A stretch of 64,000 nt of DNA, taken from assembly GCA_947589515.1 (NCBI GenBank), contig CANQBE010000001.1:3800-67799 (forward strand). The letters are read 5' to 3'. The stretch comes from an uncultured Bacilli bacterium (GTDB taxonomy: Bacteria > Bacillota_I > Bacilli_A > RF39 > UBA660). The notes below the pieces were generated by a model. That model did not search any database. It saw only the letters and a list, made by a program, of their open reading frames with translations, and had not been told where the DNA came from. The position numbers and the translations under genes are program-made. Each line of letters starts with the position of its first letter. Positions within the stretch are counted from its first letter, which is position 1. Positions 1 through 64,000 of the stretch are shown here, one piece after another.

Positions 1-10
1 AGAGAAGAAT

Positions 11-763
11 ATGAAATTAGAAAATAAAGTAGCTATTATTACTGGAAGTACTAGAGGAATTGGCAATGCCATTGCGAGACTATATTTACAAAATGGTGCT
101 AGAGTAGTTATCTGTGGTAGTACTGAAGAAAATGCTATTCGAGCAACACAAAAATTAAAAGAAAGTTTTTCTATTTTCGAAGAATATTTATTACCAGTTG
201 GTGTTGATATGAAGGATACAGAAAGTATTTGTAAGATGGTAGAAAAAGTAATCAGTACTTGGGGTCATATTGATATCTTAGTGAATAATGCAGGAATTAC
301 TTCCGAAAAATCCATATTAGATTCTACAGATGAAGATTTTTATGAAATGTTTGATGTCAATGTTTTGGGTCTTTTAAAAACTACTCGTGAAGTCGTAAAA
401 TATATGAAAGCTACAGGTGGTGTGATTATTAATACTAGTTCGATGGTAGGAATCAATGGTGGCAGAAATCAAGTTTCTTATGCTGCTAGTAAATTTGCTG
501 TCAATGGCATTACGAAATCTCTTGCTAAAGAACTTGGCAAATATCAAATACGTGTTAATGCTGTTGCCCCTGGTGTAGTGGGAACTGATATGATGAAGGA
601 ATCTGTTACCGAAGAAATGAAACAACGACTAATTCAAATGACACCATTAATGAAAATGGCACAACCGGAAGATATAGCAGGAGCATATCTTTATCTAGCA
701 AGTGATGATGCTAACTTTACAACAGGAACCATTATTCAGGTAGATGGTGGCTTAGTGATGTAG
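11..763 (+). CDS. Short-chain dehydrogenase/reductase, 3-oxoacyl-ACP reductase (FabG)-like
   Basis: 250-aa ORF with the Rossmann motif TGSTRGIG, NNAG, the catalytic Ser...YAASK and PG. A hairpin terminator follows. Confidence 0.85.
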   Translation: MKLENKVAIITGSTRGIGNAIARLYLQNGARVVICGSTEENAIRATQKLKESFSIFEEYLLPVGVDMKDTESICKMVEKVISTWGHIDILVNNAGITSEKSILDSTDEDFYEMFDVNVLGLLKTTREVVKYMKATGGVIINTSSMVGINGGRNQVSYAASKFAVNGITKSLAKELGKYQIRVNAVAPGVVGTDMMKESVTEEMKQRLIQMTPLMKMAQPEDIAGAYLYLASDDANFTTGTIIQVDGGLVM

Positions 764-785
764 AATACAGAAACTCATGAAATAT

Positions 786-808
786 TCCTTATTTGATAAG
801 GATTTTTT
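786..808 (+). terminator. Rho-independent terminator after the SDR gene
   Basis: Stem tccttat/ataagga with a 3-nt loop, followed by a T6 run. Confidence 0.6.
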
Positions 809-881
809 CATTTTTGTTATCTTTGGTTTTACATTTATTTTAGTTTATGTTATACTTTTAATAGAATAAGAGGGTGCAAAG

Positions 882-1412
882 ATGATTGAATTTTTTAGAG
901 ATGTATTAGATGGTCCTTTATATATAGGAACAACCATATTATCTATTATTTTGATAATGGCTATTATTGGCTTTTTAATGGAAAGAAAAAAATTGGAAAA
1001 ATTGGTAAAATCGAAAGTAGCCGTCGTTACCAATCAGCAAAAAGAAGTAGTGCCAATTCCACCAGTAACGATGGTTGGAACACCACAAGCTGTTCCTGTT
1101 GTTAATCAAACAGTAACTACTCAACAAACGATGCCAATCACTAATCAATCTGTAGTTACTCAGCAAACTGTTCCGATTACTAATCAATCCGTAGTTACTC
1201 AACAAACTGTTCCCGTAACCAATCAAACAATAGTGAATCCACAACCAGTTTCTCAAGTATCTGCCGTTACTTCACCTAATGTTTCCCAACCAAGTCCAGT
1301 TGCAAATCCAGAAGCAAGCATTGGTGTCGGAGGTACTGTTAATCAAAGTCAATCGTTAGAAGTAGCCAGTCCAGTAATTGTTTTTGAAGATCCAAATTTA
1401 AAAAAAGAATAG
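882..1412 (+). CDS. Membrane-anchored protein with Q/T/V/N-rich 13-aa tandem repeats
   Basis: RBS agagggtg upstream. One N-terminal TM helix (TTILSIILIMAIIGFLM), then repeats of the form PITNQSVVTQQTV. Confidence 0.6.
   Translation: MIEFFRDVLDGPLYIGTTILSIILIMAIIGFLMERKKLEKLVKSKVAVVTNQQKEVVPIPPVTMVGTPQAVPVVNQTVTTQQTMPITNQSVVTQQTVPITNQSVVTQQTVPVTNQTIVNPQPVSQVSAVTSPNVSQPSPVANPEASIGVGGTVNQSQSLEVASPVIVFEDPNLKKE
1092..1250 (+). repeat. About four tandem 39-bp (13-codon) repeats inside the CDS
   Basis: The units VPVVNQTVTTQQTM, PITNQSVVTQQTV, PITNQSVVTQQTV and PVTNQTIVNPQPV can be read directly. The two central copies are nearly identical at the DNA level. Confidence 0.8.
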
Positions 1413-1477
1413 ACATGGTATTTGCTTACTATGTCTTTATTTGCTATAATAAAAGAGTATGAAGGGAAGAATCAATT

Positions 1478-2302
1478 ATGACATTAGATAGTATCATTAC
1501 TATTATTAAAAAAATTATCGATATTTCGTTAGTTTGGTTAGCAATTTATTATATCTTAAAAAATATTAGAAATAATGTAAAATTAACTTTATTATTTAAA
1601 GGCGTTGCGATTATTTTAGTACTAAAAATCTTAAGCGATGTCTTTGGTCTTACAACAATTGGCTTATTGTTGGAATATGTAATTATGTGGGGACCACTAG
1701 CATTAATTATCATTTTTCAACCAGAAATACGTAATGTACTAGAACAAATTGGAAAAACGCAATTGTTAGGTAGACACAAAGTGTTAACCGTAGATGAAAG
1801 AGAACGATTAGTATATGAAATTGTGACAGCAGTTGAATATTTGAGAAAGGCTCGAATTGGTGCATTAATCGTTTTAGAAAGAGATATTAGCCTAGCTAAT
1901 TATATCGAAAAAGCAAAAAAAGTATATGCAGATTTATCTAGCGATTTATTAATCTCCATCTTTTTTCCAAATAATCCACTTCATGATGGTGGTGTAATTA
2001 TTCAAGGAAATCGAATTAGCTGTGCTGGTGCTGTATTTCCAACAAGCAATAGTTCTAAAGTAAGTAAGAAATTTGGTACTCGTCATAGAGCAGCTTTGGG
2101 AATTACTGAAGAAAGTGATGCTATTAGCGTAGTAGTATCCGAAGAAACAGGAAGAGTATCGATTGCTGTTAAAGGAGAATTATTCTATAATCTATCAATC
2201 GATGATGTCAGAATGATGTTAATTGATGAATTAAGACCAAAACAAGAAGAAGATTATTTAGATGAATTAGATGAGGAAGAGATATATGAAGAAGATCGGT
2301 AA
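1478..2302 (+). CDS. cdaA: Diadenylate cyclase CdaA (c-di-AMP synthase, DisA_N domain)
   Basis: N-terminal TM helices plus the motifs HDGGVII, GTRHRAALGITEESDA and VVSEETGRVSIA. Confidence 0.92.
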   Translation: MTLDSIITIIKKIIDISLVWLAIYYILKNIRNNVKLTLLFKGVAIILVLKILSDVFGLTTIGLLLEYVIMWGPLALIIIFQPEIRNVLEQIGKTQLLGRHKVLTVDERERLVYEIVTAVEYLRKARIGALIVLERDISLANYIEKAKKVYADLSSDLLISIFFPNNPLHDGGVIIQGNRISCAGAVFPTSNSSKVSKKFGTRHRAALGITEESDAISVVVSEETGRVSIAVKGELFYNLSIDDVRMMLIDELRPKQEEDYLDELDEEEIYEEDR

Positions 2303-3632
2303 AAAAATTATTCTGTTTTTTGATAAATGGTTAATTACACCAATTACCAAGTTTATCTTATTGATAACAGACTATATCAAAAATAATGGAAGAGAAATTG
2401 AAAAATTTATTAATAAAAAACAGACTTTAATTGTCTTATCCTTAATATTTGCTTTTACCATATTTTGGATTGTTGATCAAAATTCTGATACCATTTTGAA
2501 TAAGAGTGCAGAAGTATTATATAATCAACCGGTAGTCGCTGAATATAATGAAGAAGCTTATGTGATTGAGGGACTTCCTACTAGTGTAGATGTTACTTTA
2601 ATAGGAAGAACTTCCGATTTATATTTAGCAAGACAGTATACTTCCAATTTAAGCATTTCTGCAGATTTAAGAGGATTAACACCAGGTAGTCATAAAGTAA
2701 CTTTAAATTATACGCAAGGATTAAAAACTTTAAAAAGTATTGATTATAAGATAGATCCTTCTACTGCAAATATTGTGGTATATGAGAAAGTATCTGAAAC
2801 TAGAGAATTAGATTATGATGTTTTACATAAAGATAATCTAGATAGTACTTTAATTTTAGATAGTGTAGATTTAAGTAGAAATGATATTATTATTAAGGGT
2901 GCAAGTTATAAGCTTAAACAAGTTGCTAATGTGAAAGCACTAGTAGATATTGATGATATTAGTAATCCTAAAGTAGGTAATTTTACATTGGAAAAAGTAC
3001 CATTAATTGCTTATGATGAAGATGGAAAACCAGTCGATGTAGAAATTGTGCCAGAAAGTATTAATGCACAAATTAAAATATCATCTCCAAGTAAAGAAGT
3101 AGCCCTTCAAGTAGTACCAACAGGAGAAATTGCTTTTGGAAAATCTATTAAAGAATTTACCACTTCTATTACCAAAGTAACAATTTATGGTGAAGAAAGT
3201 GTTATTAGTGCTATCGAATCTATTCCTGTTACTATAGATGTTAGTAATTTATCAAGTGATAAAACTTTTAATATTAATATTGAAAAACCATCTGGTGTTC
3301 GTGCTATTAGTAATAAAACCGTTTCTGTAAAAGTGACGTTGGATGATGTCATTACGAGAGAAATCACAGATCTTCCAATTTCGATTATTAATTTGAATTC
3401 TAATTATAAAGCATATGCTGTATCTGAAAGTGATAGTAAAGTAACAGTAGTTGTGCGTGGAAGTAGTGATGTTGTGAATAATGTTGATCCAAATACTATT
3501 AGTGCAATTGTCGATTTAAATGGCTATGGACCAAATGAATATGAAGTCGAAGTTCAAGTAAAGGGTAGTGATTTACGACTTAAATATGAATCTAAAACGA
3601 AAAAAATTAAAATTAAAATAGAGGCAAAATAG
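2286..3632 (+). CDS. cdaR: CdaA regulatory protein CdaR (YbbR-domain repeat protein)
   Basis: Overlaps the cdaA stop codon, which suggests translational coupling. The RBS gaggaag precedes the ATG at 2286. N-terminal TM helix and a long beta-rich repetitive ectodomain. The call rests mainly on conserved cdaA-cdaR synteny. Confidence 0.7.
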   Translation: MKKIGKKIILFFDKWLITPITKFILLITDYIKNNGREIEKFINKKQTLIVLSLIFAFTIFWIVDQNSDTILNKSAEVLYNQPVVAEYNEEAYVIEGLPTSVDVTLIGRTSDLYLARQYTSNLSISADLRGLTPGSHKVTLNYTQGLKTLKSIDYKIDPSTANIVVYEKVSETRELDYDVLHKDNLDSTLILDSVDLSRNDIIIKGASYKLKQVANVKALVDIDDISNPKVGNFTLEKVPLIAYDEDGKPVDVEIVPESINAQIKISSPSKEVALQVVPTGEIAFGKSIKEFTTSITKVTIYGEESVISAIESIPVTIDVSNLSSDKTFNINIEKPSGVRAISNKTVSVKVTLDDVITREITDLPISIINLNSNYKAYAVSESDSKVTVVVRGSSDVVNNVDPNTISAIVDLNGYGPNEYEVEVQVKGSDLRLKYESKTKKIKIKIEAK

Positions 3633-3641
3633 CATAAGAAA

Positions 3642-3668
3642 AGTACTGAGCTCAGTACTTTTTTTTTA
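3642..3668. terminator. Bidirectional terminator between cdaR and the convergent DUF378 gene
   Basis: Perfect palindrome agtactgag/ctcagtact, flanked by an A-run on one side and a T9 run on the other. Confidence 0.75.
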
Positions 3669-3860
3669 TTCGTAGTTATTAAATAATAGGCTGATGTCAA
3701 TAATACCAGAAATACCTACAAGAACATATACAATTTTTGTGATAACGTTATCTGTTCCAAATAGCGTTTCAACTAAGTTAAAATCAAATAGTCCAATAAG
3801 TCCCCAATTGATTGCACCTATTATAATAAGAGCTAGTGCTACTTTTTGTAATGTTTGCAT
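3666..3860 (-). CDS. DUF378-family small membrane protein
   Basis: 64 aa. RBS aaggagg upstream of the ATG at 3860. Two TM helices with the INWGLIGLF motif typical of DUF378. Confidence 0.7.
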   Translation of the reverse strand: MQTLQKVALALIIIGAINWGLIGLFDFNLVETLFGTDNVITKIVYVLVGISGIIDISLLFNNYE

Positions 3861-3971
3861 AAAATCCTCCTTTTCATATTTCAGTATTATGATAATCATT
3901 TTTTTCCAAAATATTCATGAATAATGTATTTTTTTCATTCATAGTATTAATTGAAGAAAAGAGGAGTGAAA

Positions 3972-5000
3972 ATGAAAAAAATTTTTTTAGTGTTGTTGCT
4001 GGTATGTTGTTGTTTTATTACAGGTTGTTTTGGGAATAATAATAATGATGTATTGAAAGATATTCAAAAAAAATATGATAATTTAAAAGCTTATCAATTA
4101 ACAGGTGATTTGGAAATTGTAAACAATGATGATGTTTATAATTATGATGTCAAAGTAGTTTATCAGAAAAAAGATAAATATTATGTTAGTTTAAAAAATA
4201 GAGCGAATAATCATGAACAAATTATTTTAAAAAATGAAGATGGCGTTTATGTTTTAACACCATCATTAAATAAAAGTTTTAAATTTCAAAGTGATTGGCC
4301 ATATAATAATTCTCAGGTATATTTAATTCAATCCATTCTAGATGATATCGCAAAAGATGAGAAACGCAATTTCATAGAAAATGAAAATAGTTATATTTAT
4401 ACAACCGATGTTAACTATCCAAATAATCGTAGACTAGTAAAACAAATGGTAACCTTTGATAAAAAATTTAATTTAAAAAAAGTTAGCGTGATGGATGAAA
4501 ATGAAGTTAGCCAAATGACTATGAATTTTGCTACAATCGATTTAAATCCAGAAATTAGTAGCGATACCTTTGATTTAAATAAGATTATGGGAGATAGTCA
4601 AAATCAAGAAGAAAATAAACCAGAAAGTAATTCTGAAAATGGTACAACAACTACTAGTTCTTTAGAAGATGTTGTCTATCCATTATATATTCCAAGTGGT
4701 ACCGTATTAACTTCTGAAGAAAAGGTAAATAAAACCGATGGTGAAAGAGTTATTATGACATTTGAAGGAGAAAAACCATTCCTATTAGTAGAAGAAACAG
4801 CAAGTGTAGAAGAAGAATTTTCAATTATTCCTACTTATGGAGAACCTTATTTATTAATTGATACCGTAGGTGCACTAACAGATAGTTCTATTACTTGGAG
4901 TAGTAATGGTGTTGAATATTACTTAGTTTCTGATGTTATGAGTCAGGATGAATTACTAGATATTGCACGAAGCGTAAATGTAATTCCAACGATGAAGTAG
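3972..5000 (+). CDS. Putative lipoprotein, function unknown
   Basis: RBS gaggag. Signal peptide ends in the lipobox ITGC. A Ser/Thr/Asn-rich linker sits mid-protein. Confidence 0.65.
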   Translation: MKKIFLVLLLVCCCFITGCFGNNNNDVLKDIQKKYDNLKAYQLTGDLEIVNNDDVYNYDVKVVYQKKDKYYVSLKNRANNHEQIILKNEDGVYVLTPSLNKSFKFQSDWPYNNSQVYLIQSILDDIAKDEKRNFIENENSYIYTTDVNYPNNRRLVKQMVTFDKKFNLKKVSVMDENEVSQMTMNFATIDLNPEISSDTFDLNKIMGDSQNQEENKPESNSENGTTTTSSLEDVVYPLYIPSGTVLTSEEKVNKTDGERVIMTFEGEKPFLLVEETASVEEEFSIIPTYGEPYLLIDTVGALTDSSITWSSNGVEYYLVSDVMSQDELLDIARSVNVIPTMK

Positions 5001-5009
5001 AAAATCTAA

Positions 5010-5052
5010 AAGCAAGGTTAGGATGAATTACCTATTAACCTTGCTTTTTATT
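5010..5052 (+). terminator. Rho-independent terminator
   Basis: Stem aagcaaggtta/taaccttgctt followed by a T-run. Confidence 0.7.
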
Positions 5053-5152
5053 TAAGTAGTGGGTGTTAAAAAATAATTGATTTTTCAAAAAAATGTGATA
5101 TGATATGAGGTACTTAGTTGAAAACTACACTGAGCGAAAAAATGGAGAAAAT

Positions 5153-6979
5153 ATGAAAAAAATAAGTGTTATGAATCAAGAAACAAATCATTATCAAATA
5201 ATGACAGTAATCGAAAATATTGCTTATATCAAATTAGTAACTGGTAAGACTGGACTATTCAATGTAAAAACAAATAAGATCATTGGTAATGTAGATTACT
5301 ATGATATTATTGATGATGTAGATGCCAAATTTTATTATCAAATAAAAGAATTATTAGACGAAAATAAAAAAACGATAACAATTTATGATGCTTTAAATGA
5401 AAAAATCATAGTGGATGATTGGGAAGTGGTTAAACAATTTAATCGTGATTATCCTCTTATAGCCATCAAATCACCTAGAGATGGTAAAATTCATTTATTT
5501 GATCATTATGCATATAGACAATCAAATAATATCTTTGATATGCCTTTAGATGATGTAGAATTCTTTGGAAAAGATTGTAATGATACCTATTTCGTACTTA
5601 CGAAAGATGATAAGAAAGGCATTTATCATTATAATTCATATGATGAAATACATAGTTTGATTATACCTATAGAGTTTGATTGTATTGAAAACTTTTCTCA
5701 TATAGCTATTTTGACCAAAGATCATAAACAATATTTTGCCTGCGATGATCAACATACCAATTTAAGTTTAAGTGAACCGTTTGATCAGATTACCATTGAT
5801 GAGGAAAATCAAAAATTCTTATATTGTAAAAAAGGGAATGTCATCGATGTTTATAATACTAAAATATTTATTCGTCCAGTGCACCAATTACTATTATCAA
5901 TAGATGCAGATGAAATCAAAAAAATATATAGTGAAGAAAGTCAACCTGGTAACTTTGATTATCAAAAATATATATTTAAAATCGTAAAAAATAACAAAGT
6001 GGGAATTATTGGTTATGAAAAAACGTATTATGATACAGATGGAATCTTATTTATTTCGTTATCACCTACCTATGATGACACCGAGATGGAAAGTGGTGCT
6101 TTTTATTTAAAAAGAAAAGATAAGATTGGCCTTTTTGTTGGTAATCAGCAATGTCATCAATTGATAAAACCTAAATATCAGATGATTCAGCATATACTAT
6201 ATCAATATTTTGCGTTATGCCATGATGGACTTTGGGATATTGGGGAAATTTCTCCATTTCAATCATTTACACCCAGTATCTCTAACTGCGAACTGGTAGA
6301 ATTATGGGAAATGGGGTTACTATACAAAAAAAATAATCAATATGGTTTAGTATTATCTAAGACGTATGATGATGTTACTATAGTTCCAGCCGAGTACGAT
6401 AGAATTAAGAATGTGGAAGGATGTTATTTTATACTTGAACAAAATAATAAAAAAGGATTCAGACACTTAGGAAACGACCTTTTACCAGTTGAATATAATG
6501 AAATTAAGATGAGTGGATTAGGTTATAGACAAAGTTCAAGAAGGAGAGATATCCTTTATCTTGCTTTACGAAAGGGCAAAGAATATCAATTAGCAAAAAT
6601 GAAGAATTGGGAATATACAGAAACCAATATCGAATTGGTCAGCAATCAGACTTTTGATATGATTGATTTCTTTGATCAAATCATGATATTAAAAGATAAA
6701 AGATATACCTATATTTATGATTACCAAGAACAATTATTACAAAAATTACCAAGAAATGCTTCTATAACGATTTATGAAAATCTTGATCAATTTGATTGCG
6801 AAGATGATCTGTATTTGATTGATGGTGTTTACTATAACTATATAGATGGCAAACTTATAAAAAACATAACTATCAATGAAACGAACGACAATTTAATGGA
6901 AATAAGTTCCGATGATTCGAATGTGCAGGAAAGTTATCCTACTTTAGTTTTAGAAAAAAGTAAAAAGAGTAGAAAATAA
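5153..6979 (+). CDS. Large cytoplasmic hypothetical protein with WG/KWG-like beta-repeat signatures
   Basis: RBS ggagaa precedes the ATG at 5153. Recurrent segments of the type KKGIYHYN, KVGIIGYE, KIGLFVGN, QYGLVLSK and KKGFRHLG. No signal peptide. Confidence 0.55.
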   Translation: MKKISVMNQETNHYQIMTVIENIAYIKLVTGKTGLFNVKTNKIIGNVDYYDIIDDVDAKFYYQIKELLDENKKTITIYDALNEKIIVDDWEVVKQFNRDYPLIAIKSPRDGKIHLFDHYAYRQSNNIFDMPLDDVEFFGKDCNDTYFVLTKDDKKGIYHYNSYDEIHSLIIPIEFDCIENFSHIAILTKDHKQYFACDDQHTNLSLSEPFDQITIDEENQKFLYCKKGNVIDVYNTKIFIRPVHQLLLSIDADEIKKIYSEESQPGNFDYQKYIFKIVKNNKVGIIGYEKTYYDTDGILFISLSPTYDDTEMESGAFYLKRKDKIGLFVGNQQCHQLIKPKYQMIQHILYQYFALCHDGLWDIGEISPFQSFTPSISNCELVELWEMGLLYKKNNQYGLVLSKTYDDVTIVPAEYDRIKNVEGCYFILEQNNKKGFRHLGNDLLPVEYNEIKMSGLGYRQSSRRRDILYLALRKGKEYQLAKMKNWEYTETNIELVSNQTFDMIDFFDQIMILKDKRYTYIYDYQEQLLQKLPRNASITIYENLDQFDCEDDLYLIDGVYYNYIDGKLIKNITINETNDNLMEISSDDSNVQESYPTLVLEKSKKSRK

Positions 6980-7000
6980 TCAATAAACCAGTTTCACAAA

Positions 7001-7015
7001 GTGATGGAAAAAGGA
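7001..7015. repeat. Left copy of the 15-bp direct repeat flanking the IS element
   Basis: gtgatggaaaaagga, identical to 8338-8352. Confidence 0.85.
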
Positions 7016-8337
7016 GCCAAATTTCAAGTAGAAACCGGAATTTTTGATAAAAAAGTGTAAAGTAATGCTATAATTTGGTTGATTATATTTGAGTTAGCTT
7101 GGCTAACTCAAGATTGAATAATTCAAGGGAAGATTTATAATTAAGAATCTTCCTTATTTTTGTGTTTATAAGCTCATTAGCGTTCATTACATATTCATCA
7201 GTATAATCGTTAATGTTACATCCTTTTGGAAGAAATAATCTTAGTAGTTTATTACCATTTTCATTAGATCCTCTTTCATAAGAAGAATAAGGATGAGCAA
7301 AATAACACTTTGTTTTAAGATATTTTTCAATATCTTTCCATTTAGAAAATTCAACACCATTATCAAATGTAATAGATTTAAATATATCACTCAGTTTATA
7401 ATCTTTTAATTCAGGATATTTGTTTTTAATTTTTTTAACCGCCTTATAGATAGTTAATGATTTTCTATCATTACATTTAATAGTTATTTGAAATCTTGTT
7501 TTTCTTTCAACTAGAGTAAAGACTGCACCACTGTTTGGAATAGTTCTACTACCTACAATAGTGTCTCCTTCCCAATTACCAAATTCATCTCTATCATTAG
7601 GTTGAAAAGGTCTTTTTTCAATACTTGTACCTTTAGGTTCTGTCTTACCTTCTTTTCTTTCATTTTTGGATTTTCTGTTGCATTTCATTGGAAGTTCATG
7701 TTTATCAAATCCTTCAATTTTACCATCTTCTACATAATTGTAGAAAGTAGCAGTACATATTGTAGTCATATTTTCAATTTCATCAGTTCTATTGAGTTTA
7801 AAATCATTAATTATCTCATCTATTGAATTGATATTATAATCACTTCTAAATTCTTTAATAACTAATTGAATAAAGTCTTTTGCAGATTTTCTTTTAGAGG
7901 CATTACTTTCAACTGATTTTTTAGTTCTTTTATTCCATGCAGTATTAGCATTAAATTCTATTCTTTCTCTATATTCATAATCTCTGACAGTAATTAAACC
8001 ATCTTTAATTATTTCATATAAGTTTGATAAGGTTGTACCAATTGAACTAGCAAGTTGTTTCATAAATATAGTTTTCTTAGAATCTACTTCTTTAGCAGCA
8101 ATCCAATGATTATATTCGGATTCAATTTTTTCATACATTTCTTTGGTTAAGTGTTTATTTTTTTCTTTCTTTTTAGTACAATATACATTGTTCAAGTTAA
8201 TCACTTCTTTCTATAATTAATTTTTTAACCAATTATAATTATAGCTGATTACTTGAACTTTTTATATGTAAAATTCTAAGTAAACTTCATCTGTAAACCT
8301 CCTTTAAAAATAATTCCAGTTTTATTTTAGAATAGAG
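7016..8337 (-). mobile_element. IS30-family insertion sequence, approximate ends
   Basis: Single intact DDE transposase ORF. Imperfect subterminal inverted repeats: agaaaccggaattttt on the left against the reverse complement of aaaaataattccagtttta on the right. Bounded by the 15-bp direct repeat. Confidence 0.8.
7083..8204 (-). CDS. IS30-family DDE transposase
   Basis: 373 aa with an N-terminal HTH region. DDE triad context GNWEGDTIVG ... ITFDNGVEFS ... YERGSNENGNKLLR. GTG start. Confidence 0.9.
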   Translation of the reverse strand: MINLNNVYCTKKKEKNKHLTKEMYEKIESEYNHWIAAKEVDSKKTIFMKQLASSIGTTLSNLYEIIKDGLITVRDYEYRERIEFNANTAWNKRTKKSVESNASKRKSAKDFIQLVIKEFRSDYNINSIDEIINDFKLNRTDEIENMTTICTATFYNYVEDGKIEGFDKHELPMKCNRKSKNERKEGKTEPKGTSIEKRPFQPNDRDEFGNWEGDTIVGSRTIPNSGAVFTLVERKTRFQITIKCNDRKSLTIYKAVKKIKNKYPELKDYKLSDIFKSITFDNGVEFSKWKDIEKYLKTKCYFAHPYSSYERGSNENGNKLLRLFLPKGCNINDYTDEYVMNANELINTKIRKILNYKSSLELFNLELAKLTQI

Positions 8338-8352
8338 GTGATGGAAAAAGGA
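8338..8352. repeat. Right copy of the 15-bp direct repeat flanking the IS element
   Basis: gtgatggaaaaagga, identical to 7001-7015. Confidence 0.85.
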
Positions 8353-8410
8353 TTTCTTTTTCCTTTTCATTTTGAAAAGAACATGCTATAATAAATTCGT
8401 GGTGATAAAC

Positions 8411-8935
8411 ATGAAGAAAAAACAAAACAAATCTTATCAAATTCATACAACGAGTGATATGGAATACTCAAAGCTAATCAAGATTGCACTTGGTGTTCTC
8501 TTAGTATTAGGATTAACCTATTTTGTAACCGCTATTGCAACAGGAGAAATTAAATTTGGAAATAAGGATCAAGAAGAAAAAGCAGAAACTGTTATTCAAT
8601 ATGATGAAATATTAGCAGGAGAGATTTTTAATCGTAGTCAAGAAGAGTATTATGTTTTATTATTTAACTTTACAGATACTTTTGCTAGTTATTATTTATC
8701 ATTAAAAGATACTTATACAGAACAGGAAAATGCTTTACCTATCTATATTGTAGATTTGGAAAAACATCCTAATAAGGAATATGCAGTAGAAGAAGGGGAA
8801 GATTATGCAGAATATCCAGATACTATCGATGATTTAAAAGCAAGTAATCCAACTTTAATCAAAATTCGCAATCATAAAGTTACAGAAAGAATTAGCGGTA
8901 GAGATCGTATTTTAGAATTCTTTAATCAAGAATAA
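8411..8935 (+). CDS. Membrane-anchored hypothetical protein
   Basis: RBS ggtgat precedes the ATG at 8411. One N-terminal TM helix, then an acidic soluble domain. A hairpin follows at 8937-8972. Confidence 0.5.
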   Translation: MKKKQNKSYQIHTTSDMEYSKLIKIALGVLLVLGLTYFVTAIATGEIKFGNKDQEEKAETVIQYDEILAGEIFNRSQEEYYVLLFNFTDTFASYYLSLKDTYTEQENALPIYIVDLEKHPNKEYAVEEGEDYAEYPDTIDDLKASNPTLIKIRNHKVTERISGRDRILEFFNQE

Positions 8936-9017
8936 TATTTAGACTACTGCTTTTGATAACAGTAGTCTAAATATCTATAAAAAAGGCAAAAAAGAGTAAA
9001 AATTCTAAAAATTTTAT

Positions 9018-9046
9018 CGCAAAGTACTTGCCAAGAGAATAAAAAT
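9018..9046 (+). promoter_or_regulatory. Sigma-A-type promoter for tRNA-Ile
   Basis: ttgcca, 17-nt spacer, tagaat, about 30 nt upstream of the tRNA. Confidence 0.45.
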
Positions 9047-9077
9047 ATAGTAGAATGAAAATGTTCATTGATTAAAT

Positions 9078-9154
<77 letters not shown>

Positions 9155-9166
9155 TTTATGATATGC

Positions 9167-9199
9167 ACTTGTCTTACATGACAAGTTTTTTTTTTTTTT
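9167..9199 (+). terminator. Rho-independent terminator after tRNA-Ile
   Basis: Stem acttgtc/gacaagt followed by a T-run of about 14 nt. Confidence 0.85.
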
Positions 9200-9299
9200 G
9201 TCCTTTTATAATTGAAAGAAATTTCTAGCATAAGTAATCAAAAAATATTATAATAAAAAAAACGAATGAAATAGAACTTTGATCGAAAGGAGAATACAT

Positions 9300-11471
9300 A
9301 TGATTGTTAAAGTTTTGGTAGAACTATCAAATAAAAATATTGATAAGACTTTTGATTATTTAGTTCCAGAAAAATTGAAATCGCAAATTCAAATTGGTAT
9401 TCGTGTAACCGTACCATTTGCTCATCAGATTTTAGAAGGGTTTGTTTTAGAAATTTCCGATTATGTAGATAGCAGTTTTGAATTAAAAGAAATTATGAAT
9501 GTTGTCGATCAAGATATTGTATTAAATCAAGAATTGTTGGAACTAGGTAAATATATTTCAAGAACGACCTTATCTACTTTGATATCTGCTTATCAAACGA
9601 TGCTTCCCAAGGCACTAAAAGCAAAACAAGGAGTAAACGTATCTAAAAAAATGGCACATTACTTACTTTTGAAAAAGGAAGTTTCCGAAAAATTAACAGA
9701 TACTCAACGAGAAATTATCCATCAAATTCAAACAAAGGGTAGATTACTCAAAAAAGAAGCAGAGCTCATCTCTACTAGTAGTGTCAAAACTTTATTAAAA
9801 AAGGAAATCATCGAAGAAGTAGAAGAGGAAGTCTATCGTTTACATCACGAATCTGATTTCAAAGAAAAATATCCTTTAACGCCATCTCAACAAAAAGCTG
9901 TAGATACTATCTTAGATCAGAAAAATACCGATGCTGTTTTTTTAATCCATGGGGTAACAGGTAGTGGAAAAACAGAAGTTTATATGGAAATTATTGAAAA
10001 ACTCTTACAAGAAGGAAAGGAAAGTATTGTTTTAGTACCTGAAATTTCTTTAACAGAGCAAATTGTTTCTCGTTTTCAAAATCGTTTTACAGATAGTATC
10101 GCTATTTTACACAGTCGTTTAAGTGATGGTGAAAAATATGATGAATGGCGAAAAATCGCAAGAGGCGAAGTTAAAATCGTCATTGGTGCTAGAAGTGCTA
10201 TTTTCGCTCCCTTAAAAAATATTGGAGTTATTATTATTGATGAAGAACATACAGATAGTTATAAACAAGATAGTTGTAATCCTAAGTACCATGCATTAGA
10301 TATTGCCAAATGGCGGGGAAAGTATCATCATTGTCCAGTTGTACTAGGTAGTGCTACTCCAACTTTAGAAACTTATGCAAGAGCCAAAAAAAATGTCTAT
10401 CAATTAATTGAATTAAATCAAAGAGTCAATCATAGATCTTTACCAGAAATTCAAATTATTGATATGAATCAGGAAAGAAAAAAAATGGTTGGTAATTTTT
10501 CTTGCTCACTCATTAGTGCTATGCAGGATACTTTAGAGAAAAAGGAACAAGTCATTTTATTATTAAATCGTCGTGGCTATTCTTCCGTTGTATCTTGTAA
10601 AAATTGTGGATATACAGAAAAATGTCCTAACTGCGATATTAGTTTGACTTACCATAAAAGCAGTAATACCCTTCGTTGTCATTATTGTGGATATGGAACC
10701 AAATTAAATGAATGTTGTCCAGAATGTAGAGAAAAATCTCTATCTACACTTGGTACTGGTACCGAAAAAATAGAAGAGGAACTTCATAAACTTTTTCCCA
10801 ATCAAAAAGTCATTCGTATGGATTTCGATACTACTAGTAGAAAAGGAAGTCATGATCGCATTATAAAAAGTTTTGCAGCAGGCGAATATGACATTTTACT
10901 TGGTACACAAATGATTGCGAAAGGACTCGATTTTCCCAATGTAACTCTAGTAGGTGTCATCAATGCTGATACTAGTTTAAATATTCCCGATTTTCGTAGT
11001 AGTGAGGTTACTTTTCAATTACTATGTCAAGTAGCAGGTAGAAGTGGTCGCAGAGATAAAAAGGGAAAAGTACTCATTCAAACGTTTAATCCAGAGCATT
11101 ATGCCATTCAATATGCCAAAACGCATGATTATTTAGGTTTCTTTACAAAAGAAATGTCAATTAGACATCAATTAGGTTATTCACCTTACTATTATTTGAC
11201 AGTTGTAAGAATATTGAGTAAATCGTATGATGATGCTAAAAGCACTAGTAATAAGATTGGGGAATACTTTCATAAAAATTTACCCAATACTACTATTTTA
11301 GGTCCTAGTGTTGCCAATGTCTTTCGAATTAATAACATTTATCGCTTTCAGATTGTCCTAAAATATAAAACGGAAAAGGAAATTTATCCTATTTTAAATC
11401 AATTAATCGATCATTACAAAACGAATTCAAAAGTAAAAATCGATATTGATATTAACCCAACTCATATATAA
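9300..11471 (+). CDS. priA: Primosomal protein N' (replication restart helicase PriA)
   Basis: Walker A GVTGSGKTE, DEEH box IIDEEH, and the Cys-rich zinc region CKNCGY..CPNCD..CHYCGY. RBS aaggag. Confidence 0.95.
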   Translation: MIVKVLVELSNKNIDKTFDYLVPEKLKSQIQIGIRVTVPFAHQILEGFVLEISDYVDSSFELKEIMNVVDQDIVLNQELLELGKYISRTTLSTLISAYQTMLPKALKAKQGVNVSKKMAHYLLLKKEVSEKLTDTQREIIHQIQTKGRLLKKEAELISTSSVKTLLKKEIIEEVEEEVYRLHHESDFKEKYPLTPSQQKAVDTILDQKNTDAVFLIHGVTGSGKTEVYMEIIEKLLQEGKESIVLVPEISLTEQIVSRFQNRFTDSIAILHSRLSDGEKYDEWRKIARGEVKIVIGARSAIFAPLKNIGVIIIDEEHTDSYKQDSCNPKYHALDIAKWRGKYHHCPVVLGSATPTLETYARAKKNVYQLIELNQRVNHRSLPEIQIIDMNQERKKMVGNFSCSLISAMQDTLEKKEQVILLLNRRGYSSVVSCKNCGYTEKCPNCDISLTYHKSSNTLRCHYCGYGTKLNECCPECREKSLSTLGTGTEKIEEELHKLFPNQKVIRMDFDTTSRKGSHDRIIKSFAAGEYDILLGTQMIAKGLDFPNVTLVGVINADTSLNIPDFRSSEVTFQLLCQVAGRSGRRDKKGKVLIQTFNPEHYAIQYAKTHDYLGFFTKEMSIRHQLGYSPYYYLTVVRILSKSYDDAKSTSNKIGEYFHKNLPNTTILGPSVANVFRINNIYRFQIVLKYKTEKEIYPILNQLIDHYKTNSKVKIDIDINPTHI

Positions 11472-11503
11472 AATTATGGGATTCTATGTTATACTGATAT
11501 TGG

Positions 11504-12094
11504 ATGATGAATATGAAAAAGAAACTAATAATAATTATGGTAGTGATTGGCATTCTACTCGCTAGTGGTATTTTGCTTTATACAAATGATTCTATTCGTT
11601 TTAAAATTTCTTATGAATATATCAATCAAATAGAATACAATAATGGTAAAAAGATTAAAGTAAATATTCCATGGAAAAATGGTATTCAGTATTTAAACGA
11701 AAAAGAAATCATTCCGTTTTTCAAAGAAAAAACAGGTATTATCTATTTTGGCTATAATACTTGTCCATGGTGTAGAAATATCGTACCAATCTTAATTGAT
11801 ACTGTACAAGCTAATCATATTGATACCCTTTACTATGTAGATATTCATAAAGTAGACTTATCTTCCATAAAAACAGAATTGGTTTCATTATTAGATGAGT
11901 ATTTAGAAGAAAATGAAGAGGGAGAAAAGGGACTTGCTGTACCAGATGTTTATTTTTTGAAAGAAGGTAAAATCATTGGTCATCACCTAGGTACTGTAGA
12001 TAGTTATCATAATCCGTATTTAGGAATGAATTCTGACCAAAAACAAGAATTAATTAGCATTTATCAAAATTTTATAGAGGAGATGACAAAATGA
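11504..12094 (+). CDS. Membrane-anchored thioredoxin-fold protein (CPWC active site)
   Basis: N-terminal TM helix and the CPWC redox motif. Which of the ATGs at 11504, 11507 or 11513 is the start is uncertain. Confidence 0.6.
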   Translation: MMNMKKKLIIIMVVIGILLASGILLYTNDSIRFKISYEYINQIEYNNGKKIKVNIPWKNGIQYLNEKEIIPFFKEKTGIIYFGYNTCPWCRNIVPILIDTVQANHIDTLYYVDIHKVDLSSIKTELVSLLDEYLEENEEGEKGLAVPDVYFLKEGKIIGHHLGTVDSYHNPYLGMNSDQKQELISIYQNFIEEMTK

Positions 12095-13029
12095 AGCATA
12101 TTAAAATTTTATTTATGGGGACTCCAGAGTTTAGTGTGAATGTTTTACAGGGCTTAATCGAAAATTATGAGGTGGTAGGAGTAGTTACGCAACCTGATAA
12201 AGAGGTAGGAAGAAAACATGAAATCAAATTCTCGCCTGTAAAAGAATTGGCTATCAAACATGATATTAAAGTTTATCAACCTAGTCATATTAAAAGTGAA
12301 TATGAAGATTTATTAAAACATCCAGTGGATTTCATTGTAACCTGTGCTTATGGGCAAATCATTCCTAAAGAATTACTCGAATTTCCGAAATATGGTTGCA
12401 TTAATGTACATGCTTCTTTATTACCTAAGTTAAGAGGAGGAGCACCTATTCATAAAGCTATTATCAATAACTATCCTCGAACGGGGGTAACTATTATGTA
12501 TATGGTGGAAAAAATGGATGCTGGTGATATTATTTCGCAAGTAGATACTCCTATTTTTCCAGAAGATAATGTTGGTACTTTACATGATCGTTTAAGTATC
12601 ATGGGAACTAAATTATTATTAGAAACGATACCAAATATTATTTCGGGAAATATTCATCCTATCAAACAAAAGGAAGAAGAAGTAACTTACGCTTGGAATA
12701 TTACGCGCGAAGAAGAAAAGATTGATTTTAATCGATCTACTATCGATATCTATAATCAAATCAGAGGATTAAATCCTTGGCCTGGTGCTTATGCTCTTTT
12801 AGATCAAAATGTAGTAAAAATCTATGCTTCTCGAATTAGTGATAGTTTTTTTACAACTAGAAAAAATGGAGAAATTGGTAAAATTTATGAAGATGGGATT
12901 GGCGTTAGTACGAAAGATGGGGAAATTATCATTACTGAACTTCAATTTGCCGGAAAAAGAAAAATGAGTGCAAAAGAATACTTAAATGGTGTACAAAAAG
13001 AAGAATTAATTGGCAAAATTTTTGAGTAG
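12091..13029 (+). CDS. fmt: Methionyl-tRNA formyltransferase
   Basis: Motifs MGTPEF, QPDK and HASLLPKLRGGAPI. ATGA overlap with the upstream gene. Confidence 0.95.
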   Translation: MKHIKILFMGTPEFSVNVLQGLIENYEVVGVVTQPDKEVGRKHEIKFSPVKELAIKHDIKVYQPSHIKSEYEDLLKHPVDFIVTCAYGQIIPKELLEFPKYGCINVHASLLPKLRGGAPIHKAIINNYPRTGVTIMYMVEKMDAGDIISQVDTPIFPEDNVGTLHDRLSIMGTKLLLETIPNIISGNIHPIKQKEEEVTYAWNITREEEKIDFNRSTIDIYNQIRGLNPWPGAYALLDQNVVKIYASRISDSFFTTRKNGEIGKIYEDGIGVSTKDGEIIITELQFAGKRKMSAKEYLNGVQKEELIGKIFE

Positions 13030-13037
13030 GAGAAAGT

Positions 13038-13757
13038 ATGAACAAGAGTGAATTTCAGGAACTGTTACAAAAGTGTTTTGGTAAAAAGAAAGATGCTAAA
13101 TATCATGCAGTATCTATGTTAATTATCTATGGAATCTTTATTTTTATTATCATTTTGGCTGTTAGAATTGGTGGAAGTAGTCATATACAGGAAAATGTAA
13201 ATCCTTCATCTAGTCCTATGCCAGAAATCAATTCTAATTCATCTGTTCCACAAACAGAAATGAATTATACGTATTCTTATATCATTACCTATCATGGAAA
13301 TAATGAAATTTATTTGGGTAAAAAGATAGGGGAAAAACAAAAATTTACGTTGATTACCAATCATTCTACAGTCGATTATGCCGCTTTAGGAGATAATTAC
13401 TTTATTTTAGAAAATGATACTTATCATACGGCAGAAAGTCCTAGTAAATTTTTGAAATATTGCAATCGGGAAAAAATAGAGTTATTAGTTGCCAATGAAA
13501 TTCCAACAGAAAACAATAATACGATTAGTTATTCTATTTCTAATCAAGTAATAGCTACCTTTTTTCAAGAAGTGTTGGAGCAGGAACAAGACGCTATCAA
13601 TTTGATTCAATTACATACTGTAAATGGTATCGTGAAAGAAATCGATGTGGATTTTAGTCATTACTTATCCGCATTAGAACAAACAGATAGTTCTTTTAAG
13701 ATTCATATGGAATTTGTAGATATTGGTACCACAGAAGACTTTGAAATTTCTTTTTAG
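13038..13757 (+). CDS. Membrane-anchored hypothetical protein
   Basis: RBS aggaga. Single TM helix (MLIIYGIFIFIIILAV). No recognisable motifs. Confidence 0.5.
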   Translation: MNKSEFQELLQKCFGKKKDAKYHAVSMLIIYGIFIFIIILAVRIGGSSHIQENVNPSSSPMPEINSNSSVPQTEMNYTYSYIITYHGNNEIYLGKKIGEKQKFTLITNHSTVDYAALGDNYFILENDTYHTAESPSKFLKYCNREKIELLVANEIPTENNNTISYSISNQVIATFFQEVLEQEQDAINLIQLHTVNGIVKEIDVDFSHYLSALEQTDSSFKIHMEFVDIGTTEDFEISF

Positions 13758-13759
13758 AT

Positions 13760-13789
13760 AAAGATAGAATGATTCTATCTTTTTTTTTG
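13760..13789 (+). terminator. Rho-independent terminator
   Basis: Stem aaagatagaa/ttctatcttt followed by a T-run. Confidence 0.7.
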
Positions 13790-13883
13790 TATAATAGTGT
13801 ACATTATTTGACATTTTTTTTGAATATTTCCGTTAGGAATCCTTTTTCATGTTATAATTTATTATGTATAAGTAGGTGAGTTA

Positions 13884-14924
13884 ATGGATAATACCGATGA
13901 TTCTATGAATAATATCTATAATCTTACTCTAACGGATTTAGAAAATTATTTTATCAATAAAAATGAAAAAAAATTTAAAGGACAACAAGTATTTGATTGG
14001 TTGTATCGAAAAAGAGTTACTTCTTTTGATGAGATGACAAACTTAAAAAAAGAGGTTATTGACCTATTAAAAAGTGAATTTACGATGAAAACTCTTTCCA
14101 TTACTAAAGTAGAAAGAGATACGGATGTTAATAAATATTTATTTTCTTTAAAAGATCAAGAGAAAGTGGAAGCTGTTTTAATGAATCATTTATATGGAAA
14201 TAGTTTATGCATTTCTACCCAAGTAGGTTGCAACATGGGATGTAAGTTTTGTGAAAGTGGTAGACTTAAAAAAGTAAGAAACTTGGAAACACATGAAATG
14301 ATTGAACAGATTTTATTAGTAGAAGAAGAGTGTGGAAAAAGAATTAGTCATGTGGTAGTGATGGGAATTGGCGAACCTTTTGATAATTATGATAATCTTA
14401 TCAAATTTATTGAAATTATCAATCATCCAAAAGGAATCGAATTAGGTAGTCGTCACATTACCGTATCAACTTGTGGAGTTGTTCCTAAAATTAAAGAGTT
14501 TATGAATTTACCATATCAAGTGAATTTAGCTATTAGTTTGCATGCACCTAATAATGAGATTAGAAATCAAATTATGCCAATTAATAAAGCCTATCCTATT
14601 GAAGTATTAGTGAATACTTTAAAGGAATATATTAAAAAGACTAATCGTCGAGTAACTTTTGAATACATTTTATTAGATGGTGTCAATGATACCACAGAAT
14701 GTGCTATTGAATTAGCCAATTTAGTAAAAGGAATGAACTGTTATATTAATTTAATTCCTTATAATGAAACTAATAATATTTCTTATAAACGCACAAAACC
14801 GTTAAACATTTCTAAATTTTATGATATACTTAAGAAGAATAGAATTAATGTCACCATAAGGAGAGAATATGGTAGTAAAATAAGTGCTGCTTGTGGACAA
14901 CTTAGAAGTAAGAAGGAGGACTAG
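13884..14924 (+). CDS. rlmN: 23S rRNA/tRNA A2503 C2-methyltransferase RlmN (radical SAM)
   Basis: Radical-SAM cluster motif CNMGCKFCESG, MGIGEP, and the C-terminal AACGQL. Confidence 0.9.
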   Translation: MDNTDDSMNNIYNLTLTDLENYFINKNEKKFKGQQVFDWLYRKRVTSFDEMTNLKKEVIDLLKSEFTMKTLSITKVERDTDVNKYLFSLKDQEKVEAVLMNHLYGNSLCISTQVGCNMGCKFCESGRLKKVRNLETHEMIEQILLVEEECGKRISHVVVMGIGEPFDNYDNLIKFIEIINHPKGIELGSRHITVSTCGVVPKIKEFMNLPYQVNLAISLHAPNNEIRNQIMPINKAYPIEVLVNTLKEYIKKTNRRVTFEYILLDGVNDTTECAIELANLVKGMNCYINLIPYNETNNISYKRTKPLNISKFYDILKKNRINVTIRREYGSKISAACGQLRSKKED

Positions 14925-14925
14925 C

Positions 14926-15687
14926 ATGAGTATGAAATCATTTTATTTAACCGATGCTGGTAAAGTTAGAAGTCATAATGAAGATAGTGTCATTGTTGTT
15001 AGAAATCAAGATGATGACTATCTATTAGCAGTTGCTGATGGGATGGGAGGACATCGTGCTGGAGAAGTAGCATCCTCTATTGCGATTAGCTATTTAGGAA
15101 AACATTTCCAAGATACTTTCCGCGATATGAAAAAAGAAGATGCTATCGAATGGATTCGCGATGCTGTCAAAGAAATCAATCGATTAATTTTTAACCATGT
15201 TGATAACCATCCAGAGAGCAAAGGAATGGGAACTACTTTAGTATTAGCAATTAGTAGTAAAGATTATGTTTTATTTGGAAATATTGGAGATTCTAGTGGC
15301 TTTGCTATGAAAGAAAAGCAGCTATACAAAGTAACTTACGATCATACTTTAGTTAATTTATTAGTAACGGCAGGAGAATTAACTGAAGAACAGGCAAAGG
15401 ATCATCCTAAGAGAAATGTCTTAATGAAAGCATTAGGTGCCAATAATCCAATTGAAGTAGATATTTTTGATTGTGATAAAGAAGTAACTGATATTCTTCT
15501 TTGTAGTGATGGACTAACCAATATGTTGGATATAGAAAGTATTGAAAGAGTATTACTTAGTGATTTCGAAGTAGAAGACAAGGTGATTCGTTTAATGAAA
15601 AAAGCAATGAACCGTGGAGGAACGGATAATATTAGCATTGCTTACTTGGAAAGAGTACCAAGAGAAAAAAAAGAAGGTGAAGAATAA
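14926..15687 (+). CDS. prpC: PP2C-family Ser/Thr phosphatase (Stp/PrpC)
   Basis: RBS aggagg. Motifs ADGMGGH, GMGTT, CSDGL and GGTDNIS. Confidence 0.9.
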   Translation: MSMKSFYLTDAGKVRSHNEDSVIVVRNQDDDYLLAVADGMGGHRAGEVASSIAISYLGKHFQDTFRDMKKEDAIEWIRDAVKEINRLIFNHVDNHPESKGMGTTLVLAISSKDYVLFGNIGDSSGFAMKEKQLYKVTYDHTLVNLLVTAGELTEEQAKDHPKRNVLMKALGANNPIEVDIFDCDKEVTDILLCSDGLTNMLDIESIERVLLSDFEVEDKVIRLMKKAMNRGGTDNISIAYLERVPREKKEGEE

Positions 15688-17486
15688 TGGTAGAAAAGGG
15701 GCAAAAAATTAATGATCGTTATGAAATCATTAAAAGTATTGGCGAAGGTGGTATGGCTAATGTTTATTTAGCTTATGATACAATTTTAGATCGAAGAGTA
15801 GCCATTAAAATTCTAAGAGGAGATTTATCTAATGATGAAAAGTTTGTAAGAAGATTTCAAAGGGAAGCTTTATCTGCTTCTAGTCTTTCTCATCCTAATA
15901 TTGTTGAAATGTATGATGTTGGGGAAGATAATGGAATTTATTACATTGTCATGGAATATATTGAAGGTAAAACTTTAAAACAGTTAATTAAAAAACGTGG
16001 TGCTCTTACTCTTAGTGAAGCCATTGATATTATGCTTCAAATTACCGATGGAATTAGTCAAGCTCATGATAGTTATATTATTCATAGAGATTTAAAACCT
16101 CAAAACATAATGATTAAAGAAGATGGAGCAATCAAAATTACCGATTTTGGAATTGCCATGGCATTAAATTCTACACAGCTAACACAAACCAATTCGGTCA
16201 TGGGTAGTGTTCATTATCTACCTCCAGAACAGGCTAGTGGTAAAGGTTCTACTATCCGTAGCGATGTCTATTCTATGGGAATTTTATTCTATGAAATTTT
16301 AACTGGTACTCTACCATTTAAAGGTGAGAATGCAGTAGAGATTGCTTTAAAACAAATGCGTGAAGAAATTCCTAGCGTTCGTAAAAAAAATCCAGCAATC
16401 CCCCAGAGTGTTGAAAATGTTATTTTAAAAGCAACGGCTAAAAATCCTAAAAATCGTTATGCCGATAGTAAAGAAATGCATGCGGATTTATTAACCGTAT
16501 TAAACGATGAACGAATGAATGAAGAAAGAGTCATATTTAAATATCCAGAACATGAATTCGATGAAAATACTAAGGCCATTTCCACTGTGAAAAAGAAAAC
16601 GGATGAAAAGTTAAACACTACTTCTGAAGAAGAGGAAATAGACTTAGATGATTCTTTCTTAAAAGAAAATAAAACCATTAAAAAAACCAATAAAATTATT
16701 TTAATTCTAGCATCGATTTTTGTAGTCATTGTGGTTGTTTTGCTTTCTTTATTCTTTGTGGTACCATATTTTACGAAAATACCAGATGTAAAGATACCTG
16801 ATGTGAGTGGATTGTCTGTTATAGAAGCAGAATCAAAGTTAAAAGAACAAGGATTTGAAGTGGCTTTAGAAACCATTAAAGAAGAAAATGAAACAATAGA
16901 AAAAGGAAATGTAATCAAAACAGATCCACAAGCAGGTAGAACGATTAAAAAGGGTAGTACGATTACTTTATATGAATCTTTAGGAGAAGAAATTTATACA
17001 GTAGAAGATTATACTGGGGAAAACTATATTCGAATTGAGACATTATTAAAAGATGTTTATGGACTGAAAGTTACGATTAAACCTAAAGATGTGGATATGA
17101 ATAGTGATTATGATGAGCAAGAAATCATTGAACAAAGCGTTCCAGCAGGTACAAAATTAGGAAAAGGTGATCCAATTACTTTATATATTCCTAATATTGT
17201 GGAATCTTATCCAGATATGGTAGAAGAGGGATGGACATTAGAAGATGTAGAAGCTTTCTGCCAAAAATATGAAATTGATTTAAAAATTGATTATGAAGAA
17301 ACCATCCAATTTGATGAGGGAACTTTAATTAGCCAATCACGTTCTCCAAAAACACCAATTGTATCCCATTCTGATTTAAGAATTGTGATTGCTAAAAAAC
17401 CAGAAATAGAGACTCAACCAACTCCTAATGGATCAACAACAGAAAAAGAAAATGAGAATCAGGAAGAGGATACGAAAACAGAATAA
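15687..17486 (+). CDS. prkC: Ser/Thr protein kinase with PASTA repeats (PrkC/PknB type)
   Basis: HRDLKPQN and DFGIA motifs, a central TM helix, and three PASTA-like extracellular repeats. TAATG overlap with the phosphatase gene. Confidence 0.92.
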   Translation: MVEKGQKINDRYEIIKSIGEGGMANVYLAYDTILDRRVAIKILRGDLSNDEKFVRRFQREALSASSLSHPNIVEMYDVGEDNGIYYIVMEYIEGKTLKQLIKKRGALTLSEAIDIMLQITDGISQAHDSYIIHRDLKPQNIMIKEDGAIKITDFGIAMALNSTQLTQTNSVMGSVHYLPPEQASGKGSTIRSDVYSMGILFYEILTGTLPFKGENAVEIALKQMREEIPSVRKKNPAIPQSVENVILKATAKNPKNRYADSKEMHADLLTVLNDERMNEERVIFKYPEHEFDENTKAISTVKKKTDEKLNTTSEEEEIDLDDSFLKENKTIKKTNKIILILASIFVVIVVVLLSLFFVVPYFTKIPDVKIPDVSGLSVIEAESKLKEQGFEVALETIKEENETIEKGNVIKTDPQAGRTIKKGSTITLYESLGEEIYTVEDYTGENYIRIETLLKDVYGLKVTIKPKDVDMNSDYDEQEIIEQSVPAGTKLGKGDPITLYIPNIVESYPDMVEEGWTLEDVEAFCQKYEIDLKIDYEETIQFDEGTLISQSRSPKTPIVSHSDLRIVIAKKPEIETQPTPNGSTTEKENENQEEDTKTE

Positions 17487-17506
17487 TTCATGATAAAGGT
17501 GAAAGA

Positions 17507-18343
17507 ATGGAAGGACAAATTGTTAAGATACTAAGTAATTTATATTTTGTAAATAGTAATGGTAAAGTTTACGAATGTCATTCAAGAGGAAAATTTCGTA
17601 AGGATAACATTATTCCTACGGTGGGTGACTATGTAAAATTTGATGAAAAAAATGAATATATTTTAGACATTTTACCACGTAAAAACACTTTAACTCGTCC
17701 GTTTGTTAGTAATGTTGATCAGGCTTTTATTATTACTAGTTGTAAAAGTCCTGATTTTTCTACCAATCTATTGGATAAATTATTAGTACTGTTAGAATTT
17801 CATCAGATTAGACCTATTATTTGTCTTACAAAACAAGATTTATTAACTAAAAGAGAAAAGAAGGAAATCAAAAAAATTAAAAAATACTATCAAAAAATTG
17901 GTTACATCGTTTTATGGAATACCAATCTATGGAGAATTAAACGTCTTTTTAAAGAAAAGACGACAGTGTTTACAGGGCAAACAGGGGCAGGAAAAAGTAC
18001 ATTATTAAATCGATTAAATAAAAATTTAAATCTTGAAACAGGAGAAATTTCCAAGGCCTTAGGAAGAGGTAAACATACTACTCGTCATGTGGAATTAATC
18101 GAATTATTTGGTGGAAAAGTGTTAGATACGCCAGGATTTTCTTCGATTGATTTTGATGATTTAGAAAAAACTGATATTCGTAATGGCTTTATTGAGTTTC
18201 AAAAATATTCTTGTCCTTATCAAGATTGTATGCATTTAAAAGAAAAAGAATGTAAAGTATTAGAAGCTGTCAATCATCATGAAATTTTAACTAGTCGTTA
18301 TGAAAATTATCAAAAAATTATTTCTGATGAAAATAGAAAGTAG
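17507..18343 (+). CDS. rsgA: Ribosome small-subunit biogenesis GTPase RsgA (CpgA)
   Basis: Circularly permuted GTPase: TKQD (G4) comes before GQTGAGKST (G1) and DTPGF (G3). C-terminal Cys/His zinc motif. Confidence 0.9.
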   Translation: MEGQIVKILSNLYFVNSNGKVYECHSRGKFRKDNIIPTVGDYVKFDEKNEYILDILPRKNTLTRPFVSNVDQAFIITSCKSPDFSTNLLDKLLVLLEFHQIRPIICLTKQDLLTKREKKEIKKIKKYYQKIGYIVLWNTNLWRIKRLFKEKTTVFTGQTGAGKSTLLNRLNKNLNLETGEISKALGRGKHTTRHVELIELFGGKVLDTPGFSSIDFDDLEKTDIRNGFIEFQKYSCPYQDCMHLKEKECKVLEAVNHHEILTSRYENYQKIISDENRK

Positions 18344-18352
18344 GTGTTTATC

Positions 18353-18982
18353 ATGAAAGTATCCGCTTCGTTTTTGTCTTGTTCTAAAATCATTCCGGTT
18401 GTTAGCAAGTTATCTGCTACGGATGTTGATTATATCCATGTAGATTTTATCGATGGAAGTTTTGTGAAAGGGAAAAAAATACCTTTTCGCAAAATCAAAC
18501 AGATTGGAAAGTATAGTAGAAAAAGATTAGATGTTCATCTTATGACCAAACGATTAAAGAAATATATTAAAAAGTTTTCTCAATTAGATTGTGAATATAT
18601 CACTTTTCATTTAGAAATCGGGAAAAATATTGAAAAATATATCGAATTGATTCATAGTTATGGAATTAAATGTGGACTAGCTATTAATCCTGATACAGAT
18701 TTTAAAGAATTAGAGCCATATTTAAATATGATTGATATGGTATTAGTGATGAGTGTTGAGCCAGGTTATGGGGGACAAGAGTTTATTAAAGAAACGGTAA
18801 AGAAAGTAAAATCTTTACGGGAATATATTGGGAAAAAAGAAGTTTCGGTAATGATTAGTGTCGATGGAGGAATCAACGAGGAAACAGTAAAAAAAGTAAA
18901 ACCTTATGTCGATATGGTGGTGTCGGGTTCTTATATTACGAAAAGTGATGATTTTCAAGAACAGATTCATAGTTTAAGATAA
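18353..18982 (+). CDS. rpe: Ribulose-phosphate 3-epimerase (divergent)
   Basis: Motifs HVDFIDG, DVHLM, EPGYGGQ and VDGGI. Sits in the conserved position after rsgA. Confidence 0.8.
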   Translation: MKVSASFLSCSKIIPVVSKLSATDVDYIHVDFIDGSFVKGKKIPFRKIKQIGKYSRKRLDVHLMTKRLKKYIKKFSQLDCEYITFHLEIGKNIEKYIELIHSYGIKCGLAINPDTDFKELEPYLNMIDMVLVMSVEPGYGGQEFIKETVKKVKSLREYIGKKEVSVMISVDGGINEETVKKVKPYVDMVVSGSYITKSDDFQEQIHSLR

Positions 18983-18985
18983 AAA

Positions 18986-19021
18986 ATCATCTAAGCAATG
19001 AGGTCTTAGATGATTTTTTTA
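18986..19021. terminator. Bidirectional terminator between rpe and rpmB
   Basis: Stem atcatctaag/cttagatgat, flanked by an A-run and a T-run. Confidence 0.75.
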
Positions 19022-19056
19022 TTTTCTTTGATCAATTCATAAAAAAATAAGTGATT

Positions 19057-19248
19057 CTATTCACTTACTTCTTCAACTTTTTCATCTTTTCTTGCTGTTC
19101 TTAATTCTCTAGCACTTACTCTCACTCTAGTTCCATCTTCTAGTCTAACTACTTGAAGATTAACACCTTGTTTTTTGCGAGTAGCATTTAAAGCATGAGA
19201 ACGATTATTTCCGAATAAAGGTTTTTTACTAGTAACTTTAACTGCCAT
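19057..19248 (-). CDS. rpmB: 50S ribosomal protein L28
   Basis: 63 aa. GNNRSHALNATRK signature. Confidence 0.95.
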   Translation of the reverse strand: MAVKVTSKKPLFGNNRSHALNATRKKQGVNLQVVRLEDGTRVRVSARELRTARKDEKVEEVSE

Positions 19249-19328
19249 TTCAATTCCTCCTTCTGATACATAATTAACTTGCTTAATAACTTTATCATAT
19301 ATTTTCTATTTAGTCAAATAAATATTGC

Positions 19329-20069
19329 CTATTTCATAATTTTTTGTAGTTTTTTTTGAGAAATTTCTTCCCCACGAAAATAAAAATCTTTCATTGTCGA
19401 AGGAATGGTAATTCCTTTTTGTTGTTCAATATTTTGTAGGATTTCTGTCATACTTTGTGTTTGTATTTGTTTTAATATTTCTAAAAATTGGGGATGACAA
19501 GCTAACATTTTGTGATAATCACTCAGACTAGAAAAATTATAAAAACCATTAGAATATCCTACAAATTGATTCCAATAACTATCACTGTAATCATCTAGAG
19601 GTGCTAAATTGATATCACCATTATCAAATTTTTCTATTTTGACATTACTAATTCGATTTTGTTGCTTCATATAAATATCGATTGCAAACATTTTAAAAAT
19701 TTGGTCTAGAAAACCTTCTTTATTCTTTTGATTCCTACAGCCATCTTTCCATAAATATAAAGTATTTTCTGATAAATTGGAACTAATTTTTGTAGGGGAA
19801 TAATAAGTATTATTTTTTTGCTTAAAATCTGGAAATGCCATCCAAAGATCACCATTTTGATTTTGAAAAAATTCAAAACAAACGGTACGAAGTTTCATAT
19901 TATTTGCTAAGACTTCACCAATTAAATCGTTTAAATTAGGTTTTTTGATATAGTAAATTGTATGATTCTGTATAAAATAACATTTTCCTGTTTTGGAATG
20001 TTGAATCATAGAATCCAAATCGATCATAGGAACCTGTGCTGTTAAATAATTTGTTAAATCTTGATACAT
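19329..20069 (-). CDS. Hypothetical protein
   Basis: RBS aagagg precedes the ATG at 20069. No confident motif. Confidence 0.5.
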   Translation of the reverse strand: MYQDLTNYLTAQVPMIDLDSMIQHSKTGKCYFIQNHTIYYIKKPNLNDLIGEVLANNMKLRTVCFEFFQNQNGDLWMAFPDFKQKNNTYYSPTKISSNLSENTLYLWKDGCRNQKNKEGFLDQIFKMFAIDIYMKQQNRISNVKIEKFDNGDINLAPLDDYSDSYWNQFVGYSNGFYNFSSLSDYHKMLACHPQFLEILKQIQTQSMTEILQNIEQQKGITIPSTMKDFYFRGEEISQKKLQKIMK

Positions 20070-20159
20070 AATTTTTCCTCTTTCCTTAGTCATTCTAACA
20101 TTTTCTTTAAGTAAAGTCAAAAGTTTTGTGGTAAGATAATATTAGAAGGAGAAATGATT

Positions 20160-23105
20160 ATGTATACACCACTTTATATCAAAACAAATTATTCTTTATT
20201 ATCTAGTACCATTACGATTGATCATTTACTAGAATATCTTTCCAAAAATCATTTCTCTAATGTTGCTATTACCGATTCCAATATGTTTGGTACCATGGAA
20301 TTTTATAAAAAATGCAAAAAAATAGGAATGAAGCCTATCATTGGTTTAGAAATTCTGTTAGAAAATGACACCATTTTATTATATGCCAAAAATTATCAAG
20401 GGTACCAAACTTTAATTCAATTATCGACGATTCAATCTTCTCGAAAAATAGAATGGAATGATTTAGAAAAATATCATGATTCCGTAGTAGGAATTGTGCC
20501 TTTGGAATATGAAAATACCTATACGATGTTACAGACTCTTCTAGATGATTTATATCTTGGATACTCTAATAAAAAAGAAGAAACAGAAGCCCTTCTCATT
20601 ACCAAAAATGTTGTTTATATTAGAAAATGTTTATATCTTCATGAAAATGAAAAAGAATATTTAAAATATTTATACATGATTCGTGATGGAAAAACAGTAT
20701 TAGATGAAAACAATTATGAAATCGATCATTATTCTTTTCTTCTTGATGATATTTATGAATATACTAGTAATGAAAATTTATTTACGACGAATAAGATTGC
20801 AGATTTATGCAACTTAGAATTTCCCAAAGCAGAATTATTACTTCCTATTTATCAAGATACCAATGGTTTATCCAGTCATGAATATTTAAAAGAACTATCT
20901 AGTTTTGGTCTAAAGAGACGATTTGGTGGTAAGGTAAGAGAAAGTTACTTTAAACGATTAAATTATGAGTTAGAAATTATCGAAAAAATGGGATTTTCGA
21001 ATTACTTCTTAGTTGTATATGACTTTATTCGTTATGCTAAAAAAAATAAAATATTAGTAGGACCAGGACGTGGAAGTGGAGCTGGTTCTTTAGTATGCTA
21101 CTCATTAGGAATTACCGATATTGATCCCATTCAATATGATTTATTATTTGAAAGATTTTTAAATCCAGAAAGAGTAACCATGCCCGATATCGATACTGAT
21201 TTTCCTGATATTTATCGTGATCAAGTCATTGATTATGTCATTCAAAAATATGGAAAAAAGAGAGTAAGTGGCATTGTGACATTTGGAACACTTGCGTCTA
21301 AACAGGCCCTACGAGATGTTGGACGTGTTTTAAATATTCCTACTTATCAAATTGATTTAATTTCTAAGAGAATTCCACCAGTTACCAAATTAAAATTAAA
21401 AGATTTTTATGAACAAGATTTAGAATTAAAAAAGATGGTACAACAAGATTCAAAACTTATGAAAATGTATCAGATTGCGTCTTTTATTGAAGATTATCCT
21501 AGACATACTTCTAGTCATGCTGCTGGTATTGTTATGAGTAAAATCGATTTAGATGAAGTAATACCTCTAACGGTATCTGATGGTATGTATTTAACAGCAT
21601 ATACTATGGAATATTTAGAAGAATTCGGCCTATTAAAAATGGATTTTTTAGGATTAAAAACGTTAACTACTATTATGAATATTATTTCTAGTATTGAACA
21701 AAATGAAAAGATTACGATTGACTTTCATACGATTCCTTTAGATGATTCCAAAGTATTAGAATTATTTGCGAAAGCAGATACTACTGGCATCTTTCAATTT
21801 GAAAGTGAAGGTATGAAAAATTTCTTACGTAAATTAAAACCAAATACTTTTGAAGATATCTTTGCAGCTATTGCTTTGTTTAGACCAGGTCCTAGCCAAA
21901 ATATCGATTCTTATATTCGTAGAAAACATCAAGAAGAAAAAATAGAATACTTAGATCCTAGTTTGGAACCTATTTTAAAAAGTACTTATGGAATTATTAT
22001 TTATCAGGAACAAATTATGCAAATTGCGAATGTTTTAGCAGGATATACTTTGGGAGAAGCAGATATTTTAAGACGAGCAATGAGTAAGAAGAAACTGGAT
22101 ATCTTAAAGTCTGAGGAAGAAAAATTTATCACCAAGAGTGTTGAAAACGGTTATACGTATGAAATTAGTAAAAAGATATTTGATTTAATTTTAAACTTTG
22201 CCAATTACGGATTTAATCGAAGCCATTCCGTTGCTTATTCGATGATTGCTTATAAGATGGCTTATTTAAAATACTATTTTCCAAAATATTTTTATGCTAG
22301 TCTATTATCTTCTGTTATTGGAAGCGATGCTAAAACACAAGAGTATATTCGTGAAGTAAAAATATTAGGAATTTCGGTGTTAAAGCCAGATATTAATTGT
22401 AGCAGTTGTAGTTATGAAGTAAGAAAAGAAGGCATTTATTATCCTCTTTCGGGAATTCGCAATATCGGTGGTGTTACCTGTAATGAAATTGTTTCTAATA
22501 GAGGATCTGGTTACTCTGATATTTTTGATTTTCTATCCAAAGTAAAAGGAATCAATCGTAAAATCTTAGAATCTTTGATTCGTGCAGGATGTTTTGATTG
22601 TTTTGGTATTACGAGAAAAACATATATTGATCATTTAGATGCCATTATAAACTACGCAGAATTAGTATCCACCTTAGCGGAAGAATTTGTATTAAAACCA
22701 GAATTAGAAAATCAAAATGAATATACAAATTTAGAATTAGTAGCTATGGAAAAAGAATTATTTGGTCTTTATTTAAGTAATCATCCTGTCACCTCTTATA
22801 AGGCTAAGTTTTCTCAAATTGTTTCCTTCAATCAAGTTTCTAATTATTTTAATCAAGTGGTTACTACGGTTGTATTAGTAGAAAAAACAAGAGTTGTGCA
22901 AACGAAAAAAGGAGAAGAAATGATGTTTTTTGATGGTAGTGATGAATATGGGAAAATCGATTTTACCTTGTTTCCGAAAACCTATCAAAAATATCCTTGG
23001 ATTAAAGTAGGGGATATTTTGAAAATAGAAGGAAGAATCGAAAGAAGATATGATGCTTTTCAAATTATTGTGAATCAAGTTGAAAATTTGAATCCAGAAA
23101 AGTAG
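20160..23105 (+). CDS. dnaE: DNA polymerase III alpha subunit, DnaE type
   Basis: PHP N-terminus, GPGRGSGAGSLVCY, MPDIDTDF, and a C-terminal OB fold. The start could instead be 20154. Confidence 0.92.
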   Translation: MYTPLYIKTNYSLLSSTITIDHLLEYLSKNHFSNVAITDSNMFGTMEFYKKCKKIGMKPIIGLEILLENDTILLYAKNYQGYQTLIQLSTIQSSRKIEWNDLEKYHDSVVGIVPLEYENTYTMLQTLLDDLYLGYSNKKEETEALLITKNVVYIRKCLYLHENEKEYLKYLYMIRDGKTVLDENNYEIDHYSFLLDDIYEYTSNENLFTTNKIADLCNLEFPKAELLLPIYQDTNGLSSHEYLKELSSFGLKRRFGGKVRESYFKRLNYELEIIEKMGFSNYFLVVYDFIRYAKKNKILVGPGRGSGAGSLVCYSLGITDIDPIQYDLLFERFLNPERVTMPDIDTDFPDIYRDQVIDYVIQKYGKKRVSGIVTFGTLASKQALRDVGRVLNIPTYQIDLISKRIPPVTKLKLKDFYEQDLELKKMVQQDSKLMKMYQIASFIEDYPRHTSSHAAGIVMSKIDLDEVIPLTVSDGMYLTAYTMEYLEEFGLLKMDFLGLKTLTTIMNIISSIEQNEKITIDFHTIPLDDSKVLELFAKADTTGIFQFESEGMKNFLRKLKPNTFEDIFAAIALFRPGPSQNIDSYIRRKHQEEKIEYLDPSLEPILKSTYGIIIYQEQIMQIANVLAGYTLGEADILRRAMSKKKLDILKSEEEKFITKSVENGYTYEISKKIFDLILNFANYGFNRSHSVAYSMIAYKMAYLKYYFPKYFYASLLSSVIGSDAKTQEYIREVKILGISVLKPDINCSSCSYEVRKEGIYYPLSGIRNIGGVTCNEIVSNRGSGYSDIFDFLSKVKGINRKILESLIRAGCFDCFGITRKTYIDHLDAIINYAELVSTLAEEFVLKPELENQNEYTNLELVAMEKELFGLYLSNHPVTSYKAKFSQIVSFNQVSNYFNQVVTTVVLVEKTRVVQTKKGEEMMFFDGSDEYGKIDFTLFPKTYQKYPWIKVGDILKIEGRIERRYDAFQIIVNQVENLNPEK

Positions 23106-23221
23106 AAAATATTTTTATCTAACAGATATTTTTTAGACCAAAAATTCAAGAAACATCAGAAAAATGTTTCCTGGAATTGGGTTTTATGATATAGTTATAT
23201 TGAAGCAAAGGTAGTGGTAAG

Positions 23222-24052
23222 ATGAGACTTAATTTTTCAATCAATGATTATTTACTTACATGGAATTTACTATATGGTACCTCTTTTTCAGAAGTTGTAC
23301 ATGAATTCAAACAAAAATTATACCTAACTCATCGTAAGCAGTATAATAACCTTGCCAAAGATAAAGATGAAATGCTTTTAGATATCAAGAATTTTATTCC
23401 TGATGATGATACTTTGTATAATTTAGTATTTGAATCAAATCTTTTTTCTAAACTAAAGGAAGATACCGAAAAACATCGTACGGTTTTATTAAAGATTTGG
23501 GATAAATATAAAAAAGCAGTGAATGAATCCATTAAAGAAATTTTAAAATTTCCGTTACAAGAAGAGTATACGGTATTAGCCTTACATCCCATTATGGATT
23601 CTGTTCTAACTACTCCAAATTCTACTAGTATTGGTTGGGGAAATCGCAAAGATGTAAAGAATCCTGCACTTACTATTACCAATATTATGTACTATATTGT
23701 GAAAAATGAAATTGGTCCTGTCGAAAAAAAATTTCAAGAAATAGTTGATACGATTTTAGAACTAGCTATCAAAAATGAATTATATACAGAAATTAGTGGA
23801 ACTAGTAATTATGTACAAAAAGATGAAAAATCTTCTCTTTTAAAAAGACAAATTTATCCTTATTGGTTAATGTATTTAGGATGTGAAAAAGAAGATTTTC
23901 CAAGTTATATGATGCGAGATGGCATTGTGTTTGAGATGGATCGCTATATTATTGATAAAACCATCAAAAAAATGAATTTGTATGAGTTTATCGAATACTG
24001 TATCCGTAATCAAAAGAAAATTACTCGTATTAGTGAATTAGAATTAATTTAG
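23222..24052 (+). CDS. Hypothetical protein between dnaE and polC
   Basis: 276-aa ORF with coding-like composition. No recognisable motif. Confidence 0.5.
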   Translation: MRLNFSINDYLLTWNLLYGTSFSEVVHEFKQKLYLTHRKQYNNLAKDKDEMLLDIKNFIPDDDTLYNLVFESNLFSKLKEDTEKHRTVLLKIWDKYKKAVNESIKEILKFPLQEEYTVLALHPIMDSVLTTPNSTSIGWGNRKDVKNPALTITNIMYYIVKNEIGPVEKKFQEIVDTILELAIKNELYTEISGTSNYVQKDEKSSLLKRQIYPYWLMYLGCEKEDFPSYMMRDGIVFEMDRYIIDKTIKKMNLYEFIEYCIRNQKKITRISELELI

Positions 24053-24089
24053 ATTTCAATTTTTGAAATCTATTTTATTAGGAGTTAAT

Positions 24090-27000
24090 ATGCAAGAGAA
24101 CAAGATAAAAATATTATTTGATCAGATTAATTTAGATGTTGATACTAGAAATCGTTTTCATGAAATGCGCTTGGAAAAAGTAAAAGTAAATGAAAAAAAT
24201 GGTAGTTGGACTTTTGTTCTTAGTAATCCGGAAGTATTGGCATTAGAGGATTATCAAAAATTAGAGAAACTTTCAAAAGATGCATTTCAAAATATCAAAG
24301 ATATCTATTTACAGATTGTTCCTACGGTGAAATCTTTAGATAAGTTAAAAGAGTACTATCAGTATGCTTTAGAAAATGTAAAAGATATCTTGCTGTTTTC
24401 TAGTATGTTTCAAGATAATTTAATAGCAGAAGAATTCAAAATTGAAGTCAATAATCAAGAAGAAGAAAAGCAAGTAAATTTAATTCTGCCTAAACTAAAC
24501 TACCTGCTATCTTTATATGGATTTGATACTCCTTTACAAGTTGTTTTAAATTTAGAAAAAGAAAATTCTGTAAAGGAAATGATTTCTCAAGATTTAGAAA
24601 AAGCAACAAAAGACATTCCACCTGTTGTTGAAACGAAAAAGGAAGAAAATAAACCAATCTTTTATAAGAAAGGCAATTATCATCGTGAACCTAAAGAGGA
24701 TGATCCTAATGCTTTAATAGGAAAAGTGATTCACGATACTCCTATACAAATGAAAAATATCATTGGAGAAGCGGATCCCATTACGGTAGAAGGATATGTA
24801 TTTGGTGTTGATTATTTTGAATCCAGTAAGACTGATTTTAAAATTATTACCTTAAAAATTACGGATTATTCCGATAGCATTTACTGTAAAGTTTTCTGTC
24901 GTGGAGAAGAAGATTTTAATGAAAAGAAAAAAGTGCTAAAAGAAGGAAAATGGTTTTTAATTCGTGGTTATACCAAAAACGATCAATTTTCGAAAGAACT
25001 TGTTTTAAATGCTAGAGATATTAATATTTTAGAAAAAGAAACCAAAACAATAGAAGATCATGCCGAAGTAAAAAGAGTAGAGTTACATGCCCATACTATG
25101 ATGAGTCAAATGGATGGTATTACGAATATTGATCTTGGAAAACATACTTGTGAATTGGTAGAAAGATGTATTCAGATGGGATATAAAGGAGTCGCAATTA
25201 CCGATCATAATGGATGTCAAGCATTCCCTATTTCTTTTGGTATTATTAAAGCCCATAATAAAGACATTCGTAAAAAAATTAAAGAAAAAATAGAAAACTT
25301 AGAAAAAGAAATAGTGGAAGAAGCAGATTCTAGTAAAAAAGAAGAACTTCAAAAAGAATTAGAACAGGCACAAGAAGAATCTAAAAATCCACCTATTTTT
25401 AAGGGACTTTATGGTACAGAGTTAACTTTGGTAGATGATACTGTCAATATTGTTGTAAGACCAACAGAGGAAGATTTAATTCATAGTACTTATGTTGTAT
25501 TCGATACCGAAACTACTGGTTTTAATGCCGGTGGTGCGGATCAAATGATTGAAATAGGTGCAGTCAAAATCAAAGATGGTGAAATTATTGATCGATTTGA
25601 CCAACTCATTGATCCAAAAAGACATATTCCTGATAAAATTACAGAACTTACCTGTATTACGGATGAAATGGTTAGAGGAAGATTAGATGAAGAAGAAGTA
25701 ACAAAGATGTTTTTAGAGTGGACAGGTAATTTACCAATGGTTGCTCATAATGCTAAATTTGATATTTCCTTTATGGAAATGGCTATGAAAAAATATAACT
25801 TAGGAGAGTTTCAAAATACCGTTATCGATACTTTAGAGTTATCCCGTACTTTGGATCAAGGATTTGCTAGACATTCCTTATCTGCTTTAGTAAAACGATA
25901 TGATGTACCTTGGGATGAAGATGCTCACCATCGTGCCGATTATGATGCCGAAGGAACAGCTTATGTTTTTCATAAAATGCTTAAAAAATTGGAAATGCAA
26001 AAATTTGAAAAAATCAGTGATTTGGATCAGTTAATTTCTAAAGATGAGATTCATAAATTTGGTAGAACCTACCATTTTAATGCCATTGCGCTTAATAAAA
26101 AAGGACTAAAAAATCTATTTACGATTATCTCTTTAGCAAATACCGTTTATTTATATAAGACTCCTAGAATTTTAAGAAGTAAACTCAATGAATTAAGAGA
26201 AGGCTTATTAATTGGTAGTGGCTGTTATGAATCTGAAGTATTTGTAGAAGCAAGAAGTAAAGAAGGAGAAGAACTTACTAATATCATTAATTTCTATGAT
26301 TATGTAGAAGTTCAACCAAAAGAAGTATATGATCATCTAATTCAAATGGGTGATTTTAAAGATGAAACAGAATTAGAAAATCATATCAAAAAGATTGTGG
26401 ATGCTGTAAAACAAGCTGGTAAAATCATAGTAGCAACTGGAGATGTGCATCATTTTGAACGCGAAGATAAAATCTATCGTGAAATTATCATTAATCAAAA
26501 GGTACCAGGTGGAGGAAGACATCCACTTGCCAAAAAAGATATTACGAATATTCCTTCTCAACATTATCGTACTACAGAAGAAATGTTACAGGATTTTTCG
26601 TTCCTAGATTCAGATTTGGCATATGAAATTGTAGTTACTAATACCAATAAAGTGTTGGATATGGTAGAAGAAATTGAAGTCATTCCCGATACGTGTGGAA
26701 CCCCATTTTCCCCTCGAGTAAAAAGTGATGATGAACAAAGCTACTTAGATTGTCCAAGAGTGGTAACGGATTTAGTTTATACTAGGGCAGAAGCGTGGTA
26801 TGGAAATCCATTACCTTATTCCATTGAAGAAAGATTAGGAACCGAACTTTATGGAGATGTGGTATTAAATTCTATTAAGTACGATTTACAAGATTTAACT
26901 GGCGAAGACTTAGAAAGAGAATCTTTCAAAAAATTACATGAAGTAATTTTAGCGGGAAAAGATAGTGTTTTAGAGCAAGTTCGCAAATATTTAAAAGCAA

Positions 27001-28862
27001 CCAGTGAAGAAGAATTAACTGGTGATGAGTTAGAGAAAAAATTAAAGTCTTCTCTTGGTGGTGTCATTGGAGCGGGATTTGATCCTATTTACTTAATTGC
27101 CCAAAGACTCGTGAAACACTCAAATGATGAAGGTTACTTGGTAGGATCCCGTGGTTCGGTTGGTTCTAGTTTCGTTGCTACGATGATGGGAATTACAGAA
27201 GTCAATCCACTTCCTGCACATTATCGTTGTAGTCAGTGTAAACTTAGTATCTTTGAAGATGAAGAACACCATTCTCTTGGTGCTACATATTCTTGTGGAT
27301 TTGATTTACCTGATAAAGATTGTCCAAACTGTCATATTCCGATGGTAAAAGATGGGCAAGATATGCCATTTGCTACTTTCTTAGGATTTAATGCTGATAA
27401 AGTACCCGATATCGACCTTAACTTTTCCGATTTAAATCAAGCAAGTACACATGCTTATACCAAAGTTTTATTTGGTAGTGATAACGTATATCGTGCAGGT
27501 ACGATTGGTACAGTTGCTGATAAAACTGCTTTTGGTTTTGTTAAAGGCTATTTAGAAGATAAAGGTATTATGAACATGCGTACTGCTGAAATCGAACGAT
27601 TAGCTATGGGTTGTACTGGTGTAAAAAGAACTACTGGTCAACATCCTGGTGGAATTGTCGTTATTCCTGATTATATGGATTGTTTCGATTTCACACCATA
27701 TCAATTTCCAGCAGAAGATCCAACATCTGCTTGGAGAACTACCCATTTTGATTACCATTCAATTGAAGAATGTGTTCTAAAACTGGATATTTTAGGACAT
27801 TCTGATCCTACTCAATTACGTTTAATTCAATTACAGTCTGGTACTGATATTATGAAAGTTCCATTAGATGATAAAGACACAATGAGTATTTTTACATCTA
27901 CGAAAGTCCTAGGCGTTACCACTGAAGAAATCATGTGTAATACTGGTACATTGGGAATTCCTGAATTTGGTACACCATTTACGATTCAATTAGTAGAAGA
28001 TACAAAACCAACTTCGTTTGCTGAACTTGTCAAAATATCTGGATTATCCCATGGTACTGATGTGTGGTTAGGAAATGCTAAGGATTTGTGTACTCCTGAT
28101 GAAAATGGTATCATTCAAGTACCATTTAAAGAAACCATTGGCTGTCGTGATGATATTATGGTTTATTTAATGTATCATGGTGTAAAACCTATTAAAGCAT
28201 TTAAAATTATGGAATTTGTTCGTAAAGGAAAAGCTAGTAAAGATCCTGAAACTTGGAAAGGTCATGTTGAAACCATGCGAGAAGCAAATATTCCAGAATG
28301 GTTTATTGAATCCTGCCGAAAAATTAAGTACATGTTCCCAAAAGCTCATGCCGCTGCGTATGTTATTAGTGCTTTCCGTATTGCTTGGTATAAAGTTCAT
28401 ATGCCCGTTTACTTTTACGCTTCGTGGTATTCTTCCAAAGCAACCGATGTTGATATTGAAGCAATGATTGGAGGATATACGCCAATTAAAAATAGAATTT
28501 TAGATATTCAAAATAAAGGGTATGAAGCTACCAATAAAGAAAATGGTCAATTAGAAAGTTTAAGACTAGCATTAGAGGCAACCGCACGTGGTATCAAATT
28601 TTTAAATGTCGATTTATATCAAAGTGAAGCAACTGTATGGAAAGCAGTAAGTGATACTGAAATTTATCCACCATTTAATTCTATTGATGGCCTAGGAGAT
28701 ACCGTTGCGCAGAATATTGTTTCTGAAAGACAAAATAAAACTTTCTTAAGTATAGAAGACTTACAAAAACGTGCCAAAGTATCTCAAACTTTAATTGATA
28801 AAATGAAACTCATGGGAATTTTAAAAGATTTACCGGAGTCTAGCCAGGTTACGCTATTTTAA
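24090..28862 (+). CDS. polC: DNA polymerase III PolC (Gram-positive replicative polymerase with 3'-5' exonuclease)
   Basis: RBS aggag. PHP motif HAHT, exonuclease motif VVFDTETTG, GSRGSVGSSFVA, and the zinc module CSQC..CPNC. Confidence 0.97.
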   Translation: MQENKIKILFDQINLDVDTRNRFHEMRLEKVKVNEKNGSWTFVLSNPEVLALEDYQKLEKLSKDAFQNIKDIYLQIVPTVKSLDKLKEYYQYALENVKDILLFSSMFQDNLIAEEFKIEVNNQEEEKQVNLILPKLNYLLSLYGFDTPLQVVLNLEKENSVKEMISQDLEKATKDIPPVVETKKEENKPIFYKKGNYHREPKEDDPNALIGKVIHDTPIQMKNIIGEADPITVEGYVFGVDYFESSKTDFKIITLKITDYSDSIYCKVFCRGEEDFNEKKKVLKEGKWFLIRGYTKNDQFSKELVLNARDINILEKETKTIEDHAEVKRVELHAHTMMSQMDGITNIDLGKHTCELVERCIQMGYKGVAITDHNGCQAFPISFGIIKAHNKDIRKKIKEKIENLEKEIVEEADSSKKEELQKELEQAQEESKNPPIFKGLYGTELTLVDDTVNIVVRPTEEDLIHSTYVVFDTETTGFNAGGADQMIEIGAVKIKDGEIIDRFDQLIDPKRHIPDKITELTCITDEMVRGRLDEEEVTKMFLEWTGNLPMVAHNAKFDISFMEMAMKKYNLGEFQNTVIDTLELSRTLDQGFARHSLSALVKRYDVPWDEDAHHRADYDAEGTAYVFHKMLKKLEMQKFEKISDLDQLISKDEIHKFGRTYHFNAIALNKKGLKNLFTIISLANTVYLYKTPRILRSKLNELREGLLIGSGCYESEVFVEARSKEGEELTNIINFYDYVEVQPKEVYDHLIQMGDFKDETELENHIKKIVDAVKQAGKIIVATGDVHHFEREDKIYREIIINQKVPGGGRHPLAKKDITNIPSQHYRTTEEMLQDFSFLDSDLAYEIVVTNTNKVLDMVEEIEVIPDTCGTPFSPRVKSDDEQSYLDCPRVVTDLVYTRAEAWYGNPLPYSIEERLGTELYGDVVLNSIKYDLQDLTGEDLERESFKKLHEVILAGKDSVLEQVRKYLKATSEEELTGDELEKKLKSSLGGVIGAGFDPIYLIAQRLVKHSNDEGYLVGSRGSVGSSFVATMMGITEVNPLPAHYRCSQCKLSIFEDEEHHSLGATYSCGFDLPDKDCPNCHIPMVKDGQDMPFATFLGFNADKVPDIDLNFSDLNQASTHAYTKVLFGSDNVYRAGTIGTVADKTAFGFVKGYLEDKGIMNMRTAEIERLAMGCTGVKRTTGQHPGGIVVIPDYMDCFDFTPYQFPAEDPTSAWRTTHFDYHSIEECVLKLDILGHSDPTQLRLIQLQSGTDIMKVPLDDKDTMSIFTSTKVLGVTTEEIMCNTGTLGIPEFGTPFTIQLVEDTKPTSFAELVKISGLSHGTDVWLGNAKDLCTPDENGIIQVPFKETIGCRDDIMVYLMYHGVKPIKAFKIMEFVRKGKASKDPETWKGHVETMREANIPEWFIESCRKIKYMFPKAHAAAYVISAFRIAWYKVHMPVYFYASWYSSKATDVDIEAMIGGYTPIKNRILDIQNKGYEATNKENGQLESLRLALEATARGIKFLNVDLYQSEATVWKAVSDTEIYPPFNSIDGLGDTVAQNIVSERQNKTFLSIEDLQKRAKVSQTLIDKMKLMGILKDLPESSQVTLF

Positions 28863-28881
28863 AAAGGATAGGAGGGGTGTT

Positions 28882-29859
28882 ATGAATCCAGAAAAATTAA
28901 CAGAAATACTTACATTTTTATCACATTTTCCAGACACTAATAATTTTATTAATTATTATGAACTATTTGGTTTTCAACCAGATATGACAGCATCAGAAAT
29001 CATGGCTGATATTAAAAAGATGCGGTTACAAGTCTTATTTCATCCAGATCAAATTGCCTTTATACCGGCTCAATATCAAGAAAAATATTTGCAGATGATT
29101 GATATTATTAAACAGATGTTAGACGATTTCAGTAGTGATTATAAAAAAGAAAATTATGACCAAAGATTACATGAAAGTCTCTATACTAGTGAAAATATGG
29201 ATGATACTTTCGGAGAAACAGAAGATTTAGAAGAATTAAAACTTAGGGATGCTATTATTTTTAATTCTGCAAAATATGGATTTGAGTTTACAAGAAGTGC
29301 TCTTCTTGATTTAATGAGAAGTCGTTCTATCAAAGGATTTACACGTGATCATAATGCACGTGATATCGTAGCAAGTATTTCTTACGATAAAATTATGTCT
29401 ATTTTTAGTAAATCTTCACTTTTTGATACTTTCACTGATCTGGAAAGTATGATTATGAATTATTTAACAGACATTATGTATAAAGATGCAAGGTTGAAGG
29501 CAAAAATAGATTCTTTGGAAAATGCTTGTATGGAAACGATGTGTAAATATGATTTAGTAAATCATAGAATGCAAACTCAGCAAGCATTAAATCTTTTTGC
29601 ATTAGAAGGAGATGCTTCTGCATTTACCAATAATCATAATGCTAGAACGAATTTGATATCTAATGTTGATTTTAAAGATATTACATTTCTAATTCAATGT
29701 TTACTAAACCATCAAAGACATGAAGATAAAATGCTAAATTATCAAAATACTAAAAATTTAGATATTATTTCTTTAAATGGAACTTATTGTGGCTTTCTTT
29801 ATCGAAAAATGATGACTAATCATTATCAAGACCAAACAAAAGCAGGTTTCAATAGATAA
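28882..29859 (+). CDS. J-domain-like protein with an uncharacterised C-terminal domain
   Basis: N-terminus reads NYYELFGF..ASEI...IKK...FHPDQ, a J-domain pattern with the HPD tripeptide. It has no Gly/Phe region and no zinc-finger domain. Lies 19 nt downstream of polC. Confidence 0.55.
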   Translation: MNPEKLTEILTFLSHFPDTNNFINYYELFGFQPDMTASEIMADIKKMRLQVLFHPDQIAFIPAQYQEKYLQMIDIIKQMLDDFSSDYKKENYDQRLHESLYTSENMDDTFGETEDLEELKLRDAIIFNSAKYGFEFTRSALLDLMRSRSIKGFTRDHNARDIVASISYDKIMSIFSKSSLFDTFTDLESMIMNYLTDIMYKDARLKAKIDSLENACMETMCKYDLVNHRMQTQQALNLFALEGDASAFTNNHNARTNLISNVDFKDITFLIQCLLNHQRHEDKMLNYQNTKNLDIISLNGTYCGFLYRKMMTNHYQDQTKAGFNR

Positions 29860-30032
29860 CGTTTCTTAAAATTTAAAAAAATATACTAAAATTTGGCCTA
29901 GTAATATGGTTGAAATTGAAAATATAGATATAGGATATCACGAAAAAGGTAGAAAATAGTTTTACTTCTAAGACTATCGTTAAAATAACCGAAGAAAATA
30001 GAAAATCTTGTGTAAAATCTTTATTCCGATTA

Positions 30033-30062
30033 TAAAAGTGTTTCAAACACTTTTTTCTTTTT
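30033..30062. terminator. Palindromic hairpin terminator about 175 nt downstream of the J-domain gene
   Basis: Stem aaaagtgt/acactttt with a 5-nt loop, followed by T-runs. Confidence 0.6.
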
Positions 30063-30105
30063 TGCATAAACTGTGGTAGAATGATATTAGAATTGTGGTG
30101 ATAAG

Positions 30106-30843
30106 ATGGATAGACCAATTGGTATTTTAGATTCAGGAATTGGTGGAGTAACTGTTTTAAAAGAAATTTTAAAATTACTACCTCATGAAAACTATATTTA
30201 TTATAGTGATTCACTTCATAATCCATATGGGTCTAAAACGAAAGAAGAATTATTTGAATATGTTGATCATATTTTACAATTTTTTTTAGAAAAAGATTGT
30301 AAGGCAGTTGTTTTTGCTTGTAATACTGCTACTGCGTTAGTGATTCAAGATATGAGACTAAAATATCCCCAAGTTATCATCGTAGGAATCGAACCTGCTT
30401 ATAAAATGGTTCATGACTATGCTAATTATAAAAAAACATTGGTAATGGCTACTCCTGCTACTATCCATAGTGAAAAATTTTTAAATCTTTTTCATCAATA
30501 TGATAATGGTAATACTATTTTACTCTCTTGTCCTAATTTAGCTTCTTATATTGAACAGGGAAACAATTTGGAAATTGAAAAATATTTAGAAGAAATCTTA
30601 CCAAAGGAAAAAATTGAAGTTGTTGTTTTAGGGTGCACACATTATCCCTTAATTACTAAACAAATCCAAAAGATATTAGGAAATGTTATTTTTTACGATG
30701 GAGGAAAAGGGGTAGCCTTGCGATTAAAAAATCTATTACAGGAAAACAACTTATTAACCAATTCTACTTTCGGTACACTTTTCTTTTATGATTCTTCTTT
30801 CAATTCAGAAAAAGAAAAAAGGTTTTATGAATTATTAAAATAA
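30106..30843 (+). CDS. murI: Glutamate racemase
   Basis: Motifs DSGIGG, ACNTA and GCTHYP. Confidence 0.92.
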   Translation: MDRPIGILDSGIGGVTVLKEILKLLPHENYIYYSDSLHNPYGSKTKEELFEYVDHILQFFLEKDCKAVVFACNTATALVIQDMRLKYPQVIIVGIEPAYKMVHDYANYKKTLVMATPATIHSEKFLNLFHQYDNGNTILLSCPNLASYIEQGNNLEIEKYLEEILPKEKIEVVVLGCTHYPLITKQIQKILGNVIFYDGGKGVALRLKNLLQENNLLTNSTFGTLFFYDSSFNSEKEKRFYELLK

Positions 30844-30929
30844 TTTTTCTTTTTTTTACTTTTTTTTACATTCCAAACCTTGTTTTATTTGTACTGAAAT
30901 ATGTTTAATGATATACTAATTTTGGTGGT

Positions 30930-31655
30930 ATGATGAAAAAAAACATTAGAAATATGGATGTTCATTACATACAATATGGTAACGAAACTGGTAATGAAAT
31001 CGTACTATTACATGGTTGGGGTCAAAATATAGAAATGATGATGCCTCTAGGGAATGAATTACAGGATTATCATATTACGATATTGGATTTTCCTGGTTTT
31101 GGAGAAAGTAGTTCTCCTACCAGTAGTTTAACGATTTATGATTATGTAGAAATATTAGAGGAACTATTAGAAAGTCTTCATATTCATAAACCTATTTTAA
31201 TAGGACATTCTTTTGGAGGAAGAGTAGCTATTCTTTATGCATCTAGAAATCCCGTTTACAAATTAGTTTTATTTGGTAGTCCTTGTATTAGAGAAAATCG
31301 GAAATCAACCAAAGAACAAATCTTAAAAACTATCAAAAAACTACCTGGTATGAATAAAGTAGGTGAGTTTGCCAAAAAATATATTGGTTCTACAGATTAT
31401 CGAAATGCTTCTCCTATTATGCGTGAAACAATAGTGAATGTCATTAATGAGGATTTAAGTAATGCGGCAAAAAAAATACAGTGTCCAACTTTATTAATAT
31501 GGGGAACACTAGATACCGAAGCACCTATTGAAGATGCCAGAAAATTAGAACAATTATTAATAGATGGAGGATTAGTAGAATTACCAGGATGTACCCATTA
31601 TGCTTATTTAGAAGCATTGCCACAGGTTATTCGTATATTACATAATTTTTTGTAG
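30930..31655 (+). CDS. Alpha/beta-fold hydrolase
   Basis: HGWG oxyanion region, nucleophile elbow GHSFGG, and a C-terminal His in GCTHYA. Confidence 0.8.
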   Translation: MMKKNIRNMDVHYIQYGNETGNEIVLLHGWGQNIEMMMPLGNELQDYHITILDFPGFGESSSPTSSLTIYDYVEILEELLESLHIHKPILIGHSFGGRVAILYASRNPVYKLVLFGSPCIRENRKSTKEQILKTIKKLPGMNKVGEFAKKYIGSTDYRNASPIMRETIVNVINEDLSNAAKKIQCPTLLIWGTLDTEAPIEDARKLEQLLIDGGLVELPGCTHYAYLEALPQVIRILHNFL

Positions 31656-31664
31656 GAGGAAGTT

Positions 31665-33260
31665 ATGAATATTTATACAATTAGTTTTCTTCTTATTCTC
31701 GTATTTAATGTTGTCAAGAATAAGAAAAGTATACATATGCTACAACAAAATCTTTATAATGAAAATAATCGTTATCTGAAGTGGATCAAAAAGAATTTAA
31801 AGACGGTTTTGATGACGTTAGATTTTCTTTCTCTCGTGATATTAGGAATTGCTTACTTTCTAAATCATTCTTTATCTACGGTATTAGTAATCATTGCTGA
31901 TATTTTTTATCTATTAGAATGTGCTCGTATTTTGAATTTACGAAAAACAGAACAAGTAAAAAAACCTTTGGTTGTCACTTCAAGAATTAAAAGATTAATG
32001 GTTACCGTTACTGTTTTAATGGGATTACCAATTATTATTTATTTTGTGGATCGTAATCAGGGTTTATTATTACTTTTCGTAGAATCTCTTGTTACGTATT
32101 TTAGTTATTTTATAGTTTATTTAGCTAAAGTAATCAATACTCCAATTGAAAAATTTGTATACATATACTACGAAACGAAAGCTAAAAATAAATTAAAAAG
32201 TATGACTAATTTAAAAGTAGTAGGGATTACAGGTAGTTATGGAAAGACAAGTAGTAAAAATATTTTAAATGATATTCTAAATATTAAATTTATATCTCGC
32301 CCAACTCCTAGAAATTTAAATACTGAATACGGATTAATGATTACTATCAATAACTATTTAGATAAATTTGATGATATTTTTATTGCTGAAATGGGAGCTT
32401 ATAAAAAAGGCGAAATTAAAAAATTATGTGATATGGTACATCCTAAGTATGGGATCTTAACTAGAATTGGTCTTGCTCATTTGGAAAGCTTTGGTAGTGC
32501 CGAAAATATTATTAAGACAAAATTTGAATTGATTGAAAGTTTGCCTGATGATGGAATTGCGGTTTTAAATAAAGATGATCCGAAACAAGTTTCCTATCCA
32601 ATACAAAGTAAATGTAAGAAAATTTGGATTGGAATTGAATCTGATGATGTTGATGTAAAAGCCTTTGATATTCAATGTGACTACAAGGGTAGTAAATTTC
32701 ATGTCATGTTCAAAGGGGATAAAAACCAATATATATTTGAAACGAAATTACTAGGAAATCATAATATTTATAATATATTAGCGGGAATTGCTTTAGGAAA
32801 AGAACTAGGAATTAGTATGAAAGAACTACAACAAGGTGTTAGAAAAGTAAGACCAATAGAGAGTCGGTTAGAATTAAAAGACTTTGGATATATGTATCAA
32901 ATTAATGATGCTTACAATTCTAATCCTATCGGAGCAAAATCAGCATTAGATGTATTAAATATGATGCCTGGTATGAAAGTAGTAGTTACTCCTGGTATGA
33001 CAGAATTAGGAGAAAAAGAAGAAGAACTCAATCATATTTTTGGTACTCAGATTGCTACTGTTGCTGACTATGTGATTTTAGTTGGAGAAAAGAAAACAAG
33101 ACCTATCTTTGAAGGAATTAATGAAAGTGGTTTTGATCAAGATAAATTATTTATTGTAAATAGTGTTTATCAAGCATATGATTTACTGAAAACTTTAAAG
33201 CAAAAAGAAGATATGTATGCATTATTTGAAAATGATTTACCAGATGCTTATAATGAATAG
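31665..33260 (+). CDS. murF: MurF-like Mur ligase (UDP-MurNAc-tripeptide--D-Ala-D-Ala ligase family) with a polytopic membrane N-terminal domain
   Basis: The first roughly 170 aa contain about 4-5 TM helices. These are followed by GITGSYGKTS, RNLNTEYG, EMGA..GEI and GLAHLESFGS, the MurF-type central and C-terminal domains. Confidence 0.7.
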   Translation: MNIYTISFLLILVFNVVKNKKSIHMLQQNLYNENNRYLKWIKKNLKTVLMTLDFLSLVILGIAYFLNHSLSTVLVIIADIFYLLECARILNLRKTEQVKKPLVVTSRIKRLMVTVTVLMGLPIIIYFVDRNQGLLLLFVESLVTYFSYFIVYLAKVINTPIEKFVYIYYETKAKNKLKSMTNLKVVGITGSYGKTSSKNILNDILNIKFISRPTPRNLNTEYGLMITINNYLDKFDDIFIAEMGAYKKGEIKKLCDMVHPKYGILTRIGLAHLESFGSAENIIKTKFELIESLPDDGIAVLNKDDPKQVSYPIQSKCKKIWIGIESDDVDVKAFDIQCDYKGSKFHVMFKGDKNQYIFETKLLGNHNIYNILAGIALGKELGISMKELQQGVRKVRPIESRLELKDFGYMYQINDAYNSNPIGAKSALDVLNMMPGMKVVVTPGMTELGEKEEELNHIFGTQIATVADYVILVGEKKTRPIFEGINESGFDQDKLFIVNSVYQAYDLLKTLKQKEDMYALFENDLPDAYNE

Positions 33261-33271
33261 GAGTGAATGTT

Positions 33272-34492
33272 ATGAAAATTAGATTAGGTGTTATTTTTGG
33301 TGGAGAAAGTGTAGAGCATGAAGTTAGTATTATTTCAGCTATTCAGGCAATGAATAAAATGGATAGTGAAAAATATGAAATTATTCCTATCTACATTACG
33401 AAAGATAGACAGTGGTTTACAGGTGAAATGTTAAAAGACATTGAAACTTATAGTGATCTATCTTTGATTAAAAAATATGCAAAAAATGTTGTTTTGTATG
33501 AAAAGAATGGAAGATTTGTGCTTCAAAATAAAAGAGGTTTCAAACGCATTATCAAGGAAATAGATATGGCTTTTCCTATTGTTCATGGAACTAATGTAGA
33601 AGATGGTGTATTGCAGGGATATCTTCAATCCATTGGAATTCCATTTGTAGGAGGAGATGTTTATGCATCCGTAGTAGGCCAAGATAAAGTATTTATGAAA
33701 GAGGTATTTGAATCTCAAAAATTACCTGTTTGTAAACATATTTGGTTCTATGATACGGAATATGAAGAGGACTCTAATCCTATTTTTGCAAGTATTAAAA
33801 AATTAGGATATCCTGTTATCGTAAAACCAGCAACATTGGGTAGTAGTGTTGGAATTAAAACAGCACATGATCAAGAAGAAGTAAAAACTGCTATTGATGA
33901 AGCTATTAAATATGACCATAAGATTGTGGTAGAAAAACTAGTAGAAGATTTAATGGAAGTAAATATTAGTGTACTAGGTAATTATGAAAATCAACAAGTT
34001 AGTGCTATTGAACAGGTAATTCCAACCAAAGATTTCTTAACCTATGAAGATAAATATATAGGTGGTGGAAAAGCAAAAGGTAAATTATCTGGTGGTAAGT
34101 TTAAAACATCTAAAGGAATGGTATCCGCAAATCGTGTCATTCCTGCACCATTAAAAGAAGATATGAAAGAAGAAATAGAAAAGGTTGCTGTAGATGCCTT
34201 TAAGGCTCTTGGATCTAGCGGTGTTGTTAGAATCGACTTCTTAGTAGATAAAAAGACTAATAAAATTTATATTAATGAAGTAAATAATATTCCAGGATCC
34301 TTATCTTTCTATTTATGGGAGCCAATTGGTAAAGAATACACTGAACTTTTAGATGATATGATAAATATTGGAATCAGAGATTATAAAAAACGAGTTGCAA
34401 AAACGCATTCTTTCGATACTAACATCTTAAAAGGATTTACAGAACTTGGTGGATTAAAAGGAATGAAGGGTATGAAAGGGAAACTAAGATAA
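33272..34492 (+). CDS. ddl: D-alanine--D-alanine ligase (ATP-grasp) with insertions
   Basis: Motifs GGESVEHEVS, EDGVLQG, KPATLGSSVGI and NEVNNIPG. RBS aggag precedes the ATG at 33272. Confidence 0.85.
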   Translation: MKIRLGVIFGGESVEHEVSIISAIQAMNKMDSEKYEIIPIYITKDRQWFTGEMLKDIETYSDLSLIKKYAKNVVLYEKNGRFVLQNKRGFKRIIKEIDMAFPIVHGTNVEDGVLQGYLQSIGIPFVGGDVYASVVGQDKVFMKEVFESQKLPVCKHIWFYDTEYEEDSNPIFASIKKLGYPVIVKPATLGSSVGIKTAHDQEEVKTAIDEAIKYDHKIVVEKLVEDLMEVNISVLGNYENQQVSAIEQVIPTKDFLTYEDKYIGGGKAKGKLSGGKFKTSKGMVSANRVIPAPLKEDMKEEIEKVAVDAFKALGSSGVVRIDFLVDKKTNKIYINEVNNIPGSLSFYLWEPIGKEYTELLDDMINIGIRDYKKRVAKTHSFDTNILKGFTELGGLKGMKGMKGKLR

Positions 34493-34560
34493 TTATTTGT
34501 CTTAGTTTTTTTGTAGTATTTTTAGGTAGAAAGCGATATAATGAAAGAGAGGTGAATTTT

Positions 34561-34926
34561 ATGAAAATATTAAAATGTATGAGTTGTGGAGCTTTAGTTA
34601 GAGTTATTGATGACTGTCATTGTCATTGTGGAATTGAGTGTTGTGGTGATAAAATGGAAGAAGTCACTTTAAATTCTAAAGATGCTGCTTTTGAAAAACA
34701 TTTACCACAATATGAAAAAGTAGGGGATAAAATCATGGTAAAAGTTCCTCATGTTATGGAAGAAGAACATTATATTGAATTTATTACTTATCTTCATGAT
34801 GGGAAAGAAGAAACTATTTATTTAAATAGTAATGATAATCCAGAAGTAGAGTTTACTTATTATCCTAATAGTAAATTATATAGTTACTGTAATAAACATG
34901 GTTTATGGGTAACAGATGTAGAATAA
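34561..34926 (+). CDS. Desulfoferrodoxin-type superoxide reductase (2Fe-SOR-like)
   Basis: N-terminal CxxC...CC desulforedoxin-like ligands. Centre II ligands EKH, HVMEEEH and CNKHGLW. Confidence 0.8.
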   Translation: MKILKCMSCGALVRVIDDCHCHCGIECCGDKMEEVTLNSKDAAFEKHLPQYEKVGDKIMVKVPHVMEEEHYIEFITYLHDGKEETIYLNSNDNPEVEFTYYPNSKLYSYCNKHGLWVTDVE

Positions 34927-34945
34927 TTAGAAAGTGATTGATCCT

Positions 34946-35848
34946 ATGAAAGATGAGATTAAGCAGTTTATTGAAAGAAGACCTGAAGTAAAAGGGGCTT
35001 ATGGTTATGGTTCTGGTGTATTTAAACAAAGTGGTTATTCTACAACGGATAAACCGCAAATTGATTTAATTTTCGCAATAGATGATTTAAAAAAATGGCA
35101 TTTAGAAAATATGAAATTGAATCCTAAAGATTATTCTTTTATGGGTAAAATATTTTTTAAAAATGCTCCTATTGCCAAACTAAAAGGTACAACAGGGATT
35201 GTATATTTAAGTAATATTTATGAAGATGGCAAAGTTTATAAATATGGAACGATAGAAGAAAAAGATTTGGAAAACTATTTAAATACTTGGGAAAGTTTTT
35301 ATTTACCAGGTAGATTTCAAAAAGCCATTTTGCCAGTGATTGAATCTAAAAAAATTACAGAGGCAAATGAAAAGAATCGTGCAAGTGTATTATTAACTGC
35401 TTTGCTTACTTTGCCAGAAGATAGGCATCAATTAATTGATATCTATACTCAAATTTGTGGCTTATCGTATCTAGGGGATACAAGAATGAAATTTGCGGAA
35501 AACCCTAGAAAAGTTTTAAATATCGTAGAAGGTAGTTTTGATAGTTTAAAAGAAATTTATGGAACAAGTAATCAATATTTCAAAACAAATAAACAGGATG
35601 AAGTTACTATCAATGATAAAAAAATAATGCAAGATATCAATTTATTGCCAGAATATTTAATAAAATATTTAGGTGATGATATCCATAGTAATGATAAAGA
35701 AATCATTAGTATGAAAATTCTTGAATATTTTACAGAATTAAATAAGAAAGAAAGTTCAATGCAGACGATAAAGGGCCTTTATTCAAATGGTTTTACTCGT
35801 TCTATCCAATATGCATCACAGAAAGTGTTAAAGAAGATCAAAAAATAA
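34946..35848 (+). CDS. Tam41/Mmp37-family protein (putative CDP-diacylglycerol synthase-like nucleotidyltransferase)
   Basis: Motifs AYGYGSGVFKQ, DLIFAIDD, KYG, NTWESFYLPGRFQK and GLSYLGDTRM.. closely mirror conserved blocks of eukaryotic TAMM41, recalled from memory. Confidence 0.7.
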   Translation: MKDEIKQFIERRPEVKGAYGYGSGVFKQSGYSTTDKPQIDLIFAIDDLKKWHLENMKLNPKDYSFMGKIFFKNAPIAKLKGTTGIVYLSNIYEDGKVYKYGTIEEKDLENYLNTWESFYLPGRFQKAILPVIESKKITEANEKNRASVLLTALLTLPEDRHQLIDIYTQICGLSYLGDTRMKFAENPRKVLNIVEGSFDSLKEIYGTSNQYFKTNKQDEVTINDKKIMQDINLLPEYLIKYLGDDIHSNDKEIISMKILEYFTELNKKESSMQTIKGLYSNGFTRSIQYASQKVLKKIKK

Positions 35849-35918
35849 ATGGGTATTGATGGAGAAATATCTCCAAATAGAGAATAATTAGAGAATCAAT
35901 GAAATATTTTTAGGTTTT

Positions 35919-35972
35919 AAACCCCTAGGAATTTTGACAAGTATATCAAAATATCCATTGGGGTTTTTTATT
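35919..35972 (+). terminator. Long imperfect hairpin terminator ending the housekeeping block
   Basis: Outer stem aaacccc/ggggttt, inner stem attttga/tcaaaat, then a T6 run. Confidence 0.6.
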
Positions 35973-36141
35973 GAAATAAAAAATCATCTCTAGATAGAGA
36001 TGAAATATATTTTAATGTTCAAAAAGTTCGAACAGATTCGTCAATGGAGCGATTACTTGTTAGGTTATGAACACCTAATAAACATAAAATTCATAATTAC
36101 TTGATTAATCAATTATAACTAATTTTTAACTTATATACAAT

Positions 36142-36212
36142 ATTTTTCAAAATTTTTATGACATTTCTTACGACATTTCTTGTGACATTTCTTACGACAT
36201 GATATAATTATA
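36142..36212 (+). promoter_or_regulatory. Island promoter copy 1: extended -10 (tgatataat) preceded by three tandem 12-bp repeats gacatttctt(ac/gt)
   Basis: The repeats lie at 36160-36171, 36172-36183 and 36184-36195. The tataat box is at 36203-36208 with TG at 36200-36201. Near-identical to 38970-39016 apart from a 24-bp expansion. Confidence 0.6.
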
Positions 36213-36234
36213 TCTAGAAAATTAGGAGGTAAAA

Positions 36235-37557
36235 ATGGTAGGCGCTGTTGAAGATGTAAGAAATGAATTTAAAATAAAATTAACTGATAAATTTGAAGAA
36301 GAAGTTATAGCATTTTTAAATACTAATGGTGGAAATATTTTCTTAGGTATTGATGATAAAGGAATTATTATTGGTGTTAAAGGAAATATTGATCTACTTC
36401 AAAGAACGATTAAAGATAGAATAAAGAATAATATTATGCCGTCTACTTTAGGGCTTTTTGATGTTGCAGTTTTAGAAAAAGATAATAAAAAATATATAAA
36501 AGTTATTGTTGCTCGTGGAAATGAAAGACCATATTACTTAAAGGGTATGGGAATGACTCCTGATAGTTGCTTTATAAGAGTGGGAAGCTCAATTCAAAGC
36601 ATGCCAAGTGATATGATTAATAATGAATTTAGTAAAAGAACAAGGAATTCTTTAAAAAATATTATATCCCCTAAACAAGATTTATCTTTTAGCCAGTTAA
36701 AGATTTATTATGAAGAAAAAGGATTTTTAATTAATGATAATTTTCTAAATCAATTAGAACTTTATACAGATGATGGAAAATTTAATTATGTGGCTTATCT
36801 ACTTGCTGATAACAATTCTATTTCTATATTATTTGGAAAGTATGAAGGCACTAATTCGGTTAATTTAGTAGAGAATGAAGATTTTGGTAATTGTTCTTTA
36901 ATTAAAGCTACAAAAAATATTTTGAATAAAATAAAACTTGAAAATAAAATTTTTACAAAGATTGAATATCCAGAGAGAAAAGAAATAAAAATGTATGATT
37001 ATGATGCTGTAAGAGAAGCAGTTGTTAATGCTATAGTACACAATGATTGGTCTAATGAATATTCACCTAAATTTGAAATGTTTAGCGATAAACTTGTTAT
37101 ATCATCAAATGGTGGAATTCAAGAAAACACATCTAAAGAAGAATTTTTGCAAGGTTTTTCTTTACCAAAAAATAAAGAATTAATGAAAGTTTTTAGAGAT
37201 TTAGATTTAGTTGAACAAATGGGTACAGGAATTATACGAATATTAGAAAGTTATGATAAAAGTTCTTTTGAATTTTTTCCAAACTTTATTAGAGTAACAT
37301 TTCCATTTAATGAAAATAAATTTAATATAGAAAAACGAGTTTCAGTTAAAACTTTAGAAAATTTAACGAAAATACAAAATTCTATTATTTCCTTAATGTC
37401 AGACTCACCAACTATTACTCAAGATAAACTTGCACGATTATTAGATGTAAACATTAGAACAATTCAAAGAAATATTAAGAATTTAATTGAATTAGGTATT
37501 GTCGAAAGAATTGGGGCAACTAAAAAAGGCGAATGGAAAGTAATAGATAGGCGGTAG
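36235..37557 (+). CDS. Schlafen/AlbA_2 (divergent AAA_4) + HATPase_c_4 + C-terminal wHTH protein (COG2865-like putative regulator/sensor)
   Basis: RBS aggagg. N-terminus reads NEFKIKL..EEVIAFLNTNGGNIFLGIDDKG.IIGV. Middle region has REAVVNAIVHNDW and LVEQMGTGIIRI. C-terminus has ITQDKLARLLDVNIRTIQRNIKNLIELGIVERIG. Confidence 0.8.
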   Translation: MVGAVEDVRNEFKIKLTDKFEEEVIAFLNTNGGNIFLGIDDKGIIIGVKGNIDLLQRTIKDRIKNNIMPSTLGLFDVAVLEKDNKKYIKVIVARGNERPYYLKGMGMTPDSCFIRVGSSIQSMPSDMINNEFSKRTRNSLKNIISPKQDLSFSQLKIYYEEKGFLINDNFLNQLELYTDDGKFNYVAYLLADNNSISILFGKYEGTNSVNLVENEDFGNCSLIKATKNILNKIKLENKIFTKIEYPERKEIKMYDYDAVREAVVNAIVHNDWSNEYSPKFEMFSDKLVISSNGGIQENTSKEEFLQGFSLPKNKELMKVFRDLDLVEQMGTGIIRILESYDKSSFEFFPNFIRVTFPFNENKFNIEKRVSVKTLENLTKIQNSIISLMSDSPTITQDKLARLLDVNIRTIQRNIKNLIELGIVERIGATKKGEWKVIDRR

Positions 37558-37562
37558 GTAAT

Positions 37563-38939
37563 ATGCGTGAAGAAATACTTAAAAAAGTAGATATTTTATA
37601 TACTATGTGGAAACAAGGTAGTCTGGGTGGAGAAATAATGCCAGAAGATGCAAATCCACATTTGGAAAAATCATCATTAGAAAATTATCTATATTTTACT
37701 TTGCCAATGGCACTTAATTATCAAAGAAATTCTTATACTTTATGGGAAAGTGCAAATAAAACATATTATGATGAAGAAACAAGATTTGTTTTTAATCCAA
37801 ATGAAGTTTTAAATAGATCGTTTGAAGAAGTACAATATGCTTTAACAAAATATAAAGTTGCTCTACAAAAGACTAAACAAACGGAAATATGGATAAAATT
37901 GTGCAATACATTTGTAGAATTATTTGATGGAGATATTAGAAATTTATTTGATAAATTAGATAATGATGTTGATAAAATAAGAGATTTTATTCAAAAAGAA
38001 AATAAAACAAAATTTCCATATTTATCGGGTACTAAAATTTGTAATTATTGGCTATATGTTATTTGGCAATATACTGATAGAAAATATAAAAATATTGAAA
38101 ATCTAACTGTAGCTCCTGATACGCATGTCTGTAAAGCTACTTATAGACTAGGATTAATTACAGAAGATGAACTAAACTCAAATAATGTTCAGTTGATTGT
38201 AATAGACAGGTGGAATCAATTATTTAAGGGTACAAAATATAAACCAATTGATATACATACGGCGTTATGGTTATGGAGTAGAAATGGCTTTAAAGAATTA
38301 GATCAAAGTATTTTAGATAATAAAAAAATTAAAAATATAATTAAGAATTCTTATGAAAAAAATAACTATATTGAAAAATTTAGAAAAAGAAATTTATTAC
38401 CTTTTGAAAAAAGCATTTTTGATCAAGTTATAAATTTAATACCAAAACAAGGTAATATTTTAGATTTAGGTTGTGGTAACGGATATCCTTATGATTATTA
38501 TTTTTGTTCAAAAGGATTTAATTTAATAGGCATTGATTTTTGTGAAAAACATATTAAAGAGGCTCGAAAAATAAATCCTAAAGCAAAATATTTTATTAGT
38601 GATATTGAAAATTATGAGATTGATAGTAAATATGATTTAGTATTAATGCTATTTTCTTTACTACATTTACCTAGAGAAAAACATAAGTATATATTAGAAA
38701 GAATTTATAATAGTTTAAATGAAAATGGAATTTTATTGATAACACTTAGAGATGAAGATGCAGGTACTATAAAATATAAAAATGATTTTTGTAATCAAGA
38801 AATGATTTGGAGTTACTATGATTATGAAACTTATATAAAATTGTTAAAAGAAATAGGATTTAAATTAATTTTCAGTGAGAATCAAAATAAATATGGAATA
38901 GAAGAAAGCCATAACTGGGTTATATTACAAAAGAAATAA
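37563..38939 (+). CDS. Fusion protein: endonuclease-III-like (HhH-GPD-like) N-terminal domain + class I SAM-dependent methyltransferase C-terminal domain
   Basis: Residues 151-200, FPYLSGTKICNYWL...VAPDTHVCKATYRLGLI, parallel E. coli Nth LPGVGRKTANVVL...IAVDTHIFRVCNRTQFA, including the Lys and Asp. Residues about 296-400 have motif I ILDLGCGNG and a DLVLMLFSLLHL post-I/II pattern. Confidence 0.6.
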   Translation: MREEILKKVDILYTMWKQGSLGGEIMPEDANPHLEKSSLENYLYFTLPMALNYQRNSYTLWESANKTYYDEETRFVFNPNEVLNRSFEEVQYALTKYKVALQKTKQTEIWIKLCNTFVELFDGDIRNLFDKLDNDVDKIRDFIQKENKTKFPYLSGTKICNYWLYVIWQYTDRKYKNIENLTVAPDTHVCKATYRLGLITEDELNSNNVQLIVIDRWNQLFKGTKYKPIDIHTALWLWSRNGFKELDQSILDNKKIKNIIKNSYEKNNYIEKFRKRNLLPFEKSIFDQVINLIPKQGNILDLGCGNGYPYDYYFCSKGFNLIGIDFCEKHIKEARKINPKAKYFISDIENYEIDSKYDLVLMLFSLLHLPREKHKYILERIYNSLNENGILLITLRDEDAGTIKYKNDFCNQEMIWSYYDYETYIKLLKEIGFKLIFSENQNKYGIEESHNWVILQKK

Positions 38940-38969
38940 AATTTGTATTCTTTTAAATTATTAAGAAAA

Positions 38970-39016
38970 TATTTTTCAAATTTTTTATGACATTTCTTAC
39001 GATATGATATAATTAC
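38970..39016 (+). promoter_or_regulatory. Island promoter copy 2: a single gacatttcttac unit plus extended -10
   Basis: About 45 of 48 aligned nt are identical to copy 1. The tataat box is at 39008-39013 with TG at 39005-39006. Confidence 0.6.
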
Positions 39017-39056
39017 ATATTGAAAGTTTAGAATGAATTTATGAAAGGAACAACAT

Positions 39057-39803
39057 ATGAATGGCAAAGATAACGAATACGAGTTTGTAAAAAATTTAAA
39101 TAATAAAAAAATTCAAAACTTAAATCCATTATTAAATTCTTTATTAAAATATTTATTTCCAAATGAATCTGAAGATGCAATCATTAAATGTTGGTTAAAC
39201 CATTATCCGCAAAAAACAGATATTTTAATTAAGGTTAATTCTCATATTAAGGGAATAAGCCTTAAAATTGGTAATAAAAATAGTGTTCATGTAGAACCGG
39301 TTACAGAATTTGTTCATTTTTTAACGGAAAATAATGTATCTAACGAAAGCATAATTGAATATTTAAAATATCATTATGCTGATGGAACTACTAATGGAAG
39401 TGGAATACAAAGGATAGGTGTTTTGGATTACAAAAAATGTCATCAACAGGAAATAGATAAAATAAATCAAGAATTAAATAATGTGGAATTATTAAAAAAA
39501 GCTATAAATCGTTTTGTAATACAAGGCAATAATTCTGATTTCAAAATAGATGCTATCGTTTATGGAAGTGTAAATGATTTTTTATGGTTAAGTAAAGAGG
39601 AAATTTTAGAAGTTTTATTAAGAAAACGAAATCATTATTCAACAGGAATTCATTTTAGTAATTTATTTGTTCAACCTCAAAATAGATGTTTAAACTATAA
39701 TAAAAAATATGAAAATACTCGTAATAATGTGCAAATAAAATGGTATGGATTATTTGATGATATTATGGAAAATTTATATTATAAAAATAATAGAAAGGTT
39801 TAA
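39057..39803 (+). CDS. Hypothetical protein; candidate PD-(D/E)xK restriction-endonuclease-like nuclease
   Basis: 248 aa. E7/E9 ... KTD55ILIKV ... GIS68-L-K70 fits a D-x(12)-SxK core, reminiscent of MspI-type KTD...NIK. No other recognisable domain. Confidence 0.45.
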   Translation: MNGKDNEYEFVKNLNNKKIQNLNPLLNSLLKYLFPNESEDAIIKCWLNHYPQKTDILIKVNSHIKGISLKIGNKNSVHVEPVTEFVHFLTENNVSNESIIEYLKYHYADGTTNGSGIQRIGVLDYKKCHQQEIDKINQELNNVELLKKAINRFVIQGNNSDFKIDAIVYGSVNDFLWLSKEEILEVLLRKRNHYSTGIHFSNLFVQPQNRCLNYNKKYENTRNNVQIKWYGLFDDIMENLYYKNNRKV

Positions 39804-39823
39804 CTTCCAAGTTGACCACGTGG
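39804..39823 (+). repeat. Inverted partial copy of tRNA-Gly (anticodon loop to T-stem)
   Basis: cttccaagttgaccacgtgg matches the reverse complement of 39895-39914 at 19 of 20 positions. It begins 1 nt after the stop codon of the nuclease-like gene. Confidence 0.85.
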
Positions 39824-39870
39824 ATTCCATAAAAAAATCAGCCTTTATAAGACTGATATTATTTCAAATT

Positions 39871-39944
39871 TGGAGCGGATGATGGGAATCGGACCCACGT
39901 GGTCAGCTTGGAAGGCTGAAGTTCTACCATTAAACTACATCCGC
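39871..39944 (-). tRNA. tRNA-Gly (anticodon UCC), CCA encoded, non-canonical T-loop
   Basis: Cloverleaf folded by hand. Acceptor stem gcggatg/catccgc, anticodon loop ctTCCaa, T-arm gtggg-tccgatt-cccat, which puts C rather than U at position 55. Confidence 0.85.
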
Positions 39945-39991
39945 AATTGGTATTATCTTTTGTACATACATTTATCCAAAAGACAATATTA

Positions 39992-40019
39992 ATTATACCA
40001 AACCATAATTAAATGTCAA
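39992..40019 (-). promoter_or_regulatory. Near-consensus sigma-A promoter upstream of tRNA-Gly
   Basis: On the minus strand: ttgaca, 16-nt spacer, tataat, with a TGn extension. Confidence 0.55.
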
Positions 40020-40036
40020 CATTTTTTAGAAAAAAA

Positions 40037-41512
40037 TTAATTTTCTTCAAAAGTAACATGAATGGAATAATTGGCAGGACCTTCTATCACGTTTCCATCT
40101 ATATCAAATCTAGAACCATGACATGGGCAATCCCATGTTTTTTCTTCATCGTTAAAAACTAAATTACATTTCATATGAGGACATTTATGATCCACAATAT
40201 GTTTCTTTCCGTAATAATCATAATACACTCCATAATACTTTCCATTTATCTTTATAATATATACATGATCATTATAAAATACGGGATTTTTTTTCACAGT
40301 AGTTTGAAAATATACTTTAGAATAATGCATTGCTCCAATTAGGGAATTTACAATGTTCGTTTTATTCATTCTCATAGGATTAAATAATTTTAAATACCTA
40401 TTTTCTTTTTCTAAAATCATATCACTGAGTACTTTACCAGCAATTGTTCCATTTGTCATTCCCCAAGCATTAAAAGCAGTTGCTACTAGTAAATTAGGGT
40501 GCTTTTTATCAATCATTCCAATTAGTGGTAAATCATCATTTGACATAATATCTTGATTCATCCAAGTATATTCCGGCTCTTTCGAAAATAATCTTTTAAA
40601 ATCGCTTTGACTCTGTTGATAATTATCTTGATATTCAATTTTATTTGTTAGTCGATGTTGATTCGAACCATAAATAATATAATCTTTGTAAAAGCGGATT
40701 GAATGTAGAGTAGAGTCAATACTGATAGCAGTAAAATTTTTTCCTTCATGATTATATTGACTGGCATTGACATATTCTCTTTTGATATAAGTTTTGATAG
40801 GAATCCATCCAGGAATAATAAAAAAAGGGTAGTGACAAGCTACTACTACATATTTGGCATCGATTATTCCACGATTTGTTTTTACTGAAAAATAATCATT
40901 TTTTGGTATGATTTCTAGTGCCATAACATTTTCAAAAATATCTATCTTCTTTTCCAATACTTTTTTTAAACCATTTATATATTTAAGTGGATGAAAAGTA
41001 TAGGTATCTTTTGTTACAATACCATATTCAATAGGGAAATGAATGGGAAGATTTTCTACTGTTCCAACCTTCATATCCCAACCTTCTAATATTTCTTTTT
41101 CTTTATCTATTTTTGAAATTCCTTTTTTTTCCTTGGTAAAGATAAAAGAATCACATTTTTCTAAGTCACAGTCAATTTTTTCTTTAGCAACAATTTTATT
41201 TACTAAATCAATTGCTTCTACTTGAGAATCAAAATATAGTTTGCTCGTTTTTTTATCGAAATTTTTTTCTAATTTTTGATAAATATCTCCTTGTAAATAA
41301 TTTAATTTAGCAGTTGTTTTTACAGTAACACCCATTCCGATTCTACTCTTATCAATCACTGTAATTGGTTTCTTTGAATTCATTAAAAAATAGGCAGTAG
41401 TCATTCCTGTAATACCACCACCTATAATTAATACTTCTGTTGTTTTTTCTAATTTTTTTTCTGTTATCTTATCTTGTTTTGCTGAAAGTTCCCAAATAGA
41501 ATGATTTTCCAT
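40037..41512 (-). CDS. FAD-dependent oxidoreductase fused to a C-terminal Rieske [2Fe-2S] domain (YhfW-like)
   Basis: N-terminal dinucleotide-binding motif VLIIGGGITGMT. C-terminal Rieske ligands CPHMKC...CPCHGS. Confidence 0.8.
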   Translation of the reverse strand: MENHSIWELSAKQDKITEKKLEKTTEVLIIGGGITGMTTAYFLMNSKKPITVIDKSRIGMGVTVKTTAKLNYLQGDIYQKLEKNFDKKTSKLYFDSQVEAIDLVNKIVAKEKIDCDLEKCDSFIFTKEKKGISKIDKEKEILEGWDMKVGTVENLPIHFPIEYGIVTKDTYTFHPLKYINGLKKVLEKKIDIFENVMALEIIPKNDYFSVKTNRGIIDAKYVVVACHYPFFIIPGWIPIKTYIKREYVNASQYNHEGKNFTAISIDSTLHSIRFYKDYIIYGSNQHRLTNKIEYQDNYQQSQSDFKRLFSKEPEYTWMNQDIMSNDDLPLIGMIDKKHPNLLVATAFNAWGMTNGTIAGKVLSDMILEKENRYLKLFNPMRMNKTNIVNSLIGAMHYSKVYFQTTVKKNPVFYNDHVYIIKINGKYYGVYYDYYGKKHIVDHKCPHMKCNLVFNDEEKTWDCPCHGSRFDIDGNVIEGPANYSIHVTFEEN

Positions 41513-41556
41513 ATTCTTCACCTAACCATAGTATGAGAAAATCTTAAAAAAATATT

Positions 41557-42441
41557 CTATTTTGATATCGATTTTGGATTCATATGTACCATGCAATGTT
41601 TTGTTTCTTGATAAGTATTTTCTATTTTATCATGTATCGTTTGCGCAATTTCATGTGCTTCTTTTAAACTTAGTGTCTCATCAGCACTCACTTCAATATC
41701 AATATAACATTTATTTCCAAAGAGTCTTGTTTTAATAGAATCAATATCTTCTACACCATCAATTTTTAAAACTAATTGCTTGATTTCTTCAATAAATTCT
41801 GTACTACAAGATTTATCTACCATTTTATCAACAGCATCCATAAAAATATCCAATGATGCTTTTATAATGCATACACAAATCATAATACTAGCAATGGGAT
41901 CTAATAATTTCCATCCTAACATGGCACCACTAATACCAATCAAACTACCAATAGAAGAGAGACTGTCACTGCGATGATGCCATGCATCTGCCATTAGAGC
42001 ATCAGATTTGATTTTCTTAGCAACACTTCTTGTATACCAATACATGATTTCTTTAGTAAGAATAGAAATAATCGATGCTATTAAAGCAATCATAGTTGGT
42101 GCTTGGATAGAATGATAATCATTTTCTATGATAATTCTAATTCCCATCCAGCCAATTCCTATTCCTGTTATAAATAAAAAGACGGATAAGAGAAAGGCGG
42201 CAATACATTCCATTCTTTCATGTCCATAAGGATGATCTGTATCTTCTTTTTTATTTGCTAGTTTTAATCCAATCATTACAACAATCGTACTAAATACGTC
42301 AGATAAAGAATGAATACTATCCGATATCATCGCATTACTTTTTCCTATCCATCCACAAATAAATTTAAATATTGATAAAAAAATATTTCCTATCATTGTA
42401 GTGATAGATACTTTTATACCTTCTTTTAAAGTATCTTCCAT
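41557..42441 (-). CDS. Cation diffusion facilitator (CDF) family metal efflux transporter
   Basis: Six TM helices, the HSLSDV and HHRSDS motifs, and a C-terminal cytoplasmic domain. Confidence 0.9.
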   Translation of the reverse strand: MEDTLKEGIKVSITTMIGNIFLSIFKFICGWIGKSNAMISDSIHSLSDVFSTIVVMIGLKLANKKEDTDHPYGHERMECIAAFLLSVFLFITGIGIGWMGIRIIIENDYHSIQAPTMIALIASIISILTKEIMYWYTRSVAKKIKSDALMADAWHHRSDSLSSIGSLIGISGAMLGWKLLDPIASIMICVCIIKASLDIFMDAVDKMVDKSCSTEFIEEIKQLVLKIDGVEDIDSIKTRLFGNKCYIDIEVSADETLSLKEAHEIAQTIHDKIENTYQETKHCMVHMNPKSISK

Positions 42442-42530
42442 ACTTGTTCCTCCAATTAGTTGTATTCATTACATTATATGTTGAATTTAAATGTAAGTCA
42501 ATCTAATTTTAAATTTTTGATTTTGAAGTT

Positions 42531-42559
42531 GATAGTCTTTCGTTTTTAGTTTATAATGA
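42531..42559 (+). promoter_or_regulatory. Sigma-A promoter of pilin-like gene 1
   Basis: ttgata, 17-nt spacer, tataat. Confidence 0.6.
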
Positions 42560-42582
42560 TAATAATAGGAGGTCTTTCATAG

Positions 42583-43083
42583 ATGAATAAAAAAGGATTT
42601 ACGCTGGTAGAATTGTTAGGGGTTATTATTATTTTATCTATTATCATGTTAATTGCGATTCCTAATATTACTTCTATATTAAACAAAAGTAAAAATGATA
42701 CCTATTTAACAGATGCTAGAAAATTAATTACTCAAGCAGAATATTTGATTCGTAGTAGTAAAGTAGATAAACCGGCATCTAACCAACTGCTAAAAATTAC
42801 TTTATCGTATTTAGGTACTAAAGATGTTTCAAAAGATTCTGATGGAAATAGTTATAGTTTAACAGATTCCTATGTTGTTGTTGTTCGTAAAGATGGGTAT
42901 TTAGAGTACTATGTACAATTAGTTGCTACTACAGATAGTGGAAATAAAGGGATTCGTTTAGTTCACGAAGATGAACTACAATCTGATGATAGGATGAATT
43001 TAATCCAAAAAAATATTGTTTCTCCAAGTAATTCACAGATTTATACCATTACAGGAGTAACTGGTACCATTCAACCTTATTAA
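42583..43083 (+). CDS. Type IV pilin-like protein 1 (prepilin-type N-terminal cleavage/methylation domain)
   Basis: MNKKG|FTLVELLGVIIIL has the class III signal, with G at -1, F at +1 and E at +5. RBS aggagg. Confidence 0.85.
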   Translation: MNKKGFTLVELLGVIIILSIIMLIAIPNITSILNKSKNDTYLTDARKLITQAEYLIRSSKVDKPASNQLLKITLSYLGTKDVSKDSDGNSYSLTDSYVVVVRKDGYLEYYVQLVATTDSGNKGIRLVHEDELQSDDRMNLIQKNIVSPSNSQIYTITGVTGTIQPY

Positions 43084-43128
43084 ATAAACTGTAACTTTAC
43101 ATAGATAAAAGTTTTCTAAAAAAAATGA

Positions 43129-43157
43129 TTGCATGAAAATATAGTTAATGATATACT
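43129..43157 (+). promoter_or_regulatory. Sigma-A promoter of pilin-like gene 2
   Basis: ttgcat, 17-nt spacer, tatact, with a TGn extension. Confidence 0.55.
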
Positions 43158-43190
43158 AAGTATGATAAAAATAATAGAGGAGGAATCAAA

Positions 43191-43799
43191 ATGAAATTAA
43201 ATAAAAATAAGAAAGGTTTTACATTAATTGAGTTGCTTGCTGTTATCGTAATTTTAGGTATCTTGTTAGCGTTAGCAGTGCCTGCTGTTACCAAATATAT
43301 TAACTCATCAAAAAAGAGTGCTTTTATTGCCAATGTAAAAAAATATATGGAATCTGTTAATTCAGGATCTATTTCTAGTGAATATGCAAATCCTATTGGA
43401 AATAATGAAGCTACTGCCATTACATTTGATGTTATCTATCCAAAACTAGAAAGAGGTGGAGCAACTTCTCCATATGATGCAGATTGGCTTTTAAAGAAGT
43501 CTTATGTGTTAATTGTAAATGAAGGAACTGCTGAAGAACCACATTATTTACTTTATGTAGCTGCAATGGATGCTAAAGGATATGCAATTGGAAATTATGA
43601 AGCCGCAAGTAAAAAGACAACTGCATCTATCATTGAATACAATAAGTTAAAATCTAGTGACGTTGTACAAATTCCTACAGGAGAAGCTGCTGCTGCTACC
43701 ATGCCAACTGCTGGTGGAACATTACAACTTACAGATGGTACCTCAGTTACTATTACGACTTTAATTGATGATAGCGGTGTACATACAGGTAGTAAATAA
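43191..43799 (+). CDS. Type IV pilin-like protein 2
   Basis: MKLNKNKKG|FTLIELLAVIVIL. Shares the core ..SPY....W...KSYVLIVN.GT....Y..YVAA.D.KGYAI. Confidence 0.85.
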   Translation: MKLNKNKKGFTLIELLAVIVILGILLALAVPAVTKYINSSKKSAFIANVKKYMESVNSGSISSEYANPIGNNEATAITFDVIYPKLERGGATSPYDADWLLKKSYVLIVNEGTAEEPHYLLYVAAMDAKGYAIGNYEAASKKTTASIIEYNKLKSSDVVQIPTGEAAAATMPTAGGTLQLTDGTSVTITTLIDDSGVHTGSK

Positions 43800-43807
43800 A
43801 TAAAATT

Positions 43808-43833
43808 AAGTTGTCATTAGACAACTTTTCTTC
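43808..43833 (+). terminator. Hairpin terminator after pilin-like gene 2
   Basis: Stem aagttgtc/gacaactt followed by a T-rich tail. Confidence 0.6.
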
Positions 43834-43858
43834 TATCTAATTAGTATGAGGTGAAAAA

Positions 43859-44437
43859 GTGAAAAATAGAAAAGGATTTACTTTAATTGAATTATTAGCA
43901 GTTATCGTAATTTTAGCTATTTTACTGGCAATTGCAGTACCAAAAGTTACTCAATATATTACTAATTCCAGAAAAGATAGTTTAATTGCTACAGCTAAAG
44001 AATATGTTGATGCTGTTCGCAAAGATATTACGAGTGAAATTTATGATGCACCTATTGGTACAGAAGATATTACGATTATATCTATTGATTTAATTCAATT
44101 AGAAAAAGGAAAGAAAAAATCTCCATTCAATGGTGCATGGTTACCACAGAGTAGTTATGTAGCTGTTATTAATACAGGTACAGATGAAGTACCTAATATA
44201 CAATATTATGTTGCTATTAAAGATTCTAAAAGATATACAATTCGTTTAATGCAAGATGAAGATATCACTCGAAATTCTATTATTAGAAACAACGTACAAG
44301 GTACAAAAGCAGAGGTTACTCCTGTCTGTGGAGCTGAAGATGGTGAGTATATGGTCATTGATAAAATAGCAGGATTAGAGAAATATCAACCAGCAAGTGG
44401 TTGGAATGCAACTGTTTATAGTTCACAAGGTTGTTAA
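43859..44437 (+). CDS. Type IV pilin-like protein 3 (C-terminal Cys pair)
   Basis: GTG start after the RBS gaggtg. MKNRKG|FTLIELLAVIVIL. A Cys at ..TPVCGAE.. and a terminal ..SSQGC suggest a D-region-type disulfide. Confidence 0.85.
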   Translation: MKNRKGFTLIELLAVIVILAILLAIAVPKVTQYITNSRKDSLIATAKEYVDAVRKDITSEIYDAPIGTEDITIISIDLIQLEKGKKKSPFNGAWLPQSSYVAVINTGTDEVPNIQYYVAIKDSKRYTIRLMQDEDITRNSIIRNNVQGTKAEVTPVCGAEDGEYMVIDKIAGLEKYQPASGWNATVYSSQGC

Positions 44438-44459
44438 AGATTCTACGGAATCTTTTTTC
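44437..44459 (+). terminator. Rho-independent terminator after pilin-like gene 3
   Basis: Stem aaagattc/gaatcttt with loop tacg, followed by a T-run. Confidence 0.75.
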
Positions 44460-44471
44460 TTTTAGTTTTTC

Positions 44472-44500
44472 TTGATAACTCCTTTGGTATATGGTATATT
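44472..44500 (+). promoter_or_regulatory. Sigma-A promoter of pilin-like gene 4
   Basis: ttgata, 17-nt spacer, tatatt. Confidence 0.5.
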
Positions 44501-44521
44501 TATAATAGGATGTGATATAAA

Positions 44522-45133
44522 ATGAAGAATGATAAAAAGGGATTTACTTTAATAGAATTATTAGCTGTTATCGTTATTTTAGGTGTACTATTATCCATTG
44601 CGATACCGAAAGTATCTCAATATATTACCAATACTAAAAAGGATAGTTATATCTCAGAAGGTAAGATTTTTGTAGAGAGTGTTAAAAAAGATGCTACTAG
44701 TGAAATTTATGAATTGCCTATTTTGAATAATGATGTTACGATAGTAACATTTGATGTTGCGAGTTTGGATAAATCTAATGAAAAATCTCCATTTGGTGGT
44801 AAATATATTTTAAATAAAAGTTATGTTGTTATTATCAATGTCGGAACTGGTACGGATCCAGAATATCAATATTATCTTGCTGCTCAGGATAGTAAAAATT
44901 ATGCTATTCCTTTAACTAAAGAAAAAGAATTGGTTGCTAGTAAAATTGTTGCAAATGCTAAAAATAAAATGGAAGTTACTATTCAATCTCTTTGCGGTAC
45001 CGAAGAGGGATATCATAAAGAATATACTGAAATTTCAGGATTAAGTGATGTACAACCTGTAGATGAAGATGGTAATAAGTTAAATTGGAATGCAATTATC
45101 TATAGTAGCGAGGCATGCAATGGTGAACAATAA
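44522..45133 (+). CDS. Type IV pilin-like protein 4 (C-terminal Cys pair)
   Basis: MKNDKKG|FTLIELLAVIVIL. Closest paralogue of gene 3. Cys pair at ..QSLCGTE.. and ..SSEAC... Confidence 0.85.
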   Translation: MKNDKKGFTLIELLAVIVILGVLLSIAIPKVSQYITNTKKDSYISEGKIFVESVKKDATSEIYELPILNNDVTIVTFDVASLDKSNEKSPFGGKYILNKSYVVIINVGTGTDPEYQYYLAAQDSKNYAIPLTKEKELVASKIVANAKNKMEVTIQSLCGTEEGYHKEYTEISGLSDVQPVDEDGNKLNWNAIIYSSEACNGEQ

Positions 45134-46016
45134 ATTATGGATTGGTTCTCATGTTAGTTTTAATAAAAGCGAACAGTTAGTTGCCTCTGTGAATGAGGCA
45201 ATTTCTTATGGAGCAAATACTTTTATGTTTTATACAGGTGCACCTCAAAATACAGTTAGAGCAGAAATTGATGATTTTAAAACCATTGATGCTATGAAAT
45301 TAATGAAAGAAAATGGTATTGATATCTCTAAAGTTATTGTCCATGCTCCTTATATTATTAATCTTGCTAATCGTAAAAATTTAGATTTTGGAATCTCTTT
45401 TTTAAAACAGGAACTGGAAAGATGTGATCAATTAGGAATTAGATTTTTAGTATTACATCCCGGTAGTCATGTAGGATTAGGAATAGAAGAAGGGCTATCT
45501 AGTATTATCGATGGACTTAATGAAGTATTGAAAAGTTACCATGGTAATACCAAAATTTTATTAGAGACCATGGCAGGAAAAGGTTCTGAAATGGGAAGTA
45601 ACTTTTTAGAATTAAAACAGATTATCAATGGTGTTACTTATTCTAATCGTTTAGGAGTCTGTTTAGATACTTGTCATTTAAATGATGCTGGCTATGATTT
45701 ATCTGATTTTGATCAAGTGTTAGAAGAATTTAATCAAATGATTGGATGTGATAAAATCGGATGTATTCATATCAATGATAGTAAAAATGAGAGAGGTTCT
45801 CATAAAGATCGACATGAAAATATTGGTTTTGGTACGATTGGTTTTGAAAATTTAATGAAAATTATCTATCATCCTACATTAGAAAATATTCCTAAGATTT
45901 TGGAGACACCTTATATCAATGGTAATTATCCTCCTTATAAACAAGAAATTGAAATGATTCGTAATCAAAAATTTGACAAGAATCTCCTTGAAAAAATTAT
46001 TTCATTTTACAGTTAA
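45120..46016 (+). CDS. nfo: Endonuclease IV (AP endonuclease Nfo)
   Basis: Motifs HAPYIINL, VLHPGSH, ETMAGKG, CLDTCH and HINDS. The ATG at 45120 overlaps the end of pilin-like gene 4 by 14 nt. Confidence 0.9.
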   Translation: MVNNKLWIGSHVSFNKSEQLVASVNEAISYGANTFMFYTGAPQNTVRAEIDDFKTIDAMKLMKENGIDISKVIVHAPYIINLANRKNLDFGISFLKQELERCDQLGIRFLVLHPGSHVGLGIEEGLSSIIDGLNEVLKSYHGNTKILLETMAGKGSEMGSNFLELKQIINGVTYSNRLGVCLDTCHLNDAGYDLSDFDQVLEEFNQMIGCDKIGCIHINDSKNERGSHKDRHENIGFGTIGFENLMKIIYHPTLENIPKILETPYINGNYPPYKQEIEMIRNQKFDKNLLEKIISFYS

Positions 46017-46040
46017 AACTACCAAATGGTAGTTTTTTTT
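46017..46040 (+). terminator. Rho-independent terminator after nfo
   Basis: Stem aactacc/ggtagtt followed by a T-run. Confidence 0.75.
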
Positions 46041-46074
46041 GTTTGAATTTGGTATACTGAAGGTGGTGTTTTAT

Positions 46075-46968
46075 ATGCAAAGTGGAATTTTAGTTGTGAA
46101 TAAAGAACAGAATATGACAAGTCGTGATGTTGTTGATATTGCTTGTAAAAAATTAAAGACGAAACATATTGGTCATACAGGTACTTTAGATCCTATCGCA
46201 ACTGGTGTATTAGTATTAGGAATTAATGAAGGATGTAAAATTATTGATTTATTAACTAGTGCTAGTAAAGTATATCAAGCAGAAATTATAGTGGGAATTC
46301 AAACAGATACATTAGATATCACTGGTAAGATAGAAAAAACATATAATATAGAGAATTTAACGAAAGAAGAAATACAACAAGCCTTGTCTTATTTTCATGG
46401 AAAATATCTGCAAGAAGTTCCTAAGTATTCTGCTTTGCATGTAAATGGAAAACGATTATACGAATATGCTAGAAATCAAGAAGAAGTCATTCTTCCAAAA
46501 AGAGAAGTGGAAATTTATGAAATAGAGCAGTTGGGAGATATAGAGAAACAGGATGGGTATTATACTTTTTCCATTCGTGCTCATGTTAGTAAGGGAACCT
46601 ATATCCGAAGTTTAATTCGTGATATAGGAAATAAACTAGGTTATCCTTGTACCATGAAGAATCTAGTTAGAGAAAAACAAGGAAACTTTTCTTTAGAAGA
46701 TTGTGTTTCTATTCAAGAAATTGATTTCCATAAAGTTAGAAAAATAGAAGATGCCTTAATTGATTATGAAAGAATTTTTGTAGATTCTAAGGTAGAAAAA
46801 CAGGTAGAAAATGGTTCTATTTTAACGTTAGATACTATTCATGATTTTGTATTATTAATGAATCAACAACAAGAGTTACTAGCAATCTATGAGAGATATT
46901 CCAAAGATAGGACAAAAATGAAACCTTATCGGGTTTTTAGGAGGGAAAGTAGTGAAAAAATTAGGTGA
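46075..46968 (+). CDS. truB: tRNA pseudouridine-55 synthase TruB
   Basis: GHTGTLDP catalytic Asp motif, then KYSA..V.GKRLYEYAR. RBS gaaggtgg. Confidence 0.9.
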   Translation: MQSGILVVNKEQNMTSRDVVDIACKKLKTKHIGHTGTLDPIATGVLVLGINEGCKIIDLLTSASKVYQAEIIVGIQTDTLDITGKIEKTYNIENLTKEEIQQALSYFHGKYLQEVPKYSALHVNGKRLYEYARNQEEVILPKREVEIYEIEQLGDIEKQDGYYTFSIRAHVSKGTYIRSLIRDIGNKLGYPCTMKNLVREKQGNFSLEDCVSIQEIDFHKVRKIEDALIDYERIFVDSKVEKQVENGSILTLDTIHDFVLLMNQQQELLAIYERYSKDRTKMKPYRVFRRESSEKIR

Positions 46969-48376
46969 GTTATATCCAAATTGTAATCATCCAGAATTAG
47001 AAATTAAAGGTATTAAAATCAATTCTAAAGAAGTAGAGCCTGGAGATCTTTTCGTATGTACGATGGGTGTTACGGCTGATCGTCATGACTTTATAGAAGA
47101 TGCTATTCAACATGGTGCTAGTGCTATTGTGGTACAGAGAAAAGTTTCTTGTTCCGTACCAACCATTTTAGTAGAAAATACGAATCGAGAACTTTCTTTA
47201 CTTGCTAGTAGATTTTATGATCATCCTGAAAATAGTTTAGAACTAATCGGAATTACAGGTACCAATGGAAAAACGACAGTTGCTACCATGATTCAAATGT
47301 TAATGGGAAATGATATTTGTGCTTACTTAGGAACAAATGGAATTTCTTGCAGTAAATTTCAAGAATCCATTCGTAATACTACTCCAGATGCTGATCGATT
47401 ATATGACTATTTTCGAAGATTTGTGGATAGTGGATGTAAATTTTTAAGTATGGAGACTTCTTCTGAAGCTTTCTATCGTAAAAGATTGGAAAATTTAAAG
47501 TTTCGAATCGGAATTATTACGAATATTACAGAAGATCATTTAAATATCCATAAGACGATTGAAAATTATGTAGATTGTAAGAAACAACTAGTTCGTCAAG
47601 TGCAAGAAGATGGTTTTTCCATTTTAAATATAGATGATCGTCATTATGAAGAAGTAAGAAACTGTGCTAGAGGTACCATTCTTACTTATGGAAAACAAGA
47701 ATCTACTTTACAAATTATCGATACTACTTATTCTTTTTCTCAGACTAAAATTACACTGAAATATCATGACCAATTCTATGAAGTGTTATCTCCATTATTA
47801 GGTGAATTTAATGTTTATAATTTATGTGCTAGTATGTTAGCTTTACTTGCTTTGGGATATGATATAGAAGAAATTATCAAAAAAGTTCCTAATATTATCG
47901 CACCAAGTGGTAGAGTAGAGTTTTTAGAGTTTGGACAAAAATATCATATTCTTTTGGATTATGCTCATACTACAGATGCTTTTTCTCAATTATTTCAATT
48001 ATTAGATGCTATTAAGAAAGGTCGTATTATTACCGTTACCGGTAGTGCTGGTGGACGAGAAAAAGAAAAAAGAGGTCCTATGGGAAAACTAGTTCTCGAA
48101 AAATCAGACTATGTCATTTTTACCATGGATGATCCAAGATATGAAAATGTTTCCGATATTATTTCTGATTTAGTAAAAGATTCCAATCAAACTAATTATG
48201 AAAAAATTATTGATCGCAAAGAAGCAATTTATAGAGCTTTTGAAATTGCTCAAGAAAATGATATTGTTTTAATTGCTGGTAAGGGAACCGATAACTATAT
48301 GGCAGTAGAAGATCAATATTTACCATATAGTGATTTAGATGTTATAGAAGAATATTTTAAAGAAAATATAAATTAA
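46952..48376 (+). CDS. murE: UDP-N-acetylmuramoyl-L-alanyl-D-glutamate--2,6-diaminopimelate (or L-lysine) ligase MurE
   Basis: GTG start after the RBS aggaggg. Motifs GITGTNGKTT, DYAHT, and DDPR (a DNPR-like motif). Confidence 0.9.
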   Translation: MKKLGELYPNCNHPELEIKGIKINSKEVEPGDLFVCTMGVTADRHDFIEDAIQHGASAIVVQRKVSCSVPTILVENTNRELSLLASRFYDHPENSLELIGITGTNGKTTVATMIQMLMGNDICAYLGTNGISCSKFQESIRNTTPDADRLYDYFRRFVDSGCKFLSMETSSEAFYRKRLENLKFRIGIITNITEDHLNIHKTIENYVDCKKQLVRQVQEDGFSILNIDDRHYEEVRNCARGTILTYGKQESTLQIIDTTYSFSQTKITLKYHDQFYEVLSPLLGEFNVYNLCASMLALLALGYDIEEIIKKVPNIIAPSGRVEFLEFGQKYHILLDYAHTTDAFSQLFQLLDAIKKGRIITVTGSAGGREKEKRGPMGKLVLEKSDYVIFTMDDPRYENVSDIISDLVKDSNQTNYEKIIDRKEAIYRAFEIAQENDIVLIAGKGTDNYMAVEDQYLPYSDLDVIEEYFKENIN

Positions 48377-48429
48377 AACTTATTTACAGTAAATAAAATC
48401 TTTATAATATAGAAAAGGAAGTAAAAAAA

Positions 48430-48606
48430 ATGAAAAATATCAGAATGAATTTGGATTATGATTTTAATCACCTTGTATTAGAACATCATATAGTACCTAC
48501 TCGTATTTATAGAACATGTGATATGAAAAGATTGATGGTAGCACCAAGAACTATATGGTCAAAAGATTATGGAAATGCTAAAAAAGTAAAGAAAATAAAA
48601 TGGTAA
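48430..48606 (+). CDS. Small basic hypothetical protein (58 aa), below the ORF-track cutoff
   Basis: RBS aaaggaag lies 8 nt upstream. Hand translation: MKNIRMNLDYDFNHLVLEHHIVPTRIYRTCDMKRLMVAPRTIWSKDYGNAKKVKKIKW. A strong terminator follows immediately. Confidence 0.4.
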   Translation: MKNIRMNLDYDFNHLVLEHHIVPTRIYRTCDMKRLMVAPRTIWSKDYGNAKKVKKIKW

Positions 48607-48610
48607 AATG

Positions 48611-48653
48611 AATGAAAAGAAGAAAAAAAATATCAATTTCTTCTTTTCATTTT
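48611..48653 (+). terminator. Rho-independent terminator
   Basis: 14-bp stem atgaaaagaagaaa/tttcttcttttcat followed by a T-run. Confidence 0.8.
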
Positions 48654-48745
48654 CAACTAAAGTTATCATGTAATATCAATTTTCCTTGCTTGGGGTGATT
48701 TGATTTGTTATAATAAATAATCATTTAGTGATAGGAGATTGTGTC

Positions 48746-49990
48746 ATGATTTTAAACAATTTTAATAGTGATGATTATATTTATTTTAGGTTAATAAAAG
48801 ATTTTGATTCTTATAAAGAGGGGGATATTCTTCGCTTTCACATTAACGATTTAAGAAGACGAGCCTTTTCAGATAAAATATCTGTTTATTCTTCTTTCTT
48901 TGAATTCACTCCTAAAAAAAGAATCGATAAGTATGCTATTTTCCCTTATCAATTATATGAATCTGCTATCTTAAAAGAAAAATGTCTTCTATATAAGATT
49001 AGCTTTGATTCAGAGGATATTATTATTTTAAATAATGCTATGAAAAAAATGTTATTTTCTGATACGGAACTTTCACCATTATTAATGATGTTAAGAGGAG
49101 TAGCTACTGTAAAACAGGATAATCAACAACAATTGGAACAATTGCAGGAAGGTGAAATGATAGCTATCAATGATTACACTTTAAAGTTAATCGAAAAAAA
49201 TTCGCTTATTCCTTTTTTTGAAACCAATTCTAACACTCCTTCTAATTTCATTAAAAAATATCATATTGAAAAATTAATCCGTCTCAAAGGTGGTTTGCAT
49301 TTAGATATTGATTTACATAAAGGAGATACTTTATCCTTTTCTGATCCTGCAGTCGCTTTACTTTTTTGTAATCAGTATTATCTTCGTTTATTAGGTAGTT
49401 GTTGTATGTTGGATGAAAACGAAAAACAAAATTATTTTTATGAAGAGTTTTCCAATTGTATCCATGACTATGAGAGTGATATTCGATATTTTGTGTTAAA
49501 CGATGATATCAAGGTAAAAAATAGAAAAGATTTTTCAGATTCCTCTTTATTTCCTACTGATTTTCCTAATCTTTCTTTTTTTGATGGTATGTATTCTTTT
49601 GATTGGAATACATTTGATGATTTTGATTATGATGAACATGGTTATCTTCGCTATATATGGGTTCATGATAACCGTAAAGTAGAAATGGAAATTCTAAAAA
49701 TTGCTCGAAGGGCGACAATAGAGGAAGCAAGAGAGCATTATACTCATTTTAAAAATAGAGAAGAATTAGAAGAAGAAGCATTTAGTTATTATTGTAAATA
49801 TAAAAATATCTATAAAAAAATGAAAAAGGAAAATCCTACTTTAACTTATGTAGAATTTATGAAATTGAATGAACAAAAAATAGCTCTTCAAAAGAATTAT
49901 ATGTATCAAAAATTATACATGACATTTGTTAGTAGAAGAAATTTTTTAGAAGAAGCAAAAACACCAAAACAGTTAACACTAAAAAAATAG
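48746..49990 (+). CDS. Hypothetical protein
   Basis: RBS aggag lies 8 nt before the ATG at 48746. 414 aa, no recognisable motif. Confidence 0.5.
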   Translation: MILNNFNSDDYIYFRLIKDFDSYKEGDILRFHINDLRRRAFSDKISVYSSFFEFTPKKRIDKYAIFPYQLYESAILKEKCLLYKISFDSEDIIILNNAMKKMLFSDTELSPLLMMLRGVATVKQDNQQQLEQLQEGEMIAINDYTLKLIEKNSLIPFFETNSNTPSNFIKKYHIEKLIRLKGGLHLDIDLHKGDTLSFSDPAVALLFCNQYYLRLLGSCCMLDENEKQNYFYEEFSNCIHDYESDIRYFVLNDDIKVKNRKDFSDSSLFPTDFPNLSFFDGMYSFDWNTFDDFDYDEHGYLRYIWVHDNRKVEMEILKIARRATIEEAREHYTHFKNREELEEEAFSYYCKYKNIYKKMKKENPTLTYVEFMKLNEQKIALQKNYMYQKLYMTFVSRRNFLEEAKTPKQLTLKK

Positions 49991-49994
49991 AATC

Positions 49995-50023
49995 TCATAT
50001 TTCGACAAAAAGCGACATAATCT
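49995..50023 (+). promoter_or_regulatory. Candidate sigma-E-type (mother-cell) promoter upstream of sigK
   Basis: tcatatt, 14-nt spacer, cataatct. The B. subtilis sigma-E consensus is kmATAww, 14-nt spacer, CATACAnT. Confidence 0.45.
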
Positions 50024-50038
50024 GTAATGGGTGATAAA

Positions 50039-50737
50039 ATGTTAAAAAAACTATTACAGATGATTTTTAAAGAATTTTCTATTTTTACTGCTTCTTACTC
50101 TAATAATGTATTTCCAGAACCTTTAACCAAGGAAGAAGAAGAAAAATACATTGAAGCCCATTTAAAAGGGGATAAAGAAGCAAGAAGTCAATTAATTGAA
50201 CATAACTTAAGATTAGTTGCTCATATTGTGAAAAAATATGATTCCAAAATAGAAGATAGTGATGATTTAATTAGTATTGGAACGATTGGTCTTATTAAAG
50301 GAGTAGATTCCTTTTCTAATAAGCATGGAACGAAAATTACGACTTACTGTGCCAGATGTATTGAAAATGAAATCTTGATGTATTTTCGTGCTAATAATAA
50401 AAATAGTAAAAATGTATCTTTAAATGAATCCATTGGTTTTGATAAAGATGGGAATGAAATTACGATTCTAGATATCTTAAAAGCTCCGAAACCGGATTTT
50501 GTAGACGAAATTAATAAAAAGGATAATATTAAATTATTAAAGAGTTATTTAAACATTTTAACAGATCGAGAAAGAGAAATTATTATTCGTAGATATGGAT
50601 TGAATAATCAGAAGGAACAGACTCAAAAAGTAATTGCGAAAGAATTAAAAATTTCGAGAAGTTATGTATCTAGGATTGAGAAAAGAGCTCTTACTAAAAT
50701 TTTAAGAGAGTTTATGAAAAATAAATCTGTAAATTAG
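50039..50737 (+). CDS. sigK: Sporulation sigma factor, pro-sigma-K type (uninterrupted)
   Basis: NVFPEPLTKEEE..LIEHNLRLVAHIVKKY..DLISIGTIGLIKG..YCARCIENEILMYFR closely parallels B. subtilis SigK. A hydrophobic pro-sequence is present. Confidence 0.85.
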   Translation: MLKKLLQMIFKEFSIFTASYSNNVFPEPLTKEEEEKYIEAHLKGDKEARSQLIEHNLRLVAHIVKKYDSKIEDSDDLISIGTIGLIKGVDSFSNKHGTKITTYCARCIENEILMYFRANNKNSKNVSLNESIGFDKDGNEITILDILKAPKPDFVDEINKKDNIKLLKSYLNILTDREREIIIRRYGLNNQKEQTQKVIAKELKISRSYVSRIEKRALTKILREFMKNKSVN

Positions 50738-50761
50738 AAAAGGATTCTTTTCTTTTTTTTT
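50737..50761 (+). terminator. Rho-independent terminator after sigK
   Basis: Stem agaaaag/cttttct followed by a T-run. Confidence 0.7.
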
Positions 50762-50806
50762 GTTTTGTGATACAATTTATCTACTTTATGTAAAGGGGAT
50801 GTACTT

Positions 50807-52093
50807 ATGAAAGTAGGAATTTATACATTAGGATGTAAAGTCAATACCTATGAAAGTGAATATGTGATTTCATTGTTTCAAAAAAGAGGTTATACCATTA
50901 CCGATTTTGATGATTCTTGTGATATTTACATTATTAATACTTGTACAGTAACAAATCAAAGCGATAGTAAGAGTAGAAAAATGATTCATCAGGCCATTCG
51001 TAAAAATCCAAATGCTTGTGTTGTTGCCATGGGGTGCTTTGTAGAAGCAAATAAAGAAAGCCCTATCGAAGGTGTTAATATTCTAATTGGTAATAAAGAT
51101 AAAAGTAAAATAGTCGATTTAGTAGAGGAATATTTACAAAATAAACAAAACTTGGTTCATCTTTATTCCGATTTAGGTACCCAATTTGAAAATATGGAAA
51201 TCGAAAAAGTAGAAGGTAGAACGAGAGCTTTTGTGAAAATTCAAGATGGTTGTGAAAACTTTTGCAGTTACTGTATCATTCCTTATGTAAGAGGAAAATG
51301 TCGTAGTAAGAAGGAAATGGATGTGATTACTGAGATTACATCTTTAGTACAAAATGGTTATCAAGAAATCGTGTTAACGGGAATTCATACTGGAAATTAT
51401 GGAAGAGATTTAGGTACTGATTTTGCCTCTTTATTAAAAAAAATAGTAACCATCCCTAATTTATATCGTTTACGAATTTCTTCGATTGAGATTACAGAAT
51501 TAACGGATGAAGTGTTAACGATTTTAGAGAAGTATCCAGTTATTTGCAATCACTTACATATTCCATTACAAGCAGGAAGCGATGAAATCTTAAAACGAAT
51601 GAATCGCAAGTATGATACGAAATATTATCAAGATAAAATTGAGAAAATTCGAACCATAAGACCTGATATTTCCATTTCTACCGATGTGATTGTTGGTTTT
51701 CCCGGAGAAACCGAAGAATTATTTCAAAAAACATTAGAGTTCTGTGAGAAGATGGCATTTTCTAAGATTCATGTTTTTCCTTATTCTGTTCGTCGAGGTA
51801 CTCCTGCCAGTAAATTTCCTAATCAAATTGATGGCAATATCAAAAAACAACGTGCTAGACAATTAATTGCCTTATCGACTACTTTAGAACAAAACTATAT
51901 GCAAAAATTTGTAAATAGTGAAATTGATGTTTTAATAGAACAGAATAAAAATGGCTATAGTTATGGTCATACTAGCAATTATTTATCTATTCAAGTACCA
52001 GGAAATTATCATAGTGGTCAAATGATTACCGCTACTATTACTAGTGTTTCCTATCCTTATTGTGTAGCCAAAGAATTAATTCCTACAAAATAA
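50807..52093 (+). CDS. mtaB: tRNA methylthiotransferase, MtaB (YqeV)-like radical SAM enzyme
   Basis: UPF0004 N-terminus (TLGCKVN, NTCTVT), radical-SAM motif CENFCSYC, and a TRAM-like C-terminus. Confidence 0.85.
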   Translation: MKVGIYTLGCKVNTYESEYVISLFQKRGYTITDFDDSCDIYIINTCTVTNQSDSKSRKMIHQAIRKNPNACVVAMGCFVEANKESPIEGVNILIGNKDKSKIVDLVEEYLQNKQNLVHLYSDLGTQFENMEIEKVEGRTRAFVKIQDGCENFCSYCIIPYVRGKCRSKKEMDVITEITSLVQNGYQEIVLTGIHTGNYGRDLGTDFASLLKKIVTIPNLYRLRISSIEITELTDEVLTILEKYPVICNHLHIPLQAGSDEILKRMNRKYDTKYYQDKIEKIRTIRPDISISTDVIVGFPGETEELFQKTLEFCEKMAFSKIHVFPYSVRRGTPASKFPNQIDGNIKKQRARQLIALSTTLEQNYMQKFVNSEIDVLIEQNKNGYSYGHTSNYLSIQVPGNYHSGQMITATITSVSYPYCVAKELIPTK

Positions 52094-52157
52094 TATAAAA
52101 AACTATATTTTTTAAAAAAAATATTATATAATGTAATTATTATAGAAGGTGATTCAG

Positions 52158-52703
52158 TTGAAAGAAGAATTAGATTTAACATTTTTAAAGATGGTACAGG
52201 AACATTATCAAAAGGTGAAAAGTGAGTTAAATGATCAGTTAGTAGATGAATTTTACGAAAAAAGTCTTTCTTCAAAAAAAATAGAAGTACATGGTGAATT
52301 ATATGTTGGTAAAAATGTTATTATGAAAGGAATAGGACAAGTAGTTGGTATTGCTAGTGGAATTTTATTAATCATCATGTTAGGAAAAGCAGCTAATACT
52401 GCTGATCTTATGGATCGCTATTATAATATTTTAAGTCAACAGGCTCAACAAGAGTTAACTCAAAAAGAATTTGCTTATTATCAGGATAATAAACCTAATG
52501 TTATAGAGGCATATCATGATTATCAAGAAAAAGAAGAAGAATTAAAGCAAACAGGTAATTATAATTCTTTAGGAGATAACATTGATAACGATAGCCAAGC
52601 TACCTATTCAAAAGGGGATTTTCTAGTACCAACTAATATTCAGGAAGATGCTCTTCGTATGGCTGTTAGTGAACAAATTCAAGAATATAAAGGAAAGAGG
52701 TAA
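52158..52703 (+). CDS. Hypothetical membrane-associated protein
   Basis: TTG at 52158 after the RBS gaaggtga; the start is uncertain and could be 52149 or 52191. One TM helix (VVGIASGILLIIML). Confidence 0.4.
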   Translation: MKEELDLTFLKMVQEHYQKVKSELNDQLVDEFYEKSLSSKKIEVHGELYVGKNVIMKGIGQVVGIASGILLIIMLGKAANTADLMDRYYNILSQQAQQELTQKEFAYYQDNKPNVIEAYHDYQEKEEELKQTGNYNSLGDNIDNDSQATYSKGDFLVPTNIQEDALRMAVSEQIQEYKGKR

Positions 52704-52708
52704 ATCAT

Positions 52709-52942
52709 ATGATAGATAATAGTTGTATTCGATTAGAAGATCATAAAGAATATAATGTAGTAGATAAAATATTATCTGATGGCAATACTTATATTTACTT
52801 GTCAAATAAAGAAGATGAAAATGATATTTGTATTCGTAAACAAATTCAAGAAGATAATCGCACTTTCCTAGTTGGTTTAGATAGTAATGAAGAAATTCAG
52901 CATGCTTTAGAAATTTTTGTGAAAAAACATTCCAATGATTAA
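52709..52942 (+). CDS. Small hypothetical protein
   Basis: RBS aagagg. 77 aa, no motif. Confidence 0.45.
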   Translation: MIDNSCIRLEDHKEYNVVDKILSDGNTYIYLSNKEDENDICIRKQIQEDNRTFLVGLDSNEEIQHALEIFVKKHSND

Positions 52943-53000
52943 GTAAAAGAACATTAAATTTGGTATAATATCCTTAGGGATATTTTTTTTGGAGGAAATT

Positions 53001-55190
53001 ATGGAAGTATTCATCAAAGGAAATTTTAAAAAGACTATCTTTAAAAGTGATAATGGCTATTATATTGGTCTTTTTAAAGTGAAAGAAACTAACTCTGAAA
53101 ATTTAGAAGAATTTGTGAATCGTACTATCACTTTTACTGGTTATTTTCATGAATTAAATGAAGAAGATACCTATCTTTTTTATGGAAAATTGGTAGAACA
53201 TGATAAATATGGAAAACAATTTCAAGTGGAAAATTACGAACGCTTATTACCAGAAGAAAAAGATTCTACTATCGAATTTTTAAGTAGTGGTTTATTTAAA
53301 GGAATTGGAGAAAAGACAGCAGAGAAGATAGTGGAATTTTTGGGAAAAGACACTCTAACTATTATTTTAGAAAATCCAAGTAATCTTTTTTTAATTCCTG
53401 GTCTTACCAAAAAGCAAATTGATACTCTCCATCATACATTATTAGATTATCAGGCTAGCTATCAAACTATTGTGTCTTTAAATGAACTTGGTTTTTCAAC
53501 AAAAGAAAGTTTACTGATTTATAACAAATATAAAGATCAAACAAATACTATTTTACAGGATAATCTCTATTTATTCATGGAAGATTTAGAAGAGTTAAGT
53601 TTCAAAAAAGTAGATATGATTGCTTTAAAAAATGGTATGAAAAAAGATGATGTAAGAAGGATTCAGGCAGCTATTTTATACATTATGGATGAAGTATGTA
53701 ATTTATATGGTCATAGTTATTTGTTAGAAGATGAAATTTTTGCCTATACTGTTCGTGCTTTAAATAATCAAGTTGCTGATAGTGAATTTCTTTTGGCCTT
53801 AAAGAACTTATTATTAGATATGAAAATAATCTTAATCGAAGAAAAATATTATTTGAAAAAAATGTATGAAGCTGAACAAAACATCGTCAAAAGATGTGGT
53901 TATTTGATGAGATGTAGTGATTGTACTGATAAAAAATTAGATAGTAAAATACGCGAAGTAGAGGAATACTTTGGTTGTTTTTATAATCAAGAACAGATTG
54001 AAGCTATCAGACTTTCTTTTCTTAAAAAACTATTAGTAGTAACAGGTGGACCTGGAACTGGTAAAACCACAATTATCAAGGCTATTTGCGAATTATATCG
54101 GTTAATGAATCAATTATCTTATCAAAAATTATCGGAAAGAATTGCTTTACTTGCTCCGACAGGACGAGCTAGTAAACGAATTAGTGAATCTACTAATCTT
54201 CCAGCTTCTACTATTCATCGTTTTTTAAAATGGAATAAAGAAAATAATAAATTTGGAATTAATGAGTATCATAAGAGTGAGGTGGATCTTGTTATTATCG
54301 ATGAATTTAGTATGGTAGATACTTATCTATTTGATTCTTTACTCAAAGGTTTAAAATATGATACGAAAATTATTATTGTAGGAGATTATAATCAATTACC
54401 AAGTGTTGGTGCAGGTCAGCTATTAAAAGATATGATTGAAAGCAATTGCTTAAACGTTGTCGAATTAAAAGAATTATATCGCCAAAAAGAAAACTCTAAT
54501 ATTATTAATTTAGCTTATCAAATTAATGAAAATTGTCTCGATCAAACGATTTTTAATCAAACGGAAGATTTAATTTTTATTCCTACGCCTACTCATGAAG
54601 TTACCAATCATATTATTGAAATCGCTAAACAATATATTCATTCAGATGTGCAAGTATTAGCTCCGATGTATAAGACTTTAAATGGTATTGATAGTATTAA
54701 TATCGCTTTACAACAAATTTTTAATCCCAAAGAAAAAGGTAAAAAAGAAATTTTAATTAATGATACCATTTATCGAGAACATGATAAAGTCATTCAACTT
54801 TCCAATATGCCAGATGAAAATATTTTTAATGGAGATATTGGTTACATTGAAGAAATTAAAACAGAATCTAAAAAAGAAGTTTATATAAATTTTGATGGTA
54901 ATATCGTAAAATATACACCAACTAATTTTCAAAAATTTAAACATGCTTATGCCATTAGTATTCATAAAAGTCAAGGAAGTGAATTTGATACTATCATTAT
55001 TCCTATTGTTCATGGATATGGAAAAATGCTTTATCGTAAATTGATTTATACAGGTGTTACTCGAGTAAAGAAGAAGTTATATTTAATTGGAGAAATTTCC
55101 GCTTTAGAAAAAGCAATTCAAAATGATGATACCAATATTAGAAGAACGACCTTAAAAGAAATGTTAATGGACAATATTAATGTTGTATAA
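53001..55190 (+). CDS. recD2: SF1B ATP-dependent DNA helicase RecD2 (RecD-like)
   Basis: Walker A GGPGTGKTT, Walker B IIDEFSMV, SIHKSQGSEF, and an N-terminal OB/HhH region. Confidence 0.9.
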   Translation: MEVFIKGNFKKTIFKSDNGYYIGLFKVKETNSENLEEFVNRTITFTGYFHELNEEDTYLFYGKLVEHDKYGKQFQVENYERLLPEEKDSTIEFLSSGLFKGIGEKTAEKIVEFLGKDTLTIILENPSNLFLIPGLTKKQIDTLHHTLLDYQASYQTIVSLNELGFSTKESLLIYNKYKDQTNTILQDNLYLFMEDLEELSFKKVDMIALKNGMKKDDVRRIQAAILYIMDEVCNLYGHSYLLEDEIFAYTVRALNNQVADSEFLLALKNLLLDMKIILIEEKYYLKKMYEAEQNIVKRCGYLMRCSDCTDKKLDSKIREVEEYFGCFYNQEQIEAIRLSFLKKLLVVTGGPGTGKTTIIKAICELYRLMNQLSYQKLSERIALLAPTGRASKRISESTNLPASTIHRFLKWNKENNKFGINEYHKSEVDLVIIDEFSMVDTYLFDSLLKGLKYDTKIIIVGDYNQLPSVGAGQLLKDMIESNCLNVVELKELYRQKENSNIINLAYQINENCLDQTIFNQTEDLIFIPTPTHEVTNHIIEIAKQYIHSDVQVLAPMYKTLNGIDSINIALQQIFNPKEKGKKEILINDTIYREHDKVIQLSNMPDENIFNGDIGYIEEIKTESKKEVYINFDGNIVKYTPTNFQKFKHAYAISIHKSQGSEFDTIIIPIVHGYGKMLYRKLIYTGVTRVKKKLYLIGEISALEKAIQNDDTNIRRTTLKEMLMDNINVV

Positions 55191-55265
55191 ATTTAGTTTG
55201 GTTTTCTCATAATAGTAATGGTATAGAAATATACTGATCATATTTTCAAAGTTAGAGGTGATATT

Positions 55266-55433
55266 ATGAAGAAAAGTAGTATAGTCGCAGGTTCAGCTGT
55301 ATTAATGGCCCTTGGTGGTTATGGTGCATGGTGCGCTTATAAAAAAATGAATCCACATGGTGCAAAAGAATTAAAAAGAGATATGAAAAACATGACCAGA
55401 AATATGGAAAAAAGCATTGAAGATATGATGTAA
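55266..55433 (+). CDS. Small membrane protein (55 aa), below the ORF-track cutoff
   Basis: RBS agaggtg. Hand translation: MKKSSIVAGSAVLMALGGYGAWCAYKKMNPHGAKELKRDMKNMTRNMEKSIEDMM. One TM helix. A terminator follows. Confidence 0.5.
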   Translation: MKKSSIVAGSAVLMALGGYGAWCAYKKMNPHGAKELKRDMKNMTRNMEKSIEDMM

Positions 55434-55437
55434 GAGA

Positions 55438-55458
55438 AGAGACCTTTGGTCTCTTTTT
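55438..55458 (+). terminator. Rho-independent terminator
   Basis: Stem agagacc/ggtctct followed by a T-run. Confidence 0.7.
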
Positions 55459-55559
55459 CTAATCTACTAAAATCTTGTATCAAACTATCAAATATTTTTT
55501 AATTTTTTTGTTTAAGATTCCAAAATAGTGATACAATATGATTGTAAGAGAGTGGTTGT

Positions 55560-57137
55560 ATGAAAGAAGTAAAAGGGAAAAATAATCAAAAAAGCAATGT
55601 TAACAAAAAGAAAAACCAGTCAACAATTGCTAAAAGAATTGCTTCTACCAAAATAGAAGAAAAAAAAGTCGAAGGACCAAACTTAAAAGAATTAGAAATG
55701 GATATCAAAGAAGATATTCTTCATAAGCCACCGCATCGTAAATTTTATCTACCTTTCTATTTTTGTTTATTTATTTTGTTAATCGTTCTTTTTATCGGTA
55801 TGCATCTTTGTGTTCCTAGTATTACTTTAAATGGTGATAATCCATTAGAAATTTCTTATCATCAATCTTATGTAGAATCTGGTGCAAAAGCTAAATGGTT
55901 AGGAAAAGATTTAACAGATCACATTAAAATTTCTGGCGTTGTAGATACTTCGAAGATAGGAACTTATACGATATCTTATTCTGTTAAGGAAGGTATCTTT
56001 GAAGTACATCAAGAACGAATTGTTTTGGTTGTAGATAAGAAGGCTCCTAGCATTGTGTTAGAAGGAGATGCCGATGTTAATATTTGTCCGAATTCTGAAT
56101 TTAAAGAAATAGGTTATCAAGCAATCGATGAATATGATGGAGATTTAACAGATAAAGTAGTGGTTCAGAAAAAAGAAGATAGTATTATTTATAGTGTAAA
56201 AGATGCATCTGGAAATCGTATTTCTGTTACTAGAAATATTCATAAAGTAGATACTACAAGTCCTACGATTACTTTAAAAGGAAATCAAACAACTTATTTA
56301 GGATTAGATGAGGCTTATCAGGAACCTGGTTATACAGCAGATGATAATTGTAATGGTGATTTAACCGATAGAGTAAAAGTAACTGGTAGTGTAACAAAAG
56401 GAAAAGAAGGTACTTATACTTTAGTATACGAAGTAGCAGATGATGCTAATAATAAAACTAAAGTAGAAAGAAAAGTAATTGTTTCTCAAAGGACAGATCC
56501 TAGTAGTGGCGTTGTAAAAAAAGGCGTTATTTATTTAACATTTGATGATGGACCAAGTAGTGTCACAACCGGAGATATTTTGAATATCTTAAAAGAAGAG
56601 GGTGTCAAAGCTACTTTCTTTGTCACGAATAGCGGACCCGATTATCTAATTAAAAGAATTTTTGACGAGGGACATACCATAGCCCTTCATACTGCTACTC
56701 ACAATTATGCAACTGTTTATAGTTCTGTTGAAAATTATTTTAATGATTTAAATACGGTTAGTAATCGTGTCAAAAGAATTACGGGACAAACTAGTAAAAT
56801 TATTCGTTTTCCAGGAGGAAGTAGTAATACGATTAGTAGAAACTATAGTGTTGGAATTATGTCTACTTTAGTCAATGAAGTATTAAGTCGAGGATATCGT
56901 TATTATGATTGGAATATCGATTCTCAAGATGCAGCTGGTGCTAATCGTGATCAAGTATATCGTAATGTAACTAGTGCGTTATCTAAAAATAAAGCCAATA
57001 TGGTATTGATGCACGATATTAAGACCGCAACTAGAGATGCCATTCGTGATATTATTCATTATGGAAAAGAAAACGGTTATACCTTCGAAAGAATCGATAT
57101 GGATACTTATATGGTAAGACAAAGAATCAATAATTAG
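55560..57137 (+). CDS. Membrane-anchored polysaccharide (peptidoglycan) deacetylase with three Ig-like repeats and a NodB domain
   Basis: Lys-rich N-terminus and a TM helix. Three repeats of about 75 aa of the form ITL.G......GY.A.D...GDLTD.V. NodB motifs TFDDGP, HTATH, RFPGG, DWNIDSQD and LMHD. Confidence 0.85.
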   Translation: MKEVKGKNNQKSNVNKKKNQSTIAKRIASTKIEEKKVEGPNLKELEMDIKEDILHKPPHRKFYLPFYFCLFILLIVLFIGMHLCVPSITLNGDNPLEISYHQSYVESGAKAKWLGKDLTDHIKISGVVDTSKIGTYTISYSVKEGIFEVHQERIVLVVDKKAPSIVLEGDADVNICPNSEFKEIGYQAIDEYDGDLTDKVVVQKKEDSIIYSVKDASGNRISVTRNIHKVDTTSPTITLKGNQTTYLGLDEAYQEPGYTADDNCNGDLTDRVKVTGSVTKGKEGTYTLVYEVADDANNKTKVERKVIVSQRTDPSSGVVKKGVIYLTFDDGPSSVTTGDILNILKEEGVKATFFVTNSGPDYLIKRIFDEGHTIALHTATHNYATVYSSVENYFNDLNTVSNRVKRITGQTSKIIRFPGGSSNTISRNYSVGIMSTLVNEVLSRGYRYYDWNIDSQDAAGANRDQVYRNVTSALSKNKANMVLMHDIKTATRDAIRDIIHYGKENGYTFERIDMDTYMVRQRINN

Positions 57138-57216
57138 ATTTTTGAAGTGAAAAAATTTGCATACATTCAGAAAATAACGTATAATACTTGCATATTTTTA
57201 AAGAGGGATGGTTGAG

Positions 57217-57984
57217 ATGTTATTATCAAAAAAAGATAAGAAAAATTTAATGAATTCTGTATTAAAACTTGCACATCTATTCAATTACCAAATAGTTGAT
57301 AGTTATATTTTAGATAGACGAAATGCAATTATTGTGATTAATAGTGATGAACCAGTTGGGTATATTATGATTCATGAAAAATTAATGCGTGGAAAATTAG
57401 AAGAAATTAATCGATGGCCTATGGATTATTATTGTTTTGGTTTTTCTATTGATGATGTTGTGGTTCCTAATTTACCTTTATTTAAAGTTCAAAATAGTAA
57501 TGGTGGTTTTGGTGCTTTATATAATTATCGAAATGGTGACTTTGTGATACCACGTAATACTTGGGATGAATTAGATTTTGGAGACGATAATAGAATTATT
57601 CAAACAGACAATGCTGTTTTGACATCATTTCAGTTAAAATCTGATTATGAAAGTGGAGATATTATCTGTTATAAAGATCCAGTTACGAATGAATACGTTA
57701 CTCATTCTTTTGTTATGAATGATCCTAATTATTATGCTCTTGTTACTTTAGATAAAAAAATTCGCGATAATGCGTTATTTAAAGGAACTAATCTTGCTAA
57801 AATTACGGAAATTATTGATTTAAATCAATATGCATCTTTAGAAGATTTTAAAAATCAAAGAATACAAGAATTAAATCAAATGAAACAAGAAAGAAAACAA
57901 AAATTTTATCAACAATTACAGGAAACGGAATCTTTCCATTGGGATACCAACACACCGAAAATTTTAAAATTAGGGCAAAAATAA
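57217..57984 (+). CDS. Hypothetical protein
   Basis: The RBS agaggg favours the ATG at 57217. One WG-like segment (GGFGALYNYRNGDFVIP). Coiled-coil-like C-terminus. Confidence 0.5.
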   Translation: MLLSKKDKKNLMNSVLKLAHLFNYQIVDSYILDRRNAIIVINSDEPVGYIMIHEKLMRGKLEEINRWPMDYYCFGFSIDDVVVPNLPLFKVQNSNGGFGALYNYRNGDFVIPRNTWDELDFGDDNRIIQTDNAVLTSFQLKSDYESGDIICYKDPVTNEYVTHSFVMNDPNYYALVTLDKKIRDNALFKGTNLAKITEIIDLNQYASLEDFKNQRIQELNQMKQERKQKFYQQLQETESFHWDTNTPKILKLGQK

Positions 57985-57992
57985 ATGATTAT

Positions 57993-58040
57993 AAAGATTC
58001 TATTTACAAAACTAAGTATGGTTTTGATAGAATCTTTTTT
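57993..58040 (+). terminator. Hairpin terminator
   Basis: Stem aaagattctat/atagaatcttt with a large loop, followed by a T-run. Confidence 0.5.
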
Positions 58041-58083
58041 CTTTTTCTTAAAAAATCATGTATAATAGTAGTTAGGTGATTTC

Positions 58084-58599
58084 ATGAAATGTTATCCAAA
58101 AATGTATCAAAAGGATATTCAAAGTATTGATTATCGAAAGTTAAAACAACTAGGAATCCAATGTTTAATTTTTGATTTAGATAATACGATTGCTTTAATT
58201 GATCAAAAGATGATTACTAACGAAGTTAGAAAATTACTCATCGATTTAAAAAAAGATTTTCAAATTGTGATTATTTCTAATAATACGAAATCTAGAGTTC
58301 AGTCTTATGCCAATTACTTAGAATGCGATTTTGTGGCAACAGCCATGAAACCCCTTGCGAAAGGCTTTCGTAAAATTCAAAAGAAATATCATTTTCAAAA
58401 AAAGGAAATGTGTATGATAGGAGATCAAATCGTAACGGATATCTATGGAGGTAACCGTTATGGATTATTTACTATTTTAGTGGATCCTTTAGGAAAAAAA
58501 GATTTAAAGATTACCAGTATTAATCGATTTATTGAAAGAAAAATTTTAAATAACTATCAAAAGAAAAATATCATGAAGAAGGGTGAATATTATGAGTAA
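58084..58599 (+). CDS. yqeG: YqeG-family HAD phosphatase
   Basis: HAD motif I IFDLDNT, ISNN and GDQIVTD. Conserved pairing with yqeH. Confidence 0.8.
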   Translation: MKCYPKMYQKDIQSIDYRKLKQLGIQCLIFDLDNTIALIDQKMITNEVRKLLIDLKKDFQIVIISNNTKSRVQSYANYLECDFVATAMKPLAKGFRKIQKKYHFQKKEMCMIGDQIVTDIYGGNRYGLFTILVDPLGKKDLKITSINRFIERKILNNYQKKNIMKKGEYYE

Positions 58600-59599
58600 A
58601 AAGAAATATTGTACCGGTTGTGGAGTATTATTACAGAATGAAAATATTACTCAACCAGGATATGTTACTAGTTTGGAAAATGACATCTGTCAAAGATGTT
58701 TTCGTATGAAAAATTATGGAGAATATCAAGTCGTTACCAAATCTAATGAAGAATATATTGAGATATTAAAAGCTGTTGGTAAAACAAAAGACTTAGTATT
58801 ACATATGGTTGATTTACTCAATTTAGATAAAGATATTTGTAGTATTAAAGAGTATTTATCCAATAAAATGATTTTGGTTTTAAATAAAAAAGATGTTTTA
58901 CCTAAAAGTGTAAAAGATGAAAAAATTTTAGACTATGTAAGGGCATTGGAAGTACCTTATGAAGATATGATTGTGATTAGTGCTAATAAAAACTATAATA
59001 TTGATTTACTTATGAAAAAAATAAAAAAATATAAAACATCGAATAAAGTTTATGTAGTGGGACATACCAATACGGGAAAAAGTAGTCTTATCAATAAATT
59101 GATTAAAAATTATTCAGAAAGTGAAAATGAACTTACTATTTCTCCACTTCCTAGTACCACATTAAATACGGTTACGATTCATTTAAATAAAGATTTAACG
59201 ATTATTGATACGCCAGGATTAGTAGATTATGGAAATATTACCAATTATTTAGATTCTAATCTTTTAAAAAAATTTATTCATAAAAAGGAAATGAAACCAA
59301 AAACTTTTCAAATTAGAAAAGGGCAATGTCTTATCATTGATTCTATTTGTAGAGTTGATTATCAAGAGGGGGATAAAAATAGTTTTACGCTATACATTCC
59401 TAATGGATTGAAAGTTAAGAAAATGAATGCTAGTAAGCAAAAAGCACTGTTGGATTTATCCAAAACTACTTATGAAATGAAATATCGTGAAGATTTAGTC
59501 ATTAACGGATTAGGTTGGATTAAGGTAGTAGAAAAGGGTACCATCGATATTTATATTGATAAAAATATTGAAACTTTTACGAGAAAGAATTTTATTTAA
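58592..59599 (+). CDS. yqeH: Ribosome biogenesis GTPase YqeH (circularly permuted)
   Basis: N-terminal zinc motif CTGCG...CQRC. NKKD (G4) comes before GHTNTGKSS (G1) and DTPG (G3). Confidence 0.85.
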   Translation: MSKKKYCTGCGVLLQNENITQPGYVTSLENDICQRCFRMKNYGEYQVVTKSNEEYIEILKAVGKTKDLVLHMVDLLNLDKDICSIKEYLSNKMILVLNKKDVLPKSVKDEKILDYVRALEVPYEDMIVISANKNYNIDLLMKKIKKYKTSNKVYVVGHTNTGKSSLINKLIKNYSESENELTISPLPSTTLNTVTIHLNKDLTIIDTPGLVDYGNITNYLDSNLLKKFIHKKEMKPKTFQIRKGQCLIIDSICRVDYQEGDKNSFTLYIPNGLKVKKMNASKQKALLDLSKTTYEMKYREDLVINGLGWIKVVEKGTIDIYIDKNIETFTRKNFI

Positions 59600-59619
59600 T
59601 AGGAATGAGTGATGTAAAT

Positions 59620-60018
59620 ATGAAAAAAATCGTAATATCAGGAAGTAGTACATTACAGGATAAAGTTAAATATTGGATTCACTATTTTCAAAATCAAGGG
59701 TATGAAATATTAGATTATCCTAAATATGTTGAATTAGACAATTATCAAGTAGAACTACCTGATATTTATCATGATTTTTATACGAATATTGAAAATACAG
59801 ATGTTTATTTTTTAATGAATGAAACCAAAAATGGAATGGATGGTTATATTGGTGCTAGTGCTTTTGCTGAGTTAACCTATGCAGTCATAGAAAATTTAAT
59901 TCATCATAAACAAATAGAAATTTATATTTTAAATATGCCTAGCGAAGAGGTTAGTAGTTATGATGAAGTAAAATTTTGGCTAGACATGGGATGGATTCAT
60001 TTATATAAGGAGAAATAA
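59620..60018 (+). CDS. Hypothetical protein; possibly nucleoside 2-deoxyribosyltransferase-like fold
   Basis: KIVISGSS start and the pattern ..TDVYFLMN....GYIGASAFAELTYA.. resemble NDT-like families. Weak call based on motifs only. Confidence 0.35.
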   Translation: MKKIVISGSSTLQDKVKYWIHYFQNQGYEILDYPKYVELDNYQVELPDIYHDFYTNIENTDVYFLMNETKNGMDGYIGASAFAELTYAVIENLIHHKQIEIYILNMPSEEVSSYDEVKFWLDMGWIHLYKEK

Positions 60019-60021
60019 AAA

Positions 60022-60645
60022 GTGGATACGATACAAAAACAAAATGAATCAAATTTATCAATCGATCAGCAAGTAGAAGTTTTAAAAGACATACTTATGC
60101 AGAATGAAAAATTAAGAAAAGTTCTTATTACATTATCTCACTCAAAATTAAAAAATTATTATGTTGCAGCTGGTTGTATTAATCAAACTGTTTTTAATTA
60201 TTATCATGATTATCCACTCGATTATGGAATAGAAGATTTTGATATTGTTTATTTTGATTATGATGTATCTTATGAAAAAGAAGATTCTATCATTCAATAC
60301 ATTCAATCGTTATTACCAGATCTCGATATTTCTTTTGATATTAAGAATGAGGCAAGAGTACATTTATGGTATGAAGAAAAATATGGCATGCCTATTCAAC
60401 CATATACTAATTTAGAGGATGCTATTAGTTGCTGGGGAACAAGTGTTACTTGTATTGGGGTAAGATTAGAAGAAGATCAATTAATCGTATGTGCTCCATA
60501 TGGCTTTCATGATCTTTTTCGTATGATCATAAGACCTATCAAAAAACAATTTACCAAAGAACCATACCAATTAAAAACCGCAAAATGGAAGAAGAAATGG
60601 CCTCTTTTAACTATTATGCCGTGGGATGATTTTGAAAGTAAATAG
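60022..60645 (+). CDS. Nucleotidyltransferase-family protein (NTP_transf_6/DUF925-like)
   Basis: GTG start 9 nt after the RBS aaggag. YVAAGCINQTVFN...EDFDIVYFD pattern. Confidence 0.45.
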   Translation: MDTIQKQNESNLSIDQQVEVLKDILMQNEKLRKVLITLSHSKLKNYYVAAGCINQTVFNYYHDYPLDYGIEDFDIVYFDYDVSYEKEDSIIQYIQSLLPDLDISFDIKNEARVHLWYEEKYGMPIQPYTNLEDAISCWGTSVTCIGVRLEEDQLIVCAPYGFHDLFRMIIRPIKKQFTKEPYQLKTAKWKKKWPLLTIMPWDDFESK

Positions 60646-60663
60646 AACCATATAAAAAAGAAT

Positions 60664-61188
60664 CTACTTGTAGACTCTTTCATAAGTTTCTTTTTCTGGA
60701 TCCCAGAAGAAGAAATTTTTAATTGGGTGAAAAGTTAAATATCCTCCAATCACAAAAATAATAGCTAGTAAAACGACGCTCATGATTTCTAATTGTTTAT
60801 ACTCTGGTTTTTCTAAAAAAGGATATGATAGATATTGACCAAATAGAATCGAAATCAATAGTAATATAAAAGTAAAAATCATGTGTTCTCCAAATCTTAG
60901 ATAAACTGGTATAAAAATCACTAAAAAGAAAGCAATCGAACTAATACTACTAATGAGACATGTTAGAAAAACATTCTCAAAATGAAATTTCCTCCTTATG
61001 AAAAATAATACGAAATGAAAGATGAAACAACAGGTAAACATCATTTTCATATGTTGAAAAATACTTTCATTCGTTGGGAAAAAGATTGCGGTGATATCAC
61101 TAGGAATGATACCAAATACAAAGTGTGCAGGAAAGTTTAAAACAAAGATGATGATACTGCTAATTAAAATATATTTAAAATTTTTCAT
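60664..61188 (-). CDS. Polytopic membrane protein of unknown function
   Basis: 174 aa with about five TM helices. Confidence 0.6.
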   Translation of the reverse strand: MKNFKYILISSIIIFVLNFPAHFVFGIIPSDITAIFFPTNESIFQHMKMMFTCCFIFHFVLFFIRRKFHFENVFLTCLISSISSIAFFLVIFIPVYLRFGEHMIFTFILLLISILFGQYLSYPFLEKPEYKQLEIMSVVLLAIIFVIGGYLTFHPIKNFFFWDPEKETYERVYK

Positions 61189-61290
61189 GATCGTAATTTA
61201 TCATACATTTGGTATAGTTTTTGTCGAAAAGTAGTGTTATAATAATTTTTGTTAAGAAATCGTGAATTTTCATGAAAAAGGAGGGTTAGG

Positions 61291-63039
61291 ATGGACAATA
61301 CTCATACGATTAATGAAATTCGTAGTAAAGTAGATATTGTAGATATTATTTCTAGCTACTTGCCTCTTACCCAGAAAGGAAAAAATTTCTTTGGGGTTTG
61401 CCCTTTTCATGATGATACCAATCCTTCGATGAGTGTTTCTCGTGAAAAACAGATTTATCGTTGTTTTTCTTGTGGAGCTAGTGGAAATGTATTTCAATTT
61501 ATTATGGATTATGAACATGTTTCCTTTAAAGAAGCTTTGCTGATCTTATCACAGAAAACAGGAATCGAAATCAAGGGATTACAAATCCAAAAGAAAAATA
61601 CCAAATATGATCGCTTTTATCAAATTTATGAACTTGCTCATAAATACTATCAAAACAATATGAATAGTAGTTATGCCAAGAAGGCTAAGGAATATCTTAC
61701 GAATCGACATATTGATGAAGCTATGATTAAAGAGTACAAGATTGGACTTAGTTTGGACAAGCCAGATGCTCTTACCAAATTATTAGTAGGACAAGGCTAT
61801 GATTATAATACTTTAAATAATATTGGTTTATCTACTTCTGATAAAGATGTTTATATCAATCGTATCATGTTTCCTTTATATGATTTAAATGGTAGAATCG
61901 TAGGATTTTCTGGAAGAAGATATGATGGGATCAAAGAAAATAAATATGTAAATACCAAAGGAACAGAAATTTTTCAAAAAGGGGAAACTTTATACAATTA
62001 CCATATTGCCCGAGAATACATTCGTAGTAAGAATCAAGTTATTGTGATGGAAGGATTTATGGCAGTTATTCGTTCTATGACGATTGGAATTAAGAATGTA
62101 GTTGCCTTAATGGGAACGGCAATGACTAAAGAACAAGCAAACCTTATTAAGCGTTTATCTAATCATGTCATTCTTTGCTTTGATGGGGATGAACCAGGAA
62201 GAAAAGCATGCTTAGATAATGGAAGTGAATTAGAAAAATTAGGGTGCCAAATATCTGTTGTTGAACTTGATAATGGCCTAGATCCTGATGATTATATTTT
62301 AAAATATGGGAAAGATTCTTTTCAAAATTTAGTGAATCATGCTATTACTTTAAGCGATTATAGAATAAAACGTTTGAAAAAGAATATAAATTTAAATAGT
62401 GATTTAGAAAAAACAGAGTATATTCATAGTGTTTTAGTAGAAACTAGTAAAATAGAAGATGAAATTCATCGAGAATTTATTCTAAAAAAACTTGCAAATG
62501 AATTCGAAATAGGTTATAATACCCTAGAAAAAAGATTATTGTCCTTAATCCATGAGAATGAAAATGAGAGAAAAAAAGTAATCGAAAAACCGTTACTAGT
62601 AAGTAAAAATGAGGATCCAAAAAAGGATAAATATAATCTCGCAACCTATGCACTTTTATACTATATGATGGTAGATCAGAAATGTTTACAGTATTATGAT
62701 GAGGGAAAAATTTATTTTCCAAATGAAGAAGAAAGATTCTTAGCCAGTGAAATTTCTTATTACTATCAAAAATATGGTATGATTACACCAGCAGATTTCT
62801 ATACCTATTTACAAGATAAAGAAAATCTTCTTACAGTACTAAATAGAGTATTAGAATTAGAACTTGATCCTAACTTAAGTGAAAAAGCCTTATTAGACTA
62901 TGTTCATACTTTGAAAGAATATCAAGTTAAAAAAGAAATCAAAAAATTAGAAAATGAAATGAAGCATGAAAATGATGTCATGCATCAAGCACAGATTGGA
63001 TTAAAAATTGCGCAACTAAAACAAGAAATAGGAAAGTAA
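61291..63039 (+). CDS. dnaG: DNA primase
   Basis: Zinc ribbon [10 protein letters not shown]...[15 protein letters not shown] motifs EGFMAV and [10 protein letters not shown] aaggagg. Confidence 0.95.
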
Positions 63040-63056
63040 ATGGGGAGTTGACGATA

Positions 63057-64000
63057 ATGACAAAGGAAATTAAAACATTTGAAGAAAGAAAAGAAAGTTT
63101 ATTAAAATTAGGTAAGGAAAATGGTTTTATTACCTATGAACAATTAGCAGAAGAATTAAAAGGATTAGATGTTGATAGCGATTCTTTAGATGATTTATAT
63201 AATTTCTTAGTAGATAATAATATTGAAATTACTTCTGAACAAGAAGAGGATGGGGACGATAGTGAAGATGGAGGATTTGATGATTTAGAAGATTTCTCGT
63301 TCTCCAAAGATATTAAAATTAATGATCCTGTTAGAATGTATTTGAAAGAAATTGGACGTATCAATTTACTTACTTCCGATGAAGAATACGAATATGCTCT
63401 AAGAGCAGAACAAGGGGATGAATATGCTAAAAAAATGTTAGCCGAATCTAACCTTCGTTTGGTTGTTTCTATTGCGAAACGTTATGTTGGTCGTGGAATG
63501 CTATTTTTGGATTTAATCCAAGAAGGAAATATTGGCTTAATGAAAGCCGTTGATAAATATGATCCATCGAAAGGATTCAAATTTTCAACCTATGCAACTT
63601 GGTGGATTCGTCAAGCAATTACTCGTGCCATTGCTGATCAAGCTAGAACGATTCGTGTACCTGTTCATATGGTAGAAACGATTAATAAATTAGCTCGTGT
63701 TCAAAGACAATTAACACAAGAATTAAATCGTGAGCCAACAGATGAAGAAATTGCGAAAAAACTTGGTGTTAGTATTGAAAAAGTACGTGAAGTTTATAAA
63801 ATTAGTCAAGATCCAGTATCTTTGGAAACACCAATTGGAGAAGAAGATGATTCTCATTTAGGAGATTTCATTAAAGATGAAAGAACAATGTCTCCAGAAG
63901 AATATGCAACTAGTGAAATGCTAAAAGAAGAATTAAGTGGTGTATTACTTACTTTAACGGATCGTGAAGAAAGAGTATTAAGACTTCGTTTTGGTTTAGA
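63057..64000 (+). CDS. rpoD: RNA polymerase primary sigma factor RpoD/SigA, 3'-truncated by the window end
   Basis: Hand translation gives [30 protein letters not shown]..., then the region 2-4 motifs [42 protein letters not shown] and [14 protein letters not shown]. Absent from the ORF track because there is no stop codon in the window. Confidence 0.95.

Follow-up and report, generated by a model that had tools for sequence, protein, structure and literature searches.

A tRNA-Gly islet carrying a prokaryotic Schlafen, a glycosylase–methyltransferase fusion and a solitary HinP1I-fold endonuclease in an uncultured Bacilli bacterium

Structure and borders of the islet

Within the 64-kb window, the whole stretch of DNA analysed here, three open reading frames on the forward strand, P1, P2 and P3, lie between an intrinsic terminator and a tRNA-Gly(tcc) gene on the opposite strand (Table 1). 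P1 is a prokaryotic Schlafen (pSlfn), P2 joins an AGOG-like HhH-GPD glycosylase/lyase domain to a SAM methyltransferase, and P3 is a solitary endonuclease. The coordinates of all three frames are exactly those of an earlier note on this DNA, which had also recognized the neighbouring tRNA gene and the strong terminator. The terminator hairpin (35919–35966) folds at −17.3 kcal/mol (z = −3.0) and is followed by U6; a second hairpin (35984–36003) lies past it.

The earlier note had placed the island between position 35973 and tRNA-Gly. The left edge moves to 36045, because homology breakpoints and TGGAGCG repeats, copies of the tRNA 3′ end, lie at 36045 and 39871. TGGAGCG occurs at three sites in the window, these two and one unrelated, and the two repeats fall on the BLAST homology breakpoints relative to the locus of a sister MAG, L096. 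The repeats are only 7 nt long, and their significance leans on this match and on a longer repeat at the related locus L025, where another cassette, enclosed by a perfect 31-nt att duplication, sits beside the equivalent tRNA gene. The left junction at 36045 recurs in L096, L025 and L016, and homology with L096, L017 and L059 stops a few nucleotides inside tRNA-Gly. The island unit is therefore 36045–39877 (~3.8 kb), with a direct repeat at each border. Near its right end, the 27-nt inverted copy of part of the tRNA body is 85% complementary to 39888–39914 and is kept 3′ of P3 in L096, L017, L016, L059 and L021; the hairpin between P3 and the tRNA probably terminates in both directions.

The composition of the island bears out the AT-rich shift described earlier. 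Its GC content is 0.240 versus a window mean of 0.288, at the 0.17th percentile of same-size windows, making it the lowest-GC 3.9 kb within the window, and GC3 of its genes is 0.10–0.13 versus 0.18 in flanking genes. As the earlier note had also reported, the list of open reading frames contains no integrase in the island; nor was a recombinase found in any of the tRNA-islet loci examined. P3 lies beside tRNA-Gly again in L016, L021, L020 and L025, each time with different co-resident genes. With its shifted composition, att-like repeats and an occupancy that varies in relatives, the stretch qualifies as a true island, as had been proposed, at a hotspot of tRNA integration and with genes of defence type.

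Table 1. Features of the tRNA-Gly islet and its left flank, in window coordinates
Feature	Position	Strand	Remarks
Intrinsic terminator	35919–35972	+	Ends the upstream housekeeping block; outside the island
Left direct repeat TGGAGCG	36045–36051	+	att-like copy of the tRNA-Gly 3′ end; left island border
P1 promoter cassette	36046–36234	+	Tandem repeats, −35, extended −10, RBS
P1, pSlfn of the HisKinase-HTH class	36235–37557	+	Pfam domains, PDB 3lmm, motif, classification of PMC13056530
P2, AGOG-like HhH-GPD glycosylase/lyase + SAM methyltransferase	37563–38939	+	Family profile, Pfam, AF2, Foldseek
Partial P1 promoter/operator copy, driving P3	38968–39014	+	~1.5 repeat units and TATAAT (39008–39013)
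P3, solitary HinP1I-fold PD-(D/E)XK endonuclease	39057–39803	+	PADLOC, AF2, Foldseek, catalytic residues
Inverted partial tRNA-Gly body copy	39804–39830	+	Anticodon loop to T-arm; directly 3′ of the P3 stop codon
Hairpin between P3 and tRNA	39837–39857		tRNA-Gly terminator on the minus strand
tRNA-Gly(tcc)	39871–39944	−	3′ end 39871–39877 (TGGAGCG on +) is the right direct repeat, attachment site

The three genes and their relatives

For P1, Pfam agrees with the domains named in the earlier note: an N-terminal SLFN/AlbA_2 RNase domain (SLFN_AlbA_2, E = 1.3e-18), a GHKL-like HATPase_c_4 domain (E = 5e-12) and a C-terminal wHTH, with PDB 3lmm as structural database match. The stretch EDVRNEFK is an intact Ex4ExK motif (E6-x4-E11-x-K13), which is present in 44 of 48 P1 homologs spanning 33–96% identity. 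Phage defence through tRNA cutting was demonstrated for the pSlfn family in 2025–26 (Perez Taboada et al., Nat Microbiol 2026, PMC13056530); there, HisKinase-HTH is an architecture class of 19.2%, and its relative, the HisKinase class, gave no defence in the only screen published. P1 had been taken for a mere sensor or regulator; having the catalytic motif of Schlafen RNases, it is more likely an effector.

The P1 promoter contains three tandem 12-nt repeats (GACATTTCTTAC/GT, 36160–36197) that overlap the −35 element, followed by an extended −10 (TATAAT, 36203–36208) and the RBS AGGAGG. The same cassette precedes P1 homologs at 96–64% identity, and its tandem repeats co-vary with the protein among homologs from 96% down to 52% identity. 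The genes 3′ of P1 homologs vary (HD_4/AAA_28, PGI, GT2, Mrr-nSTAND3, YhcG, NeuB and unknowns). P1 is a self-contained single-gene module that moves with its own promoter and no companion gene.

P2 consists of an AGOG-like HhH-GPD domain (residues 1–250, with K158 and D186) and a class I SAM methyltransferase (residues ~290–458, from Pfam). The first half had been called endonuclease-III-like, which holds in the broad sense: the P2 family profile matches Pa-AGOG (1xqo, E = 7e-6) and EndoIII (E = 0.025), and in the alignment to Pa-AGOG the invariant D186 falls on the PVD motif. The Pfam AGOG model is matched by 16 of 33 family members; the window P2 has no direct Pfam match in its N-terminal domain, and its AGOG assignment leans on the family profile. 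K158 and D186 are conserved, and residues 1–290 are all-alpha in the AF2 model (pLDDT 88.6), with glycosylase/AP-lyase function predicted. The methyltransferase domain resembles the small-molecule type, with cg3271, MM_2633, NodS and TehB as best Foldseek matches, and a search for DNA-methyltransferase motifs found neither DPPY nor PCQ. Standalone forms at ~80% identity are abundant, and the family also includes fusions to HD, GNAT, Q_salvage and LCM domains. P2 orthologs occupy unrelated, mostly housekeeping contexts, with a UDG-like gene adjacent twice.

The PADLOC REase_II (Type II) model matches P3 from end to end (E = 6.4e-14). Its AF2 model (pLDDT 92.9) has HinP1I as best Foldseek match (2fkc_A, E = 2e-9, TM 0.60). 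The D-x12-SxK core seen earlier belongs to an invariant set, E7, D55 and S68-x-K70, shared with R-M-linked homologs, and with these catalytic residues intact P3 is a putative nuclease. The R-M-linked homologs adjoin paired C5 methyltransferases on a Staphylococcus plasmid and in a Terrisporobacter phage. P3 probably descends from such true C5-methyltransferase-linked restriction enzymes and now stands without the methyltransferase: C5 methyltransferases lie within 10 kb in 3 of 80 P3 loci, and none lies in the 64-kb window. At least 130 species representatives of one gut Bacilli lineage carry P3, with NifU, SufB and SSB as recurrent neighbours. Adjacency to tRNA-Gly occurs in a minority of the 80 loci, so residence there holds only for closer relatives.

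Co-occurrence, the shared operator and possible explanations

The earlier note had seen in these genes a single candidate undescribed three-gene system with no known R-M or defence signature. Several lines of evidence speak otherwise. First, both outer genes can be named: P1 belongs to the pSlfn defence family as a HisKinase-HTH member (PMC13056530), and P3 has a PADLOC Type II assignment and a HinP1I-type fold. Second, the co-occurrence outside this genome that such a system would show was sought, and the result went against it. Of 80 P3 loci, none contains P1 and one contains P2, as a Q_salvage fusion at a distance of 4.4 kb; full-length P2 orthologs occur in three other contexts without P1 and P3; and P1 neighbours are heterogeneous. 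Third, apart from this species, the trio is found in a single decayed copy, that of L096, whose trio region is 95% identical in DNA. In L096, a 1.14-kb deletion took the P2 methyltransferase C-terminus together with most of P3, and L017 is without P1–P2; the combination is therefore dispensable.

The trio did stay together long enough to be shared with L096, an observation that counts against a patchwork.

The duplicated promoters of the earlier note are borne out and provide the one real link left among the three genes, a shared operator. The window contains TGACATTTCTTACGA exactly three times, at 36159, 36183 and 38988, a number of matches that 0 of 100 shuffles reached. Because the P3 promoter holds this copy of the P1 operator, P3 is probably co-regulated with P1 in this genome, and the genes may be functionally coupled to some degree in this species.

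We favour, at a probability of roughly two in three, an integrase-less islet at the tRNA-Gly(tcc) 3′ end with three separable genes that are adjacent by chance in this species. The islet would have accreted, as its presumed mode of cassette mobilization, at a recombination hotspot that is occupied by different genes in related gut Bacilli. By homology, P1 would be a phage-activated tRNA nuclease whose wHTH binds the 12-nt repeats in its own promoter, giving autoregulation. In P2, an AGOG-like base-excision glycosylase/AP-lyase domain would have gained a small-molecule-type methyltransferase, one of many C-terminal swaps in the family, and the gene would be a passenger transcribed from the P1 promoter. 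P3 would be a lineage-conserved former R-M nuclease with a P1 operator copy in its promoter. On this reading, three genes with independent distributions would make up a patchwork specific to this species rather than a new three-gene system.

If P1 instead represses P1–P2 and P3 through the shared operator, and phage sensing by its ATPase releases tRNase, DNA glycosylase/modifier and endonuclease together, the islet would be a lineage-specific, co-regulated multi-effector defence unit. The operator copy 5′ of P3 fits this, as do the 5-nt gap between the P1 stop codon and the P2 start in the window and L096 alike, the P1-type promoter that drives another cassette gene (with an RNNIAH motif) in L025, and the nuclease-type defence candidates PDC-S73 and PDC-S02 beside some P1 homologs. 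We nevertheless consider it unlikely, given the dispensable combination, its confinement to this species and the mostly housekeeping contexts of P2 and P3 orthologs; moreover, the L016 P3 ortholog is under a different promoter, lacking the operator copy, with homology beginning at window position 39018.

Less probable still is a housekeeping repair module with no defence role, in which P1 would be an HTH regulator of DNA-repair or nucleotide-salvage genes, P2 a BER glycosylase or modified-nucleotide N-glycosidase, and P3 a repair nickase. AGOG-like genes adjoin UDG-like genes and are also seen among cell-wall or nucleotide genes, P3 adjoins Suf/Isc and SSB genes, the Q_salvage, HD and GNAT fusions of the P2 family suggest nucleotide chemistry, and defence genes are absent from the neighbourhood of 30% of pSlfn genes (PMC13056530). 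However, P1 homologs keep the RNase motif across their whole identity range, adjoin defence candidates and are found on a mobilisable element with relaxase and recombinase, and the islet, foreign in composition, is one that relatives can do without.

A non-canonical R-M pair, in which the P2 glycosylase-like domain, plausible as a base-flipping module, delivers new DNA methylation that shields the host from P3, is highly improbable: P2 lies directly 5′ of P3, which keeps a restriction-enzyme active site with no conventional methyltransferase, but the single co-occurrence among 80 loci is the distant fusion, P3 persists with no P2 beside it in at least 130 species, the P2 methyltransferase resembles small-molecule enzymes and lacks DPPY and PCQ, and no avoidance of GCGC or CCGG was found.

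Comparison with known systems

P1 shares with pSlfn HisKinase-HTH proteins the N-terminal SLFN/AlbA_2 domain with Ex4ExK, the fused histidine-kinase-like (GHKL) ATPase and HTH, and existence as a single-gene module in variable regions and on mobile elements; its co-varying tandem-repeat promoter, and the copy of it before a neighbouring nuclease gene, go beyond the description in PMC13056530.

P3 resembles HinP1I/MspI-type restriction enzymes in its full-length fold (248 versus 247 residues, TM 0.60), its acidic/Lys catalytic core and the paired C5 methyltransferases beside its plasmid and phage homologs. It differs in that the window and 77 of 80 related loci lack a partner methyltransferase, in its conservation, among housekeeping neighbours, across at least 130 species, in its D-x12-S-x-K core and in the undepleted GCGC and CCGG.

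With AGOG, the archaeal 8-oxoguanine glycosylase/lyase (PF09171, HhH-GPD superfamily), P2 shares an all-alpha domain and a helix-hairpin-helix with the conserved K158, followed 28 residues on by the invariant D186 within a PxDxH(V/I) motif; distant P2-family members keep an EndoIII-like Cys cluster. Unlike AGOG, P2 is bacterial, has no FeS loop in this clade and is fused to a small-molecule-type SAM methyltransferase, with relatives fused to HD, GNAT, Q_salvage or LCM.

Integrase-less islets associated with tRNA genes are accretion arrays or cis-mobilisable elements. The unit described here is likewise inserted at the 3′ end of a tRNA gene, its far border repeats that end in direct orientation, its composition deviates, and relatives carry other cassettes at the same site; it is distinguished by its very small size (3.8 kb) and a repeat of 7 nt versus 31 nt in L025.

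Anatomy and boundaries of the tRNA-Gly islet

The anatomy that an earlier note had read from the sequence stands: three ORFs (P1, P2 and P3) at precisely its coordinates, a neighbouring tRNA-Gly(tcc), an upstream terminator (a −17.3 kcal/mol fold, z = −3.0, with U6 behind it), a shift towards AT, duplicated promoters and the absence of an integrase, the unit holding just three ORFs, none of them recombinase-like. No other 3.9-kb stretch of the window is as AT-rich as the islet (GC 0.240 versus a mean of 0.288; 0.17th percentile of equal-sized windows within the 64 kb), and GC3 is 0.10–0.13 in its genes versus about 0.18 in the genes directly upstream. The promoter element TGACATTTCTTACGA has three sites in the islet and no other site in 64 kb, a number of matches reached in 0 of 100 shuffles, and P1 and P3 each have, upstream, a near-identical block of about 45 nt in which the −10 element lies. 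The tRNA is the sole RNA that Rfam detects in the region, and the 5′ hairpin of the P1 promoter cassette is not significant by RNA folding (z = −1.2).

Coordinates of the islet and of related features at comparison loci
Feature	Locus	Position	Description
Islet	window	36045–39877	AT-rich unit
P1	window	36235–37557	440 aa, plus strand
P2	window	37563–38939	458 aa, plus strand
P3	window	39057–39803	248 aa, plus strand
tRNA-Gly(tcc)	window	39871–39944	minus strand
Promoter element TGACATTTCTTACGA	window	36159; 36183; 38988	
Inverted partial tRNA-Gly copy	window	39804–39830 versus 39888–39914	27 nt, 85% complementary; directly 3′ of the P3 stop
Cassette	L025	6120–7762	1.6 kb at tRNA-Gly 3′ end; flanked by perfect 31-nt direct repeat (ATTAAGACTGATTTAATCTTTAAATGGAGCG) ending TGGAGCG
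Deletion	L096	10362–10382	window 38614–39753 absent
Second cassette start	L016	5461	
Second cassette start	L059	10499	
Second cassette start	L017	3943	
Second cassette start	L019	10835	
Second cassette start	L026	10856	
UDG-like gene	L009	11695–12426	
UDG-like gene	L101	11187–11894	
UDG-like gene	L096	1393–2100	
P1 homologs	L097–L100	~8001–9311	84% identical

Three observations fix the boundaries. First, BLAST against a sister metagenome-assembled genome (L096, GCA_947626055.1) gives about 95% identity over window 36045–39876, with unlike DNA on either side. Second, TGGAGCG, the tRNA-Gly 3′ end read on the plus strand, has three occurrences in the window, and the two plus-strand sites at 36045 and 39871 are the exact breakpoints of this homology; at L096 and two relatives' P3 loci (L017 and L059), homology 3′ of P3 likewise ends a few nucleotides inside the tRNA sequence. 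Third, another cassette, at the relative's locus L025, is flanked by a direct repeat ending in the same heptamer. The islet is therefore a real tRNA-associated islet, a small, repeat-bounded and integrase-less unit at a tRNA-Gly attachment site, and a role of this site as a defence hotspot is plausible. A recombinase acting on TGGAGCG-bounded cassettes would have an attP containing ...AAATGGAGCG.

The content of this site differs among relatives. L016 holds a Ser-hydrolase (Ser_hydrolase) gene and P3; L017 holds only P3, behind a P1-type promoter; L025 holds P3 and the different cassette, in which a P1-type promoter and ribosome-binding site drive an unrelated gene (427 aa; RNNIAH, a HEPN-like motif) that has no PADLOC match; and L096 holds the trio, decayed by a 1.14-kb deletion of the methyltransferase C terminus and of most of P3 together with its promoter, so that the combination is dispensable. 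The stretch behind the L017 promoter is only weakly like the sequence around the P1 start codon (about 15 of 22 nt), so loss of P1 and P2 by deletion is not claimed as the origin of L017. At several loci TGGAGCG precedes another conserved sequence at which a cassette starts, A(T/G)TGT(G/C)G(A/T)AG(A/T)TAT(C/T)TA(C/T)AACT, which suggests a family of cassettes accreting here; the flanks covered at these loci contain no recombinase. The inverted tRNA-Gly copy behind P3 covers the anticodon loop to the T-arm, is also present in L096, L017, L016, L059 and L021, and is kept downstream of P3 orthologs with identities as low as 65%; a P3 mRNA reading through into it would pair there with antisense tRNA-Gly sequence.

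Three genes and their relatives

P1 carries SLFN_AlbA_2 (PF04326; residues 9–123, E = 1.3 × 10^−18), HATPase_c_4 (residues 279–345, E = 5 × 10^−12) and a winged helix-turn-helix (wHTH; HTH_11/HTH_24, residues 378–430) in Pfam, and its closest PDB relative, 3lmm, is uncharacterised. Its N terminus, E6-DVRN-E11-F-K13, is the Ex4(E/D)xK catalytic motif of Schlafen RNases, kept in 44 of the 48 complete homologs (33–96% identity) from the 80 metagenomic loci surveyed. Prokaryotic Schlafens (pSlfn) are anti-phage tRNases with varied fused sensor domains and with this motif as their defined catalytic signature, and HisKinase-HTH is their second commonest architecture at 19.2%; in a published screen two systems, the DUF262 and Ig-like fusions, defended and HisKinase fusions did not, with HisKinase-HTH lying outside that screen (Perez Taboada et al., PMC13056530). 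We assign P1 to the pSlfn family as an addition to its HisKinase-HTH class, with a predicted tRNase and defence function. A literature search on the AlbA_2/HATPase_c_4 combination yielded nothing useful.

The gene directly downstream of P1 homologs is heterogeneous: an HD_4/AAA_28 protein, there on a mobilisable element that also has a relaxase, TnpV and a serine recombinase, several unknown proteins, PGI, a GT2 glycosyltransferase, an NTP-transferase, NeuB, Mrr-nSTAND3 (PDC-S73) or YhcG (PDC-S02), and at several loci a convergent gene takes the place of a same-strand one. With no partner conserved beside it, P1 is a stand-alone module. The mobilisable element, at the comparison loci L097–L100, is inserted near rpsR-ssb-rpsF; its P1 homologs occur on dozens of human-gut contigs, with an Abi_2 gene a few kilobases away.

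The matches of P2 in Pfam, NCBIfam and the PDB are confined to its C-terminal half and are to generic class I small-molecule methyltransferases (Methyltransf_25/23/11, TehB, MM_2633 and phosphoethanolamine methyltransferases). Foldseek with the full AF2 model (pLDDT 88.6) likewise matches small-molecule methyltransferases and returned methyltransferases only, with no DNA methyltransferase in the top 50, and P2 contains neither DPPY nor PCQ (DNA-methyltransferase motif IV). Motifs, fold neighbours and the lack of co-occurrence led us to reject P2 as a DNA methyltransferase that partners P3. Its PADLOC match to mad2 was likewise rejected as a MADS system, spanning only the generic SAM-binding fold.

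The N-terminal 250 residues of P2 are all-alpha in the AF2 model, as an HhH-GPD domain should be, and themselves have no Pfam match; an exhaustive search gave 539 relatives. Aligned, these share a (V/P)D-H(V/I) motif, whose D186 and H188 are invariant, and a nearly invariant FPYLSG-K158, a helix-hairpin-helix with its lysine, and distant relatives have an EndoIII-like cysteine cluster. The family profile matches EndoIII at E = 0.025 and, more strongly, Pa-AGOG (1xqo, E = 7 × 10^−6), where D186 falls on the PVD motif; the Pfam AGOG model matches 16 of 33 family members. We read the domain as a putative base-excision glycosylase/lyase, and alternatively it may act on modified nucleotides. It is abundant as a standalone protein of about 254 aa (around 80% identity), and in five relatives of window 37563–38327 (P0069, P0072, P0095, P0098 and P0108), in which it is about 80% conserved, its fusion partners are very different: an LCM-type methyltransferase, an HD hydrolase, an N-terminal GNAT and the queuosine-salvage domain Q_salvage (PF10343). 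The methyltransferase of P2 is one among several swapped-in C-terminal domains, and the free exchange of such enzymatic domains by this bacterial AGOG-like family, queuosine salvage included, hints at modified-base or nucleotide chemistry. A literature search on AGOG-methyltransferase fusions yielded nothing useful.

In the closest species-level relative, a standalone AGOG-like gene lies among cell-wall genes, beside a UDG-like gene. In two unrelated contexts the next gene downstream of the AGOG-like one is such a UDG-like gene (235–243 aa). L096 has a UDG-like gene about 6 kb upstream of P1, and at the comparison locus L101 the UDG-like gene is succeeded by the HD_4/AAA_28 protein seen as the partner of P1 in L097–L100.

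P3 has no Pfam match, and single-sequence and profile searches against the PDB returned nothing. Structure search alone succeeded: with the AF2 model (pLDDT 92.9), the only significant Foldseek neighbours in the PDB are two HinP1I entries (E = 2 × 10^−9 and 2 × 10^−6), the better of which, 2fkc_A, aligns at TM 0.60 (248 versus 247 residues). The PADLOC Type II REase model (REase_II) matches P3 over its full length (E = 6.4 × 10^−14). A Terrisporobacter phage and a plasmid of Staphylococcus kloosii carry homologs (28–33% identity) that adjoin paired C5 DNA methyltransferases, and these restriction-modification-linked proteins share E7, D55, S68-x-K70 and N75-S-V-H78 with P3. P3 therefore derives from genuine restriction enzymes, with the active site retained; nuclease activity is predicted. 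P3 is a solitary relative of restriction enzymes. No window ORF of at least 150 aa has a DPPY/NPPY or PCQ motif, tblastn with four C5 methyltransferases found no match in the window, and the same queries found one within 10 kb at just 3 of 80 P3 loci.

The P3 family spans at least 130 species representatives in one lineage of uncultured gut Bacilli/‘Tenericutes’ metagenome-assembled genomes, with identity declining smoothly from 90% to 45% and with NifU/IscU, SufB/D, SSB and MurE as recurrent neighbours. The window P3 sequence itself was found on only two short contigs, and exact-sequence look-ups of the window P1 (P0404) and P2 matched no contig. Palindrome avoidance singled out no P3 target: GCGC (observed/expected 0.75–0.92) and CCGG (0.96) are not depleted. 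GATC is strongly under-represented in the window (0.53) and in 1.1 Mb of related loci (0.47; L016–L095) and ACGT in the window alone (0.48), scarcities that suggest restriction exposure unrelated to P3.

Juxtaposition and a candidate operator

The earlier note had proposed that the three genes form one undescribed defence or DNA-modification system. There is evidence for local coupling, in that P1 and P2 are 5 nt apart, L096 has the trio in common and a copy of the P1 operator precedes P3. The proposal fails on co-occurrence: P1 is present at 0 of 80 P3 loci and P2 at 1 of 80, the latter being a Q_salvage fusion 4.4 kb away. P1 homologs at the 80 metagenome loci come without P2 and P3, full-length P2 orthologs (75–88% identity) lie in three unrelated contexts with neither P1 nor P3, and the other two islet genes are never alongside either. 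The trio is confined to this species (L001 and L002, identical in sequence) and the decayed copy in L096; the earlier note itself had named a lack of co-occurrence outside this genome as counting against a system. Cluster names were empty for 10 of 10 proteins looked up. The islet brings together, in a single species, a new pSlfn member, a solitary nuclease of HinP1I fold and a fusion of an AGOG-like glycosylase with a methyltransferase, and it illustrates that appealing ‘sensor + modifier + nuclease’ trios can arise by chance juxtaposition.

The most interesting residue is the promoter. Upstream of P1 homologs with 96% to about 52% identity, by about 100 nt (L097–L100 and L105–L124), two to four tandem repeats of about 12 nt overlap the −35/−10 elements, and their sequence shifts with protein divergence, from GACATTTCTTAC to GTGACATTTATG, GGCGACATTTTG and then GGTGCATTTCTA. 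From this co-variation we infer a candidate operator of P1’s own wHTH, and the repeats are a candidate operator for HisKinase-HTH Schlafens generally, also appearing on neighbouring cassettes. The copy upstream of P3 is missing at the L016 ortholog, where homology begins at window 39018. These repeats offer a testable handle on the regulation, possibly the activation, of the largest untested pSlfn class.

A bolder reading, to which we give roughly one chance in eight, makes HisKinase-HTH Schlafens both tRNases and DNA-bound master switches, one phage sensor releasing several unrelated effectors. The wHTH would sit on the tandem 12-nt repeats, operator-bearing cassettes (here P3; in L025 another gene) would plug into the switch and the tRNA-Gly cassette array would house the effectors, here a methyltransferase-less restriction-type endonuclease (P3) and a glycosylase-methyltransferase (P2).

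Comparison with known systems

Taken as juxtaposed parts, the three proteins each resemble a different known class. P3 is like the HinP1I-like Type II restriction-modification enzymes in its endonuclease fold and invariant catalytic residues, but unlike them it has no cognate DNA methyltransferase encoded alongside; an intact restriction-enzyme active site without a methyltransferase in at least 130 reduced-genome gut Bacilli species implies that the enzyme has taken on a new role, for instance in modification-dependent restriction or repair nicking, or else is tightly repressed. The N-terminal domain of P2 is like the HhH-GPD/AGOG glycosylases in its helix-hairpin-helix lysine, its downstream aspartate and its profile similarity to solved members. 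P1 has the sequence features of the HisKinase-HTH class of pSlfn: the SLFN/AlbA_2 domain with its catalytic motif, the HisKinase-like ATPase and the HTH.

Follow-up and report, generated by a model that had tools for sequence, protein, structure and literature searches.

The window analysed here is a stretch of 64,000 nucleotides from an uncultured Bacilli bacterium. Its forward strand carries, at positions 37563..38939, an open reading frame of 458 aa plus stop codon, uninterrupted from ATG to stop, the opposite strand being full of stop codons. We found the same architecture, as intact ORFs of 456-473 aa, in 11 other independent assemblies (L003, L005-L009, L011-L015), i.e., in 12 cases with the window; hence, an assembly artefact cannot explain the fusion. 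The upstream gene on the same strand (36235..37557), separated from the fusion by a gap of 5 nt, encodes a protein with Schlafen AlbA_2, HATPase_c_4, and winged-HTH domains, as assigned by Pfam. It occupies the same position in the closest relative (L016), is probably co-transcribed with the fusion, and belongs to the context of the enzyme rather than to the enzyme itself. On the other side, the fusion is followed by a type II REase-like ORF, and a candidate endonuclease IV, recognized by reading the sequence alone, lies 6 kb downstream. We considered and rejected a restriction-modification system formed with the REase-like ORF, since the pairing is not conserved and no DNA methyltransferase is present. 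Indeed, an REase-like gene adjoins a member of the N-terminal domain family in only 1 of 85 loci, and its homologues (L093-L096), an orphan family of about 250 aa, have no methyltransferase neighbor.

We conclude from sequence and structural models that this single gene joins a predicted helix-hairpin-helix (HhH) superfamily glycosylase domain to a methyltransferase of the small-molecule type, in what appears to be a genuine two-domain enzyme. The original prediction had seen in it an architecture unlike any characterized enzyme, and this still holds: Pfam, NCBIfam, and PGAP provide no annotation for the combination, a literature search for HhH-GPD and SAM-methyltransferase fusions returned nothing relevant, and the architecture is not that of a common, annotated housekeeping enzyme. 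The strings on which the prediction relied are found at residues 151-158 (FPYLSGTK), 184-188 (APDTH), and 303-307 (GCGNG). The idea that the protein acts as an effector, on the contrary, receives no support, the protein having neither a signal peptide nor a secretion context. Ada-AlkA and Ogt-AlkA fusions also combine a "methyltransferase" and an HhH-GPD glycosylase on one chain. However, the "methyltransferase" of those fusions is a suicide protein that accepts the alkyl group itself (MGMT/Ada) instead of a Rossmann enzyme dependent on SAM, and their AlkA moiety is monofunctional and lacks the Lys.

The N-terminal half (residues 1-246; 37563..38300, + strand) is a predicted all-alpha N-glycosylase domain of the HhH-GPD superfamily. 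Its fold is visible only through the family profile and the structure model, because direct library searches gave nothing: the half alone matched no entry in Pfam, NCBIfam, PHROGs, PADLOC, or a single-sequence PDB search; the window protein did not match PF00730 (HhH-GPD) at E <= 1; and a 61%-identical homologue scored 13.5 bits against a cut-off of 26.2. A profile built from 32 family members reached Pa-AGOG (1xqo) with an E-value of 2.1e-5 and EndoIII of B. stearothermophilus (1p59/1orn) with an E-value of about 0.006, in alignments spanning the Asp region and the helix after it, and did not reach Qng1 at all. The AlphaFold2 model of the domain (pLDDT 94.8) comprises 15 helices in a two-lobe, all-alpha arrangement with a central helix-hairpin-helix. 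Used as a Foldseek query, it retrieved the Qng1, EndoIII, OGG, MIG, and MutY folds, and all the PDB matches at a probability of about 1.0 were HhH-superfamily glycosylases. The earlier assignment of this half as HhH-GPD-like is thus borne out, the fold being that of a glycosylase. Its likeness to Nth needs a more nuanced account: it reflects homology and not chance, because D186 and H188 are invariant and K158 at least 90% conserved down to 23% identity, but the sequence is nearer to AGOG than to Nth and the fold is nearest to Qng1.

The domain defines a family of 3,903 homologues (clusters at 90% identity; 540 at 50%) from at least 279 species genomes, most of them stand-alone proteins of about 250 aa. 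Abundant in uncultured gut Bacilli and Clostridia, this family is captured by no curated model. Its members are highly conserved, with about 80% identity across Bacilli and Clostridia, and their location is patchy and variable. The N-terminal 56 residues of the window protein carry the family-specific motifs MPEDxNP and LNYQR.

The helix-hairpin-helix itself (residues 147-170; 38001..38072, + strand) consists of the hairpin FPYLSGT followed by the helix K158-ICNYWLYVIWQY; in the model, helices 136-146 and 157-170 flank the hairpin loop, and F151, P152, G156, K158, and W163 are each at least 90% conserved in the family alignment. K158 (codon 38034..38036, + strand) occupies the catalytic-Lys position, where the second HhH helix begins, as in the bifunctional glycosylase/lyase subgroup; its equivalents are K120 in EndoIII, K140 in AGOG, and K199 in Qng1, whose roles have been described (PMC3397491, PMC9881137). 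D186 (codon 38118..38120, + strand), in the motif APDTH, corresponds to the catalytic Asp of HhH-GPD enzymes, is invariant in the 32 sequences, and aligns with D172 of AGOG (PVD172) and D138 of EndoIII (VD138TH). The proposal that both residues stand at catalytic positions is therefore reinforced by their conservation, nearly complete for K158 and complete for D186. Further on, the motif H232-T-A-L-W236 (38256..38270, + strand) aligns with D218-x3-W222 of Pa-AGOG, in which a guanine-recognizing Asp is placed four residues ahead of a stacking Trp (PMC3397491). The pocket Trp is conserved, whereas the AGOG Asp is replaced by His232 in the clade of the window protein: position 232 is an Asp in 13 of 14 Fe-S-type relatives and a His in 33 of 52 cluster-less ones. 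As read from these alignments, the N domain has a predicted purine pocket of the AGOG/OGG2/Qng1 type, [D/H]-x3-W. The excision half, a widespread protein that repeatedly pairs with nucleotide-cleaning enzymes, probably removes an abnormal purine.

As the original prediction had noted, there is no [4Fe-4S] Cys cluster: the only Cys residues of the N half (114, 160, and 190) are scattered and none follows position 190. The Cys-x6-Cys-x2-Cys-x5-Cys cluster of EndoIII is found only in distant family members. Fusions to DUF6884/YaaA-like DNA-lesion-binding domains are likewise seen among distant members. Compared with the Fe-S relatives, the clade of the window protein has lost the Fe-S DNA-binding loop, and the median domain pI, which is a crude proxy, falls from 8.4 to 6.6 (p = 0.017).

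Three groups of known enzymes can be compared with the N domain. AGOG, the archaeal 8-oxoguanine DNA glycosylase/lyase (PF09171; Pa-AGOG, 1xqo/1xqp), is the best sequence-profile match and shares with it the P-(V/A)-D catalytic motif, a similar Lys-to-Asp spacing (28 residues in the window protein, 32 in AGOG), the x-x3-W pocket, and the absence of an Fe-S cluster. However, PF09171 does not match the window protein (its relatives score 17-24 bits for a cut-off of 26.1), the fold match (TM 0.44) is weaker than that of Qng1, the pocket Asp is a His, and AGOG is archaeal whereas the family studied here is bacterial, from gut Firmicutes. EndoIII/Nth has in common with the N domain the GxK(T/I)(A/C)N and (A/V)(V/P)DTH motifs and a similar fold (TM 0.53-0.64), and its profile match takes in the Cys-cluster region of distant family members; the window protein differs from it by the missing Fe-S cluster, a longer Lys-to-Asp spacing, an extra N-terminal region, and a sequence that does not reach PF00730. 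Finally, Qng1 (DUF2419, PF10343 Q_salvage; 7u07 among other structures), the queuosine-5'-monophosphate N-glycosidase, comes first in the structural comparison (E 5e-4, TM 0.60-0.65). Both proteins have the HhH fold, retain the Lys and the Asp, are cluster-less and not basic, and Qng1 presents the D-x3-W purine pocket. On the other hand, neither PF10343 nor the Qng1 chains match the N domain at the sequence level, and the beta-hairpins and C-terminal tail that close the DNA cleft of Qng1 (PMC9881137) are absent from the N-domain model, in which DSSP detects no beta-hairpin. The family is not orthologous to Qng1, because the two co-occur as distinct proteins or domains.

These kinships speak for a conventional role in base-excision repair, a serious but rather unlikely alternative in which the N domain would be an AGOG/OGG/Nth-like bifunctional DNA glycosylase/AP lyase acting on an oxidized or deaminated purine in DNA (8-oxoG, hypoxanthine, or xanthine) and replacing the missing Fpg/Ogg/AlkA of small-genome gut Firmicutes. 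Its closest sequence relatives, Pa-AGOG and EndoIII, are DNA enzymes; K158 coincides with the Schiff-base Lys; the HhH hairpin has the canonical form; the cleft-blocking insertions of Qng1 are missing; and distant members carry the EndoIII-like cluster and the lesion-binding fusions. In this setting, the methyltransferase would serve housekeeping or detoxification, either independently of the glycosylase or in loose relation to it; possibly, by analogy with Vsr-Dcm and Mig-M.MthTI, its volatile methylated products or SAM chemistry itself would create the lesions repaired by the glycosylase. What such a role accounts for poorly is a clade with a lost Fe-S loop, a near-neutral pI, and an altered pocket residue; moreover, a core repair gene would not usually combine about 80% identity across Bacilli and Clostridia with a patchy, variable location.

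The C-terminal half (residues 291-458; 38433..38936, + strand) is a predicted, intact class I (Rossmann-fold) SAM-dependent methyltransferase of the small-molecule type, as indicated by Pfam, PDB sequence matches, and Foldseek. Pfam recognizes Methyltransf_25/23/11/12/31 and TehB, with 48 bits for Methyltransf_25 (gathering cut-off 27, E 2e-12). The SAM-binding motif I, ILDLGCGNG, lies at residues 299-307 (38457..38483, + strand), and LDLGCG is invariant in 12 of 12 fusions. In the model, seven strands are formed by residues 298-301, 320-325, 342-345, 357-362, 385-396, 401-418, and 433-457. The structural neighbors include cg3271 of C. glutamicum (3h2b, with the best TM, 0.79), NodS, the toxoflavin N-methyltransferase, ChlM, and METTL6, and there is no DNA methyltransferase among the top 50. 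A regular-expression search found none of the [DNS]PP[YFWH], PC[QH], or ENV motifs, in agreement with the earlier description of a non-DNA-type enzyme. The neighbors of this half, in sequence and in predicted structure, are thus small-molecule or tRNA enzymes. The suggestion that the protein would methylate DNA and then excise the base is not sustained, these neighbors being small-molecule enzymes and the recurrent partners of the family mononucleotide-processing enzymes. TehB-like/Methyltransf_25-type enzymes resemble this half in their class I fold, in motif I, and in being compact, with about 200 aa; unlike them, it is covalently linked to a glycosylase. All NCBIfam equivalog cut-offs are widely missed (for the TehB tellurite-resistance models, 39 bits vs 303 for NF008992 and 29.8 vs 219.5 for TIGR00477). 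A kinship with the phage preQ1 methyltransferase DpdM was rejected, DpdM being a DUF3109 metalloprotein.

Between the two halves, residues 247-290 (38301..38432, + strand) form a predicted structured helical linker and N-terminal methyltransferase cap, whose helices (248-290) have a pLDDT of 80-97 in the full-length model (pLDDT 92.4, pTM 0.76 overall). Across the fusions, dN/dS is 0.12 for the N domain, 0.22 for the linker, and 0.19 for the methyltransferase; as estimated from these ratios, both halves of the fusion are under purifying selection.

The methyltransferase is nevertheless a dispensable companion. It is absent from about 85% of the 85 compared loci, repeated losses or truncations have affected it (L004, L016, L017), and in the tree the fusions lie scattered among solo forms. 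The tblastn extensions beyond the stop codon of many solo loci were considered as further methyltransferase remnants, but a dedicated search found remnants only in the three loci just cited; L019 runs off the contig end. We also identified a split version in a more distant genome (L085/L086), where an HhH gene (61% identity) and a methyltransferase gene (51% identity) lie in this order, 13 nt apart, ahead of a NUDIX gene. This adjacency of separate genes indicates a functional link between the glycosylase and the methyltransferase. Of the two, the glycosylase forms the core of the system, to which the methyltransferase is an optional accessory, and the fusion and the split pair point to two enzymes with a common substrate or product. 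Two other candidates were discarded. In L001/L002, the methyltransferase that follows the solo gene is not a second split version, since an identity of just 27% over 112 aa marks it as a different enzyme, and the 247-aa gene upstream in L085 is not a paralogue (hhalign probability 0.3%).

An incidental fusion, in which the loss of a stop codon joined two neighboring, functionally unrelated accessory genes so that one chain carries two independent enzymes, is very unlikely. It would fit the repeated losses, the interleaving of fused and solo forms, the fact that most family members never have a methyltransferase, and neighborhoods that mix small accessory genes, some of them coding for unrelated methyltransferases (L001). 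It is opposed by the split pair, where the same methyltransferase lineage adjoins the same glycosylase lineage in a distant genome, by a linker that is structured, conserved, and under selection, and by the persistence of the fusion in at least 12 species-level genomes.

The genomic partners of the N-domain family give a further insight into its function. Depending on the lineage, Qng1, Ham1, YjjX, HD, or an Fe-S paralogue is fused to the gene or translationally coupled with it, making the family a hub to which different lineages attach Qng1, Ham1, YjjX, HD hydrolases, or a SAM methyltransferase. Qng1 is fused or translationally coupled to it in at least 5 genomes; a downstream Q_salvage gene overlaps the N-domain gene in 4 species, and the two are fused in L071/P0121. 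The gene also abuts Ham1 (5 loci, with a fusion in P0128), the YjjX NTPase (4), HD (4), and DHH (5), and, of the Pfam families in its neighborhood, NUDIX recurs most often. The neighborhoods change greatly from locus to locus, and many of the partners (NUDIX, HAD, GNAT) are small accessory genes of a generic kind, an observation that weakens a reading centered on nucleotides. UDG-superfamily genes are found near the N-domain gene in 24 of 85 loci and an Fe-S HhH paralogue in 10 loci; these neighbors fit DNA repair and go against a nucleotide substrate. The repair alternative can also call on the pool cleaners (Ham1, NUDIX), which are classic allies of glycosylases if the analogy of MutT with MutM and MutY is followed, on a stand-alone homologue of the methyltransferase that adjoins an MGMT/ATL-type DNA_binding_1 protein, and on the candidate endonuclease IV of the window. 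Yet the tight operonic partners are mostly mononucleotide hydrolases, and there is no obvious logic in fusing a DNA enzyme to small-molecule enzymes such as a class I methyltransferase, Qng1, and Ham1.

The explanation that we place first, quite possible although short of probable, is that the N domain is a purine N-glycosidase shifted from DNA to non-canonical mononucleotides and that the methyltransferase acts on the released base. A mononucleotide substrate is pointed to by the best fold match (Qng1), by the Qng1, Ham1, YjjX, HD, DHH, and NUDIX partners, and by the loss of the Fe-S loop, the His pocket, and the lower pI. The Fe-S-bearing, basic relatives with an Asp pocket would be DNA glycosylases, and the cluster-less clade would have shifted, as Qng1 did, to free non-canonical purine (deoxy)nucleoside monophosphates coming from nucleotide-pool cleaning or RNA turnover. 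The N domain would cleave the N-glycosidic bond, with the sugar held in position by Lys158 and C1' either stabilized or attacked by Asp186. Next, the base set free, or a small molecule chemically akin to it, would be methylated by the fused methyltransferase, which would fix the product in a non-resalvageable form or convert it for reuse. The fused partners in the clade (methyltransferase, Qng1, and Ham1) all act on small molecules, and the fusion of consecutive steps would follow the usual logic of such architectures. Some observations run counter to action on nucleotides: by sequence, the nearest characterized proteins are the DNA glycosylases and not Qng1, and the model combines a canonical HhH hairpin with a cleft free of the Qng1 insertions.

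A bolder version of this mononucleotide explanation, which we regard as distinctly unlikely, is that the cluster-less clade represents a second independent conversion, after Qng1, in which an HhH DNA glycosylase became an N-glycosidase of mononucleotides, perhaps acting on a purine of the 7-deazaguanine/queuosine family in salvage or detoxification in gut bacteria. Such a substrate is suggested by the repeated fusion or coupling of the clade to Qng1. If this is true, the methyltransferase fusion would define a new "excise, then methylate the base" step and a new branch of micronutrient or base-analogue metabolism in the microbiome. Activity on nucleotides would in itself provide a new enzyme class in the nucleotide-pool hygiene or modified-base salvage of the microbiome, and a second case in which a DNA-repair fold has been turned to mononucleotides. 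If the substrate is instead DNA, the family probably supplies the glycosylase for purine lesions that many Firmicutes with reduced genomes lack.

The link to Qng1, a 7-deazaguanine-specific enzyme, also bears on antiviral defense. DNA containing 7-deazaguanine is destroyed by Dag1-Dag14, HhH-fold proteins that lack annotation and have an active site made of Lys, Asp, and Trp (bioRxiv 10.1101/2025.10.29.685425). Similarly, a modified purine specific to phages (e.g., a 7-deazaguanine) would be cut out of invading DNA by the HhH domain, and the methyltransferase would be an accessory for marking self or modifying the product; in its extreme form, this would be a single-chain "restriction-modification by base excision", possibly involving the neighboring REase-like gene. 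We consider this very unlikely. The pocket follows the same D/H-x3-W logic, but the features shared with Dag1-14 (HhH fold, Lys/Asp/Trp) are generic and the proteins were compared by description only. The genomic positions are highly variable, with integrases at 11 loci and RhuM, DUF1016, and PADLOC candidate systems close by, the window fusion stands between a Schlafen/HTH gene and an REase-like ORF, its methyltransferase matches the PADLOC mad2 model (E 9.5e-12), and a 32%-identical methyltransferase is found in a PLD-helicase/Wadjet island; all this would suit a defense gene. Nevertheless, no canonical defense system is enriched among the 145 neighbor families, the REase-like gene is an isolated neighbor whose homologues have no DNA methyltransferase partner, the methyltransferase has neither the motifs nor the fold neighbors of a DNA-modifying enzyme, and defense genes usually diversify fast, contrary to the about 80% identity and dN/dS of 0.12 of the N-domain family.

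Phage collections contain no match to the window N domain, and plasmid collections a single one, a haloarchaeal "hypothetical protein". A structural homologue is encoded by the halovirus HGTV-1, and one halovirus member is annotated "endonuclease III". A link of this homologue with 7-deazaguanine DNA cannot be claimed, since it belongs to HGTV-1 whereas the preQ1-modified DNA is that of HVTV-1. The halovirus homologue is located among ligase genes, a setting that speaks against a nucleotide substrate.

The fusion gene (37563..38939, + strand) is a single uninterrupted frame of 458 codons, and many stops occur on the complementary strand across the region. A putative GGNGG-type ribosome-binding site directly precedes its ATG, which lies 5 nt past the stop of a gene encoding a 440-aa protein with Schlafen AlbA_2, HATPase_c_4 and wHTH domains by Pfam (36235-37557, +). 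The same arrangement is found in L016, the locus of the closest relative. This Schlafen-type protein also matches a PHROG 'DNA helicase' (E 2e-57), and three tandem copies of GACATTTCTT(A/G)(C/T), possibly an operator, lie beside a TATAAT box in its promoter region (36160-36210). Further 5', we noted a terminator-like hairpin followed by a T-run (about 35920-35970), and a 304-aa gene (34934-35848, +) matching over its full length the 'mitochondrial' phosphatidate cytidylyltransferase Tam41/Mmp37 (PF09139, E 1e-61), in a clearly bacterial (Bacilli) genome.

The motifs on which the original prediction was built, i.e., FPYLSGTK (151-158), APDTH (184-188) and GCGNG (303-307), are at their announced residues. 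Taken alone, the N half (residues 1-246) returned no match in Pfam, NCBIfam, PHROGs or PADLOC, nor in the PDB by single sequence. A 90%-clustered collection contains 3,903 homologues of it (E <= 1e-3; 78-96% identity for the best 120 of the 3,903), nearly all of them stand-alone proteins of 246-265 aa with neither name nor Pfam domain; an exhaustive search gave 540 family clusters (50% representatives). A haloarchaeal member, from a Halalkalicoccus plasmid, is a 'hypothetical protein' in PGAP. When 32 full-length members (as low as 23% identity) were aligned, D186, H188 and W217 proved invariant, and conservation was at least 90% at M1, P32, T46, R55, L60, W61, D70, W110, F151, P152, G156, K158, W163, G197, L235, W236 and S239. 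With the resulting profile, we reached Pa-AGOG (1xqo, E 2.1e-5) and, more weakly, endonuclease III (1p59/1orn, E about 0.006); the EndoIII alignment extends into the Fe-S Cys region, which is found in distant family members (Fe-S-type members hereafter). The AGOG family of Pfam is also approached, below its threshold, by several distant members. The AlphaFold2 model of the domain is all-alpha (pLDDT 94.8, pTM 0.89), and Foldseek against the PDB ranks first Qng1 (DUF2419 or Q_salvage, PF10343), the queuosine-5'-monophosphate N-glycosidase (E 5e-4, TM 0.60-0.65), followed by EndoIII, Tm/Mj OGG, MIG, MagIII, NTHL1, MutY, AGOG, OGG1 and TAG. A viral structure library gave one strong match, the HGTV-1 protein annotated 'endonuclease III' (gene 212 of this halovirus; L098, 6986-7708; TM 0.73/0.79, E 1e-6). 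It is a structural member of the family, and its gene neighbours encode a metallophosphatase, RNA ligase and DNA ligase. On account of these profile and Foldseek matches, we conclude that the N domain is a bona fide HhH-GPD-superfamily family without a curated model. The glycosylase-type domain proposed for this half is thereby upheld, together with its retained Lys at the Schiff-base/sugar-positioning position (K158), its catalytic Asp (D186) and the absence of the [4Fe-4S] Cys cluster, the N half having three isolated Cys only.

The profile alignment also locates a purine pocket. The family segment '...LDLDEPLW...SR' aligns with '...HLD218TLLW222LAGR' of Pa-AGOG, where W222 stacks on the purine and D218, the counterpart of OGG1 Q315 and OGG2 D194, reads its N1 edge (PMC3397491); D298/W302 are used likewise in Qng1 (PMC9881137), and the defence-associated glycosylase Dag1 has D184/W188 (bioRxiv 10.1101/2025.10.29.685425). 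The pocket position is Asp in 13 of 14 Fe-S-type representatives and His in 33 of 52 cluster-less ones (H232...W236 in the window protein), and the median domain pI is 8.4 in the former vs 6.6 in the latter (Mann-Whitney p = 0.017). Thus, the window's clade has lost the Fe-S loop, changed a base-reading residue and become less basic. Given the predicted HhH-GPD fold, catalytic Lys and Asp and purine-type pocket, the window protein would work like an HhH-GPD N-glycosylase, yet it departs from each known group. It lies outside Nth, whose Fe-S cluster it lacks; it falls below the Pfam threshold for AGOG, whose pocket Asp is replaced; it has no match to the Qng1 model and misses the insertions of Qng1; and the PF00730 (HhH-GPD) check suggested with the original prediction did not reach threshold, leaving it outside that Pfam family as well.

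On the C-terminal side, residues about 265-458 exceed the Pfam gathering thresholds of Methyltransf_25/23/11/12/31 and TehB, and remain far below every NCBIfam equivalog cut-off. PDB sequence matches are small-molecule enzymes (MM_2633, BpumL/BamL, phosphoethanolamine N-methyltransferase, UbiG, TehB, CmoA-like). In the full-length AlphaFold2 model (pLDDT 92.4, pTM 0.76), residues 247-290 (pLDDT 80-97) form a helical linker plus cap ahead of a seven-stranded Rossmann domain. Its 50 best structural neighbours comprise only methyltransferases of small molecules or tRNA, with no DNA methyltransferase among them; they include cg3271/3h2b (TM 0.79), NodS, toxoflavin N-methyltransferase, ChlM, XrdM, METTL6 and Trm9. 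The structural checks therefore bear out both predicted halves. Because of these neighbours and the Pfam matches, and with no (D/N/S)PP(Y/F/W), PCQ or ENV motif in the whole protein, the description of the C half as a non-DNA-type class I methyltransferase was correct: it is neither a DNA methyltransferase nor a TehB equivalog, and is predicted to be an intact small-molecule-type SAM enzyme. Stand-alone homologues exist at 38-86% identity, one of which (58%) lies 3' of a 100-aa MGMT-type DNA_binding_1 gene. In L089-L091 (4001-6915), a methyltransferase of 193 aa, which shares 32% identity with the fused one, overlaps by 1 nt a 777-aa PLD-nuclease + DEAD/ResIII helicase gene beside a Wadjet (JetABC) locus, and looks like part of an uncharacterised methyltransferase-nuclease defence pair.

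We scanned one genome per species, which gave 279 genomes with a close relative, and surveyed the fusion in the best 80 loci and in loci fetched by protein identity. Intact fusions (456-473 aa) occur in the window, L003, L005-L009 and L011-L015, all from MAGs of uncultured Bacilli/'Tenericutes' of rabbit, mouse and human gut. Others are decayed: in L016 the frame is cut by a nonsense codon at 259, in L010 it stops around codon 102, and all that is left in L004 and L017 is a frame-shifted linker remnant of 23 residues. In a neighbour-joining tree, the fusions form three groups mixed with genes without fused methyltransferase, which implies that the methyltransferase was lost repeatedly. Among 12 fusions, median dN/dS is 0.12 for the N domain, 0.22 for the linker and 0.19 for the methyltransferase (dS about 0.9-1.1). 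Both halves are under selection, and their pairing is conserved. That the two genes were neighbours before fusing agrees with the split pair of L085/L086, in which a 61%-identical N-domain gene is followed, after 13 nt, by a 51%-identical methyltransferase gene, with a NUDIX gene 3' and a guanylate-kinase-like gene 5'. This pair, as well as the structured and selected linker, makes an incidental fusion quite improbable, and the link between the two domains appears functional rather than accidental.

Other partners were sought by calling and clustering ORFs in 85 loci. None is shared by all of them, the most common cluster being present in 16 loci, and the recurrent associations concern the slot directly 3' of the family gene (same strand, <=40 nt, often overlapping). 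Q_salvage/Qng1 (Pfam E about 1e-42) occupies it in four loci (L026, 8744-9685; L031; L055; L074, 4468-5424), overlapping the stop of the stand-alone family gene by 4-26 nt, and is fused to it in a fifth species (L071/P0121, 7995-9683, 562 aa). This second link by both fusion and adjacency might bear on how gut Firmicutes salvage queuosine. Ham1 is found there in five loci (and fused in P0128), an HD phosphohydrolase in four and a YjjX-type NTPase in four. In six loci (L021, L034, L038, L041, L045, L047), the slot holds a distant Fe-S-bearing paralogue (hhalign probability 97.4%; 255 aa), whose C-terminal Cys cluster is EndoIII-like and whose hairpin reads GYGQK. It is translationally coupled to the cluster-less gene, both forming a two-paralogue cassette. 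Recurrent upstream neighbours are DHH/DHHA1, ASCH, DUF4406 and a 144-aa protein, nucleoside deoxyribosyltransferase-like in appearance, without significant Pfam match. Among 145 distinct neighbour families (<=2 genes away), NUDIX is the commonest Pfam family, then HAD, GNAT and HD. Distant Fe-S members are fused instead to DUF6884, which is YaaA-like and a putative binder of DNA lesions.

We tentatively favour, at somewhat less than even chance, the view that the cluster-less clade has moved, as Qng1 did, away from DNA and towards purine mononucleotides of non-canonical type; the N domain would act on these, and the methyltransferase on the base that is released. This preference comes from the fused partners of the clade (methyltransferase, Qng1, Ham1), all small-molecule enzymes, from tight operon partners that make or use NMPs, from Qng1 being the best fold match and from the loss of DNA-binding features. 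The main rival is a DNA glycosylase/lyase of the ordinary AGOG/Nth-like type, directed at a purine lesion, which we judge somewhat less probable still; it draws on the sequence proximity to AGOG/Nth, on a canonical HhH hairpin without the cleft-blocking insertions of Qng1, and on the neighbouring Fe-S paralogues and UDG-superfamily genes (24 of 85 loci). Dag proteins, unannotated HhH proteins with Lys/Asp/Trp sites, were recently found to destroy 7-deazaguanine phage DNA (bioRxiv 10.1101/2025.10.29.685425), and the variable genomic positions of our family would suit such an antiviral role. However, the family is strongly conserved and its neighbours show no enrichment in defence genes, which renders this role very unlikely: matches to defence models are few among the 145 neighbour families, and are mostly to candidate single-gene systems (RhuM, DUF1016 types).

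The original prediction had recognised no characterised enzyme in this architecture, and indeed we found no published description of the family or of its SAM-methyltransferase fusion. The fold assignment itself is unsurprising; this is a new family inside a known superfamily, in a new architecture. It deserves further work and lends itself to direct tests, being large and conserved without annotation, coupled in modular fashion to Qng1, Ham1, YjjX or a methyltransferase, and possibly a second case of a DNA-to-nucleotide switch in the HhH-GPD fold.

Downstream of the fusion gene, after a 117-nt gap, a 248-aa ORF (39057-39803, +) without Pfam match resembles a PADLOC model for type II REases (E 6.4e-14), the similarity covering the N-terminal half of the model. 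Gut metagenomes yielded 699 unnamed homologues (about 250 aa), one of which lies 3.5 kb from a Qng1-fused family member (L093). A restriction-modification reading is unsupported, since the ORF adjoins a family gene in the window only, among 85 loci compared, and no DNA methyltransferase partner accompanies it in the window or in four other loci. Further downstream (42583-45133, +), four successive paralogous genes (166-203 aa) share a KGFTL(I/V)ELL N-terminus, which we take to be type IV pilin/pseudopilin-like; the fourth of them shares 44 nt with the 5' end of a 308-aa ORF (45090-46016), presumably an endonuclease IV from our reading of its sequence.
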